Sequence record: PP777464.1
Direction: 5' to 3' (one strand)
Length of the DNA: 64,000 bases
Shown: one piece after another, positions 1 through 64,000 of the stretch
How positions within the stretch are numbered: the first letter of the stretch is position 1
Layout of the letters: each line of letters begins with the position of its first letter
Position numbers and translations under genes: made by a program
Notes under the pieces: model-generated
The model's database searches: none
The model's input: only the letters and a program-made list of their open reading frames with translations
What the model was told of the DNA's origin: nothing

Positions 1-2
1 CT

Positions 3-1532
3 GACAAAACTTTGATTGTTGATTTAGAAGATGGTAGTTCGTTCAATGCAACTGGTAAAGAATTGTATGATATTATCTTTGCTGAAGACAGTACTATTGT
101 ACTAAGTGCTAACGGAACACTTTTTGATAAGTCTAAGTATGGTGTAATTCCAGATATTCTTACTCAATGGTATTCTGAGCGTAAAGCACAACAAAAAATG
201 GTAATCGACTACAAACACATGTATAGTGATGGGTGGGAATTCAATGGTTCTGAGAAGGTTGAACCTTTGCTATCTAACTACACAAGTGGTACAATGTTCC
301 GTACAAACTTACATGACAATGATCCTGTTTATCTATTACGTATTGCTATTGGTAAAGGTCAATGGGAAGAAGTTGCAAAACTCATTGTGGAAAATGGTTT
401 AGTACTGAAAGATGGTCGTATTTTCTGTGCAACGGAAGATAAGAATTACTTCAAACAGCAAAGTGCATTCTGGAAACAGAACCAGCAAATTCGTAAGATT
501 CTTCTAAACAGTCTATATGGTGCACTATTGAACAAAGGTTCACGTTTCTTTGATAAGCGTTTAGGTCAGTCCGTTACCTTAACTGGTCGTTCTATGACTA
601 AACATATGGCAAGCCGTATCAATGAAATCACTACTGGCGTTTATAATCACCAAGGTGGCTCTGTAATTTACGGTGATACTGACTCCGTTTACTTCAGTGT
701 AACTCATTACCTGAAAGAACAAGGTATTCCATATAATCTTTCGAAAGAAGAAATCGTTGACATGTATATCAAAATCGGTGATGAAGTTGGTGAATCATTC
801 CCTTCATTCATGAACGAAATGTTCAATACTGGTATTGAGAAAGGTAAGATTGTTGGTGCAGACCTAGAGATGGTCGGTTCCCGTGGTCTATTCCTGAAGA
901 AAAAGCGTTATGCAATTCTCAAGTACTGGGAAGATGGTTTCCGTAAAGATGTTGATGGAAAGCCTGGTGAAATTAAAGCGATGGGTCTTGAAATTAAACG
1001 TTCAGATACGCCAAAATACATCCAGAACTTCCTAGAAGAGACTCTAATTGCATTGCTGGTGGGTGAGTCTGAAGCTCAACTTAAACAGCGTGTACGTGAC
1101 TTTAAAGAGGTATTTAAAGACATGCCTGTACACGAAAAGGGTTCACCGAAAACTGTTAAGAACTATACCAACTTAGAAGCAGAATATGAAGTTTCTGGTA
1201 AATGTAAAGTTGGTCACGTATTAGCAGGTATTCAATGGAACCGTCTACGTGAAGTATATGATGACAAAACTGTACCTGAAGTAACTGACGGTACAAAAGT
1301 AATTGTATGTAACTTAAAAGATAACCCGATGGGTATCAAAGCAGTAGGTTACCCAATTGACTGTGTGGAATATCTACCTGAATGGTTCTTAGAACTACCA
1401 TTTGATACAGAGAAAATGGAAGAAATAGTTCTAACTAAAAAATTAGAAAACATTTTTGGTATTCTGGATATGGATATTGGTATTCATGAGAAAAGCACAG
1501 CAGCCGTTAATAACGGATTCTTCACCTGGTAA
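3..1532 (+). CDS. Family B DNA polymerase (T4 gp43-like), C-terminal part; gene begins upstream of the window
   Basis: Motif B KILLNSLYG, motif C YGDTDS, and KKRYA / KAMGLEIKRSDTP; frame is open to the window edge. Confidence 0.95.
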   Translation, partial: DKTLIVDLEDGSSFNATGKELYDIIFAEDSTIVLSANGTLFDKSKYGVIPDILTQWYSERKAQQKMVIDYKHMYSDGWEFNGSEKVEPLLSNYTSGTMFRTNLHDNDPVYLLRIAIGKGQWEEVAKLIVENGLVLKDGRIFCATEDKNYFKQQSAFWKQNQQIRKILLNSLYGALLNKGSRFFDKRLGQSVTLTGRSMTKHMASRINEITTGVYNHQGGSVIYGDTDSVYFSVTHYLKEQGIPYNLSKEEIVDMYIKIGDEVGESFPSFMNEMFNTGIEKGKIVGADLEMVGSRGLFLKKKRYAILKYWEDGFRKDVDGKPGEIKAMGLEIKRSDTPKYIQNFLEETLIALLVGESEAQLKQRVRDFKEVFKDMPVHEKGSPKTVKNYTNLEAEYEVSGKCKVGHVLAGIQWNRLREVYDDKTVPEVTDGTKVIVCNLKDNPMGIKAVGYPIDCVEYLPEWFLELPFDTEKMEEIVLTKKLENIFGILDMDIGIHEKSTAAVNNGFFTW

Positions 1533-1542
1533 GGAAAATATT

Positions 1543-1683
1543 ATGATTATTGCAGACGAAACTAAACTAAAATATGACGAAGTAAATGACGTATTCTCTG
1601 ATGAATCACTGGCACTGTCTGAGGACAGTGTTAACGAGGCGTGGGAACAGTACGTTTTATGGAGTGCATCCCAAGGAGAGTAA
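1543..1683 (+). CDS. Small acidic hypothetical protein (46 aa)
   Basis: AAGGA RBS before ATG 1543; stop abuts the next gene's start. Confidence 0.6.
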   Translation: MIIADETKLKYDEVNDVFSDESLALSEDSVNEAWEQYVLWSASQGE

Positions 1684-1684
1684 T

Positions 1685-1987
1685 ATGGAAAATATCTATA
1701 AGCGTGTTGGTGCAGTACTGGAAGATAGTACTATCGTAAATTCAGTACTTGCATACAATAATGATGATGAAGTTGTTCTAATGTCTGCTGGTTTCACCAG
1801 AACTGGTTCTGTTGAAATTGACGGTGAGATTGTTGACGTCTATTCTATTGAAAAGAAACGCAAAGTTGTCATTGTTGAAGATGTTAACACGTTAAAAGAC
1901 TTAGAACATCTACGTTACAAATTCAACATTGGTGCAGGTGCAAACGCTGATAAGCCGTACCTTAAACGTTGGAACACAAAATACTGA
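1685..1987 (+). CDS. Hypothetical protein (100 aa)
   Basis: GGAG RBS before ATG 1685; phage-typical codon usage. Confidence 0.7.
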   Translation: MENIYKRVGAVLEDSTIVNSVLAYNNDDEVVLMSAGFTRTGSVEIDGEIVDVYSIEKKRKVVIVEDVNTLKDLEHLRYKFNIGAGANADKPYLKRWNTKY

Positions 1988-1996
1988 TAAAAAATT

Positions 1997-2024
1997 GAGA
2001 CAAGCATCATTCACGAGATATAAT
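1997..2024 (+). promoter_or_regulatory. Putative middle-class promoter GAGACA-N16-TATAAT
   Basis: GAGACA 1997-2002 and TATAAT 2019-2024; same geometry at nine other sites. Confidence 0.65.
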
Positions 2025-2091
2025 GGTGCTTGTAGTAATCTGAAGCATACAAAAACATTTTTGATTAACAAATAAAACGGAGAATTATATA

Positions 2092-2823
2092 ATGGATCTA
2101 CGCAACGTACTACGTGACCTAGTTAACACTACCAACGGCATCGACTTTTCTTGTATCGCAGTTAGCAGTGAAGACCGTGGTGATGGACAGCGTGTTTACA
2201 TGGAAGCATACACCGATGACCGCACCCTAGTTATGCGTGCTCACACTAAAGAAGACGTACCAGAAGTTCAAGGTCGTTTTGGTCTTGGTAACCTAGGTCT
2301 TCTACAGGGTCTAATGTCTCTAAAAACTTATAGTACTGAAGGAACTACTATCACTTCTAACTTGAAAGATGGTGCAGTTAAGAGCCTAGCATTCAAAGCA
2401 GAAGATGCAAGTACTACTTTCATGGTTCAACCAGAAAAACTAATTCCAGCCCAGCCTCGTTTCCACGAACAGCCATATGACGTACAGGTTACACCTAGTG
2501 CAGCTAAAGTTCAGGAACTAAAAAGCTTCTCTGGTGTGTTTAAATCTTTCAGTTCTCTAGTAACTCCATACACTGAAGGTGATACTCTTTACTTCCACGT
2601 TGGTGAGAAGAACAAAAGTAACCACGTTGGTGCACTAGCATTCTCTAAAACTGAAGGTGAACTAGGTCTTGGTTTTGGTTATAACATTGACCGTGTTCTA
2701 CAAGCTCTATCCCGCGTTTCTAACGCAGAATCTGTTACCCTTGGTATTACCAAAACTGGTATGCTAAACGTAACTCTAGACACTGGTATTGCGGTATACA
2801 AGATTTACGTAACAGGTTGCTAA
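2092..2823 (+). CDS. Probable sliding clamp (gp45-like)
   Basis: 243 aa, two-domain alpha/beta pattern, FGLGNLGLLQGLMSL resembles gp45 FGIYDLNGFLGILSL; lies next to the polymerase. Confidence 0.65.
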   Translation: MDLRNVLRDLVNTTNGIDFSCIAVSSEDRGDGQRVYMEAYTDDRTLVMRAHTKEDVPEVQGRFGLGNLGLLQGLMSLKTYSTEGTTITSNLKDGAVKSLAFKAEDASTTFMVQPEKLIPAQPRFHEQPYDVQVTPSAAKVQELKSFSGVFKSFSSLVTPYTEGDTLYFHVGEKNKSNHVGALAFSKTEGELGLGFGYNIDRVLQALSRVSNAESVTLGITKTGMLNVTLDTGIAVYKIYVTGC

Positions 2824-2831
2824 TATAAATA
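2824..2831 (+). promoter_or_regulatory. T4-type late promoter TATAAATA
   Basis: Exact T4 late consensus in the intergenic gap. Confidence 0.6.
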
Positions 2832-2833
2832 AT

Positions 2834-2859
2834 GGGGAACATGGAGTTCCCCAAATTTT
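2834..2859 (+). terminator. Hairpin / intrinsic terminator
   Basis: GGGGAAC-ATGGA-GTTCCCC followed by AAATTTT; near-identical copy at 46514. Confidence 0.55.
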
Positions 2860-2890
2860 TGATTTAAAAATAAGTAAAGGAAGACAAAAA

Positions 2891-3097
2891 ATGCCATTAT
2901 ATACATATCGTTGTGAAAAAGAAGAATGTAAACACAGTTTAGAAAAGATTGTAAAAATTGCCAATCGTGAAGAACCTCATGATTGTCCTCAATGTAATGG
3001 TGAAAAGACTATGAAGTTGGAAGTTTTTACCCCTGGTGATAAAGGTGCAAATCTTTATTTCCGTGGTAAATGGTTTGCAAACACTGGAGGTTACTGA
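2891..3097 (+). CDS. FmdB-family zinc-ribbon protein
   Basis: MPLYTYRC..C and CPQC zinc-ribbon signature. Confidence 0.85.
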   Translation: MPLYTYRCEKEECKHSLEKIVKIANREEPHDCPQCNGEKTMKLEVFTPGDKGANLYFRGKWFANTGGY

Positions 3098-3098
3098 T

Positions 3099-3401
3099 AT
3101 GAAAATTAAAATGATTAACGATTATGTACTGGTTCGTCAAATTGAAGCACAGAATAAAAGTACTGGTGGTATTATCCTAGGAAACGTGGAACCACCATGT
3201 GTTGGTATGGTGATTTCAGTTGGTGAAGGTAAAGTACTACCTAATGGGCAAATTGCAGAACATAATATTTGTGTTGGTGATATGGTTGTATTCGGTCGTT
3301 CATCACTAAACACTCCTATCACTGAAGATCTTGGTGGTGGTGAAGACACATATTATGTGATGAAAATTGAAGAAATTTTTGGTAAGAAATCAAATGGCTA
3401 A
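3099..3401 (+). CDS. groES: GroES-like co-chaperonin (copy 1)
   Basis: DYVLVRQIEAQNKSTGGIIL...VISVGEG...VGDMVVF. Confidence 0.9.
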   Translation: MKIKMINDYVLVRQIEAQNKSTGGIILGNVEPPCVGMVISVGEGKVLPNGQIAEHNICVGDMVVFGRSSLNTPITEDLGGGEDTYYVMKIEEIFGKKSNG

Positions 3402-4119
3402 AAAAAGGTTTATTCCTTTCTGGATGGTCCCCGCTCATTGGGGACTTTCTGGTAAAGCGAAAGAGATTGCGAAAGCATACTACTATAACGATGATTATGA
3501 AGCTGATATGTTAGTTGCAGAACTTACATATCTAACACCATATGAAGTTGATGTAGCACAGTTGGATATCAAAAAGAAATACAATGTATTAGAAACTCTT
3601 GATTATCTAATAGCACAGGCAGATGTACAATTGAAGTATTCCAAGATTACCCGTGATGAGTATAATGTAAAATTACTTGATGCTAAATTAAGTACTGGTG
3701 CAATTACTCAAAAAGAGTATGATATGGAAGTAATCGAACTAATGCCTGATGGTGATGACAAACGTCTTAAAGCTATCGAGTTTGCATATCGTTATGAAGA
3801 GATTACACAACAAGAGTATTCAAAGGAAATCTTTACTTTACGTAAAGAACCTTGGATTGATTTGGATGTAGTACTTAATCCAGAAACAAATGAAGTTGAA
3901 TTTGTTTTTGATTATAATGAATACTTTTGGAAAAAGTTAAAAGCGGAAGGTCATCCAGGTAATGACGAAGAAGAAATTATTGACAACTTCGTTAGAGACA
4001 TGGGGCGTAAACTAGCTACGGATGATTTCAGTGATGATTATGACGTAAAGCTAGTGAATGCGAACGAAGGGTTAGAGAATCTACCTGGTTTACCTGAAGG
4101 GTTCCGTTCATACAAATAA
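3394..4119 (+). CDS. Hypothetical acidic protein (241 aa)
   Basis: Long ORF overlapping the groES stop; ends at a terminator. Confidence 0.75.
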   Translation: MAKKRFIPFWMVPAHWGLSGKAKEIAKAYYYNDDYEADMLVAELTYLTPYEVDVAQLDIKKKYNVLETLDYLIAQADVQLKYSKITRDEYNVKLLDAKLSTGAITQKEYDMEVIELMPDGDDKRLKAIEFAYRYEEITQQEYSKEIFTLRKEPWIDLDVVLNPETNEVEFVFDYNEYFWKKLKAEGHPGNDEEEIIDNFVRDMGRKLATDDFSDDYDVKLVNANEGLENLPGLPEGFRSYK

Positions 4120-4150
4120 AAAAAGGAGAGCAAAAGCTCTCCTTTTCTTT
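4120..4150. terminator. Bidirectional intrinsic terminator
   Basis: AAAGGAGAG-CAAAAG-CTCTCCTTT between convergent genes, flanked by A and T tracts. Confidence 0.85.
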
Positions 4151-4163
4151 TATCTTTAATTTA

Positions 4164-4853
4164 TTAAACCATCGCTGGGATGAATTTGAATAGTTTGATA
4201 CCGAAGTCACCAGCAGCATCAGCAGCTTGGGAACGTAGAACAACTTCAGTAACACCATCTTTAGCGAGTAGTGGAACTGCGGTTAGGTCATCAATTAGTA
4301 GACGGCCTTCTTCGATCTCAGTACTTGGAACGCCTTGGAAAGATTGAATATCTTTATCAAATACGTTAGCACGTTCAACGAGGAAAGTAACTACTGAAGC
4401 ACTAGCGATATCAACAGACCCAACACTTAGGATACCGTCAGCAGCGTTGGTAAAACCAGTAACTGCAAATGGCTCAACGTCGTTGCCAGCGATTTCGGAA
4501 GTAGCTATGATAACTGCACGTTGTTGAACAACATCAACGATACGTTTAACGTTAGTTTGTGCAGCGTAAGCAGCGTTATAATCAGCTTCTAGAGTTGCTG
4601 CTTCAAATGGAGTACCATCGATACGGATGATACCTTTTTCGTTTAGATATGCAACGATTTCATCAGCTACGTCAGTGTTTAGGAAACGTTGTAGACCAGC
4701 GAAAGAACCAACTGCACCAGTAACACGCACGTTAACATTACCAATTTTACTAATTGCGATAGATGCTAGGGCGTTTTTACCACAGAAGTAACCTAGAATT
4801 TTATCAAAGGAATAACCATTGATACGTTCAAAAGAAGTATTAGTATTAGACAT
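4164..4853 (-). CDS. Putative virion structural protein, paralog of 4869..5468
   Basis: Shares QQRAV..TS and TF.(V/C)ER..VFDK with its neighbour; highly biased codon usage; downstream of late promoters. Confidence 0.7.
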   Translation of the reverse strand: MSNTNTSFERINGYSFDKILGYFCGKNALASIAISKIGNVNVRVTGAVGSFAGLQRFLNTDVADEIVAYLNEKGIIRIDGTPFEAATLEADYNAAYAAQTNVKRIVDVVQQRAVIIATSEIAGNDVEPFAVTGFTNAADGILSVGSVDIASASVVTFLVERANVFDKDIQSFQGVPSTEIEEGRLLIDDLTAVPLLAKDGVTEVVLRSQAADAAGDFGIKLFKFIPAMV

Positions 4854-4868
4854 ATTGTAGTCCCCCTA

Positions 4869-5468
4869 TTATAGTTGTACTGGTAGAGCAGCACGAACTT
4901 TAATTGCAACAGCGTCAGCCGCAGCAGCATCACCAACACCATCAGTACCTAGAGCAACATAAGATTTGGTACGGAAGAATTTAGCTTGTGCAATTGCTTT
5001 AGCTAGTTCAACAGTTGGGTCAACTGGAACAGAGTAAGCAGCACCTGGACGAACTTCTTGTTTGTCAAATACGTCTTGACGTTCACAGATGAAGGTTAGA
5101 GCAACAGAACCAGCACCACCTGTAACATCAGCACCACTAGTACCAAACGCGATTACGTTACCACCAACGGTTTTAAAGTCAGCAGGGATAACAACAGCGG
5201 TGTCTAGAGCTAGTACGGAAGTAGTAACTAGAACTGCACGTTGTTGTAGTAGTTGGGTAATCATGAATTGGTTGTATTGAGCATTACTGATTGCAGTTTG
5301 TAGTGCTTCATCTTGAATTTCGGAACCGTCAGAAGTAACAGCGGTAGTACCAACTTCAACATCTGCTGGTAGATCAACAACGATGGTTACGAAACCATTG
5401 TTACCACCCCAGTATTCACGAGCAGTAGCAGACATACCATAGTTACGGTTAAAAGAATTAAGACTCAT
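4869..5468 (-). CDS. Putative virion structural protein
   Basis: GGAG RBS, tandem GATAAATA late promoters upstream, paralog of 4164..4853. Confidence 0.7.
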   Translation of the reverse strand: MSLNSFNRNYGMSATAREYWGGNNGFVTIVVDLPADVEVGTTAVTSDGSEIQDEALQTAISNAQYNQFMITQLLQQRAVLVTTSVLALDTAVVIPADFKTVGGNVIAFGTSGADVTGGAGSVALTFICERQDVFDKQEVRPGAAYSVPVDPTVELAKAIAQAKFFRTKSYVALGTDGVGDAAAADAVAIKVRAALPVQL

Positions 5469-5510
5469 AAAAATCTCCTTGTCAAATTTTGTGCAGGAAC
5501 ACCCTGCTTA

Positions 5511-5588
5511 ATATTATTTATCAAAAAATATAAACCACATTTAAATTTAAGGCAATATTCCCTGATCTCTATGATATTATTTATCAAA
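5511..5588 (-). promoter_or_regulatory. Tandem late promoters (GATAAATA x2) within a duplicated 15-mer
   Basis: ATATTATTTATCAAA at 5511-5525 and 5574-5588 (+ strand), reading TTTGATAAATAATAT on the minus strand. Confidence 0.65.
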
Positions 5589-5591
5589 TCT

Positions 5592-10922
<5,331 letters not shown>

Positions 10923-11009
10923 GTAAATTGTTGATGAGTCAACGAAGACAAATCAACGTTAATAGCCCGTTAAAACTTAACAAACAAACTAATGACAAGG
11001 AAGCCCAAT

Positions 11010-12059
11010 ATGCAAACTCTAGCTGAAATTCGTGCAAAACTAAAAGCTGAACAAGAAAAAGCAGAAGCACAGAAGAATGGTACATTTACAGGTGAACGTA
11101 AAGCCGATTCTTTCCTAGCTTTCTGGAATGTCCCTTACAATGAACCACTAAACCTACGTTTTCTACCAGATGCTGATGAGTCTAACCCATTCTTCTGGCG
11201 TGAACGTGATATGATCAACCTAACGTTCCAAGGTATTGTTGGTATGCACACCGATAAAGTTACCGTTCAAGTACCATGTAACGAAATGTGGGTTCCTAAA
11301 TCATGTCCAATTCTTAAAGAAGTACGTCAATGGTTCCAAAGTGCGAATGAAACTGGAAACGAAGAACTGAAAGCAATGGCTGGTCGTTACTGGAAAAAGA
11401 AAACCTATCTAATGCAATGTTTCGTTGCTCCTGATAGCGTAGCAGTAAAAGACGATATTGCTCCAGAAAACCCAATCCGTCGTATCCTAGCTAACAAAGA
11501 TATCTTTGATAAAGTTAAATCTATCCTGTTAAACCCAGGCATCAAAGAACTACCAACTCACTACATTCACGGTCGTGACTTTGGTATTGTTAAAACTAAG
11601 AATGGTGGTGGTTACAATAGCTATGACATGTCTCAATTCTCCATGTCCGAGCGTCCACTCAATGAAGAAGAACTGGCAGCGATTGAAAAGTTTGGTCTAT
11701 ATAATCTAAATGATTTTATGCCAAAACAACCAACTCCAGAAGAACTAAAAGCTATCGAAGAAATGTTCGAAGCATCTGTTGATGGTAAACCTTATGACCC
11801 TGCACGTTGGGCTTTCGCTTACCGTCCAGCAGGTGTACAAAAACCAACAACTGGTACTATTAGTGAAAACAAACCTGCTCCACAAGCTCCAGTACAACAA
11901 CCTGCTCCTGCACAAACTCCTGCACCGCAAGCACCAGTAGCTACTCCTACTCCTGCTGCTGAACCAGTAGCTGCTGCACCAGCACCAGTAGCTGAAGCTC
12001 CAAAAGAACAACTTTCTGCATCTGCACTAGTTGCTCGTTTGAAACAACAAGGTAAGTAA
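11010..12059 (+). CDS. Single-stranded DNA-binding protein (gp32-like) with a Pro/Ala-rich tail
   Basis: LRFLPD...FFW, VPC...CPI, YWKKKTY; start set by AAGGA RBS (alternative start 10992). Confidence 0.85.
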   Translation: MQTLAEIRAKLKAEQEKAEAQKNGTFTGERKADSFLAFWNVPYNEPLNLRFLPDADESNPFFWRERDMINLTFQGIVGMHTDKVTVQVPCNEMWVPKSCPILKEVRQWFQSANETGNEELKAMAGRYWKKKTYLMQCFVAPDSVAVKDDIAPENPIRRILANKDIFDKVKSILLNPGIKELPTHYIHGRDFGIVKTKNGGGYNSYDMSQFSMSERPLNEEELAAIEKFGLYNLNDFMPKQPTPEELKAIEEMFEASVDGKPYDPARWAFAYRPAGVQKPTTGTISENKPAPQAPVQQPAPAQTPAPQAPVATPTPAAEPVAAAPAPVAEAPKEQLSASALVARLKQQGK

Positions 12060-12076
12060 TAGTATTTGAAAAGTTA

Positions 12077-12104
12077 AGGGGCAACGGAGTTTGCCCCGTT
12101 TTAT
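12077..12104 (+). terminator. Intrinsic terminator
   Basis: GGGGCAA-CGGAGT-TTGCCCC followed by GTTTT. Confidence 0.7.
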
Positions 12105-12128
12105 TTCATAAAATTCAAGGAGCGAATT

Positions 12129-13247
12129 ATGAAAATGACAAGTGGTTTTGCAAACATTCTAAAAAATAGTACTGGTAGCGTTAAAAAGAATACTGGTGTT
12201 AGCGTAGGCTTTCATGATCCTGATACATGGATTAGTACTGGTAACTTTGCTTTGAACTATCGTATTAGTGGTTATTTTGACCGTGGTATTCCACTAGGTA
12301 AAGTAACCATGTTTGCTGGTGAATCTGGTTCTGGTAAATCATTTATCGTTTCTGGAAACATCGCCCGTGAAGCACAACAACAAGGTATCTTTGTTGTTAT
12401 GATTGATTCCGAGAACGCATTGGATTCAGATTGGCTACAAGCACTAGGTGTAGACACTTCAGAAGAAAAACTACTAAAAGTAAACATGGGTATGATTGGT
12501 GATGTTGCTAAATTTACCTATGAGTTCATCGAAGGGTATCGTAAAGAATACGAAAATACTCCTAAAGAAGAACGTCAAAAAGTATTATTCATTATCGACT
12601 CAATTGGTATGTTGAATACTGAAGTTGCTAATGACCAGATGAAAGCTGGTAACTTGAAAGGTGATATGGGTCACAAACCTAAACAGCTTAAAGCTTACAT
12701 CACCAACTGCGTAAACTCGATTGGTTCACTTAACATTGGTATGGTTTGTGTAAACCATAGTTATGAATCCCAAGATATGTTCAACCCTGATCCAAAAGTA
12801 TCTGGTGGTAGTGGTTTGATTTATGCATCTTCTATGGTTATCGCAATGGGTAAACTAAAACTTAAAGAAGATGAAGAAGGCAACAAGACTTCAGATGTAA
12901 GTGGTATTCGTTCTAAATGTAAAGTCATGAAGACTCGTTACAACAAACCATTTGAAGATGTTGAGATTAAAATTCCTTGGGATAAAGGTATGGACCCACG
13001 CAGTGGTCTACTAGATATGTTCGAGAAATATGAACTTATCGTTAAATCTGGTAACCGTCTAATGTACGTTGATATTGACACTGGTGAACAGATTCTAAAA
13101 TATCGTAAAGAATGGATGCGTAACGAAGATTCTTGCCTTGATTTAGTTATGAATCAATTCAAACGTCACCCTTTGATTGAAGAAGTCAAAGAAGAAGAAA
13201 AAGGTGATGAATCATTTGGTACTGATATTGGAAGTAGTGAGGAATAA
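12129..13247 (+). CDS. uvsX: RecA/UvsX-like recombinase
   Basis: STGN..LN, Walker A GESGSGKS, IDSENA, FIIDSIG, VSGGSGLIYASS. Confidence 0.95.
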   Translation: MKMTSGFANILKNSTGSVKKNTGVSVGFHDPDTWISTGNFALNYRISGYFDRGIPLGKVTMFAGESGSGKSFIVSGNIAREAQQQGIFVVMIDSENALDSDWLQALGVDTSEEKLLKVNMGMIGDVAKFTYEFIEGYRKEYENTPKEERQKVLFIIDSIGMLNTEVANDQMKAGNLKGDMGHKPKQLKAYITNCVNSIGSLNIGMVCVNHSYESQDMFNPDPKVSGGSGLIYASSMVIAMGKLKLKEDEEGNKTSDVSGIRSKCKVMKTRYNKPFEDVEIKIPWDKGMDPRSGLLDMFEKYELIVKSGNRLMYVDIDTGEQILKYRKEWMRNEDSCLDLVMNQFKRHPLIEEVKEEEKGDESFGTDIGSSEE

Positions 13248-13708
13248 TGAAACCTTGGCATTGGATCATCAAAGATGATAAATCTAAAATAATCGACATG
13301 ATTGAACACTTCGAAAAAGAAACTGAAGAAGCTCGTCGTGAAGTTAAAAAGATTGGCATCATTGAAAAGATTGCTCAGGAGATTCCAGGCTGGCATGAGA
13401 CTCGTCTCAGTCAGCTTCAAGAACTAGAAGCGGTACTTGAAATGCTAGAAATTGAAATGCGTCAACTACAAGCTGAAAAGTTTAAATATTTCCTTGAAGC
13501 ATATCGTCGAGCACTATCATCTTCTGACTGTAAAAAGTATGTTGAAGGTGATAAAGAAGTTTGTGAATTATCAGAACTAATAAATGAAGTATCATATATC
13601 CGTAATACGTTTTCCAGTATTGTTAAATCCTTAGAGATGAAAGCTTTTCAGTTAAACAATATTGTGAGACTACGTGCTGCTGGTATTGAAGATGCACGTT
13701 TAGAATAA
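13247..13708 (+). CDS. uvsY: UvsY-like recombination mediator
   Basis: Helical 153 aa protein after uvsX; KKYVEGD and C-terminal FQLNNIVRLRAAGIED. Confidence 0.7.
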   Translation: MKPWHWIIKDDKSKIIDMIEHFEKETEEARREVKKIGIIEKIAQEIPGWHETRLSQLQELEAVLEMLEIEMRQLQAEKFKYFLEAYRRALSSSDCKKYVEGDKEVCELSELINEVSYIRNTFSSIVKSLEMKAFQLNNIVRLRAAGIEDARLE

Positions 13709-13716
13709 CTATCCAT

Positions 13717-13741
13717 AAGGACGCATTACGCGTCCTTTTTC
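13717..13741 (+). terminator. Intrinsic terminator
   Basis: AAGGACGC-ATTAC-GCGTCCTT followed by TTT. Confidence 0.75.
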
Positions 13742-13755
13742 TATGCGAGAATAAA

Positions 13756-14574
13756 ATGACAAAATTAGATGAGTTCCTATCAAACGTATCAGTACTAGAC
13801 ACAGAAACAACTGGAGTTGAAAGTGAAGATGATATTATCGAATTTAGTATTTCATATCCTCATAATGCTCATGAGAATATTGATACCATCGATAACTATA
13901 CTTTACGTTACAAACCACTAAAAGATATACCACCAGAAGCAAGTGCAGTTCATTTCATCAGTACTGAAGATGTAGCAAACTGCATTGGTTATAAAGATGA
14001 CTTAGAAAACATCGACGCACTCATGGGGTGTCGTGATTATTTTATTGGACACAACGTTCAATTTGACCGCCGAATGATGGTAGATAACGAATATAAATAT
14101 CGTAACTCAGTTTCGCAGTACTTGCTCGATGAAGATAAATGGATTTGTACCCTTCGTTTAGCTAAGAAGATGTTTGCAGAAGACACTGAATTCAAAAACT
14201 TAACTCTAAGTTATTTGTGGTATAAATTTGGTTGCTATCGTGATGTACATCGTGCAGTCAATGCTCACGCAGCAAAAGATGACGTGTTTATGTGTTATCA
14301 AGTTCTAATCAAATTGATTGAAGTTGCGATTGAACGTGGACATATTGACCCTAATGGTGACATTGGTGAACAAATCGTAACATTCTGTAATACACCAATG
14401 CGTTATAAATTCATGCCATTTGGTAAACACAAAGGCGAATCAATGGAAACTGTTCCATTGAACTATATTGAATGGATGATTACTAACAGTGATATTCTTG
14501 ATGCAAGTAACCCAAACTGTGATAAAGATTTAGTATATACATTTGAGTACGAATATAATACTCGAACTAATTAA
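13756..14574 (+). CDS. DEDDh 3'-5' exonuclease (DnaQ/ExoX-like) with a C-terminal PFGKHKG domain
   Basis: VLDTETTG, IGHNVQFD, AHAAKDD; FMPFGKHKG...YIEWM. Confidence 0.9.
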   Translation: MTKLDEFLSNVSVLDTETTGVESEDDIIEFSISYPHNAHENIDTIDNYTLRYKPLKDIPPEASAVHFISTEDVANCIGYKDDLENIDALMGCRDYFIGHNVQFDRRMMVDNEYKYRNSVSQYLLDEDKWICTLRLAKKMFAEDTEFKNLTLSYLWYKFGCYRDVHRAVNAHAAKDDVFMCYQVLIKLIEVAIERGHIDPNGDIGEQIVTFCNTPMRYKFMPFGKHKGESMETVPLNYIEWMITNSDILDASNPNCDKDLVYTFEYEYNTRTN

Positions 14575-14589
14575 TAAAGGTATTCATGG

Positions 14590-16074
14590 ATGAAAACTTG
14601 TAAGCTAACCTTACTGGACGAGGTTAATTGTAAATTTGAGGGACTAGATCCCTCAATTCGTCAGAAGATGATTCGTGCAACAGAATATGTACTTCCATAC
14701 GCTAAGTTCACCCCTGCTGGTCGTATTGGTCGTTGGGATGGTAAGGTACAGTTTATGAACTTAGGTGGCAGTACTTACTACCACATGTTGGATAAGTTGT
14801 TGCCAATCTTAGATGAAGCAAAAATTGATATTGAACTTGAAGATCATCGTGTCAATTATGGATTCAATTTTGAACCAATTGATGAAGATATTTTTAGTGA
14901 TGTTGTGTTTGGTGCTGGACACCACATGGAAGGTAAGTCAATCAAGCTCAGAGAGCATCAGGTGAACGCAGTTAATGCTTGTCTTGCAAACCCACATGGT
15001 TTATTATTAGCAGCTACAGGGGCTGGTAAAACGCTCATCACAGCGGCATTATCCAAGAAGGTACAAGAGTATGGACGTTCTGTGATTATCGTACCTAGTA
15101 CTGATTTGGTGCAGCAAACATATGATGACTATGTTATGTGTGGTCTTGACACTGGAGTGTTCTATGGTGCACAGAAAGACTTTGGTCACCAACACACAAT
15201 CACTACCTGGCAGTCATTCAACTCTTTGTGGAAGAAAACAAAGAAAGGTGAAATTGAACTTACTGAACAAGACGTTCATGACTTTATTGATGGTGTGGTT
15301 TGTGTGATTGTCGATGAGTGTCAAGGTGCTGGTGGTGATGCATTAGTTCAAGTACTCTCTAAAGTTATGAATAACGTCCCACTTCGCTGGGGATTAACTG
15401 GTACAATCCCTAAAGACCAAGTTGTCGCTGCGAAGATTAAATGTAACGTTGGTGATGTGATATTTAAAATCACAGCTAAAGAATTACAAGATAAAAAAAT
15501 ACTAAGCACATGTAATGTGAACTGTATTAAACTTAAAAGTAATTTAAAGTTCGCGTCATATGCAGAAGAATTGAAGTACTTAGTTACTGACCGTGATAGA
15601 ATGGCATATGTAGCATCACTGATAGGTGCGTTGGCAGAATCTGGAAACACTTTAGTACTGGTTGATAGACTTGAAGCTGGTGAATTGCTTTGTGAATTTT
15701 TGGGTATTCCTAAGTCAGAATTTGTTCGTGGGGAAACCAAAAAGAAAGACCGTGAATCTTCATATGGTGAAATTCGCTGGGCTGATAACAAAATACTCAT
15801 TGCAACCTATGGGGTAGCAAGTACTGGTATCAGTATTTCTCGTTTGTATAATGTCGTTCTAATCGAACCAGGAAAAAGCTTCGTTCGTACAATACAGTCC
15901 ATTGGTCGTGGGTTGCGTCGTGCAGAAGACAAAGACCACGTGGAAATCTTTGATATCAGTGGTACAAACAAATATAGTGCAAAACACTTACGTGAACGTT
16001 TACAATACTATAAGGAAGCACAATATCCTCATAGTATCATAGATGTTAAGGATTGGGAAAATACAGCGGGATAA
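14590..16074 (+). CDS. uvsW: SF2 helicase (UvsW-like)
   Basis: LREHQ, ATGAGKT, IVDECQ, GLTGT, QSIGRGLR. Confidence 0.92.
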   Translation: MKTCKLTLLDEVNCKFEGLDPSIRQKMIRATEYVLPYAKFTPAGRIGRWDGKVQFMNLGGSTYYHMLDKLLPILDEAKIDIELEDHRVNYGFNFEPIDEDIFSDVVFGAGHHMEGKSIKLREHQVNAVNACLANPHGLLLAATGAGKTLITAALSKKVQEYGRSVIIVPSTDLVQQTYDDYVMCGLDTGVFYGAQKDFGHQHTITTWQSFNSLWKKTKKGEIELTEQDVHDFIDGVVCVIVDECQGAGGDALVQVLSKVMNNVPLRWGLTGTIPKDQVVAAKIKCNVGDVIFKITAKELQDKKILSTCNVNCIKLKSNLKFASYAEELKYLVTDRDRMAYVASLIGALAESGNTLVLVDRLEAGELLCEFLGIPKSEFVRGETKKKDRESSYGEIRWADNKILIATYGVASTGISISRLYNVVLIEPGKSFVRTIQSIGRGLRRAEDKDHVEIFDISGTNKYSAKHLRERLQYYKEAQYPHSIIDVKDWENTAG

Positions 16075-16095
16075 TCCCGCTGTACATGATATAAT
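16068..16095 (+). promoter_or_regulatory. Middle-class promoter overlapping a hairpin
   Basis: GGGATA-N16-TATAAT; the upstream hexamer lies in the inverted repeat TACAGCGGGA-TAA-TCCCGCTGTA. Confidence 0.55.
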
Positions 16096-16130
16096 GTGTC
16101 GTATGACAACAACAAGGAAGTAAAATAAAA

Positions 16131-16559
16131 ATGGAATTAAGATCTAGTATTGCTTTTATCTGTGACCAAGAAACGTTAGATGTAATTGATGTATTGTTGA
16201 ATGATGATGGTATTATGGATGACATGGTATCTTCACTTGACTATATACCTGAACTAGAAACTGACGATACTAATGTTTGGAGATGTAATATTGACACTAA
16301 TTCATGGATTAATATCTATGAATTGCAAACCAGAATTGACTCGAAAGTTGAATCATTAAAATATGATATCATCTATGCAAGTACTGATACTACAACGTTT
16401 ATTGATGTTGTTAGTCTTAGTGGTAATTTTGATTCTTACTTAGATACTGATGTTGATAAGATTCAAGAAATGTGTGAAACGTATGGTCTTGAATTCTATG
16501 GTACATCCGATGAAGATGAAGAAGATTACTACGATGAAGATGAAGATTCCCAGTACTAA
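16131..16559 (+). CDS. Acidic hypothetical protein
   Basis: AAGGAAG RBS; D/E-rich tail. Confidence 0.7.
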   Translation: MELRSSIAFICDQETLDVIDVLLNDDGIMDDMVSSLDYIPELETDDTNVWRCNIDTNSWINIYELQTRIDSKVESLKYDIIYASTDTTTFIDVVSLSGNFDSYLDTDVDKIQEMCETYGLEFYGTSDEDEEDYYDEDEDSQY

Positions 16560-16568
16560 GGAGATGAG

Positions 16569-17066
16569 ATGAACGTATTAACCCCAGAAAATAATTCATT
16601 TGATATGGATTTAGTAACTGAACACATTCCATCAGAAATGTATTGTGTTTTAGATTTGAGTCCAAACGGTGACTCTGACTTTTATTTTCGCCACATTTTG
16701 AACACTGTATCATTTAATAGTATCAGTGCTGATTTGCAGATTGGTGAAAAGATTATCCAAGTACCATTGGGTTGGCAAATCATGTTGGGTGATGAAGAGA
16801 CAGGTATGGTTGAGATGTGTACCATTGAAAACATTCTTAATATGAAAGAACCTAAAGCTTTTGTTTACAATCCAATCCGTTCGATGTATCCTAAGTTCGA
16901 ACCTGTAAAAGTACTGCGTGTATTCGCACTCACTACTAAGTGGCAGATCCCTATGCTGCCTAAGAAGAACTTACTATGTGTTCCTCTGCACAGTGGTGAT
17001 AATCCACCTTGTGTTTACTTTGCAGATGAGAACGAGAAAATTCAAGATTTGTATCTAGGAGTGTAA
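16569..17066 (+). CDS. Hypothetical beta-rich protein (165 aa)
   Basis: AAGGAG RBS, part of the operon. Confidence 0.75.
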   Translation: MNVLTPENNSFDMDLVTEHIPSEMYCVLDLSPNGDSDFYFRHILNTVSFNSISADLQIGEKIIQVPLGWQIMLGDEETGMVEMCTIENILNMKEPKAFVYNPIRSMYPKFEPVKVLRVFALTTKWQIPMLPKKNLLCVPLHSGDNPPCVYFADENEKIQDLYLGV

Positions 17067-17068
17067 TA

Positions 17069-17914
17069 GTGTTAGATTTCAGTAATATTAAAGCTAAGTC
17101 AGTAGACGAAAACGATAAACCAACCCAGCATACATTTTCTATTGCTGAATTTCTAAAACATATTGACCGTGCAGATTACAAATACTATAATGACATGACC
17201 GAAGATGAGCGTAAGGAATTTACGCCTTATACTGTACTTCGTTGGGTAAGTTCACTTGATGACTCACTTCAAGTGACTTTCCCTAGTAGTAAAGTGGAAA
17301 ACGTATTTGGTAAGTGGAAAGCTGGTGGTAAAGAAGCACTAACTGAACTTGTCAAAGAACTCAATAGCACTGGTGTTAATGTAACATCAGTTACTAAGTA
17401 CTGTCACAGTGACTATGATTGGCGTATCAAGTTTGCCGTACAAAGCAATGATGATGCTAACAAGTTGATTGCAGCAATGACTGAATTTAGTATTGCTGGT
17501 GGACAGATCATCTCATTGGTTGACAGTGACGTTGTACGTTATCAGTTGATTATGTTGAATGATATGGTTAATGATGGGTTCTGGGATATGAAAGAACACC
17601 CTGAACTTGTATATCAACTACTATGTTCTGTTCATGATATGTTGGGTGGTAAGGAATTGCCACGAAACTGGTTAAACTTTTCCAAGAGTTTTAAGCGTGC
17701 TAATAATGAATTATTTGAACTCATTAAAAGTACACAGCCAGATTCAATCGCAACTCAAATGAACGAAGATGAATATAAAATTGTTTTGTTGCAATATAAC
17801 AAAAAAACATTCGAGTCTTTCCTTGAAGACATAGGTTTACAAGAGAAAGAAATGAAATCAATGATGAAATTATTTAAAGAAGAATGTAAGAAATATGGCA
17901 AAGAAATCAAGTAG
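17069..17914 (+). CDS. Possible clamp-loader small subunit (gp62-like) with an internal insertion
   Basis: FTPYTVLRWVSS and LIMLNDMVN..FW...HPELVYQLL resemble gp62-family segments; GTG start with GGAG. Confidence 0.45.
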   Translation: MLDFSNIKAKSVDENDKPTQHTFSIAEFLKHIDRADYKYYNDMTEDERKEFTPYTVLRWVSSLDDSLQVTFPSSKVENVFGKWKAGGKEALTELVKELNSTGVNVTSVTKYCHSDYDWRIKFAVQSNDDANKLIAAMTEFSIAGGQIISLVDSDVVRYQLIMLNDMVNDGFWDMKEHPELVYQLLCSVHDMLGGKELPRNWLNFSKSFKRANNELFELIKSTQPDSIATQMNEDEYKIVLLQYNKKTFESFLEDIGLQEKEMKSMMKLFKEECKKYGKEIK

Positions 17915-18605
17915 TCCCGTATACAAATGTAAGTTCTGTGATAAAGAATTTAAACGCGAAGACACAGTTAACACACATAAGTGTGTTAAACGTGACCGCT
18001 ACGAAGATCGTGATAGCCGCCCCATGAGGGAGGCTTTTCGCATTTATATGCAATTCATGGAGTTAAACCATTTCCCTTTCAAGAAGGGAGTTGAACCATT
18101 AATGGCTTTTATAAAATCAAAGTACTTTAGTGATTTTTATGATTTTGCAATTTATTATTTGAACAACCGTGATATTTTAGATATTGATGGTTTTGTAAAA
18201 AGTCTAATTGTAAGAAACCGTCCTATTATGGAATGGAGTACTTATAAAGCAAAGGATGAATGGATATTAGATTGTATTCGTTCTGAATCTCCCAATGCTG
18301 CGGTTTCCCGTAGTGTTGTTGCGATGGTGGAATGGGGTCAGAATCTGAACTTGGAGTGGAATAAGTTTTTTTCCAATGTGAGTTCTGCCCGTGCAATTGC
18401 ATGGATTGAGAGTGGTAAGATTTCACCTTGGATTATCTGGTTAGCACCAAAAGAAAGTACTAATAAGTTTTTCAAGAATCTCTCTAACTCTGAAATCGAG
18501 TATATACTTAAATACATTGATCCTAGTTACTTTGAGGTTAAAACTATAAAGTACAAAAAGGAATGTGATGAAATAAAAAGTATGCTACGTGAGGCTGGAT
18601 TATGA
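17895..18605 (+). CDS. Hypothetical protein with an N-terminal zinc finger
   Basis: YKCKFCDKEF...HKC. Confidence 0.7.
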   Translation: MAKKSSSPVYKCKFCDKEFKREDTVNTHKCVKRDRYEDRDSRPMREAFRIYMQFMELNHFPFKKGVEPLMAFIKSKYFSDFYDFAIYYLNNRDILDIDGFVKSLIVRNRPIMEWSTYKAKDEWILDCIRSESPNAAVSRSVVAMVEWGQNLNLEWNKFFSNVSSARAIAWIESGKISPWIIWLAPKESTNKFFKNLSNSEIEYILKYIDPSYFEVKTIKYKKECDEIKSMLREAGL

Positions 18606-18931
18606 ATGGAAAAAGTATATATAATAAAATACCAGAAGGGTATGTACCTGTGCCTAAAGCAGATAAATCTAAATCTTTATCATTGCTTAGACAGGGTTCT
18701 ATAACTGAAATTACACTTGATGGTAAAACCTTTCAGGTGCACGATCCTGTTCGTGTAGAAAAAATTATCAGTATGGTTGAAAGACATGAGGAAAGATTCT
18801 TTGGTCTAAGTCAAGAGTTGTCAAAGACCAAACAAAAGTGTACAATGTTAGAAAATCAGGTAACCAAATTATCTAACACTGTAAACAAATTGCAGGAGCA
18901 AATCAAAAATGCAGGATTCGACAAATTCTAA
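18602..18931 (+). CDS. Hypothetical protein with a C-terminal coiled coil
   Basis: ATGA overlap; heptad-rich C-terminus. Confidence 0.65.
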   Translation: MNGKSIYNKIPEGYVPVPKADKSKSLSLLRQGSITEITLDGKTFQVHDPVRVEKIISMVERHEERFFGLSQELSKTKQKCTMLENQVTKLSNTVNKLQEQIKNAGFDKF

Positions 18932-19547
18932 TTCGTACCGTAAAGCACGAACAGATATCGACATTGACTTTAAAGATAGTAAGTCAGTGATTGCACAGCT
19001 TCCTTGTGTGCGAAGTACTGAAAAAATTACGGAGGATGGTTTAATCCCCCATAACAGTGGTGTTCATTTTGATAATATACCAATTGACCCTATCACTGGT
19101 TTAGCCAGCATACAATATAAAGAAGCCGAACGCTTGGGATATCAAAAGGTAGATATCCTGTCACAATCGGCTTACCAGTATGTTCGTGATAGAGCACATT
19201 TAAAAGAACTAATGAATCAGGAACCTAATTGGGATCTTCTGTTAGAACCAGAAATAGTTGAACATCTTTCACAGATTAAAAAACACGTTACATTATTAAA
19301 TGTGTGGAAACCTAAATCCATTGATGAACTTGCAATGTTTATTGCAATGATTCGTCCTGGAAAAAGGCAGTGCCAAAGTATGAATACATGGAGTGAAGTT
19401 GAATCCACTATATGGGATTACAGTACTATTGGCACAGACCAAGCAGGAAATAAGTTACGATATTTCAAAAAGCCACATGCTTATGCATACAGCTTAATGA
19501 TTGTAGTTCAACTTAACGCTTTAGTTGAACATCTTACTTCTTCTTAA
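18909..19547 (+). CDS. Minimal DnaE (Pol III alpha)-like catalytic fragment, C-terminal half
   Basis: TDIDIDF (D401/D403 equivalents), HNSGV, QKVDIL (D555 equivalent), AMIRPG, FKKPHAYAY. Confidence 0.85.
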   Translation: MQDSTNSNSYRKARTDIDIDFKDSKSVIAQLPCVRSTEKITEDGLIPHNSGVHFDNIPIDPITGLASIQYKEAERLGYQKVDILSQSAYQYVRDRAHLKELMNQEPNWDLLLEPEIVEHLSQIKKHVTLLNVWKPKSIDELAMFIAMIRPGKRQCQSMNTWSEVESTIWDYSTIGTDQAGNKLRYFKKPHAYAYSLMIVVQLNALVEHLTSS

Positions 19548-19887
19548 GAGCCACATTACGACGCTTGATGCGTTTTTGTGGCAAATCACTTAAAGAAACT
19601 ACTGGACCACAAACGAAATTCACCGCAGGGGTATCGAATCTCTGTGTGTAAGGTTCAAATTTCTCCATCTCTTCTTGGAAGAATAGACAGACTGGAATTG
19701 ACCTGTTGCTTTGCCACCACCAATCATGTGCTATACCCAACAATTCATCTTGCATTGGTTCATCCATATCATCAAAGCAGTAAAGAGTAGTATACTGTTT
19801 ACTTTTTATCTTGATAATACCAATGAAAGTTTTACCATCACACTGAACTACCGTGATAAATGGTGGAATAGTATTATATTGATTCAT
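19534..19887 (-). CDS. Hypothetical protein (117 aa); minus strand, mislabelled + in the track
   Basis: The reverse complement of 19861-19887 reads MNQYNTIPP; the stop is at 19534. Confidence 0.75.
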   Translation of the reverse strand: MNQYNTIPPFITVVQCDGKTFIGIIKIKSKQYTTLYCFDDMDEPMQDELLGIAHDWWWQSNRSIPVCLFFQEEMEKFEPYTQRFDTPAVNFVCGPVVSLSDLPQKRIKRRNVALKKK

Positions 19888-19892
19888 ATGAG

Positions 19893-19935
19893 TTCCATAA
19901 ATATTAGTATAAATTTATACCTATTATTTATGGAA
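19893..19935. promoter_or_regulatory. 43-bp symmetric divergent late-promoter element
   Basis: TTCCATAAATA-TTA-GTATAAATTTATAC-CTAT-TATTTATGGAA; CATAAATA on both strands. Confidence 0.65.
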
Positions 19936-19944
19936 GGAAAAACT

Positions 19945-20922
19945 ATGGCTCATCACGGCGTGTTTATGTACCCTTATAACCAAGAAGTATCATTGGGCAA
20001 TTTTAATATGCCATACAGCAATGAGAAACTTACAATATACAGAGGTGCAAATAACAATTTATCATTCACAGTGCATAACGCTGATGGAAAATATACATTA
20101 CTAAAAGATAACGAATATCTAACATTCATGATTTTTGATGCTAGAAACAATACTAAATTATTCGATGTAGTTCTGGATAAACAAAAACCATCATGGCTAT
20201 CAGAAAGTGGACAAGCAAGACAAACATTAGGTAATAGTAAAAAAGTATATTATGGATGTATTGTTCCTGCTGGTGTAATTCAGGATACTAGTCCTGGTTC
20301 AAAATATAGATGGAGTATTACTAAAGTAACAATGGATGGTTCCTTGATTGAACCTACACAGTACTTATACACTGGTCTTGATTATGAAGCCTCTGCTGAA
20401 TTGATCATTTCCGACCAAGCTGCTCCTGTGTTTGTGCCAAGTATTGAAGTATCTGTTAATAAAAACCCAGCATGGACTACCATCAAACGCTTGTATCATG
20501 AACCAATCGCTCGTGGCGTTATTGGTGAATTTGATATAATGGCAACATCTCCCCTTCCTGCACAAATGCAGTACGGATTAGTTGATGGTCTTAGTACTAT
20601 TGCAATGTACTTTGATAAATTTATTGGTAGAATTCAATTACAAGGATGTTTGTGTAATAACGTACCAACTGATAACGAAAACTATAAATGGTTTATTGTT
20701 AAATTGGATGGTAAAGAATATATCGAAAATGATATTGATGAAAATGGATTCCCTAAAGCGTTAGATGGGATTCAAGCATTTAATTTTAAAGGTAATTACA
20801 TGTGGTTGCGATTGGTTGTTTGTATTCATCCTAAGATCGTTCCAGTTCCTTATGACTATGCGGCAGTAAGAAAAGTCTATGACCCACTACTGTCAGTTCC
20901 TAAAATTTTGATTCGCAGGTGA
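19945..20922 (+). CDS. Putative virion structural protein (325 aa, beta-rich)
   Basis: GGAAGG RBS; late promoter; the track's start at 19711 overlaps the opposite gene and is unlikely. Confidence 0.65.
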   Translation: MAHHGVFMYPYNQEVSLGNFNMPYSNEKLTIYRGANNNLSFTVHNADGKYTLLKDNEYLTFMIFDARNNTKLFDVVLDKQKPSWLSESGQARQTLGNSKKVYYGCIVPAGVIQDTSPGSKYRWSITKVTMDGSLIEPTQYLYTGLDYEASAELIISDQAAPVFVPSIEVSVNKNPAWTTIKRLYHEPIARGVIGEFDIMATSPLPAQMQYGLVDGLSTIAMYFDKFIGRIQLQGCLCNNVPTDNENYKWFIVKLDGKEYIENDIDENGFPKALDGIQAFNFKGNYMWLRLVVCIHPKIVPVPYDYAAVRKVYDPLLSVPKILIRR

Positions 20923-20948
20923 GACAAAACAAGTGTTTGTGCTATAAT
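20921..20948 (+). promoter_or_regulatory. Middle-class promoter
   Basis: GAGACA-N16-TATAAT with TGC before -10, upstream of primase. Confidence 0.7.
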
Positions 20949-20977
20949 CATTTGTGAGAAATAACAAGGATTAAATT

Positions 20978-22033
20978 ATGAACGCTGTACAAAACATCAT
21001 GGCACAAATCATGAATGACCCAGTACCAGGAATTGGTATGTGGACACATCACAATTGTCCTGCTTGTGTGTTCCGTGGTCATTCACGCCCCGATACTAAA
21101 AATCGCGGCAATCATATGTTTAACGCAGATGGTTCTGTTTCTTATAACTGTTTTAACTGTAGTCTAAAAACTGGGTGGCAACCTGGAAAATATATGAGCA
21201 AAGATATGGAGTCTTTGCTCATTTCTTTTGGTGCACAGGATAAGGAAATAGAACTAGCTAAATTTTACATTAAAGAAATGGTTGATAGTGGAGACTTTGC
21301 AGAACAAGAAACTACTGCATCTAAACTATATCAACGTGTAACTGTTCGTGAATTACCACCGAACTCAAAAACATTCTGGGAATGGGCATCGTTACCAGAA
21401 GAGCAAATACCACAAGAATTTATTAGTGTTCTGAATCATGTGAATGAGCGAAATCCATATCTATTAGATTTAGAATTGTATTGGAGTCCAGCTAAAGAAC
21501 ATAAAATGTATGACCGATTTATCATACCATACGTTATGAACGGTAAAATTATCGGATATACTGCTAGACACAAACTTAAAGACCCAGGAAGTACCTATCG
21601 TTTTATTAATCAGGTCAGTACTAATATTCTATATAATTATGATCTGTTACAAGATGAACGAATTAAAACTATATTAGTTTGTGAAGGTCCAATGGATGCA
21701 GCACTAATGGGTGGTGTTTCTGCAAATAACTTTAAATTGTCAGCAGTACAAATAGATGTACTTAAAGCTGCACAAGAAAAAGGTAAAAAGATTGTTATCG
21801 TACCAGACCGTGATAAGGATGGATTACAAACAATCGAACAAGCACTAGAATATGGATTTAGTGTTTCTTTCCCAGATTTTGGGGCAGTACGTGTTGGAAG
21901 TACTATACGTCACATTAAAGATTTTGACGAAGCATGTGCTAGATTTGGAAGATTATTTTGTTTACAACTGATACATGATAGTATAGTTGACGAGCCTTTC
22001 TATATTAAAGCACAAACGGATAAGTGGATGTAA
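20978..22033 (+). CDS. DnaG/gp61-type DNA primase
   Basis: N-terminal CPAC...CFNC zinc finger; TOPRIM VCEGPMDA and IVPDRDKDG. Confidence 0.88.
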   Translation: MNAVQNIMAQIMNDPVPGIGMWTHHNCPACVFRGHSRPDTKNRGNHMFNADGSVSYNCFNCSLKTGWQPGKYMSKDMESLLISFGAQDKEIELAKFYIKEMVDSGDFAEQETTASKLYQRVTVRELPPNSKTFWEWASLPEEQIPQEFISVLNHVNERNPYLLDLELYWSPAKEHKMYDRFIIPYVMNGKIIGYTARHKLKDPGSTYRFINQVSTNILYNYDLLQDERIKTILVCEGPMDAALMGGVSANNFKLSAVQIDVLKAAQEKGKKIVIVPDRDKDGLQTIEQALEYGFSVSFPDFGAVRVGSTIRHIKDFDEACARFGRLFCLQLIHDSIVDEPFYIKAQTDKWM

Positions 22034-22059
22034 CACAGGATATAAATGAGGGAACATAA

Positions 22060-23580
22060 ATGATTCAAAGCACAGTGGACGTCAAACAGTATGGGATTAA
22101 TGCACAACAATACTTACTATCCCAAGTTTTCAGTAATCCAGATTTATTTGTACGTTGTAAAAATATTCTAAAGCCAGAATATTTTGATAAAACATTTCAT
22201 GAAAGTATTCAGTACGTTCATGATTATGCAGCAAAATATAGTTCATCCCCTACACTGAAAGATATTGAAGTGAAAGGTGGTTATCAGTATGATCAATATG
22301 AAGTACAAGAACTTCATAAACAGGCAGTACTGGATACCTGTAGTGAGTTTTGCCGTCACAAAGCTCTAGCTCTAGCAGTAGAGAAAGGTATGGAATTAGT
22401 ACATCAGAAAAAATATGGTGGCATCGAAGAACTCATTCGTGAAGCTATGTTAGTATCTGTACAGAATGAGTTGGGTCTTGATATCTTTGAAAATCCAGAA
22501 GATACCATTCGTTCATTGAGCACTATGCAAGGTTCATTCAAGAGTGGATGGGAAACCCTTGACTATAAACTATTCGGTGGTTTTGGTCGCCGTGAACTTG
22601 AAATCTTTGCAGCAGCGTCTGGTGGTGGTAAATCAGTAGTACTACAGAACTTAGCAGTTAACTTTGCTAAGGCTGGTATGAATGGTGCATACATTTCACT
22701 AGAACTAGCAGAAGAGTTGGTAGCCGTTCGTATCTATGGTATGATGACTGAATCTAAGCTAAGTAACGTTAAGAACGAAGCTGAAAAGATTGGTCTACGA
22801 GTTCAAATGGAAGGCAAGGATAGTGGTATATTGCGTATTAAACGTTTACCAGAATCCGTAACAACCACTGATGATATTGAAAGTTATCTTCGTGAATTGC
22901 AAATTAAAATGGAAGTCAAATTAGATTATGTTTGTGTGGACTACCTTGACCTATTAACATCAAATCGTCTTGGTCCTAATGATAAATCTAATACATTTAC
23001 AAAAGATAAATTTGTATCTGAAGAATTGCGTGCACTAGCAACCAAAATGGATTTGACCGTCTTCACTGCGTCACAGTTTAACCGTAGTGGTATGGATGAA
23101 GATAAGAAAAGTCAAAGTCAGATTGCTGGTGGTATTTCTAAAATCTATACTGCGGATAACGTTATCTACATTGAAGCACGTAAAGAAACTGGCGAACTTT
23201 GGTTTGACTTCCAGAAAACACGTAACAGTAGTGCAGTTGGTTCACGTTTGCGTATGTCATATGATATCGATTCACTTCGTGTACTAGACCACGCAACCAC
23301 AATCCAACAATTCGAAACTGATGGGTCAGGATTCCGTCACAGTGGCATCTCTAAGGTCGGCGGTGGTAACATGGCAATGCCACCAAGTACAATGCAAACA
23401 CTGCGTCATACGCTTTCTGGTGCTCCTAAACCAAGCACTACACCGAGTGTTGAAAGCGTAACACTAAATACAGATAGTGATCCAATCACTTCTACACAAA
23501 CTGAATCCCAGCCTCAACAGCCTCACATTGGTACTGATCGTGTAAATGCAATGAAGCAATGGTTAAATCAAAGGAAATAA
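22060..23580 (+). CDS. Replicative DnaB/gp41-like helicase
   Basis: AASGGGKS, YISLELAE, VDYLDL, TASQFNR, QIAGGISK, KTRNS. Confidence 0.93.
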   Translation: MIQSTVDVKQYGINAQQYLLSQVFSNPDLFVRCKNILKPEYFDKTFHESIQYVHDYAAKYSSSPTLKDIEVKGGYQYDQYEVQELHKQAVLDTCSEFCRHKALALAVEKGMELVHQKKYGGIEELIREAMLVSVQNELGLDIFENPEDTIRSLSTMQGSFKSGWETLDYKLFGGFGRRELEIFAAASGGGKSVVLQNLAVNFAKAGMNGAYISLELAEELVAVRIYGMMTESKLSNVKNEAEKIGLRVQMEGKDSGILRIKRLPESVTTTDDIESYLRELQIKMEVKLDYVCVDYLDLLTSNRLGPNDKSNTFTKDKFVSEELRALATKMDLTVFTASQFNRSGMDEDKKSQSQIAGGISKIYTADNVIYIEARKETGELWFDFQKTRNSSAVGSRLRMSYDIDSLRVLDHATTIQQFETDGSGFRHSGISKVGGGNMAMPPSTMQTLRHTLSGAPKPSTTPSVESVTLNTDSDPITSTQTESQPQQPHIGTDRVNAMKQWLNQRK

Positions 23581-23583
23581 TGA

Positions 23584-23856
23584 ATGTCTAGTAAATCCAA
23601 TAAAAAGAATCTACTTGATAGTATAGTTGACTATACACCAGAGAAAGATACATTACAGAGTTTTGGTAATCGTGCAGATCATGCAATCAACTCTGTTATT
23701 CATTTATTGGAGAGTATCGAAGATGAATTTAACCAAACTGATGCTGAAGATTTGAAGAAACGTTTATTTCTTAGTATTAAGAACCGAGATTATAAAAAGT
23801 TTCAGAAGGGCTTGGAGAACATAGCACTTGATGAAAAACGTAATAAAGGGAATTGA
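23584..23856 (+). CDS. Hypothetical protein (90 aa)
   Basis: Operon-coupled ORF. Confidence 0.7.
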   Translation: MSSKSNKKNLLDSIVDYTPEKDTLQSFGNRADHAINSVIHLLESIEDEFNQTDAEDLKKRLFLSIKNRDYKKFQKGLENIALDEKRNKGN

Positions 23857-23857
23857 T

Positions 23858-24025
23858 ATGAAGAAGAAAACTAAACTAAAAGAAAATGCTTCTGCTGGTG
23901 CAACATCAGCAGGTGCAGTAGCATCAGTCAGTACTGGATTAAATTACCCATTACTTCGAAGAATGCCTCCTACAAATTTCTTTGGATATAAAGTTGTTGA
24001 GACTAAAAATAAGGATAAGGAATGA
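23858..24025 (+). CDS. Small putative internal-head protein
   Basis: MKKKTKLKE/NASAGATSAG: basic leader with an L-x-E protease-site-like motif. Confidence 0.55.
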   Translation: MKKKTKLKENASAGATSAGAVASVSTGLNYPLLRRMPPTNFFGYKVVETKNKDKE

Positions 24026-24414
24026 AACCATATACTTTCTACACAATTAATACTGTTGTAGATATAGGAGATGGTACAACTCCAACAATCATCGATTCTA
24101 AGTTCACTGGTGCTATGAATTTGTCGAGATTGTTGGAGGCTATTATGGCACATGATTATCCCATGATGGTAAGTGTAGTAAAAACTGAAGTAGATCTATA
24201 TAAAGATAACAACGCATCTTTCTATAATCTTCCAGTTTCATGGGGTAAATGTACTCTTAGTACTTTCAAATTCGCAATACCAATGGATGTTGATTTGCGT
24301 TTGAATGGAATACCATTAGTTTTACCTACAGAATTAAATGGTAAAAGAATTACAAAATTTATCACAACAGGTAATGATACAAATATTAGCATCAGCAAAC
24401 AGACCTTTTCTTAA
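24022..24414 (+). CDS. Hypothetical protein (130 aa)
   Basis: ATGA overlap, AAGGA RBS. Confidence 0.65.
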   Translation: MKPYTFYTINTVVDIGDGTTPTIIDSKFTGAMNLSRLLEAIMAHDYPMMVSVVKTEVDLYKDNNASFYNLPVSWGKCTLSTFKFAIPMDVDLRLNGIPLVLPTELNGKRITKFITTGNDTNISISKQTFS

Positions 24415-24418
24415 TTGT

Positions 24419-24426
24419 GATAAATA
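24419..24426 (+). promoter_or_regulatory. Late promoter GATAAATA
   Basis: Intergenic, upstream of the head-protein-like cluster. Confidence 0.6.
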
Positions 24427-24471
24427 TCATAAAGCAAGACAGAGGTCTTTTTTATTTTATATGGAGTAATT

Positions 24472-25434
24472 ATGGATATAAACCAAACAGCAGCGGAGCT
24501 ACAGAAGTTTGCTGACGCACATAATTTGAATGTTGATGTTTCTGTTGTACTGGATAATATGGATGCGGGTGATTTCATCACACTAAATGCCGCTATGGAT
24601 AATTCAGATAACCGTGAAATTTTTCAAATTCTACAAAAGTACAAAGCACAAATGAGTGAAAGTTTCTCATACTTCAGTACTGATAATGTAACTAAACATA
24701 TTGTTGAAAGTTCTGATTGGCATAAGACAGTTGATTCTATGACAATGAAAGACTTAGTTGAAGCATACAAAAGTAACTTCACATACTCTGATGTTTCTAA
24801 GTTGAGTATTCAAGAATTAAAAACTATTGTGTTTGAAGATTTATCCTCTAATTTGGAAAATCCAGAAAATCAATTAAAATCTACACAGATTGCTAAAATG
24901 AATGTGTCACAGCAACAACAGCAAGTTAATCCACAAACCCAAGCAAAACTTAAACAAGCAGAACTACAACGTAATGCTAATAACATTAAAGTTAGTGTTC
25001 CTGGTAGTCAAAGCGGTACTGATTCAATTGAACCAGTTGTTGGTATTGATGCTGGACAAAATCCACAACAATCATTAGTAGTAACCAAAAGTGGCACTAA
25101 GCCAAACGAATTGAATGTTTTCCCTTTGGATGATGTGACTCCAGTTGACAATCAAAATCAAAGTACTACAATTCGTGAAGAGAAATCACCACAAGAAATT
25201 AATAGTGAAGTGATGGGTGAGCCTGGTATGGAACCAGACGGTAATCCAAATTCACCATCTCCACTAACACAACACGCACCAGGTATGGGTGAAATGATTC
25301 ATGCAATCGCTGATATCGAAAAAGAAGATGATATCTATGGTGATGAAAGTGTAATGGCAAACTCTGCACAACAAGAGAATGATGAGATGGTAGATCAAAT
25401 CATTGATTTCTGTCACCGTATGCGAGGCCGATAA
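24472..25434 (+). CDS. Putative internal-head/core protein (320 aa)
   Basis: GGAG RBS, late promoter, several (M/I)-x-E-S/E motifs, low-complexity Q-rich segment. Confidence 0.6.
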   Translation: MDINQTAAELQKFADAHNLNVDVSVVLDNMDAGDFITLNAAMDNSDNREIFQILQKYKAQMSESFSYFSTDNVTKHIVESSDWHKTVDSMTMKDLVEAYKSNFTYSDVSKLSIQELKTIVFEDLSSNLENPENQLKSTQIAKMNVSQQQQQVNPQTQAKLKQAELQRNANNIKVSVPGSQSGTDSIEPVVGIDAGQNPQQSLVVTKSGTKPNELNVFPLDDVTPVDNQNQSTTIREEKSPQEINSEVMGEPGMEPDGNPNSPSPLTQHAPGMGEMIHAIADIEKEDDIYGDESVMANSAQQENDEMVDQIIDFCHRMRGR

Positions 25435-25652
25435 TGAGAACTGTACCTAATGTTCATGGTCACAACACTATGGTTTCCAACGAAGAATACAGACTATTAC
25501 AGAAAATTAAGGCACGAGGTTCCGTGCCAGTTGAAAAAGTAAACGAATACTATCAGGAACTAGCGGATAAAATGGTATCTCGTGGAGTCCTAAATATTGT
25601 TGAGAAAGATGACGGTACTGAAGAGTATTCAACTGTTAGGAGTAATAAATGA
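25434..25652 (+). CDS. Hypothetical protein (72 aa)
   Basis: TAATG coupling. Confidence 0.65.
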   Translation: MRTVPNVHGHNTMVSNEEYRLLQKIKARGSVPVEKVNEYYQELADKMVSRGVLNIVEKDDGTEEYSTVRSNK

Positions 25653-26326
25653 ATTACGAGTACGATCAACAATCAGTTAATCAGATGGCTGATTTGTTAA
25701 GCGGTTTGAATGACATTGAAGCTGGTGCAACCCATAATGCGTCTGGTGTTCCTTACAAGTCAGGTGGTGATATCGGTGCAATGACCGACATTTTGACATC
25801 ATTAAATGAAGCTGGTATGAATTATGGTGTTGATCCAGAACAGACACATCCACATGTTGTTCCATTCTACGCCCCATACAATGAACACATGCTTGGTCAC
25901 CAACCAGCACAACCTGTTGTACAACGTGCACCTGCTAAACCTAAAACTAACTGGAGTTTAGTAGAAGAAAAAATTCAAGGTACTAAATCAACAAAAGTAT
26001 ACAGTGTTAAATGTAATCATAGTTCTCAAGTTATCATGAATAATATTATGATGTATGAAGCTGCACTAACACTAGTAAACCTTCTCAACGAAGGAAGAAT
26101 GTTGACAGATGCAAAAGTTCTTGGTATCATCAGTTCCGGTTTACAATACACCAATGTAATTACCGAAGCATTGAAGGCTGCACAGAAACGTCAACGTGTT
26201 CTGAATGAGTCGAAGTACGATGAGGCAAAAGATTTAGATATCATCATCGCTGAAAAGAAAGCTGAAGCATACAAACTCAAAGAGCGTGTACTGAACTTTC
26301 TAAAGAGTGAAGGTTATATAAAGTAA
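25649..26326 (+). CDS. Putative head/core protein (225 aa)
   Basis: GGAG RBS; LVEE and LNES motifs. Confidence 0.6.
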   Translation: MNYEYDQQSVNQMADLLSGLNDIEAGATHNASGVPYKSGGDIGAMTDILTSLNEAGMNYGVDPEQTHPHVVPFYAPYNEHMLGHQPAQPVVQRAPAKPKTNWSLVEEKIQGTKSTKVYSVKCNHSSQVIMNNIMMYEAALTLVNLLNEGRMLTDAKVLGIISSGLQYTNVITEALKAAQKRQRVLNESKYDEAKDLDIIIAEKKAEAYKLKERVLNFLKSEGYIK

Positions 26327-26359
26327 ATAAATTTAGTGATATTTTATAAGGAAATTCAA

Positions 26360-26992
26360 ATGTCTAACTACAAAAAACTAATGGAATCTGCTTCACGTGT
26401 TGAAGCAATGAAGTTCATCAAATTGAACGAATCTAACATCGAGAAAGCTGAAATCGTTCTCTCTGTTAAAGGTGAAATCGTTGACAAACTACAACGTCAG
26501 TCTGAAGTAATCAACAACATGGGCGTTGACGTTCTAGGCCCACTACTTGACCGTATCAAAGCGGAACAAGGTCTTGATGCTGCACAGAACTTTAGTGATA
26601 GCGTTCGTCACCTACTTCAACATGCAGTTACTACTCTAATGGATGTTAAAGATAAAATCAGTACTGAAACTTTAAAACTAACTGGTGATATCACTGATGG
26701 CCCAGCAGTTTCTGATATTGGTAGTGAAGATGTTGATATCGACATTGCTGCTGACACCCCAACGTTCGACATGGGTGCTGATGCTGATTTCGAAGAAGAT
26801 ATTATTTCTGAACCAGTACCAACTGAGCGTGAAATGAAAGAATCTGTAAAACCAACTCAAATTGGTATTAAGATGGAAAGTGTTCGCGGTACTGTAGGTA
26901 CTAAATTCTTCAAAAACAAAGAAGAAATGAAAACTTGGCTATCTGAGAACGAGAAGAAAGTTAAACGTGTACTAGGATACGTTAAAAAATAA
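26360..26992 (+). CDS. Putative prohead core/internal protein (210 aa)
   Basis: AAGGA RBS; LMES, LNES and MKES motifs; acidic linker. Confidence 0.6.
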   Translation: MSNYKKLMESASRVEAMKFIKLNESNIEKAEIVLSVKGEIVDKLQRQSEVINNMGVDVLGPLLDRIKAEQGLDAAQNFSDSVRHLLQHAVTTLMDVKDKISTETLKLTGDITDGPAVSDIGSEDVDIDIAADTPTFDMGADADFEEDIISEPVPTEREMKESVKPTQIGIKMESVRGTVGTKFFKNKEEMKTWLSENEKKVKRVLGYVKK

Positions 26993-27008
26993 TTAAGGAT
27001 GAATCTAA

Positions 27009-27338
27009 ATGAGATTTCAAGATCTTACAGAAGAGGCTCCTGGTAAAGACATACGCAATATGATTACTACTATTGCGTTGTCTTTAGTATCATCGGGTCG
27101 CGAAGAAGTGAACCTACAATCTTTAATCGCTGAAATCAAAAAGCGAACCAACATTGATGTTCCTTATAATGTTATGATGGATATTCTAAACTCTTTGCCA
27201 TTTGTGCAAGATGCGAATTCGGATGTTGTAACATTTACTGGTAATGATTCAGAAAGTACTGGTGAAGTTGAACAGAACTCTGAAGACCAAGTTGAAGATT
27301 GGGCAACAAAAGCTGCTGTTGCAGCAAATAAGCAATAA
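27009..27338 (+). CDS. Putative internal-head protein (109 aa)
   Basis: N-terminus MRFQDLTEE resembles T4 capsid-targeting leaders. Confidence 0.55.
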   Translation: MRFQDLTEEAPGKDIRNMITTIALSLVSSGREEVNLQSLIAEIKKRTNIDVPYNVMMDILNSLPFVQDANSDVVTFTGNDSESTGEVEQNSEDQVEDWATKAAVAANKQ

Positions 27339-27343
27339 AAACT

Positions 27344-27371
27344 GAGACAAACAAAAATACGATGCTATAAT
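27344..27371 (+). promoter_or_regulatory. Middle-class promoter
   Basis: GAGACA-N16-TATAAT with TGC before -10. Confidence 0.7.
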
Positions 27372-27384
27372 TAGGAGTACACGG

Positions 27385-28104
27385 ATGTACACACCACCAA
27401 TTGTTAGCAGATATACATACGTTGATTACAAAAGAATTGAAGGCGGCCCCGAAGGTCGCCTTTATTCAACTCCAACAGGGAATCTGCCGTCAGTAACAAC
27501 AATTCTTAGTGCCACCTCTGACAATGAGGGGTTGAAAAAATGGAGAGAATTTGTTGGTGAAGAGAAAGCTAATGAGATTACATTAGAAGCATGTACTGTT
27601 GGTACTTTTATGCACGAGAACTTAGAATATCGTCTGGATGGAAAGCCAGACCACCAAGGTGGTATGCCGATACGAGTTCTGGCCCGTAGAATGGCTGACA
27701 AAATTCAAGAAGAAGCATGGCCTAGAATCAATGAAGTGTGGGGTCAGGAAGTTCCATTATTCTATGAAGGATTATGGGCTGGAACAACTGACTTAGTTGG
27801 AGTTCATGATGGTATTCCTTCTATCATGGACTATAAGAATTCCCGTAAATTAAAGACATGGGAACATATCGAAAATTACCGTATGCAAATCGCTGCATAT
27901 GCACTATCGCATAATCAAATGTTTGGAACAAATATTGAGCGTGGTGTAATTTTCATCTGTGTAAGAAAAGATCCTAACAATTTACAATATCAAGAATTCG
28001 TTATTGAAGGACAAGACTTCAAGGATGCGGTTGATATGTGGATTGGTAGAGTTGAACAATACTATATTTTACGTGGAGAAATTGAATCAAATGGAACAGC
28101 ATAA
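27385..28104 (+). CDS. PD-(D/E)XK exonuclease
   Basis: LPSVTTIL, GTFMH, AGTTDLV, IMDYKNS, YRMQIAAY. Confidence 0.88.
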   Translation: MYTPPIVSRYTYVDYKRIEGGPEGRLYSTPTGNLPSVTTILSATSDNEGLKKWREFVGEEKANEITLEACTVGTFMHENLEYRLDGKPDHQGGMPIRVLARRMADKIQEEAWPRINEVWGQEVPLFYEGLWAGTTDLVGVHDGIPSIMDYKNSRKLKTWEHIENYRMQIAAYALSHNQMFGTNIERGVIFICVRKDPNNLQYQEFVIEGQDFKDAVDMWIGRVEQYYILRGEIESNGTA

Positions 28105-28648
28105 ACAAATGAAACAAGACCTATATACAATTCGTGCACTAGAAAGTAAAGGCTACTCCTTAGATGAAGTAATCAAACTAAGTGATGAAGAAATTGACAA
28201 ACTACAACTTTCAAATAAACTTCTAGTTAATATTAAAGATTATAAATCTCGCGGTGCAAAACCAGTAGAAGTAATCAAAGAGAAAATTGCTGAAGATATT
28301 AGTGTTGACGAAGTATCTCGTAATGTTGCACCAGAAGTAATCGAATCATATGTAGTAGATACTGAAGAACAAATTAAAGTATCTGAAGAAGTACAAGTAA
28401 TCGCTGAAGAACTAGCACCTGTTGTTGAAGAAGAAGACGTTGTTGTTATTGAACGTGTTGAAGCTTCAAAAGAAGATTTGGATATTATCAAAGAAGCACT
28501 AAAAACCAAAGAACTAAAAAGTGTTGCAAACTATGTAAAACACTTGAAATCCCTAGTTCCTGAATCAATTCTTTCTTCCGTTGATAGCTCTGTTGTATCT
28601 CAACTAATCAATGAGCGTATTGCTGAAGTTAAAGAAAACGCTAAATAA
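28091..28648 (+). CDS. Hypothetical acidic protein
   Basis: GGAG RBS before ATG 28091; E/V-rich. Confidence 0.7.
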   Translation: MEQHKQMKQDLYTIRALESKGYSLDEVIKLSDEEIDKLQLSNKLLVNIKDYKSRGAKPVEVIKEKIAEDISVDEVSRNVAPEVIESYVVDTEEQIKVSEEVQVIAEELAPVVEEEDVVVIERVEASKEDLDIIKEALKTKELKSVANYVKHLKSLVPESILSSVDSSVVSQLINERIAEVKENAK

Positions 28649-28676
28649 TCCTATAATACTATAGGAGATAGTTTTT

Positions 28677-29258
28677 ATGGCACAACAACAAATTGCGTTA
28701 CAGCAAGTAAGAACTGGTAAGCAACGTGACTTACCAGACGCGTTGGAAAAAGGCCAGATAGGATTCAGTACTGATGTGGGTCGTGTATTCATCGGCCTAC
28801 CTTCCTCATCAGACCCAGCAAGCTTAGTTGCTGGGCGTACATGGGAAACTGATCCAAACTCTGGTAAAGAGAACGTGGAAATAATTACCGAATTCTCACC
28901 GTGGAGAACGGTATCCAAAATCATCAACCGTCCATTTGAAGTAGACATTCCACAAAACCAAGAGAGTGTTGAAGTTATTATTGAAAGTGAAAGTCGTGTA
29001 TTCATCGACTACATCGCGTATAATAGCAATGAGACTATTTTAGAATCAGGCACAGTGCAAATTGTTGCTGCTGGTTCTTCAACTATGATTGCACAGTCAA
29101 ATAACACAAGCCGTACTGATGCAATTTTATCTATTCTGTTTAGTAATCCAGTTTATGATTCAAGTACTGGAAATATGCAATTTGACATAGTTAATGCGGA
29201 TTATTTAAATTCAGGATACCACATAGAATTTGTATATCGTGGGTGGGACAAACCTTAA
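28677..29258 (+). CDS. Putative virion structural protein (193 aa)
   Basis: LEKGQIGFSTDVGRVFIG resembles N-termini of phage fibre/structural proteins; AGGAG RBS. Confidence 0.55.
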   Translation: MAQQQIALQQVRTGKQRDLPDALEKGQIGFSTDVGRVFIGLPSSSDPASLVAGRTWETDPNSGKENVEIITEFSPWRTVSKIINRPFEVDIPQNQESVEVIIESESRVFIDYIAYNSNETILESGTVQIVAAGSSTMIAQSNNTSRTDAILSILFSNPVYDSSTGNMQFDIVNADYLNSGYHIEFVYRGWDKP

Positions 29259-29324
29259 AAGGCGTCCCGCCTTTTTCTTCCACAAAATTTAAGAACTGTA
29301 TAAACAATATAACAAGGATGACAC

Positions 29325-31643
29325 ATGATTAACGTAACCAAGCGTAATGGAAAAAAAGAACCGTTATCTTTGGATAAGATCCATCAAATTTTATTTTTTG
29401 CTGCCGAAGGGCTGAGTGGTGTATCTGTTTCCGAAATTGAAATTCGTGCACAACTTCAATTCTTTGAAGGTATTGAAACAAATACTATTCATGATATTCT
29501 GATTAAATCAGCAGCAGAACTTATTTCTGAAGATACACCAAACTACCAATACGTTGCTGGTCGCTTACTAAATTATAGTATCCGTAAGCAAGTGTATGGT
29601 GACTATGACCCTATCAAGTACACTGCACATCTACAAGAAATGGTAGATACAAAAATCTATGATCCAGAAATTCTTGAGAAATACACACTTCAAGAAATTG
29701 AAGAGCTTGGACGTTACATCAAACATAAACGTGATGATAAATTCACTTATGTTGCTATGCGTCAGTGGGAAGGAAAGTATCTATATAAGAATCGCGTAAC
29801 TAAGAAAATCTACGAAACTCCACAAATGGCATATATGACCATTGCAGCAATCATCTTTATGGAGTATGATCGCTCTGTACGTATGTCTTATGTTAAGAAG
29901 TTTTATGATGCTGTTAGTAACTTTGATATCAGTCTCCCGACTCCTATCATGGCTGGTCTACGTACCAATACACGTCAGTTTAGTTCTTGTGTAGTACTAA
30001 ACGTTGGAGATAGTCTAGATAGTATTGGTTCTTCTAACCACGCTATACTACGTTATATTTCCCGTAAAGCTGGACTTGGTATCAATATGGGCCGCATTCG
30101 TGCTCTGGACTCCGAGATTCGTTCAGGTGATGCAGTACACACTGGTTTGATTCCTTTCATTGCATCAACTGCTAAGACCGTTAAAAGCTGCTCTCAAGGT
30201 GGTGTACGTGGTGGTGCAGCAACAGTCCACTTCCCATTGTGGCATTTGGAATTTGACAATCTTGTAGTACTGAAAAATAACAAAGGTACTGAGTTCAACC
30301 GTGTTCGACAACTTGACTATTGTTTCCAAGTGAACAAAACACTATATCAACGTTTAGTGGATGGCAAGAATATTACATTCTTTAGTCCTAATGAAGTTCC
30401 TGGGCTATATGAAGCATTCTGTTCTAACCAAAAAGAATTTGAAAAGCTTTACAAGAAGTATGAAGCTGATCCAAGCATTCGTAAAAAATCTGTATCTGCT
30501 GTTGAAGTATTCAGTACTCTAATGACTGAGCGTGCCGAAACTGGTCGTATCTATATTCAAAACATTGACCATGCAAACACACACTCAACCTTTATTGAAT
30601 CAATTGCACCAATTGAACAATCCAACTTGTGTCAAGAAATCGCACTACCATCTGTGCCATTTGATGATATTAATACTGGCGAAGGTTTGATTAGTCTATG
30701 TACTTTGAGTGCAATCAACTGGGGTAACTTTGACCGCCCAGAAGATATGGAAACTGCTTGTGATCTTTCTGTACGTGCTCTTGATTCTCTATTGGATTAT
30801 CAAGACTACCCAGTAGTTCATGCTGACCGTGCAACTAAAATGTATCGCCCATTAGGTGTTGGTATAATTAACTTTGCATACTTCCTTGCTAAACGTGGTT
30901 TGCGTTACAATGAAGCTGCATTGGAAACAGTTAACGAGTGGGCTGAAGCATGGTCTTATTATCTAATTAAATCTTCTGTTCAGCTTGCTAAAGAGAAAGG
31001 TAAGTGTGAAGGTTTTGACACACTAAAATATGCTAAAGGTATTTTACCAATTGATACCTATAAAGAAGATATTGATGCGTTGGTATCTCCTGAACTAAAA
31101 CAAGATTGGGAAACATTGCGTCAGGATATCAAACAATATGGTATTCGTAACGCAACAACTATGGCACTGATGCCAGCAGAAACTAGTGCACAAATCAGTA
31201 ACAGTACTAATGGTATTGAGAAACCTCGTTCACTTGTAACCAAGAAACTATCTAAAGATGGTATTCTGAAACAAGTAGTTCCTGAAATCAATAAGTTGAA
31301 AAACAAATATGATTTATTGTGGGACCAGAAAGATAACATCGGTTATCTACAAATCTGTGGTGTTCTTCAGAAATACATTGACCAAAGTATTAGTGTGAAT
31401 ACCAGTTACAATCCAGCACACTTCCCTGATGGTAAGTTGCCAATGTCAACACTACTAACTGAATTAATGTATGCATACAAAGTTGGTTTGAAAAATCTGT
31501 ACTATCATAATACTAATGATGGTTCTGATGAAGTTGATGTTGAGAAAGTACTAAAAGAAGCTGCAAAACCAGAATCAGGACAGTTTGTGTTGCCTACACT
31601 ACCTGACTTAGATGAAGGTGATTGTGATAGTTGTAAGATCTAA
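29325..31643 (+). CDS. nrdA: Class Ia ribonucleotide reductase alpha subunit
   Basis: ATP-cone VTKRNG, PTPIMAG, QFSSCV, SNLCQEI, LMPAETSA, KNLYY. Confidence 0.98.
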   Translation: MINVTKRNGKKEPLSLDKIHQILFFAAEGLSGVSVSEIEIRAQLQFFEGIETNTIHDILIKSAAELISEDTPNYQYVAGRLLNYSIRKQVYGDYDPIKYTAHLQEMVDTKIYDPEILEKYTLQEIEELGRYIKHKRDDKFTYVAMRQWEGKYLYKNRVTKKIYETPQMAYMTIAAIIFMEYDRSVRMSYVKKFYDAVSNFDISLPTPIMAGLRTNTRQFSSCVVLNVGDSLDSIGSSNHAILRYISRKAGLGINMGRIRALDSEIRSGDAVHTGLIPFIASTAKTVKSCSQGGVRGGAATVHFPLWHLEFDNLVVLKNNKGTEFNRVRQLDYCFQVNKTLYQRLVDGKNITFFSPNEVPGLYEAFCSNQKEFEKLYKKYEADPSIRKKSVSAVEVFSTLMTERAETGRIYIQNIDHANTHSTFIESIAPIEQSNLCQEIALPSVPFDDINTGEGLISLCTLSAINWGNFDRPEDMETACDLSVRALDSLLDYQDYPVVHADRATKMYRPLGVGIINFAYFLAKRGLRYNEAALETVNEWAEAWSYYLIKSSVQLAKEKGKCEGFDTLKYAKGILPIDTYKEDIDALVSPELKQDWETLRQDIKQYGIRNATTMALMPAETSAQISNSTNGIEKPRSLVTKKLSKDGILKQVVPEINKLKNKYDLLWDQKDNIGYLQICGVLQKYIDQSISVNTSYNPAHFPDGKLPMSTLLTELMYAYKVGLKNLYYHNTNDGSDEVDVEKVLKEAAKPESGQFVLPTLPDLDEGDCDSCKI

Positions 31644-31648
31644 TTAAA

Positions 31649-31690
31649 GATCCCGCTTCGGCGGGATTTATTTCATAGGAGTGATATAAT
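31649..31690 (+). terminator. Terminator whose 3' arm doubles as the upstream hexamer of a middle-class promoter
   Basis: ATCCCGC-TTCG-GCGGGAT; GGGATT(31663)-N16-TATAAT(31685). Confidence 0.65.
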
Positions 31691-32462
31691 GAAAGTTGAC
31701 TATCGTAGTCCAATAGATATTGGATTCATAGAAGAATTTTGGGATGATCTTGATATGGATATGATTGTTCGCTATCAAAAACTCCCACAAGACTTTATAA
31801 AAAAACATTTTGATAAAATGAACCCTAATATGTTAGCTCGATATCAAACAATGACAACTGATTTTCTTAAAGAAAAGTGGGAGTGGTTTGATAAAAATGT
31901 TATTGCACAATATGTAGTCATGCCAATGGAATTGATTATGGAAAAATGGAATGACTTCAAAGATAACTTTCTGGATACTGTTGCTAAGTATCAAAAACTA
32001 ACACAAGATTTTATTCAAGACAAATGGAATGACCTTGTTGAATTTAGAGATGGTGTAATGTCGGAAATTTCCAGATACCAAAAACTAACACTTGATTTCA
32101 TTAAAGATAAATGGGATTATATTGATAAGAACTATATTTCATATTATCAAACTTTAACGGTTGATTTTATCAAAGATAATATTACTGCATTAAATGTTGC
32201 AGCAGTATCCGCATTTCAAATACTATCGGATGATATACGCTCATTGATGGGGTTAGAAGCACCAGCAAAAACTATTACGGGTAATCAAATACTCGCGTTG
32301 GACCCATGTGCCGATGGTATGGCTCGATACAATGCTCATACACCTGACAATAATACAGTTTTGACATGGAATGAACTACTTACACTACACTTGGGTTCAC
32401 AAGAAGGAATTAGTGATATCCATTGGCTATCATATAAATTGGGTCATAAAATTAATACATAA
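31689..32462 (+). CDS. Tryptophan-repeat (about 23-aa YQKL..DFI..KW) protein inserted between nrdA and nrdB
   Basis: About seven imperfect repeats (R/K)YQ(K/T)L(T/P).DFI....W plus a distinct C-terminal domain. Confidence 0.75.
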   Translation: MKVDYRSPIDIGFIEEFWDDLDMDMIVRYQKLPQDFIKKHFDKMNPNMLARYQTMTTDFLKEKWEWFDKNVIAQYVVMPMELIMEKWNDFKDNFLDTVAKYQKLTQDFIQDKWNDLVEFRDGVMSEISRYQKLTLDFIKDKWDYIDKNYISYYQTLTVDFIKDNITALNVAAVSAFQILSDDIRSLMGLEAPAKTITGNQILALDPCADGMARYNAHTPDNNTVLTWNELLTLHLGSQEGISDIHWLSYKLGHKINT

Positions 32463-32474
32463 AGGAATATATAT

Positions 32475-33599
32475 ATGTCAGTTTTCAAAATTAATGAGAA
32501 GTCTCACCTAGAAAAGAATATGTTTTTTGATGAAAGTGTTGATATTCAACGATTTGAAAGTAACAAATACTCTACACTTGAAAAACTAACTGAACAACAG
32601 AAAAGTTTCTTCTGGACACCAGGTGAAGTTGACGTATCTAAAGATAAAATTGATTTTGCTAACCTCAATGATTCTGAGAAGCATATCTTTACATCAAACT
32701 TAAAACGTCAAATCCTTCTTGATTCAGTTCAAGGTCGTGGTCCTAATCTAATGCTACTGCCATATGCATCTCTACCTGAACTTGAAAACTTTATTGAAAC
32801 ATGGGCGTTCTTTGAAGGTGCTATTCATAGTAAATCATATACACATATTATTCGTAACATTTATCCTAATCCATCTGAAGTTTTTGATACTATGTTGGAC
32901 ATTCCAGAAATCACTGATTGTGCTGCTGATGTTTCAAAATACTATGATGACCTTGATGAACTAGGAACATTGTATCGTGCATTAGGTGAAGGTACTCATA
33001 CTGTTAATGGTAAAACTATTGAAATTAATATGTATGATCTAAAGAAAAAACTATGGTTATGTTTGAATAGTATTAACATTCTTGAAGGTGTTCGTTTCTA
33101 TGCTAGTTTTGCTTGTTCATGGGCATTTGCAGAGAACAACCTCATGGAAGGTAATGCAAAGATTATTCGTCTAATTTGTCGTGATGAAAACCTTCATCTC
33201 GCAGCAACACAAATGATTTTACGTCTTCTAAAGAAAGAAGATCCAGATATGGTAAAAATTGCCGAAGAGTGCTATGATGAAGTACTGGAAATGTTTATGT
33301 CTGCTATTCGCCAAGAAGAAGCATGGGCAGATTTCCTCTTTAAAGATGGTTCTATTATTGGATTGAACTCTGAAATTCTTAAACAGTATGTTCGCTGGAT
33401 TGGTTCTAAGCGTATGACTGCACTTGGTATCAAATGTCCATATACTGTATCCAAGAGTAACCCACTACCGTGGACTGAACACTGGGTAAGTGGTAGTTCT
33501 GTACAGGTAGCACCACAAGAAACTGAAATCAGTTCTTATATCATTGGTGGTATTGTGAATGATATCCAAGGAGATACATTCTCACCATTTAAACTATAA
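32475..33599 (+). CDS. nrdB: Class Ia ribonucleotide reductase beta subunit
   Basis: FFWTPGEVD, LDSVQGR, IHSKSY, LEGVRFYASF, RDENLH, QETE. Confidence 0.98.
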   Translation: MSVFKINEKSHLEKNMFFDESVDIQRFESNKYSTLEKLTEQQKSFFWTPGEVDVSKDKIDFANLNDSEKHIFTSNLKRQILLDSVQGRGPNLMLLPYASLPELENFIETWAFFEGAIHSKSYTHIIRNIYPNPSEVFDTMLDIPEITDCAADVSKYYDDLDELGTLYRALGEGTHTVNGKTIEINMYDLKKKLWLCLNSINILEGVRFYASFACSWAFAENNLMEGNAKIIRLICRDENLHLAATQMILRLLKKEDPDMVKIAEECYDEVLEMFMSAIRQEEAWADFLFKDGSIIGLNSEILKQYVRWIGSKRMTALGIKCPYTVSKSNPLPWTEHWVSGSSVQVAPQETEISSYIIGGIVNDIQGDTFSPFKL

Positions 33600-33611
33600 A
33601 ATAAAACTAAC

Positions 33612-33635
33612 AGGGATTCATAGAATCCCTTTTCT
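33612..33635 (+). terminator. Intrinsic terminator
   Basis: AGGGATTC-ATA-GAATCCCT followed by TTT. Confidence 0.7.
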
Positions 33636-33647
33636 TATGGAATTTAT

Positions 33648-33815
33648 ATGAGTGATATTTTTACAATTGAGCGTAATGTTATCTATGACTTCTACCTAAC
33701 TGGTGGATTTAAGGTAACTGGTGCAGTATCTGATGTTTGTCCCAATGGTCTTGTACTGGTAGATGGTACTAGAGTCGTTCAGGCACACATTGTCATGTTT
33801 GTACCAACCGAATAA
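33648..33815 (+). CDS. Unannotated 55-aa Sm/Hfq-like protein
   Basis: MSDIFTIERNVIYDFYLTGGFKVTGAVSDVCPNGLVLVDGTRVVQAHIVMFVPTE; matches Hfq Sm1 (YLVNGIKLQG) and Sm2 (VYKHAISTVVP) spacing; below the track's 60-aa cutoff. Confidence 0.55.
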   Translation: MSDIFTIERNVIYDFYLTGGFKVTGAVSDVCPNGLVLVDGTRVVQAHIVMFVPTE

Positions 33816-33820
33816 AATTT

Positions 33821-33848
33821 AGGACAAACACCAGAACTGTGCTATAAT
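33821..33848 (+). promoter_or_regulatory. Middle-class promoter
   Basis: AGGACA-N16-TATAAT with TGC before -10. Confidence 0.65.
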
Positions 33849-33850
33849 GA

Positions 33851-36711
<2,861 letters not shown>

Positions 36712-36735
36712 AATCTTATTGTTATTTTTATAAAG

Positions 36736-36743
36736 TATTTACC
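36736..36743 (-). promoter_or_regulatory. Late-promoter-like GGTAAATA driving the holin operon
   Basis: TAAATA core about 40 nt upstream of ATG 36695. Confidence 0.5.
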
Positions 36744-36788
36744 CAAATTTACGTTTTTTTGATAGTTTATATGGAGTTAAAGTAATAA

Positions 36789-38097
<1,309 letters not shown>

Positions 38098-38119
38098 AGT
38101 GTAATAATCAGTCGAGGGA

Positions 38120-39463
38120 ATGATGAGTAAAATCAAGCTTACGGATAAGCAACAAGAAATTTTTGATAATTTTGTAGATCGTGTTTATAATTATGCAGGT
38201 AAAACTATATCTGTACTGTCAGCACCAGCGGGTACAGGTAAAACTTTCACTACTGCTGAGATTGTTAAAGCACTATGTAAAAATTACAATATTGCAGTAA
38301 CATCGCCAACACACAAGGCAAACTCTGTTATTCGCAATATGCTAATCAACAATGCTGGGTTAACTAAAGAAGATGCACAGGTTAGTACTATTCACTCATT
38401 TCTAGGTTTAAAACTAGTATATGAAAAGAATCGTCAAGTACTGAAGCATGACCCACAAAGTAAAGTTAGTAATACTAATGTTGATATTCTAATTGTCGAT
38501 GAATGTAGTATGATTTCAGAAGAACTGTTTCAACACATTCAGGATCAATTGTGGCGTGTTCGCCGAGCGGTTTTATTCATCGGTGATCGCTGTCAGTTGC
38601 CTCCAGTTGAATCAGAAGGAACAATAGGAGAAACTAAGCTTTCCCCTACTTTTGATGTTCCAGTACAATATGAATTAACAGAAGTTTTACGTCAAGCGTT
38701 GGATAACCCTATACTTGCAATTGCAACTGCAATTCGTGAGTGCATAGGTACATCCAAGAACCCGTTTGATATTATGCACCAGACACATGGTTTGAGTACT
38801 ATTACACCAATTGAAGATGAAGATCTTTTCTTGGAAGTTTACCGTGAATTTATTATGGAGAACAAAGGTTCAGCTAAGAAGATATTTGATTTTGTTAATG
38901 AAAATAAAATTTTGGCATACACTAACTACCGTGTGAACTTGGCTAACATCTACATTCGTAGCCAATTGTTTGAAGTACCAGAGGAATTCACAAAAGGTGA
39001 ACCGATTGTATTTGAAAGTATCACTGAGAACAGTCCATATGTGGTCCAGCAAATCATCCAATGTCCTGATGTGAAAACCGAAAGTTTCATGGGGATTGAC
39101 TGTTGGCAATTCCGTTTACCAAATGGTAGCTACATCTTAGGTGTAGGGCCAGAAACGAGAATTGCAATGGAAACTAAACTTGATGAACTAGTTAAAAACA
39201 TTGAGAAAAAAGAAATCAACCCATTGACAAAGAAACCATATATGTGGCAAGATTACTATGTGATTAAAAACAAATTACATATTATCAACTATCCTTATGC
39301 AACAACTGTTCACAAATCACAAGGAAGTACATTCGATAACATCTGGTTTGATACTGATTTTATTGAGCGTATTGGCACTAATGATACAAAATGTAGAATC
39401 CTATATACTGCAATGACACGACCGCGTTATAATGTTATGTTGCGTCAAAATGCACGATTCTAA
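38120..39463 (+). CDS. dda: SF1B Dda/RecD-like helicase
   Basis: APAGTGKT, STIHSFL, IVDECSM, IGDRCQLPPV, YATTVHKSQGST, YTAMTR. Confidence 0.92.
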   Translation: MMSKIKLTDKQQEIFDNFVDRVYNYAGKTISVLSAPAGTGKTFTTAEIVKALCKNYNIAVTSPTHKANSVIRNMLINNAGLTKEDAQVSTIHSFLGLKLVYEKNRQVLKHDPQSKVSNTNVDILIVDECSMISEELFQHIQDQLWRVRRAVLFIGDRCQLPPVESEGTIGETKLSPTFDVPVQYELTEVLRQALDNPILAIATAIRECIGTSKNPFDIMHQTHGLSTITPIEDEDLFLEVYREFIMENKGSAKKIFDFVNENKILAYTNYRVNLANIYIRSQLFEVPEEFTKGEPIVFESITENSPYVVQQIIQCPDVKTESFMGIDCWQFRLPNGSYILGVGPETRIAMETKLDELVKNIEKKEINPLTKKPYMWQDYYVIKNKLHIINYPYATTVHKSQGSTFDNIWFDTDFIERIGTNDTKCRILYTAMTRPRYNVMLRQNARF

Positions 39464-39546
39464 TAGACTAAATGATATACACAAATAATTTTGATTCTTA
39501 ACAATAAATAATCAAAAGTGTTTTGTATTATGGAGAAGAATATACA

Positions 39547-40113
39547 ATGAACAATTTACTACAAGTATTCAAAATTGAAGTTGCAGGGACAAATCTAGAT
39601 AATATTCCTTATTATATGTATGAAGATTATGATTCATCTTCCCCAACAACTGCACCAACCGACCAACAAACAATTGACAAGTCTGTAGCACTACTACGTT
39701 ACCTACAGGTTACACGTCTACTATCAACATATTCTGTTCCAGTGTATTGTACTGTTGAATTTGCTACCCCAGGCACAGCAGCAACTATTCCAACTGGTGC
39801 AACCATCAATGTTGGTTATATCAGCTACGAGCCATTCCTAAGCACTCTAAGTGTTGAAGAACAAGCTGCACTAACCACTGTTGATCTTAAAACTGCTAAA
39901 GCAGCAGAAGTTATTCAAGAGTTGCTAAACGAATCCCTAAAAGGTGACGGTACTAACGCAATTGAGAATGAAGAAATTTCTGTACAGAAAACAATCCAAC
40001 GTGATAAAGATGCACTATCTACCACCACTGTTGATTTCATTGAGTACGAGAATGTGTACCTAAACGTACCTTCTATTACTGATGCTTCTGTAGTTTCTTA
40101 CGTAAAATTATAA
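39547..40113 (+). CDS. Putative virion structural protein (188 aa)
   Basis: AATAAATA at 39503, GGAG RBS, T/A-rich, highly biased codon usage. Confidence 0.6.
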   Translation: MNNLLQVFKIEVAGTNLDNIPYYMYEDYDSSSPTTAPTDQQTIDKSVALLRYLQVTRLLSTYSVPVYCTVEFATPGTAATIPTGATINVGYISYEPFLSTLSVEEQAALTTVDLKTAKAAEVIQELLNESLKGDGTNAIENEEISVQKTIQRDKDALSTTTVDFIEYENVYLNVPSITDASVVSYVKL

Positions 40114-40136
40114 TTTAACCACATGGAGTTCTTGAC

Positions 40137-40331
40137 ATGACTGACAAAACCTTTTATGATCGTATTATTGAAGACAAGGGTGTTTTCGATAAAGTTGTTT
40201 ATGACTTAGAACTTATGATCAAAGACGCACCAAATCCACGCGTGCGTACTCAAGCAGAGTTTGCTAAAACTTATCTAGTGCAAGTTCAAGCAATCTGTGA
40301 AGCAATTAAAAAACATAATGATAGTGCTTGA
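40137..40331 (+). CDS. Hypothetical protein (64 aa)
   Basis: GGAG RBS. Confidence 0.6.
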   Translation: MTDKTFYDRIIEDKGVFDKVVYDLELMIKDAPNPRVRTQAEFAKTYLVQVQAICEAIKKHNDSA

Positions 40332-40356
40332 CAGAACATTAGTTCTTAACTATAAT
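40328..40356 (+). promoter_or_regulatory. Perfect sigma70 promoter
   Basis: TTGACA-N17-TATAAT upstream of infC. Confidence 0.85.
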
Positions 40357-40400
40357 TACTATCGAATTGAACATTAAAACCATATCGGAGCTTTTATTAC

Positions 40401-41463
<1,063 letters not shown>

Positions 41464-41476
41464 CAGTATATAACCT

Positions 41477-43643
<2,167 letters not shown>

Positions 43644-43644
<1 letters not shown>

Positions 43645-44438
43645 TGCCAAGTAAAAGTAAAAGCCAAGCGAAATTCTTCGCTGCTGCTGCCCATAATCCT
43701 GAATTCGCCAAAAAAGCAGGGATTTCACAAAGTGCAGCAAAAGAGTGGAATGCAGCCGATGAAAAAGAGGGAAATCTTAAGAAAGGTTCAAAACTCCCTA
43801 ATAAAGTAAAAGAATCTAGTATGCGTGGTTTGGTTGATATTGTACAAGATGCAGAATTAGCTGATACAGAAGACAGAACTAGTGATATAATGGATTCATG
43901 TGAAGAAGACCATAAAGAGAAATTGGAAGAAATGCCACAACGTTTCGATAGTTTCCAAGGCCAAGACCGTGACGAGTTTGTTGACAAAACTGCCGAGATG
44001 ACAGGTAAGCACAACATGGTTAAGTTCGCAGAACACAAAGATTATGATGTGTTTATGAATAAGAATGGTACTGGGTTTATTGCCTATGATAAAGCGGGTA
44101 AACAGCTTGCTATCGTTAGTGGACATTTGTCGAATGATGCAGTGGTTGGTGTACCACAAGTGTTTGAGATTTCTGCTACAGCCTCTAAAACTGGTACTAA
44201 AGGTATCATCTATAATATCTTTATGGATATGGTTTCTCATGGTATTAAAGTACTAAGTGACAGTCTTCACACAGATGATGCAATTAAATTCTGGACCCGA
44301 TTGATTGGTTCACACCAAGTCTACATTGTGGGTGGTGGTGAAGTACTGGCTAAGGCTAGTCCAGAGAAGGTTCACAAGTACTGGAGTGATGATGAATTTA
44401 GTCCTAGTGCTGAATTACAATTACTTCTGGTAAAATAA
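43644..44438 (+). CDS. Putative internal-head protein with a divergent GNAT-like C-terminal domain
   Basis: KGIIYNIF...VLSDSLHTDDAIKFWTRL pattern; VKES motif; small basic N-terminal module. Confidence 0.5.
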
Positions 44439-44474
44439 TAATTGTCGGGGCATTTAATGTCCCGATATTTTTTT

Positions 44475-44502
44475 GAGACAAACAAAGCATTGATGATACA
44501 AT
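44475..44502 (+). promoter_or_regulatory. Middle-class promoter
   Basis: GAGACA-N16-TACAAT with TGA before -10, upstream of the topoisomerase. Confidence 0.65.
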
Positions 44503-44537
44503 GTTGCATGACAAAGAGACATTAAAAAGGAATTCAA

Positions 44538-46502
44538 ATGGCTAAGAAAGAAAGTGCTGTTCTTCAGGAACATGATGTACAACGTCTAAACGATTATCAA
44601 CATGCTCGCTTACGTACTGAGATGTATCTGGGTTCACGTTCTGTTCACGAAAGTCAAGTACTGATCTTTGGTGAGTCTGGATATGAAGTTAAAAACGTTG
44701 AGTGGGTTCCTGCAATTCTAACTGCTACTCGTGAAATTATCGATAACAGCTTAGATGAATTTAAAAAAGCTGGCACAAAAGAACCAGTACTCAAAGTTGA
44801 TTTCAATGAAGAAGAGTTATCCTTTGAGATCAGTGATAATGGTCGTGGTATTCCAATTGACTATGTTCCTGAGTATCAGAAAAATCTATGTACAATGGTA
44901 ATGACTGAAACTAAAACTGGTCGCAACTTTGATGACTCGAAGCGTGATGAAACAATCGGTCAGAATGGATTGGGTGGTTCAGTTGCAATGATTGTAAGTT
45001 CTAAAGCTGAACTTGAAATCCATCGCCAAGGTCGCCCGTATAAAACACAAAGTAGCAATGACGGATATGACGGTTTTTATAAGTTCAATCAGAAGTTCGA
45101 AGAAGGAACTATTATGTTTCCTGAACTTCATGTACATGAACCAACTATTCGTAAGGTTCAAGCAGATAAGACTGGAACAACAATTCGCTTCACTCTGAGT
45201 TCTGAGGTATTTCCTAACCGTAAACTGCCAACCGAATTGTTATACAGTATTTTGAAAGAAATGTCTGCTGCTAACCCTACCTATAAGATTTTCCTTAACG
45301 GTAAGCGTATTGCAATTAAAGGAACTACTGAAAAAGCACTATTCAACGCATCTAAACTGATGCAATTGAACGTTAAAGATGAATCATTCAACTTTAACAG
45401 TACTTTCTACATTGTTCCTAATGCAGTATCGGGTATGAACACTAACTTCCATATGCATGGTTTGGTTAACAATGCCCCAGCATTTGATGGTGGTACACAT
45501 CTTGATACATTCAAGAAATTCTTCTCATTAGGAGTAGGAACTGCTCTAGAGAAAGAATCAAAGAAACGCAAGATGAAACCTAACCGCTCTGATATTGAAG
45601 AAGGTCTGTTGATTTATAACGTAACAACGATGAAAGCACCATCATTCAACTCACAGATTAAATCAAAACTAACCAACGAAAACGTTATTCGTCCAATTCA
45701 ACAAGCGATGAATTCTGAATGGTTCGATGAATTAGTCAAGAAGAACAAAGAGTGGATTGATGAAATTTTTGAACGCTGTGCTGCTCGTACCAACAAGAAA
45801 GATGCAGAAGAAGATCGCCGTCTAGCTAAAAAACTACTGAAAGGTAAAGTTGCAAAACTACTGGACAGTACAGGTACGGATCGTTCCAAATGCATCCTAC
45901 TAATTGCTGAGGGTGATTCTGCTATTTCCAACATGGCGAGTGCTCGTGATCCTAAAGTTCATGGTATTCTACCATTGCGTGGTAAAATTATGAACGTCAG
46001 TGGTAATGAGAAAACCAAAGAATTAATGGATTCAATGGCATTGCATGATATAATGGCGAGTATCAACCTGATTCCTGGTGTAAAAGCGGAAAGAGCAGAC
46101 CTTAACTATGGTAAGCTTTATATCTGTGCCGACGAAGATGAGGATGGAAAGAACATTGGTGCTTTAGTATGTAACTTCCTATACAAATTCTGGCCTGAAC
46201 TATTCCAAGACCCAGAGAATCCATTTGTGTATATATTCAAAACACCATTCATCATTCTAGAGAAAGGTAAGGAATCCAAGTACTACTATGGTCATGATGT
46301 ACATGAATACAACCCAGATGATTGGAAAGGTTGGAAAGCAACCCGTGCGAAAGGATTGGGTACGTTAGAAAAAGCAAACTTCCGTGATGCATTCACTAAC
46401 AGTGTTGCAGTAGCGATTACAGATGATGGTCGCCTTGGTGAAACTCTTGATTTGATTTTCAACAAGAAACGTGCTGATGATCGTAAGAACTGGATGGAAT
46501 AA
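44538..46502 (+). CDS. Type II topoisomerase ATPase/TOPRIM subunit (gp39+60 fused; GyrB/ParE-like)
   Basis: HARLRTEMYLGS, EIIDNSLDE, DNGRGIP, GQNGLG, IAEGDSA, LPLRGK, DEDEDG, KGLG. Confidence 0.96.
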   Translation: MAKKESAVLQEHDVQRLNDYQHARLRTEMYLGSRSVHESQVLIFGESGYEVKNVEWVPAILTATREIIDNSLDEFKKAGTKEPVLKVDFNEEELSFEISDNGRGIPIDYVPEYQKNLCTMVMTETKTGRNFDDSKRDETIGQNGLGGSVAMIVSSKAELEIHRQGRPYKTQSSNDGYDGFYKFNQKFEEGTIMFPELHVHEPTIRKVQADKTGTTIRFTLSSEVFPNRKLPTELLYSILKEMSAANPTYKIFLNGKRIAIKGTTEKALFNASKLMQLNVKDESFNFNSTFYIVPNAVSGMNTNFHMHGLVNNAPAFDGGTHLDTFKKFFSLGVGTALEKESKKRKMKPNRSDIEEGLLIYNVTTMKAPSFNSQIKSKLTNENVIRPIQQAMNSEWFDELVKKNKEWIDEIFERCAARTNKKDAEEDRRLAKKLLKGKVAKLLDSTGTDRSKCILLIAEGDSAISNMASARDPKVHGILPLRGKIMNVSGNEKTKELMDSMALHDIMASINLIPGVKAERADLNYGKLYICADEDEDGKNIGALVCNFLYKFWPELFQDPENPFVYIFKTPFIILEKGKESKYYYGHDVHEYNPDDWKGWKATRAKGLGTLEKANFRDAFTNSVAVAITDDGRLGETLDLIFNKKRADDRKNWME

Positions 46503-46513
46503 TATAGATTAAT

Positions 46514-46536
46514 GGGGAACATGGTGTTCCCCTTTT
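46514..46536 (+). terminator. Hairpin between the topoisomerase genes, near-identical to the one at 2834
   Basis: GGGGAAC-ATGGT-GTTCCCC followed by TTTT. Confidence 0.6.
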
Positions 46537-46552
46537 ACAAAGAGACAATGGA

Positions 46553-47965
46553 ATGGCTAAAAGTAAAAAAACCGAAAATCAAAGCATCGATAACCAAACA
46601 CTAACTCTACTAGATTATAACAGTTCTGATTATGTGAATACCACATCACTAGAATATTCAATGTACACACTAGACCGTGCAATCCCTGGGATTGATGGCC
46701 TTAAGAGTTCACAACGTAAAGCAATCTTCACCCTCTCAAAAGTTAGTGGTGAAATCAAAACTGTATCATGTGCTGGTAAAATGATTAGTGATGGTATCTA
46801 TCTACACGGTGATATATCTGCATCTGGAACTCTCCAGAACCTAGCATCACCAGTGGTAAACAACTACCCACTCATTGGTAAACGTGGTGGTTTTGGTACA
46901 CAAGTAAACAGTACTCCAGCTTCTGCTCGTTATACTTATGTTAAAAAGAATAAAAGTACTGAAATGTTAGTGCTACGTGACGCTGACATTATTCCAATGA
47001 AAGAGAACTATGATGGTACTACAATGGAACCAAGTTTCTTTTTACCTATCATCCCACTATCTTTGTTTGGTAACGATAGTATGTCAGTAGGTTATAAGAG
47101 TACAATTCTACCACATAAGATTGAAGATGTTATTGATAACTGTATTCGTGCTATTGATAAAAAACCATTAAAAGAAATGACTCCATACTATGTTTCATGT
47201 GGTGCAAGTGATATCGTAACTAAGCTTGATGAAAACAAATATGAGTTCTATGGTAAAGCACAAGTAATTGATGCCAGTACTGTTAAAGTGACAGGTCTAC
47301 CACCAAACTACAGTATTGAGAAATTCATCGAGAAACTCATTAAGATGAGCGATGATGGTGATATTCGTGATTATGATAATGATAGTACTGATGTTATTGA
47401 TATTACAATCAAATTGCCACGCGGAACATCTGCTAAATGGGTGGAGAAAGATGTAATTGAATACTTTGGCATTCATAAGAAGATGACACAAATCCTAACT
47501 GTTCTAGGTGAGAATGGTAAGGTTAAAGTCTATGATAACACAATGGATTTGATTAAGGACTTTGTTGAATTCCGTTTCAAATACTATGTGAAACGCTATG
47601 AGAAGAAACTTGATGATTGTGCTGCTGAAGTACGTTATAAGATTCTAATCAAAGAATGTTTTGATAATGATATGATTGCTAAGGTTAAGGGTTTTGCTAA
47701 CCGTTCAGAAATGGTTGAGTTTGTTAAATCATTAAACACTGAAATCGAAGCAACCGATGAGAATATTCAAAGCATCGTAAACTTCCCATCATATCGTTGG
47801 ACCCAAGACAATTATCAATCAGTACTAGCTGATATTCAACATAACTTGGATTTAATGGATGAATATAACAATCTCCTGTCGAATCATGATTTGATTTGGA
47901 ACATCTATAAAGATGAGTTGAAAGAACTACGTAAGATTGACTTCACGCCAAAAACTGAAGATTGA
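46553..47965 (+). CDS. Type II topoisomerase breakage-reunion subunit (gp52/GyrA/ParC-like)
   Basis: RAIPGIDGLKSSQRK, YLHGD, catalytic ASARYT, EPSFFLP. Confidence 0.95.
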   Translation: MAKSKKTENQSIDNQTLTLLDYNSSDYVNTTSLEYSMYTLDRAIPGIDGLKSSQRKAIFTLSKVSGEIKTVSCAGKMISDGIYLHGDISASGTLQNLASPVVNNYPLIGKRGGFGTQVNSTPASARYTYVKKNKSTEMLVLRDADIIPMKENYDGTTMEPSFFLPIIPLSLFGNDSMSVGYKSTILPHKIEDVIDNCIRAIDKKPLKEMTPYYVSCGASDIVTKLDENKYEFYGKAQVIDASTVKVTGLPPNYSIEKFIEKLIKMSDDGDIRDYDNDSTDVIDITIKLPRGTSAKWVEKDVIEYFGIHKKMTQILTVLGENGKVKVYDNTMDLIKDFVEFRFKYYVKRYEKKLDDCAAEVRYKILIKECFDNDMIAKVKGFANRSEMVEFVKSLNTEIEATDENIQSIVNFPSYRWTQDNYQSVLADIQHNLDLMDEYNNLLSNHDLIWNIYKDELKELRKIDFTPKTED

Positions 47966-47972
47966 TTATAAA

Positions 47973-47999
47973 CAGGGAAGACCTTTATGGGTCTTCCTT
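47973..47999 (+). terminator. Intrinsic terminator
   Basis: AGGGAAGACC-TTTATG-GGTCTTCCTT. Confidence 0.65.
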
Positions 48000-48007
48000 G
48001 TCCTTTA

Positions 48008-48015
48008 TATAAATA
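48008..48015 (+). promoter_or_regulatory. T4-type late promoter TATAAATA
   Basis: Exact consensus upstream of a large structural gene. Confidence 0.7.
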
Positions 48016-48053
48016 ATCTATAGATAATGGTAGCTTGGCTATGGAGAATTATA

Positions 48054-50450
48054 ATGACAACTTTTACCCCTAGATGGGATATAAAAGCCGATGCTCGATA
48101 TATACAAGAAGGACAAGACATTCTTGTGCGTTTGAGTATCAACAAAGAAACCACAACGGATGATAGTTATATACTTAATGAAAACGAATACTTAGAGATG
48201 ATTCTAACTATTCAGGGTTTGGACAGTTCTGATGCAGTATTTCAACCAGAAGATCACTACGCAGTGTATGTTGGAAATGATGAATCTAATCTCACACCTA
48301 TATCATCAGGTATTACTGGTAACAAGTTGATTAATGGTAAGCACAAATGTAAAATTGATAAAACTCAATTTGATCTATCGGCAAGCACTAATACCGAAGA
48401 TGTTTATTTTATTAAATTGCATTGTAAAGATGATGGTACATTTAACAACTCTGAACAGATTAACTTTTATCTTCAAGCAGTAAATGTTATGTACTATGGT
48501 AACATTTCCCCTAGTGGTGAAATTGGTTCAAATGAAGTAACAATTGAATATGATAGTCAGGAAGTGTGGGTTACTCCTGGAATCGAAATCGGTGATGATG
48601 ACAAATTATATTGTATTGGCGATATTGAATACGGTTCCAACAGTACTTTATTTGTACAGGGATTTGGTCGTCGTCGTCCATTTATTTTAGGAACTGATAC
48701 ATCAACTGACCTATCTCCTAGAGTATTTTATCCAGCGTATCGTCTACTCGATATGACCCCAGCAGAAGTTCCTGCTCGCCACATCACTGATGATTATGCA
48801 ATCCTACGTCCTATTGATAATATATGGCCTGTATTTGGTATTAATAAAGAAATTAAGGTTAATATTCAAACTAGCTCTGGAGAGTTACTAGATTCAGGAT
48901 TGGTTTTCAACCCAAATGGACAATTTCTGCAAACATTCCTATATGACTCTGATGCATGTGATGCATATTTCAAAGTTGAAATTGTTGATATTTTGAGTAC
49001 ATATAGTTATGACACTGACCGCTTCGCTATAAACCAACGTTTCAAAGCATATCAAATGTGGGTATGTCCAGACAATGTAGATGGTATATACGCTGATGGT
49101 GATAAACCTTTACCTAATCATTTGTATCAGTTGAAAGATAACGTTGTATATCCATATGTAATCTCTGGTGAATATGATCTAGGTGAAACAAAGCCAGTGT
49201 TTAAAAGTTCAGATTGGATTGATTTAGGATATTATGATTCAAGCTTAGGTGAGAATATTATAGGTGAAGAGAAGATGTTCCGTGTTCTAGTGAACGCAGA
49301 AGAAGGAAACTCAATAGACTTCACAACTGATAGTGATTTAGGTAGTATTCATGTGGGTGAATATTTCGGTCACAGTACTTATCCACAAATACAAACTACC
49401 AGTACTAATCAGGTATCTTATGTATTAGATGGTGGACCTGATGATATTCGCAAATATGGTTTGGACCTCACCGCAGATGGGTTCTTGGTCGGGACGGCAT
49501 ATGCAAAAAGTTTAGATTTCAGTGCAAATGATGATATAAATTTAGAATTCAACATCAAAGCATATGACACTGAAGGTGGTGTTGCGTCCAAGTTATTTAA
49601 ACTTAAAATTGTACGTGGTTTTGGACAAAACTACTTAAGTGCACATATTGTACCTTCTGTTTATTTTGAACGTGAATGGTTTAAGTGTATTAGTACACCA
49701 TCATTTACAAATCAAGCTTTCCATCGTCAATCAGATGATAGATACGGGTTACAAAAAGTACCACGTATTTTATTAAAAGAAAACTTTTTGAGTCAGAACT
49801 ATACTTACACTACGTTGAGTGATATTAAAAAAGTACTTAGGGAAAATATCATAAACCAAACTGGTGCAACTATACCTGATGGAAAATTTAGAATGGTAAT
49901 GGGAAACTATAAAGTAATGTCAGCACTTGACAACCAAGGTAACTTGCAGTATGATATATTATACCGTGAAGTTTTACCAGCAGGTTCATTGGTGTCAGTT
50001 TCTAAGAATCCAAGAAGTTACACGCAAATTGATAACGGAACACTCGGTGAAATATTTGGCTTGCGTCAAAATATTTTTGCAGCAATTGGCGAAGACACAA
50101 CTAACCTTGTGAAAGACCCAACTGATTTACAGAACCGTGGTTTGTATGTAGATGCTATACCTGGAATTTCTGATGAGATGCTAGATACTGTTCCTCGCTT
50201 CATGAATCACCCATACGAAGAAGATGGAGTTAAAAAGAAATTCATGCCAATCATTCCAGTTGCATACTGTGCACCAGGAAAGGGTGAAGCATTCTTTAAC
50301 ACTTTACTTCAGAACAATGAACATGGTAAGATGGTTGGTGTTGAGTTTGAAATCACAGGAGTTGAATTTGGATTCTTTGCACATGAATTCGAAAACTACG
50401 TTCATGATACATTTTTGATTTCATTACAAAACAGCAATTTAGGAGGATGA
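48054..50450 (+). CDS. Large virion structural protein, possibly baseplate, with Ig/cadherin-like segments
   Basis: Late promoter, GGAG RBS; SYVLDGG...GLDLTADGFLVGT...FNIKAYD Ig-like pattern. Confidence 0.6.
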   Translation: MTTFTPRWDIKADARYIQEGQDILVRLSINKETTTDDSYILNENEYLEMILTIQGLDSSDAVFQPEDHYAVYVGNDESNLTPISSGITGNKLINGKHKCKIDKTQFDLSASTNTEDVYFIKLHCKDDGTFNNSEQINFYLQAVNVMYYGNISPSGEIGSNEVTIEYDSQEVWVTPGIEIGDDDKLYCIGDIEYGSNSTLFVQGFGRRRPFILGTDTSTDLSPRVFYPAYRLLDMTPAEVPARHITDDYAILRPIDNIWPVFGINKEIKVNIQTSSGELLDSGLVFNPNGQFLQTFLYDSDACDAYFKVEIVDILSTYSYDTDRFAINQRFKAYQMWVCPDNVDGIYADGDKPLPNHLYQLKDNVVYPYVISGEYDLGETKPVFKSSDWIDLGYYDSSLGENIIGEEKMFRVLVNAEEGNSIDFTTDSDLGSIHVGEYFGHSTYPQIQTTSTNQVSYVLDGGPDDIRKYGLDLTADGFLVGTAYAKSLDFSANDDINLEFNIKAYDTEGGVASKLFKLKIVRGFGQNYLSAHIVPSVYFEREWFKCISTPSFTNQAFHRQSDDRYGLQKVPRILLKENFLSQNYTYTTLSDIKKVLRENIINQTGATIPDGKFRMVMGNYKVMSALDNQGNLQYDILYREVLPAGSLVSVSKNPRSYTQIDNGTLGEIFGLRQNIFAAIGEDTTNLVKDPTDLQNRGLYVDAIPGISDEMLDTVPRFMNHPYEEDGVKKKFMPIIPVAYCAPGKGEAFFNTLLQNNEHGKMVGVEFEITGVEFGFFAHEFENYVHDTFLISLQNSNLGG

Positions 50451-50451
50451 T

Positions 50452-50763
50452 ATGTTCAATCCATTTTTTGATCCATCAACCATGACCGAGAAAGAGTTAC
50501 AATTGAAAATTAACGAACAATCGATGCGTATTACGTCTGCTCGTGCAGCAGGTATGAGTGATATGATTGTTGGTAACATGCAAACCGTTCTGAATCAGTG
50601 CTATGCTGAATTAGAGATTCGTCAGGGACAAAAAGAAAAAACCTCCTATGATGAGCAAGACCCATGCATATTTGACATGAACTCTTACTTAACGGATAAC
50701 GAAGAGGATCAGAAGAAGAAAAATGAAAGTACAAGGAAACAGATTTATAAGTCCCAATGGTGA
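50452..50763 (+). CDS. Hypothetical protein (103 aa)
   Basis: AGGAGG RBS. Confidence 0.7.
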   Translation: MFNPFFDPSTMTEKELQLKINEQSMRITSARAAGMSDMIVGNMQTVLNQCYAELEIRQGQKEKTSYDEQDPCIFDMNSYLTDNEEDQKKKNESTRKQIYKSQW

Positions 50764-51241
50764 TGTAAAATGTAACCTTAATGCAGTCGTGTATGCAATC
50801 AACTGTGGTGCAGATATTCAGTACTTACAGCTACAGGAGATTGATGAACCGGAACGATTGAAATTTAACGATAATTGTAAAAAATTTGGTTTAGAACAGC
50901 GTATGCTGGATTATACAATAGAACATGATAAAAACCATGAGCTATGGCGTTATGATCCAGTGTACGATAACATCAACTTGCGTGAGTACTTTTTACAGAA
51001 ATGTACATCGGATGAAGCCCGTGAACGTGTAATGTATGAGATTGATTTGTTTGAACATTACAACATGACTAAGCTTTTAAGATGTATGATCTGGTTAGTT
51101 GATTATATGGAAGAGCACAATATTTTTTGGGGTCTTGGGCGTGGTAGTTCAGTGGCTTCGTATTGTTTGTTCCTGATTGATTTGCATATGGTTGATTCTT
51201 TGAAGTATAAACTAGATGTAAATGAATTTTTGAAATGGTAG
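50723..51241 (+). CDS. Minimal DnaE-like fragment, N-terminal half of the palm/thumb
   Basis: ERVMYEIDLF...IFWGLGRGSSVASY...VDSLKYKLDVNEFLK versus DnaE ERLETEL...VPVGPGRGSGAGSL...DPLEFDLLFERFL. Confidence 0.85.
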   Translation: MKVQGNRFISPNGDVKCNLNAVVYAINCGADIQYLQLQEIDEPERLKFNDNCKKFGLEQRMLDYTIEHDKNHELWRYDPVYDNINLREYFLQKCTSDEARERVMYEIDLFEHYNMTKLLRCMIWLVDYMEEHNIFWGLGRGSSVASYCLFLIDLHMVDSLKYKLDVNEFLKW

Positions 51242-51304
51242 AAAAACATGTGATATAATGTTGTTTGAGGCGTTATATCACTCACATAGAAAAAGGATTT
51301 TTAT

Positions 51305-51649
51305 ATGTCAAAACACACAACTTATCGTGGAACCACAATTGATATGGATATGCTAAAGTATCAAAACCAGCACCAAGTAGCACTAGGTAATGCAAACCTA
51401 AATGCTCGTGGTGATAAGATTGGTTCAGGTGGTACGGTTATTAAAACCCGTGAAGAACTAATCCAAGAAAAAGAACGTGAAATGCAAATTCCTGATTTCA
51501 TTCCTGAACACCAACTTCACAGTGCTGAATATAGTACTGAAGAAGTATGGGATGATGAAAGCTTTGAAGTTCAACCACAAGAACCAGAAGTTGAAGTATC
51601 TGAAGAGAAGAAAGCTCCACGCCGAGCAAAAACTAAAGATCAGGAGTAA
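51305..51649 (+). CDS. Hypothetical protein with an acidic tail
   Basis: AAGGA RBS; GNANLNARGDKIG. Confidence 0.7.
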   Translation: MSKHTTYRGTTIDMDMLKYQNQHQVALGNANLNARGDKIGSGGTVIKTREELIQEKEREMQIPDFIPEHQLHSAEYSTEEVWDDESFEVQPQEPEVEVSEEKKAPRRAKTKDQE

Positions 51650-51652
51650 TTC

Positions 51653-51979
51653 ATGACCAATAAAGTAATGACAGCTTGTAAAGGTAAAGTTATTGTAACT
51701 GAACTAGAACATGGTGAGCGTAAAACCGCAGGTGGTATTGTACTGACAAGTGATGATGGTAAGATACGTGGTATTCGTTGTCGTTGGGCTAAAGTATATT
51801 CTGTTGGTGAAGACATTACCGATATCAAAGAAGGACAATGGATTCTAATTGACCACGGTCGTTGGTCGAGAACTATTGAGATTGATGGTATTAAAATGAA
51901 TCTCGTTGATTATCCAGCAGCAGTAAGTTTGGTATCTGACACTGATCCACGCATCTCTGCTCAAACATTTGGTCGTTAA
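51653..51979 (+). CDS. groES: GroES-like co-chaperonin (copy 2, divergent)
   Basis: KVIV...ERKTAGGIVL...VYSVGED..DIKEGQWIL. Confidence 0.8.
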   Translation: MTNKVMTACKGKVIVTELEHGERKTAGGIVLTSDDGKIRGIRCRWAKVYSVGEDITDIKEGQWILIDHGRWSRTIEIDGIKMNLVDYPAAVSLVSDTDPRISAQTFGR

Positions 51980-51990
51980 AACATAAATCT

Positions 51991-52020
51991 AAAGCTCGGA
52001 TATATTATCTGGGCTTTTTA
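51991..52020 (+). terminator. Intrinsic terminator
   Basis: AAAGCTCGGA-TATATTA-TCTGGGCTTT followed by TT. Confidence 0.6.
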
Positions 52021-52035
52021 TTTGGATGAAAATAC

Positions 52036-52305
52036 ATGATAACTGATGATGGAAAATATAGTTTTTCTGACGTTACGTTAGTTTCTAAAAATGGACGATT
52101 TATGTTTGAAGATAGAACTAACACGAAGTACGTATATGAAGTTTCTCATGATATGTTTAAGTACTTACTTATCGTATCAGCCCAGGCCGAAGCAATGGGT
52201 GTGAAGAACAAAGCAAACTCATTTAATTTTTTGTTTAATCAACTTGAAATGACAGAAGACTTATTCACTGCATTGTTGTATGATTATGCAGATTGGATTT
52301 CATAA
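52036..52305 (+). CDS. Hypothetical protein (89 aa)
   Basis: ORF between the terminator and the clamp loader. Confidence 0.6.
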   Translation: MITDDGKYSFSDVTLVSKNGRFMFEDRTNTKYVYEVSHDMFKYLLIVSAQAEAMGVKNKANSFNFLFNQLEMTEDLFTALLYDYADWIS

Positions 52306-52331
52306 ACACCTAATATACAAGGAAATAAAAC

Positions 52332-53285
52332 ATGACTACATTATGGACTGAAAAATACCGCCCACAAACTATGGAAGATTATGTATCTAAGAACGAAGCC
52401 CTACGTCAGAAGATGGAAGAATGGATTCGTACTGGTGATATCCCACATATTGGATTTTTTGGACCAGCAGGGACAGGAAAAACTTCAGCAATCAAAGTAC
52501 TACTGAATGGTCTGGAAGCTAACGGACACCTTGACCCTAGTGATGTAACAACACTGAATATGTCAGATGAAGGTATCGATGCTGTTCGTGACAAAATTGA
52601 TGCAGCAGCAAAACTATCATGTTTTGGTCGTTATCGTGTATTTGTTCTGGAAGAAATGGAACAAATGAACCACAAAGCACAGGGTAGCTTGAAACGTGTC
52701 ATGGAAGATTACCATGAAAATGCTCGTTTCATTCTTACCAGTAATGAACCACATAAGATTCAGAAACCTATTATCTCTCGTGTTCAGGTCATCACCATTG
52801 AGAAGCATGATATGGAACAATTCATGTCACGCATCTACAACGTACTATTGGCAGAAGGAGTAGATCTAAGTACTGATGAAAGTATTGAACAAGTACAAAA
52901 ATACATCAATGCTTCATATCCTGATTTCCGCAAAACGCTAAACGTATTGCAAAGTTCAGTAGTCGATGGTAAACTTGTAAAGCTTGAAGACAGTATTGAG
53001 AACTCTGCTGGGTATCGTACTGCCATTATTGATGCACTAAAAGCTGGTAACATTCGTCAAATGCGTGAGCAGATCGTGCAAAACATTCCTGATGATGAGA
53101 TGGATGCATTCTTCTCTTATCTGTATCGTAATGCAGAAATGTTCAGTACTGATGAAATTACTCTAATGAAAATTAAGGTTAAGATTCGTGACGCTGTTGT
53201 TAAACAAGCTACCGTGTCTGACCGTGAAATGAATCTCAGTGCATTACTGTGTGAGATTGACCTAATCTGTTCGGGGAACATGTAA
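52332..53285 (+). CDS. Clamp-loader AAA+ subunit (gp44/RFC-like)
   Basis: WTEKYRPQT, GPAGTGKTS, LNMSD, LEEME, SRVQ, YPDFRK. Confidence 0.93.
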   Translation: MTTLWTEKYRPQTMEDYVSKNEALRQKMEEWIRTGDIPHIGFFGPAGTGKTSAIKVLLNGLEANGHLDPSDVTTLNMSDEGIDAVRDKIDAAAKLSCFGRYRVFVLEEMEQMNHKAQGSLKRVMEDYHENARFILTSNEPHKIQKPIISRVQVITIEKHDMEQFMSRIYNVLLAEGVDLSTDESIEQVQKYINASYPDFRKTLNVLQSSVVDGKLVKLEDSIENSAGYRTAIIDALKAGNIRQMREQIVQNIPDDEMDAFFSYLYRNAEMFSTDEITLMKIKVKIRDAVVKQATVSDREMNLSALLCEIDLICSGNM

Positions 53286-53911
53286 TGAAAGACCGTTGTA
53301 TTGTATTCGACTGTGATGAAGTACTACTAGATCACATTGGTTCATTAGGAGAATACGCAAAACTCCAATATGATATCAACCCAACAACACCATACCCACT
53401 CGCATACGATTTATCTGAATGGTTTGGTGTTTCACGAGAAAAAGTTCAAGAGATCATTACTGAATTCAATCAACGTTCGTATATGTTTGGATTACTAAAA
53501 CCTGTAGAAACTAACACTGTAAGTATTATGCATGAACTGCGTGATCGTTTTTACAAGGAAAAATTCATAGTACTGACTAAGTGTGGTAAGAAAGGTTATA
53601 GCGAGGTACTTCGCAATACTAATCTTATGCATGTATTTGGTGAGACATGTTTTGATGAAATCATCATTGTTGAAATGAATGAATCTAAGCATGAAGCACT
53701 AGTAGAATTAAAAGAACGATATGACGTAAAACTGATGATTGATGATTATATCAATAATATTGAAACATCAATGGAATTGGGTATCCCATCAGTTATGATG
53801 CGAGCGTCCCACAATCATATGTATAAAAATGGTTATGGGTATGACTATGTTAACAACTGGGATGAACTACGTTTAAAAATCTATTCAGTACTGTCGAAAT
53901 ATTACCAATAA
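53285..53911 (+). CDS. HAD-family phosphatase / 5'-nucleotidase-like protein
   Basis: VFDCDEVL, VLTK, MIDD, HN motifs. Confidence 0.8.
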   Translation: MKDRCIVFDCDEVLLDHIGSLGEYAKLQYDINPTTPYPLAYDLSEWFGVSREKVQEIITEFNQRSYMFGLLKPVETNTVSIMHELRDRFYKEKFIVLTKCGKKGYSEVLRNTNLMHVFGETCFDEIIIVEMNESKHEALVELKERYDVKLMIDDYINNIETSMELGIPSVMMRASHNHMYKNGYGYDYVNNWDELRLKIYSVLSKYYQ

Positions 53912-53924
53912 TATAGTAAAAACA

Positions 53925-53949
53925 ATGGGGATTATTTAATCCCCTTTTA
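53925..53949 (+). terminator. Intrinsic terminator
   Basis: GGGGATT-ATTT-AATCCCC followed by TTTT. Confidence 0.7.
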
Positions 53950-54010
53950 TTGTTTTTTAAAAGTAGTAAATAGTATTATATGTGCTAGTTTTTTAAGGAT
54001 AATATAAAAC

Positions 54011-54577
54011 ATGGATGATTTAGATTATACAGATAATGCAGTCCAGCAGTTGTATGATAACAGCGGTATGCTAGATATACTTCTGGCTGTTGAAAAATAT
54101 TTTGATGATAATGATTTGTACGCATATCATGGTATCATCGAAGGTGAACTCGTTGAAGGTCCGATTGTTAGTAAGTACTGGTGTACTGTGACATTCAAAT
54201 ACTATCGTGAGAATTTCCCTGATCCTACTGCATTCTCAATTCTTGAGAAGCACGGGACTAAGGTATATGTGAAAGCAGATTATGAAATTACACCTATTCA
54301 AGATCCTAACCGTCAGGCTGATATGAAGAGTGTGGCAACGCAATCTGGTTCTGTTCGTATTCCAAAAAATGAACGAATTCCAGTTCTATTGGTTCGTGTA
54401 CAAATTCCTAGAAACCTAATCAACCCTGAAAGTTTTGATGAATACAAACTAATGGCTTCCGAGTTCAATAGTAATCCTATGAATGCACAAGAACCATCAG
54501 ATGAGCCAATTACTGGTGAAGATGTTGATTTAGATGTAGAAGTATCTGATGATGTACAACAAGGTGGTATGCAATGA
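54011..54577 (+). CDS. Hypothetical protein (188 aa)
   Basis: AAGGA RBS; AGTAAATA at 53965. Confidence 0.75.
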   Translation: MDDLDYTDNAVQQLYDNSGMLDILLAVEKYFDDNDLYAYHGIIEGELVEGPIVSKYWCTVTFKYYRENFPDPTAFSILEKHGTKVYVKADYEITPIQDPNRQADMKSVATQSGSVRIPKNERIPVLLVRVQIPRNLINPESFDEYKLMASEFNSNPMNAQEPSDEPITGEDVDLDVEVSDDVQQGGMQ

Positions 54578-55254
54578 AAAAGAAACTAAATGAACAAGGT
54601 TTACGTCCACAAGTACTAAAGGATTTGATTCATCCTATTATTAGTGTAGATGAATATACTCCTAAGATTGAAGATAGTAATATCGTTGTTATGTTTCAAG
54701 TACTAAACAACTTTGATGCTGCATATGACCTGTCATCTTTTATTGAGAAGTCTCCAATTGATGCAGTTGATACTGAAGCTGCTGAAACACCTAACCTGGA
54801 TGGTCGTTATCAGGTATTCGTTGAAATGGAACGTGATGCGGAATTTCCAGAAAACCTACTTCGTCTTATCAAAACTATTGAAAACATTTGCCCAAATCCT
54901 GGCTGGAAGATTCAGCTTTATGGTGTGAATGATCCGATTGATGTTGATTTTGATGAAATTCAACAACGTATCGATTTGGGTATTCCTAAATCCATCAGTG
55001 AATTTTTAGACTTTGCTGGTGTATCTGTTGTTAAAGAAGGTCACATGCTTGCACTAAACACTGCATATGGTAAACTACATTACAGTACTGGTAGTGGCTT
55101 TGTGTCAGAAGCATACGTAAAACAGCTTCTATCGAACGATACGCAGGTAGATACATCTCGCTTAAGTTCGGTACTAGGTGAAAGTTATAGCGTCCTACGT
55201 AGCGGTAATCAGTATGTAGTAGGTAAAGATGGGAAGTATTTGGTGTTACGATGA
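54574..55254 (+). CDS. Hypothetical protein, possibly head-associated
   Basis: Leader MKKKLNEQ; ATGA overlap. Confidence 0.7.
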   Translation: MKKKLNEQGLRPQVLKDLIHPIISVDEYTPKIEDSNIVVMFQVLNNFDAAYDLSSFIEKSPIDAVDTEAAETPNLDGRYQVFVEMERDAEFPENLLRLIKTIENICPNPGWKIQLYGVNDPIDVDFDEIQQRIDLGIPKSISEFLDFAGVSVVKEGHMLALNTAYGKLHYSTGSGFVSEAYVKQLLSNDTQVDTSRLSSVLGESYSVLRSGNQYVVGKDGKYLVLR

Positions 55255-56069
55255 GAATTTTAAACATGCTTAAATCTCTCCATGAGACTACCAAACTTCA
55301 CCAAGACGACAAGTATCATCGTAGTACAACTAAAGATTTGGCATGTAGAATGTATATGAGACGATTCGAAATTTCTCGAATCGGTAAAGGATGGGACGAT
55401 ATCAAACGTGAAGATATCGACCCTGATGCGGTATTCAAAGCATACATGGCACGAAAAGTTTTTATCAATGAGAAAACTTTTTATATTGACAGCGATAAAG
55501 AACTTGAAGTAAAATTTACGAAAGGCTTGTGGAAGATTTGGTGCTTAGAGACGTTCGGTGAAGTGTTACCAGAGCCACCAGTACCAGAAACTTACAAAGA
55601 TCTAAAAGCTATATTTGACAATGAACATATACATACAAATTACTCACTATATGAAACTGTTTCCGAAGCGGTATTTTATGGAGAGTTGAACGGTCATAAC
55701 AAGTACTTTGATAGTATGGTGAGTTTTGATTTATTCTGTCATCTCCCTGGTATCTCTAGTTGGACATGTGACCAGCATCGAGCTAGTAAGGTAGACAAGC
55801 GTAAGTTCTCTGCCCAACGCTTTATGCAAGCTGCTATGGGTATGTACAAATTGGATTATCTTGGGTGTCCAGAACCATATAAACATTTTTGGAAAGAACG
55901 TGCACAAAAGTGCATGAACTATTGTATAATTCGTTTAATGGATTCATACATTTTAAAATTCAGAAATGCAACTGTGTATGATATGCCGGAACCACCAAAG
56001 AATGAAAAGTACCCACCAGTAAAAACATTTGTGTGGTACAAGGACAAGAGTAACAAAAGGATGCACTAA
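55251..56069 (+). CDS. Hypothetical protein (272 aa)
   Basis: ATGA overlap; followed by hairpin AAGGATGCAC / GTGCGTCCTT and a T tract. Confidence 0.7.
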   Translation: MRILNMLKSLHETTKLHQDDKYHRSTTKDLACRMYMRRFEISRIGKGWDDIKREDIDPDAVFKAYMARKVFINEKTFYIDSDKELEVKFTKGLWKIWCLETFGEVLPEPPVPETYKDLKAIFDNEHIHTNYSLYETVSEAVFYGELNGHNKYFDSMVSFDLFCHLPGISSWTCDQHRASKVDKRKFSAQRFMQAAMGMYKLDYLGCPEPYKHFWKERAQKCMNYCIIRLMDSYILKFRNATVYDMPEPPKNEKYPPVKTFVWYKDKSNKRMH

Positions 56070-56099
56070 GGTGCGTCCTTTTTTTCTTTAAAAAATGGT

Positions 56100-56128
56100 T
56101 TGACAAATACATCGTGTGTATGTAGAAT
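56100..56128 (+). promoter_or_regulatory. sigma70 promoter
   Basis: TTGACA-N17-TAGAAT. Confidence 0.75.
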
Positions 56129-56168
56129 GTACGTATCGTATCAATTTTAATTAATTAAGAGGTTAGTA

Positions 56169-57296
56169 ATGAAAGGAAAATATTTTTTCATTGACAACGG
56201 CAAAGAAGTTGAAATCAAAGAATTTAACTTCAACTACGTTCTTAACTCACTGTTAAAACAGTATGATCGTTCATCGAATCGAAAATATATGTATACCATT
56301 GTTGTGGACAGAACATACGATTCATTGGGAAATCCACATTTCGACACCCGTTCACTTTCACTCGACGAGATCTATTTTGATAATCGCCGTTTGAAGGTAA
56401 TGGATTTGATGAAAGATAAAATTCATTTCTCAAATGTGAGAATCGTTCCAGATCTCCCAATTCCTCCGTTAGAGAAGGAGTACCGAGACTGGAAGGAAGG
56501 CAAACTTCGTCCAAACATGGCAGCAGTAGCTACTTCACCAGAAGTTCCGGCTCCTATTGTTCTTAAGAAGAAACCTATCGACCCTGAATGTGAGATGGTT
56601 GCTGACATTGAACGTTGGATGGAATTCCCAGATACAATTAAAAAAGATTCGGTAAAAGTACTGGATTGGTATGTTAACCTCCCAGTATGTGCACAAGAAG
56701 TTGGTATGAAGATTCAGAAGATCTCTGAGCGACAATTGGATTTGAACGCAGCACTACAACAACACAGTGATTATATCCGTTTATTAATGGGTAACCTTAC
56801 AACAGCACTGGAAAAGTTATTCCCGTTGAAGCCTACCTTTGCACAGAAGTTGTTTGGGAAAGCAGATATCAAAGTTCAACCATCTGATTTACCAAAAGTA
56901 ATGAAAGCATTGAATGAGGCCGTGAAGTACGATACTAACAAGTTTAGTGGTATTACGTCTTTATTCACTGAAATTCGTGAGGAAGTTCGTGAAATCAAAA
57001 ATGAACTTGAGTATGGTAAGATTGGGTGTGAATATGCAATTCGTCGTTTGGAAGATCCATTTGAATATGAACTAACGCTTGAACGTATTATGAAAATGGG
57101 TATTTCAACAGCAATGACTGAAACTAGTATTGTTGGTGTTAGTAAGCAGTATCAGATTGATATGAGCCGAATGATTGATATTCAAACTATCACTATCCCA
57201 TTGATTATAGGTCGTTTACAAGCTCAAACTGGTAAAGCAGTCGATGAAGATACTGCCAATATCATTCGCAACCTAGCGTATGGAAATAAAGAGTAA
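56169..57296 (+). CDS. Divergent TelA-like helical protein with an N-terminal extension
   Basis: C-terminal half helical with FAQKLFGK, similar to the neighbour's WVKKLFV; ends DIQTITIP versus DLKSVVIP. Confidence 0.45.
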   Translation: MKGKYFFIDNGKEVEIKEFNFNYVLNSLLKQYDRSSNRKYMYTIVVDRTYDSLGNPHFDTRSLSLDEIYFDNRRLKVMDLMKDKIHFSNVRIVPDLPIPPLEKEYRDWKEGKLRPNMAAVATSPEVPAPIVLKKKPIDPECEMVADIERWMEFPDTIKKDSVKVLDWYVNLPVCAQEVGMKIQKISERQLDLNAALQQHSDYIRLLMGNLTTALEKLFPLKPTFAQKLFGKADIKVQPSDLPKVMKALNEAVKYDTNKFSGITSLFTEIREEVREIKNELEYGKIGCEYAIRRLEDPFEYELTLERIMKMGISTAMTETSIVGVSKQYQIDMSRMIDIQTITIPLIIGRLQAQTGKAVDEDTANIIRNLAYGNKE

Positions 57297-57304
57297 AAAA
57301 GTAG

Positions 57305-57333
57305 TTGACAGTACTGAGTGTTGCCTGTAGAAT
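57305..57333 (+). promoter_or_regulatory. sigma70 promoter with an overlapping inverted repeat
   Basis: TTGACA-N17-TAGAAT; AGTGTTGC (57317) and GCAACACT (57346). Confidence 0.75.
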
Positions 57334-57379
57334 GTTTATCACTGAGCAACACTATCTTAAATTAACTGAGGAATACACA

Positions 57380-58522
57380 ATGTCCGAGAAAGAAATCAAT
57401 CCGAAAAAAGCAACAGTTAAACAAGCCAAAGCAACCAAAACTGCCAAACGTACTACCAAAACAGCAGCACACACAATTGACGCAACTGATATCTTCGAAC
57501 AACAGTCCAAGTCACTTCCAGTACTGAAAGATACTAAAGGCAACAGTATGGCTTTAACTGTGCAGAATATTAATACCATCGGAACCACTGCTGGGGCAGG
57601 TGTAGGACGTTTGGCTGATGAAATCATGTCAAAAGTTAACGTCACTGATGATAATACCGAATTCGGTAAGTCTATTACTACTATCTTGACATTGACTCGT
57701 GCAGTTGATATTGATAGTCTACAGGATGATAAATCAATCGTAGGCTGGGTCAAAAAACTTTTTGTTAATGCTAAACAGAAAGTTGGCGATCAGTACAAAA
57801 ACAGTAAAGAACAAATTGATGAAATCATGAACACTCTTCAGGTTGGTATTAACCGCCAGCATGGGGAATGTGCATGGCTAGACACTGCTTACAACGAAAA
57901 CAAAAACTATCTCTTTGAACTGCGTGATACGTTAGTTGAGTTGGAAGAAGTTACCAAAGCACAAGATGCTGAATTGGTAGCAATGCAAGCGAACCCTGAC
58001 GTTGATTCTTTTGCAATCCAGGAGCAAAAGATGATTTGTGAAGCTCTTTCTAAACAGGAAGATAAGATTCGTCGTCTTATCATGATGTGTGAACTGAGCG
58101 GTCCTCGCCTGATGAGTATGAAGAAAGTAAACCTCAACACTGTTTCTAAGTTTGAGGATTTGAAATCAGTTGTTATTCCAGCATGGAAATCACAATTGGC
58201 TGAACAGTTGATTTCCGAACGTCAACGTAAAGACAATGAGTTGGGTAATCTGATTGACAATGAAACTAACCGTTTACTCGAAGTAAACTCTAAAATGGTA
58301 GCAACTAACATGTTGGATGCTGCTAAGGCAAATAATCGTGGTATCGTGGATATTAAAACATTGCGTAATGTACACAAAACAATGATCGATAGCATCGAAG
58401 CAGTACTGATTGAAGAGAAGAAAGGTAAAGAAGAGCGTGAGCGAGCTAAGATTGAAATCGCAAAACTCTCTCATGAACTTGAAGATACTCTTCGTGAAAT
58501 TGCTGAAAAAGCTAACAAGTAA
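57380..58522 (+). CDS. telA: TelA/KlaA toxic-anion-resistance family protein
   Basis: IGTTAGAGVGRLADEIM, KKLFVNAKQK..QYKNSKEQIDEI, IPAWKSQL, GIVDIKTL. Confidence 0.8.
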   Translation: MSEKEINPKKATVKQAKATKTAKRTTKTAAHTIDATDIFEQQSKSLPVLKDTKGNSMALTVQNINTIGTTAGAGVGRLADEIMSKVNVTDDNTEFGKSITTILTLTRAVDIDSLQDDKSIVGWVKKLFVNAKQKVGDQYKNSKEQIDEIMNTLQVGINRQHGECAWLDTAYNENKNYLFELRDTLVELEEVTKAQDAELVAMQANPDVDSFAIQEQKMICEALSKQEDKIRRLIMMCELSGPRLMSMKKVNLNTVSKFEDLKSVVIPAWKSQLAEQLISERQRKDNELGNLIDNETNRLLEVNSKMVATNMLDAAKANNRGIVDIKTLRNVHKTMIDSIEAVLIEEKKGKEERERAKIEIAKLSHELEDTLREIAEKANK

Positions 58523-58525
58523 TAG

Positions 58526-58575
58526 TTGACACAAGAGTGCGTTTTCAATATAATGTTCTTATTGAAACGCACTCT
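58526..58575 (+). promoter_or_regulatory. Perfect sigma70 promoter embedded in a terminator-like inverted repeat
   Basis: TTGACA-N17-TATAAT; arms AGAGTGCGTTTTCAATA / TATTGAAACGCACTCT followed by a T tract. Confidence 0.8.
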
Positions 58576-58603
58576 TTTTTAATATACAGATAAGGAACGA
58601 AAT

Positions 58604-59293
58604 ATGAAACGCCGTCATGTTAGTGTTGATATTGAAGCTCTCGGTACTCCTGAAAACTCTGGTTATGATATTATTATTCCAAATTATGCAGCAGTAGTTG
58701 TTCCAAGTAAACCTGAACATGATATCAGACAATTTGTATATGTTAAGTTACCATACCAAGCACAAGTCAACGCTGGGCTGAAATCAGATGCAGGTGCAAT
58801 GGATTTCTGGATGAATACATGTCAGAAGGAATATCCTAATGCATATGCTGAAGTTGCCAGTACTATGGCACTAGTTGCACCAGAATTGTACGGTCCTAAT
58901 GGTAAATCCAAACAAATCTTTACTTCTAATGGTATTGTCGATTTCTGGAAAGATATCCGTTTTGATTGTTATGGTAAAGAGGTTGAACATTCAATTTGGG
59001 GAAATGGCTGCAACTTCGACTGTAGTATTTTACAAGCTAATCACTTAAAACTATTGAATGTTGGTGATTTGTGGAAATATGATGCTCCTGAAAACGCACG
59101 AACCCTGAAGCGTTTATTGAATGAAGAAGCTCGCACCGAAATGGATGAGATTGTGCCAGTGCAGTTAGCTAAATTCGTGAAGTATGTAGAAAAATGTGGT
59201 ATTAATGGTTTGGAATTACATCACCCTCTGTATGATGCAGCACGTGAAGCTATCCAAATCTCCTATTGTCTCAATAAACTTAAACTGGACTAA
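58604..59293 (+). CDS. DEDD-family 3'-5' exonuclease/exoribonuclease-like protein
   Basis: VSVDIEALGT, IWGNGCNFD, ARTL, HHPLYDA. Confidence 0.8.
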   Translation: MKRRHVSVDIEALGTPENSGYDIIIPNYAAVVVPSKPEHDIRQFVYVKLPYQAQVNAGLKSDAGAMDFWMNTCQKEYPNAYAEVASTMALVAPELYGPNGKSKQIFTSNGIVDFWKDIRFDCYGKEVEHSIWGNGCNFDCSILQANHLKLLNVGDLWKYDAPENARTLKRLLNEEARTEMDEIVPVQLAKFVKYVEKCGINGLELHHPLYDAAREAIQISYCLNKLKLD

Positions 59294-59296
59294 TAC

Positions 59297-60391
59297 ATGA
59301 ATTTTATTATTCTGTTGATTCCTTCACTTATCGTTGTATTTGTTATGAAATACATGTATGATAAGCACATCAGTACTAAAGAACTGTTGATTCATATTGG
59401 TTGTTGTATAGTTGGTGCTGCTCTTGTGCTTGGTATCTCATATGCAATCAACTACAGCCAATTGTACGATGTAGAGATTCTAAATGGGCAGGTAACATCC
59501 AAATATAATCACAAGGAGTTTTGTACACAATCAAGCTCATGTAAGCATTACACGTGGCACGAGAAATGCAGAACTCGTTATGATAGTAAGGGGAAATCCC
59601 ATCGTGAATGTGAGTCCTATAAGGTATTTGATTATTCATACGAAGTTGACTGGTATGTAAAAAGTACTGTAGGGAAGTTTGAGATTGAGCGAGTAAACCG
59701 TCAGGGTACAATGACCCCTCCACGCTGGCAACAGGTTAACATTGGGGATTATGCTGCCGCAGAAAGTTCTTATATTAACTATCTGTTCGCTGATAAAAAC
59801 TCATTGTTCAGTCCTGATGAATTACATGAAATGTATGATGAGAAATATCTTAGTACTTTACCAGAATACCCAAGTGTGGTAGACTATTATAAAACACACC
59901 ATGTAATCAACACTACTAATTATAATGTAGATGGTTATGATGAGTATCTGCGTGAAGAACTAAAAACTATGGGTGCACGTAAACAAGTCAACATCCAAGT
60001 TTTGGTTTATGATTATAAAAACGTAGATTTTGTTGAGGCAACACTCGCTTCGTGGCGTGGTGGTAAGAAGAATGATGTTATTATGTTCTTTGGAATTGAT
60101 AATGATGGGAAGATTGTTAAATTTGATAGCACTTCCTTTGCACAAGGCATGAAGAACGAAGAACTACATGCTAAGATGCGAATGGATGCATTAAATGAAA
60201 AATTAACTCTTGACTTGTTGAGCAAAGAAGTGCATAATATTGACACAAAGTTTGAAAGACTCTCTAATAAAGAGTTCGAGTACTTGTCTGTAAAAATGGA
60301 ACCACGTAAAGATGTTCTCATCGGTGCTTCTATTTTGTTACTGATTGTATCTATTTTCATTGGCCTTTATATGAGGGATAACAAGTTATGA
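59297..60391 (+). CDS. Membrane protein: two N-terminal TMs, a Cys-rich periplasmic region, a TPM-like region and a C-terminal TM
   Basis: Hydrophobic termini; WRGGKKNDVIMFFGI resembles TPM-domain cores. Confidence 0.6.
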   Translation: MNFIILLIPSLIVVFVMKYMYDKHISTKELLIHIGCCIVGAALVLGISYAINYSQLYDVEILNGQVTSKYNHKEFCTQSSSCKHYTWHEKCRTRYDSKGKSHRECESYKVFDYSYEVDWYVKSTVGKFEIERVNRQGTMTPPRWQQVNIGDYAAAESSYINYLFADKNSLFSPDELHEMYDEKYLSTLPEYPSVVDYYKTHHVINTTNYNVDGYDEYLREELKTMGARKQVNIQVLVYDYKNVDFVEATLASWRGGKKNDVIMFFGIDNDGKIVKFDSTSFAQGMKNEELHAKMRMDALNEKLTLDLLSKEVHNIDTKFERLSNKEFEYLSVKMEPRKDVLIGASILLLIVSIFIGLYMRDNKL

Positions 60392-60942
60392 ATGGTAAAA
60401 TTATTGCATTGATTGGTGTTGTTGTTGTATTCGGTCTTATGGCAATTGGTTCAGTTAGTATGTATGTAGATGCACATGACCGTGCTGTTGAATTTGAAGG
60501 TAATATTAAAAAGTACTATGATGCATCAGAAAGTCAACTAAGTAAATACACTCTTGTCATTCAAGAAAAAGTACAAGTTTCTGATAAGTATAAGGATGCA
60601 TTGAAAGAAACCATCGAAACATACTTTAAAGGTCGTGAAGGTGTTGACCAGAAGTTTGTGATGTCACAGATTCAACAACAGGTTCCTAATCTCGATCCTA
60701 AGATTTATCAAGAACTTATGGTAACTATCGAGTCAGGACGTACACAGTTCAACAATCTTCAGAAAATGAAAATTGACCAGTGTACTGATTATGCTAAGTT
60801 CCGTAAAGGTTTCTGGAACTCCAAAATTCTTGATACTAACACATTCCCAAGTGAAAATATTGAACATTTATGTACAGTAGTTTCTGATACACGCACTAAG
60901 AAAGCAATGGATACTGGTATCCAAGAAGTAATTAAACTATAA
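60388..60942 (+). CDS. LemA-like membrane-anchored helical protein
   Basis: N-terminal TM followed by coiled segments; IQQQVPNL; coupled to the upstream gene. Confidence 0.55.
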   Translation: MNGKIIALIGVVVVFGLMAIGSVSMYVDAHDRAVEFEGNIKKYYDASESQLSKYTLVIQEKVQVSDKYKDALKETIETYFKGREGVDQKFVMSQIQQQVPNLDPKIYQELMVTIESGRTQFNNLQKMKIDQCTDYAKFRKGFWNSKILDTNTFPSENIEHLCTVVSDTRTKKAMDTGIQEVIKL

Positions 60943-60949
60943 TCTAAAT

Positions 60950-60974
60950 TTGGGAGTACATTGTACTCCCATTT
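60950..60974 (+). terminator. Intrinsic terminator
   Basis: GGGAGTACA-T-TGTACTCCC followed by ATTTT. Confidence 0.65.
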
Positions 60975-60989
60975 TCTATAGGATTTATT

Positions 60990-61577
60990 ATGTTTTTAAA
61001 AAATACTTATGAATTAATTAAAATGCTTCAAAATATGAATTCCGGTGGTCTATTCCCGTATCACTCTGAGGATAAAACTCATCGTTTAGTTTTGAAATTG
61101 GATGAAACTGGGCGTATTGCATCACTAAGAACGGCTGTTCCAAATATAGATCAAGTAATTATGCCAACAACTCCGAATTCAGGAACTGCTGTTAATACAC
61201 CACAAACATATAACTCAAACTACCAACATCCACAGATGTATACGATTAGTACTCCATCTATTACAAGAGTTGCTTGTATTGTTACTATAAAAGTATCAAA
61301 AGACTATCGTGATTTAATATCAGTTGAATGGTCGGAACTAACATCAGCATTTGCAAACAATGGGCTTGTTGTAACAAATGCTGGTATAGCAGTCAATGCA
61401 AAAGAAGGACAACAGATAATGAGTGCGTTGTATCTTAGCAATGGTTATGTTATCATTAATGGGAAGTTGTATTGTAACACCGAACCAGAAGCACTCACTG
61501 AAGATTTGATTAGTGAAAAAGAATATAGTCTTCTTGAAATTATGAATTTAAAAAAGGTATATGAAAACTGTGATTAG
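60990..61577 (+). CDS. Hypothetical protein (195 aa)
   Basis: AGGA RBS. Confidence 0.7.
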   Translation: MFLKNTYELIKMLQNMNSGGLFPYHSEDKTHRLVLKLDETGRIASLRTAVPNIDQVIMPTTPNSGTAVNTPQTYNSNYQHPQMYTISTPSITRVACIVTIKVSKDYRDLISVEWSELTSAFANNGLVVTNAGIAVNAKEGQQIMSALYLSNGYVIINGKLYCNTEPEALTEDLISEKEYSLLEIMNLKKVYENCD

Positions 61578-62145
61578 ATTTGATCAAGACGATTTGCCAT
61601 TTATCCAAGAACTAGAAGAACTAGTTACGGTAACGATGCAAGAAATTAGTTCATGGGATATAACAGTTTTTAGGAACGTATATGATAAAATTACAAACTT
61701 TAAAACTGTTAATATTGAGGTAAAACACAATAACTTTTACTTAACAAAAGAATTCATTCTAAAAAGACCAGGAACGATCCAACCGAAACGTAATTTGTCT
61801 TTTGCTCAAGTTCTCGGTGCTAAGACAAGGAATGATGATGATTTGAATGAATCAATATATTCGTATATTAAAGAGCGTTCTCCTGATGTTAAGAAGAGAT
61901 ATTACCTTTGTGTTACATTTGATGAACAAGGAAAACTAAATGCGTATTCTATAAATTCATCAGCACACGTCCCATTACATTCAACGTCAATTGGTGATAA
62001 ACAATTACTAATCGATTCATCAACATGGCATAATAGGGAAAATTTTGCCACTGAAACTTTTCAGTACTCGGTATCTGAACCAAAGTCTCCATTTGATTTT
62101 GTGTTTGTTAATAACATCCTTTTACGTTTTGGGGTAGGAGTCTAA
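61561..62145 (+). CDS. Hypothetical protein (194 aa)
   Basis: AAGG RBS, overlapping start. Confidence 0.7.
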   Translation: MKTVIRFDQDDLPFIQELEELVTVTMQEISSWDITVFRNVYDKITNFKTVNIEVKHNNFYLTKEFILKRPGTIQPKRNLSFAQVLGAKTRNDDDLNESIYSYIKERSPDVKKRYYLCVTFDEQGKLNAYSINSSAHVPLHSTSIGDKQLLIDSSTWHNRENFATETFQYSVSEPKSPFDFVFVNNILLRFGVGV

Positions 62146-62147
62146 AT

Positions 62148-62501
62148 ATGCTAATTTATTTGAGTGTTCTTGTTATTTCATTACTGGTATCATTAGCAGT
62201 ACTGAAAGTTGTTGCTATCGGTCGTAGTAAAATTGATAGTACTGAAACCAGTTCTGTGTTGGACCTAATTATGGATCATCCAAAGATCTGTACTGGGATT
62301 GTTGTGTTTGTTCTTCTTATAGGAACATTCATTGTACGTACACATTTATACAATATGTATGACTGTAGTGTTCGTTCAATTTCCCAGGGTGTTGAAACCG
62401 ACTATAGCTGGTACTATGAGAAATGTCGCTTCAAAAACCAGCATGGTATTTGGGTTGATTTTGATAAACTGCGTGGCACACCATCTGGTGAAGAAGAGTA
62501 A
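62148..62501 (+). CDS. Membrane protein with two TM segments
   Basis: Two hydrophobic stretches; AGGAG RBS. Confidence 0.7.
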   Translation: MLIYLSVLVISLLVSLAVLKVVAIGRSKIDSTETSSVLDLIMDHPKICTGIVVFVLLIGTFIVRTHLYNMYDCSVRSISQGVETDYSWYYEKCRFKNQHGIWVDFDKLRGTPSGEEE

Positions 62502-62503
62502 TT

Positions 62504-62995
62504 ATGTTTGAATTTCCTGAAGAGTCATTTAACTATATTGACCCTACTGATGACGGATACAGACACATTAATATCTATAGTAAAGCTAAAACTAAGTTAG
62601 GTAGGGATCTATCTAACTTTTCGTCACATAGTTTTACCTTAGAACCATACGGTTGGTTCCCATCGGTAGAAACTTTTTATTTTTGGTTTTTAACAGGCCA
62701 GAAACATGATGATCTTAGAAAAGTGTCGGGTGCTGCTGCAAAAGCAGCGGCGAACAAGTATATGCACGACCGTATTGAAATGACACCCGAATGCATTTCT
62801 CGTATCCAGGATGCAATATGTGCTAAGATATTTCAAAACCCAGAACTTGCTGAACGATTGAGGAAAAGTAAGTTACCCTTCTATCATTACTATGTTTATG
62901 GTGGGAAGGTGGTTGATGTATCTGATGAACATGACTGGTTTGTTAAAACATTCGAAGATATAAGAATTGTTTTGAAGGAGAACCACAATGAGTAA
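62504..62995 (+). CDS. NADAR-like protein (T4 gp30.3/YbiA family)
   Basis: HINIYSK...LGRDLSNF...FPSVETFY...AKIFQN. Confidence 0.75.
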   Translation: MFEFPEESFNYIDPTDDGYRHINIYSKAKTKLGRDLSNFSSHSFTLEPYGWFPSVETFYFWFLTGQKHDDLRKVSGAAAKAAANKYMHDRIEMTPECISRIQDAICAKIFQNPELAERLRKSKLPFYHYYVYGGKVVDVSDEHDWFVKTFEDIRIVLKENHNE

Positions 62996-63266
62996 ATGTT
63001 GGGTATGTTGTAAGCAATTCGATGAAGATTATATTATTTCTTTGGATGTATTACCACAACAATACATGATATCTTCAGGGAAATATAAACTAGATACAGT
63101 TCCAACACCTAAGTATATGGGGATTTGTCCATTGTGTAATGGGAATGGTGTATCGAATGAAGTTGTTGCATTCACAAATACACAAACTACTGATTGTGTC
63201 GCCGAATATATAAGAAAGAATCTGGCTTTTTTCACTAGGAGATTATATGAACGAGAGAATCTTTAA
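62988..63266 (+). CDS. Small zinc-finger protein
   Basis: CWVC and CPLC pairs. Confidence 0.65.
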   Translation: MSKCWVCCKQFDEDYIISLDVLPQQYMISSGKYKLDTVPTPKYMGICPLCNGNGVSNEVVAFTNTQTTDCVAEYIRKNLAFFTRRLYERENL

Positions 63267-63483
63267 TTCATATGATATGGAAGATTTACTAATACCATCT
63301 GATAACAGTACTGTTAAAATGCAAATGTATTGGTTAGTAAAAGATGGCAAGGTATTCCAGCACAAAGTTACAAAAGTATGGCAATGTAATAAAAACAAAT
63401 CTATAGTTGATGCACTCGCAACTGCATTTCCTGGGGTAGAGGTTGTATTTTTACCATTTGCCTACATTAAGGAAATAAAATGA
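63247..63483 (+). CDS. Hypothetical protein (78 aa)
   Basis: AGGAG RBS. Confidence 0.65.
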   Translation: MNERIFNSYDMEDLLIPSDNSTVKMQMYWLVKDGKVFQHKVTKVWQCNKNKSIVDALATAFPGVEVVFLPFAYIKEIK

Positions 63484-63627
63484 AAAAACATTGACAATAT
63501 TCGTAATACCTACTATAATGTTGTTATTGTCACTTACGGTCCCACAAGGAAATAAAATGAAAAAAACATTGACAATATTCGTAATACCTACTATAATGTT
63601 GTTATTGTCACTTACGGTCCCGCAAGG
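63469..63627 (+). repeat. Tandem duplication (77 + 78 bp) containing RBS, ATG and a perfect sigma70 promoter in each copy
   Basis: AAGG junctions at 63469, 63546 and 63624; TTGACA-N17-TATAAT at 63491 and 63569; copy 1 has A6 after ATG, copy 2 has A7. Confidence 0.92.
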
Positions 63628-63724
63628 GCATGTTGTGGCACTGAATGTAGTAGAAATTATTCTTCTTGTAATTCACTGCATTGTATGTTACTATTATGTA
63701 AAATCGGATGATAAAAAAATATGA
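63557..63724 (+). CDS. Small two-TM membrane protein (55 aa)
   Basis: AAGGA RBS; MKKTLTIFVIPTIMLLLSL...VVEIILLVIHCIVCYY. Confidence 0.6.
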   Translation: MKKTLTIFVIPTIMLLLSLTVPQGHVVALNVVEIILLVIHCIVCYYYVKSDDKKI

Positions 63725-64000
63725 AGTACTATCGAATTCGAGTTGGTGTAAGCTCTGGTTTTAGTAATTGGGTATATTATGATTTACCTGATTGCTATAC
63801 CGTAGAAGATGTAATTGACTTATATTATGAAGAAGAGTCATGGGTATCCAGTACTGAAACACACAGTGTTGTGTGTGAAGAACTGAGTGCTGAAGATTAC
63901 AAGCACTGTACCCAAGCAATGAAGTATTACAGTAAAGATGTGAAGATGTTATCTGAAAACGTTTTTCCTGTAAAAGAATGGGCAATTTTGCTTGCAAATC
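63721..64000 (+). CDS. Hypothetical protein, runs off the window end; absent from the track
   Basis: ATGA overlap; open frame MKYYRIRVGVSSGFSNWVYYDLP... to base 64000. Confidence 0.65.
   Translation, partial: MKYYRIRVGVSSGFSNWVYYDLPDCYTVEDVIDLYYEEESWVSSTETHSVVCEELSAEDYKHCTQAMKYYSKDVKMLSENVFPVKEWAILLAN

What the first reader, a model, noticed from the sequence alone, without database searches (positions are those of the whole stretch)
18909..19547. Minimal split DnaE-like polymerase: catalytic half beside primase and helicase
This 212-aa ORF starts exactly where DnaE reads ...MPDFDVDF and keeps all three catalytic Asp equivalents (TDIDID, KVDIL), but has no PHP, OB or clamp-binding domain. 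Its complementary N-half is 32 kb away (50723), and no intein motifs are visible. The phage already has a family-B replicase, so a different role is implied, such as primer extension, repair or another nucleotidyl transfer. Split Pol-III-like modules may already be noted in comparative surveys of such jumbo phages, so novelty is mainly functional.
Basis: partly seen in the sequence, partly recalled or inferred. Interest (0 to 1): 0.68.

Follow-up and report, generated by a model that had tools for sequence, protein, structure and literature searches.

The report
Split minimal Pol III polymerase (known)

Summary
The window is Escherichia phage fEgEco12 (PP777464.1, 100% identity). The 212-aa ORF at 18909-19547 is real and under strong purifying selection (dN/dS about 0.04). 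It is the C-terminal half of a minimal C-family (DnaE-like) polymerase core. D16, D18 and D82, the equivalents of E. coli DnaE D401, D403 and D555, are invariant in 24 homologues down to 40% identity. Its AF2 model matches only Pol III alpha structures (Z 9.8; E. coli residues 399-784). The 172-aa ORF at 50723-51241 supplies the other palm half (invariant GRGSS; E. coli 273-394). The pair is predicted to bind (ipSAE 0.91, best control 0.33). In 160 IMG/VR loci each half is a stand-alone ORF, and the partner never lies within 10 kb. Each half sits in its own conserved replication block: the C-half with primase and DnaB helicase, the N-half with the clamp loader. The genome has a family-B polymerase and no PHP or HhH domain. 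There is no intein or intron. GenBank and PHROGs already annotate both genes. The function is still untested. Novelty: already known.

The parts
18909..19547 (+). C-half of the split minimal Pol III alpha. It carries the second part of the palm (DxD strand D16/D18 and third catalytic Asp D82) and a reduced finger domain (IRPGK, FKKPH). It has no thumb.
   Evidence: phrog_11778 E 2e-106. Invariant residues D16, D18, D20, K80, D82, R149, P150, K187, H190. AF2 pLDDT 90.7. VIA Z 9.8 to 3e0d_A and Z 8.4 to E. coli 2hnh residues 399-784; the next unrelated chain scores Z 3.6. dN/dS 0.033/0.77 against the phage 121Q copy.
50723..51241 (+). N-half of the split minimal Pol III alpha. Residues 67-172 are the first part of the palm, with the triphosphate-binding GRGSS loop. 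Residues 1-66 are a phage-specific N-terminal extension with no DnaE counterpart found.
   Evidence: PF07733 36.4 bits, phrog_11127 E 4e-85. Invariant G137, G139, R140, G141, S142, S143. Profile hit to E. coli DnaE 320-393. VIA Z 8.6-10.1, model 67-172 against E. coli 273-394.
1..1532 (+). 3' part of the family-B (T4 gp43-like) DNA polymerase gene g356, the presumed main replicase.
   Evidence: PF00136 E 1e-18; annotation.
20978..22033 (+). Primase (Toprim), a conserved downstream neighbour of the C-half.
   Evidence: Weak Toprim Pfam hits; annotated as DNA primase subunit. A homologue lies downstream of the C-half in 64 of 80 IMG/VR loci.
22060..23580 (+). DnaB-like replicative helicase, a conserved downstream neighbour of the C-half.
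   Evidence: PF03796 E 4e-17; present in 59 of 80 loci.
14590..16074 (+). UvsW-like SF2 helicase, the upstream end of the conserved block that holds the C-half.
   Evidence: ResIII, DEAD and Helicase_C hits; present in 49 of 80 loci.
52332..53285 (+). Clamp-loader AAA+ subunit, a conserved downstream neighbour of the N-half.
   Evidence: PF13177, PF00004 and Gp44_lid hits; present in 52 of 80 N-half loci.
50452..50763 (+). Small conserved ORF (103 aa) that overlaps the N-half start by 41 nt. It may be translationally coupled to the N-half. Function unknown.
   Evidence: phrog_15348 E 1.6e-52. Adjacent to the N-half in 77 of 80 loci. Not annotated in PP777464.1.

Best explanation
The two ORFs encode the two subunits of a non-covalent heterodimer that rebuilds a minimal C-family (Pol III alpha / DnaE-type) polymerase core. 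The N-half (residues 67-172) gives the first part of the Pol-beta-like palm, including the GRGSS loop that holds the triphosphate of the incoming nucleotide. The C-half gives the strand with the two metal-binding aspartates (D16, D18), the third aspartate (D82, with K80) and a shortened finger domain (IRPGK, FKKPH). The chain is broken in the short loop between the GS motif and the DxD strand (E. coli DnaE about 394-399), so the active site forms only when the two proteins pair their beta-strands. The PHP domain, thumb, clamp-binding motif, HhH and OB domains are absent. Shown here: homology, fold, invariant catalytic residues, universal splitting, co-occurrence, purifying selection and a predicted interface. 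Inferred: that the dimer is an active, template-directed DNA polymerase acting as a second, accessory enzyme beside the family-B replicase. The conserved linkage of one half to primase and DnaB and of the other to the clamp loader suggests lagging-strand primer extension or recombination and repair synthesis.
For: The window is identical to phage fEgEco12, and both genes are annotated there as polymerase fragments. Catalytic and nucleotide-binding residues are invariant down to about 40% (C-half) and 28% (N-half) identity. The structure matches are exclusive to Pol III alpha and PolC. For the C-half, Z is 9.8 with 201 residues aligned, E. coli 399-784, and the next unrelated chain scores Z 3.6. 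For the N-half, Z is 8.6-10.1 against E. coli 273-394. The two ranges abut. The complex prediction gives ipSAE 0.91 in 3 of 3 runs against a best control of 0.33. The runs agree in at least 93% of contacts and the partner pLDDT is 89. That mark was reached by 58 of 80 solved complexes and 2 of 110 mismatched pairs. The GS loop (N-half 134-145) touches the DxD strand (C-half 10-22). In 80 + 80 IMG/VR loci all C-half ORFs are 189-238 aa and N-half ORFs 155-220 aa (one open frame of 310). No partner was found in about 2.1 Mb of flanking DNA. Eight of 10 large contigs carry both halves, including both complete genomes, and the two that lack one are 38% and 60% complete. Genus counts in GenBank phages match for the two halves. 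dN/dS is about 0.04. Synteny is conserved for both halves. Each gene has its own start codon and a purine-rich ribosome-binding site. Iyer et al. 2021 reached the same reading.
Against: No biochemical activity has been shown for any member, and no experimental follow-up was found. By sequence alone the C-half gives no significant hit to any solved Pol III alpha. Pfam gives only a sub-threshold finger match of 13.7 bits against a 22-bit cut-off. hhalign against single DnaE sequences is not significant, although it aligns the right motifs. The link for the C-half therefore rests on a predicted structure and on motifs. The enzyme lacks a thumb and any recognisable clamp-binding element, both of which normally hold the primer-template. 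Processive templated synthesis is therefore not assured. The high complex score may partly reflect the model's memory of single-chain DnaE folds (caveat). The RNA evidence is inconclusive: only low-depth contigs in RNA libraries, and no hits in the one raw-read RNA run.
Confidence: 0.7

Rival explanations
1. The heterodimer is a Pol-beta-fold nucleotidyltransferase that no longer copies a template. It might add untemplated nucleotides to DNA or RNA ends, make a nucleotide signal, or modify a primer.
For: It has no thumb, clamp-binding, OB or HhH parts, and the finger domain is cut to about half. The palm belongs to the same superfamily as many non-templated transferases (established knowledge, reviewed in PMC11646218). 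The phage already has a complete family-B replicase with clamp and clamp loader.
Against: The retained finger elements (IRPxK, FKKxH) are invariant and align structurally with the DnaE fingers up to residue 784. From memory, the His of the FNKSH motif is regarded as the sugar-discriminating residue of C-family polymerases. All structural neighbours are replicative polymerases and none is a CCA-adding, poly(A) or cGAS-type enzyme. Both genes sit in replication-gene blocks.
Confidence: 0.17
2. The two halves are joined into one chain after expression, either by a split intein (protein trans-splicing) or by RNA trans-splicing of a split group I intron.
For: Phage DnaE genes are interrupted elsewhere. 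In Clostridium phage CS266P1 the gene is broken in the same loop by an HNH endonuclease gene. DnaE split inteins are known in cyanobacteria (established knowledge).
Against: Pfam finds no Hint or intein domain in either half. The N-half ends 2-3 residues after the EFLK motif, and the C-half has only 0-15 residues before DIDID across the family. That is far too short for intein halves. The flanking DNA is filled by overlapping or closely spaced conserved ORFs, and no Rfam intron match occurs in the window. Both ORFs have their own start codons and ribosome-binding sites.
Confidence: 0.02
3. The ORFs are decaying remnants of a once intact dnaE gene and have no joint function.
For: An earlier genome paper called the 172-aa protein 'truncated' (PMC5259590). 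Pfam barely recognises the C-half.
Against: dN/dS is about 0.04. Catalytic residues are invariant across hundreds of phage lineages. More than 590 IMG/VR loci exist for each half. Strict co-occurrence and conserved synteny argue against decay.
Confidence: 0.02

Closest known systems
Minimal split DNA polymerase III alpha of group 2.2 jumbo phages (Iyer, Anantharaman, Krishnan, Burroughs, Aravind 2021, Viruses 13:63; PMC7824862)
   Same: It is the same entity. It has an N-terminal NTP-binding protein and a C-terminal Mg2+- and template-binding protein, encoded by distantly located genes. It sits in phages that also carry a family-B polymerase and no other Pol III domain. The proposed role is a second polymerase for one strand or for repair. 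RaK2, 121Q, GAP32, CBB, PA5oct and Atu_ph07 all carry it.
   Different: Nothing essential differs. This report adds a high-confidence fold match with residue ranges, a controlled complex prediction, counts of splitting and non-adjacency in 160 metagenomic loci, the conserved neighbourhoods of each half, and an example in a 141.6-kb (non-jumbo) phage.
Bacterial Pol III alpha (DnaE1; E. coli 2HNH, T. aquaticus 3E0D)
   Same: It has the Pol-beta-like palm with the GS loop, the DxD strand and a third Asp (D401, D403, D555 correspond to D16, D18, D82). K553 corresponds to K80. The FRPGP and FNKSH finger motifs correspond to IRPGK and FKKPH. The structural superposition covers E. coli 273-394 plus 399-784.
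   Different: It is two chains instead of one. It has no PHP domain. About 88 residues fewer lie between the DxD and the third Asp (64 against 152), so there is no thumb. The fingers stop near residue 784. It has no beta-clamp motif, HhH or OB domain, and no tau- or epsilon-binding parts. The N-half carries a 66-residue extension with no counterpart.
Two-polymerase replisomes (B. subtilis PolC + DnaE3; eukaryotic Pol alpha hand-off)
   Same: An accessory polymerase coexists with the main replicase. Here it is genetically linked to primase and helicase, which fits a primer-extension and hand-off role. This is an analogy from established knowledge, not tested here.
   Different: Here the main replicase is family B and the accessory enzyme is a stripped C-family core. 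No hand-off has been demonstrated.
Phage polymerase genes interrupted by mobile elements (T4-like split gene 43; SPO1-type introns with I-HmuI; Clostridium phage CS266P1 dnaE)
   Same: In CS266P1 a full-size dnaE is broken in the very same loop. ORF1 ends ...RFMRKEKKKLP..., an HNH endonuclease ORF follows, and ORF2 starts MDIDVDF.
   Different: There the pieces are adjacent, keep the PHP domain and full fingers, and flank a homing-endonuclease gene. Here the pieces are 14-244 kb apart in every genome examined, with no mobile element beside them.

Membership tests
C-family DNA polymerase catalytic core (Pol III alpha / DnaE / PolC) | Pol-beta-like palm, first part, with the G-S triphosphate-binding loop | tested here: met
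   The N-half hits PF07733 at 36.4 bits against a 23.9 cut-off. GRGSS is invariant. VIA Z 8.6-10.1 against DnaE 273-394.
C-family DNA polymerase catalytic core (Pol III alpha / DnaE / PolC) | Three catalytic aspartates (E. coli D401, D403, D555) | tested here: met
   D16, D18 and D82 are invariant in 24 sequences down to 40% identity. Motif register was checked against E. coli DnaE, and the structural range is 399-784.
C-family DNA polymerase catalytic core (Pol III alpha / DnaE / PolC) | Finger domain | tested here: inconclusive
   PF17657 scores only 13.7 bits against a 22 cut-off. The structure aligns through E. coli residue 784 with the IRPxK and FKKxH motifs kept. The finger domain is therefore present but truncated.
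C-family DNA polymerase catalytic core (Pol III alpha / DnaE / PolC) | N-terminal PHP domain | tested here: not met
   No PF02811 match anywhere in the 374,733-bp genome, while the control matched in 14 of 14 genomes.
C-family DNA polymerase catalytic core (Pol III alpha / DnaE / PolC) | Thumb domain between the DxD strand and the third Asp | tested here: not met
   There are 64 residues between D18 and D82, against 152 between D403 and D555. The model shows only a beta-hairpin, a loop and a short helix there.
C-family DNA polymerase catalytic core (Pol III alpha / DnaE / PolC) | C-terminal HhH, clamp-binding and OB modules | tested here: not met
   No PF14579 match in the genome. The C-half ends about 22 residues after the FKKPH motif.
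C-family DNA polymerase catalytic core (Pol III alpha / DnaE / PolC) | Template-directed DNA polymerase activity | not testable with these tools
   This needs biochemistry. No published assay was found.
Split minimal Pol III alpha of group 2.2 jumbo phages (Iyer et al. 2021) | Two stand-alone proteins (N: NTP-binding; C: Mg2+ and template binding) from distantly located genes | tested here: met
   The ORFs are 172 and 212 aa and lie 31.8 kb apart. The same holds in all 160 loci and all GenBank relatives inspected.
Split minimal Pol III alpha of group 2.2 jumbo phages (Iyer et al. 2021) | Coexists with a T4-type family-B polymerase, clamp, clamp loader, DnaB and primase, with no other Pol III domains | tested here: met
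Split-intein (trans-spliced) DnaE | Intein (Hint) halves at the break point | tested here: not met
   No Hint or intein Pfam hit. The extensions at the break are 0-15 residues.
Intron- or homing-endonuclease-interrupted polymerase gene | Adjacent exons flanking an intron or endonuclease gene | tested here: not met
   The halves are 31.8 kb apart with about 40 genes between them. No Rfam intron match in the window. No partner lies within 10 kb in 160 loci.

The most novel reading that the evidence does not exclude
The split core may be a primase-coupled primer extender, analogous to Pol alpha or DnaE3, that hands over to the family-B replicase. It may need further conserved small neighbours as missing 'thumb' or clamp adaptors, for example the 103-aa ORF overlapping the N-half start or the N-half's own 66-residue extension. 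Its break point may also be the scar of an ancient homing-endonuclease or intron insertion in the GS-DxD loop, as still seen in Clostridium phage CS266P1, rather than a pre-LUCA ancestral state.
Probability: 0.2. Interest if true: 0.6.

Novelty: already known. Interest (0 to 1): 0.27.

Why it matters
If the heterodimer is active, it would be the smallest known C-family polymerase and the only one assembled from two chains across its active site. That makes it a useful minimal model for how the Pol III palm works and evolved. It would also be a case of a bacterial-type and an archaeo-eukaryotic-type polymerase working in one replisome. That significance was already set out in 2021. What is missing is an experiment, not a discovery.

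Tried and rejected
- Sequence-only links of the C-half to solved structures failed. phmmer and a 24-sequence profile gave no PDB hit at E up to 10. hhalign against single DnaE sequences was not significant, though it aligned the KxD and RPG motifs.
- Only the predicted structure gave a clear match for the C-half.
- Rfam at gathering thresholds found no intron or other RNA in the window or in the two interrupted phage dnaE loci. The intron status of CS266P1 and WH1 is therefore open.
- No held genome exists for the window, so the GenBank record was searched through a locus handle instead.
- The expression check was inconclusive. One raw-read RNA run gave no reads, and three RNA-library contig sets cover the C-half only patchily at low depth, which cannot be told from DNA carry-over.
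- The intein, trans-splicing and pseudogene readings were considered and rejected (see rival explanations).
- The large all-against-all protein search was not run. The word search, family scans and 160 loci already answered the question, and the operators asked to spare it.
- The Bacillus phage WH1 dnaE breaks were checked as a possible parallel. They fall at other positions, after the DxD and before FNKSH, so they were not used as support.

Full report
**Identity of the window.** A 2.5-kb stretch around the finding is 100% identical to Escherichia phage fEgEco12 (PP777464.1, 374,733 bp). It is 99.6-99.8% identical to several sister phages and about 84% identical to 121Q and PBECO4-type phages. 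Window coordinate 1 corresponds to record position 210,878. The record annotates the 212-aa ORF as g381 'DNA polymerase' and the 172-aa ORF as g421 'DNA-pol3-alpha domain-containing protein'.

**The observation.**
- The ORF 18909-19547 (+) is present. It has an AGGAG box 10 nt upstream of its ATG, and it overlaps the preceding gene by 23 nt.
- It belongs to phrog_11778 ('DNA polymerase', E 2e-106). Pfam sees only a sub-threshold piece of the Pol III finger domain (13.7 bits).
- The second ORF, 50723-51241 (+), matches PF07733 (Pol III alpha NTPase/palm) above threshold and phrog_11127.
- A word-index search found 789 clusters related to the C-half and 110 related to the N-half. All fall within the 0.55-1.75x length range that this search covers.
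- In an alignment of 24 C-half relatives (40-96% identity), D16, D18, D20, K80, D82, R149, P150, K187 and H190 are invariant.
- In 25 N-half relatives (28-93% identity), G137, G139, R140, G141, S142 and S143 are invariant.
- Against E. coli DnaE these correspond to GRGSGAGS 361-368, PDFDVDF 400-406 (D401, D403), VKFDFLG 552-558 (K553, D555), FRPGP 638-642 and FNKSHS 756-761.
- The C-half is under strong purifying selection (dN 0.033, dS 0.77 against the 121Q copy).

**Fold.**
- The C-half profile finds nothing in the PDB by sequence.
- Its AlphaFold2 model is confident (pLDDT 90.7). The 16 best Foldseek hits are all Pol III alpha or PolC chains.
- VIA-align gives Z 9.8 (rmsd 3.9 Å, 201 residues aligned) to T. 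aquaticus Pol III alpha. It gives Z 8.4 to E. coli 2HNH, with model residues 13-212 on chain residues 399-784. The first unrelated chain scores Z 3.6.
- The N-half profile hits E. coli DnaE 320-393 (E 0.0024).
- The N-half model (pLDDT 80.8) aligns residues 67-172 to E. coli 273-394 (Z 8.6-9.0) and to M. tuberculosis DnaE1 (Z 10.1).
- The two proteins therefore cover abutting stretches of DnaE (273-394 and 399-784). The break lies in the loop between the GS motif and the DxD strand.
- The C-half has 64 residues between D18 and D82, against 152 in E. coli. This leaves no room for the thumb.
- N-half residues 1-66 have no DnaE counterpart in these searches.

**Do the halves bind?** A controlled complex prediction gave ipSAE 0.91 in all three runs, against a best control of 0.33. 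The runs agree in at least 93% of contacts and the partner pLDDT is 89. That mark was reached by 58 of 80 solved complexes and by 2 of 110 mismatched pairs, and these counts hold only roughly because my own alignments were used. The GS loop (N-half 134-145) lies against the DxD strand (C-half 10-22), and the N-terminal extension (N-half 1-30) lies against C-half residues 54-68. The tool warns that a resemblance to solved folds, here single-chain DnaE, can raise the score. The result supports binding but does not show it.

**Always split, never adjacent, always together.**
- In 80 IMG/VR loci found with the C-half profile, every ORF is 189-238 aa from stop to stop. No N-half homologue occurs in 0.99 Mb of flanking DNA.
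- In 80 loci found with the N-half profile, the ORFs are 155-220 aa, with one open frame of 310. No C-half occurs in 1.1 Mb of flanks.
- Eight of ten large contigs (191-462 kb) carry both halves. Both complete genomes do, and the two exceptions are 38% and 60% complete.
- In GenBank phages the genus tallies agree: Escherichia 34/34, Pseudomonas 11/11, Salmonella 8/8, Erwinia 8/8, Xanthomonas 4/4, Yersinia 4/4, Klebsiella 11/10.
- Distances range from about 14 kb (Xoo-sp13, Stenotrophomonas CM1) to more than 200 kb (Phosso, one IMG/VR genome).
- A 141.6-kb circular phage, Alishewanella Slickus01, also has both halves 11 kb apart, plus a family-B polymerase. The pair is therefore not confined to genomes above 200 kb.

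**Context.**
- The C-half sits in a conserved block: UvsW-like helicase (49/80 loci), three unknown genes (56, 65 and 63/80), the C-half, a convergent minus-strand ORF (69/80), a structural-protein gene (74/80), primase (64/80) and DnaB-type helicase (59/80).
- The N-half sits in another block: a small ORF overlapping its start (77/80), the N-half, an unknown gene (72/80), a Cpn10-like gene (76/80) and the clamp-loader ATPase (52/80).
- The genome also holds a 1002-aa family-B polymerase, whose end is window 1-1532, and a sliding clamp. It has no PHP or HHH_6 domain anywhere. Each half is single-copy.

**Covalent joining is unlikely.** Neither half has a Hint or intein match. The extensions at the break are 0-15 residues across the family. 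The flanks are occupied by conserved ORFs. Rfam finds no intron.

**Prior knowledge.** Iyer et al. [quoted passage not shown] They suggest it cooperates with the family-B enzyme in synthesis of one strand or in repair, and that it models an ancestral form. An earlier genome paper on phage CBB had noted the 172-aa protein as a 'truncated' Pol III alpha (PMC5259590). I found no later experimental work. The finding is therefore correct but already known.

**Mechanism and confidence.** I put about 0.7 on the reading that the two proteins form an active, template-directed minimal C-family DNA polymerase acting as an accessory to the family-B replicase. The two-subunit palm-and-fingers core itself I hold more firmly than that overall figure. 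The evidence is the invariant triad, the retained finger motifs and the replication-gene linkage. From memory, the His of FNKSH is taken to be the sugar gate of C-family enzymes; this was not tested here. The specific role is inference: primer extension next to primase and helicase, or recombination and repair synthesis. The main rival (about 0.17) is a non-templated nucleotidyl transferase, favoured by the missing thumb and clamp-binding parts.

**Expression.** Contigs from three RNA-seq libraries cover parts of the C-half at low depth, and a raw-read RNA run gave nothing. This neither shows nor excludes transcription.

**Side observation on origin.** In Clostridium phage CS266P1 a full-length dnaE (PHP plus palm) is interrupted in exactly this loop. 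ORF1 ends ...RFMRKEKKKLP followed by a short tail, an I-HmuI-like HNH endonuclease ORF follows, and ORF2 begins MDIDVDF. This shows that the loop is a natural break or insertion point. It offers an alternative to the 'ancestral' view: a mobile-element insertion followed by separation and reduction. It is a lead only. Bacillus phage WH1's dnaE is broken at other positions.

Noticed in passing
window 50452-50763 (+): This is a 103-aa ORF (phrog_15348, E 1.6e-52) that overlaps the N-half start codon by 41 nt. PP777464.1 does not annotate it. A homologue lies next to the N-half in 77 of 80 IMG/VR loci. It may be translationally coupled to the N-half or be an extra subunit.
   Followed up: partly
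window 19534-19887 (-): This is a 117-aa minus-strand ORF (phrog_11637, E 6e-55), convergent with the C-half and overlapping its stop by 14 nt. It is conserved on that strand in 69 of 80 loci. The GenBank record instead annotates a 70-aa plus-strand ORF (g382, 19578-19790), which is probably a mis-call.
   Followed up: partly
L009 (Clostridium phage CS266P1, OP172775.1) 3032-6600: A full-size dnaE is interrupted in the same GS-DxD loop as the jumbo-phage split. An I-HmuI-like HNH endonuclease ORF (4460-4948) sits between the two pieces, and ORF2 starts MDIDVDF. Rfam at gathering threshold finds no group I intron there.
   Followed up: partly
L008 (Bacillus phage vB_BceM_WH1, LC597490.1) 2960-7158: dnaE is annotated as three ORFs separated by gaps of about 720 and 400 nt. 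The breaks fall just after the PDVDTD motif and just before the FNKSH motif. They are probably introns or other insertions at conserved sites.
   Followed up: partly
L172/L173 (Alishewanella phage vB_AspM_Slickus01, OQ508957.1): This 141.6-kb circular, non-jumbo phage carries both Pol III halves about 11 kb apart. Its family-B polymerase matches lie in two separate open frames (578 and 322 aa), reminiscent of split gene 43 in some T4-like phages.
   Followed up: partly
window 7197-9499 (+): The large terminase is annotated as three overlapping ORFs (g367 'Gp17', g368, g369). This may be a frameshift, a split gene or an annotation artefact.
   Followed up: no
window 3099-3401 and 51653-51979 (+): There are two Cpn10/GroES-like genes in one window (g361, g423). 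The second (PF00166, E 1e-4) is a conserved neighbour of the N-half in 76 of 80 loci.
   Followed up: no
window 13756-14574 (+): This is a DnaQ/RNase T-type 3'-5' exonuclease with an ExoX-like C-terminal motif (PF00929, E 3e-14), 4.3 kb upstream of the C-half. It could be a trans-acting proofreader, but the PHP domain that binds epsilon in E. coli is absent here.
   Followed up: no
window 18602-18931 (+): g380 is annotated 'tail needle protein gp26' and falls in PHROG 'virion structural protein'. It is a 109-aa coiled-coil protein inside a replication-gene block, and it overlaps the C-half start by 23 nt. The structural label looks doubtful.
   Followed up: no
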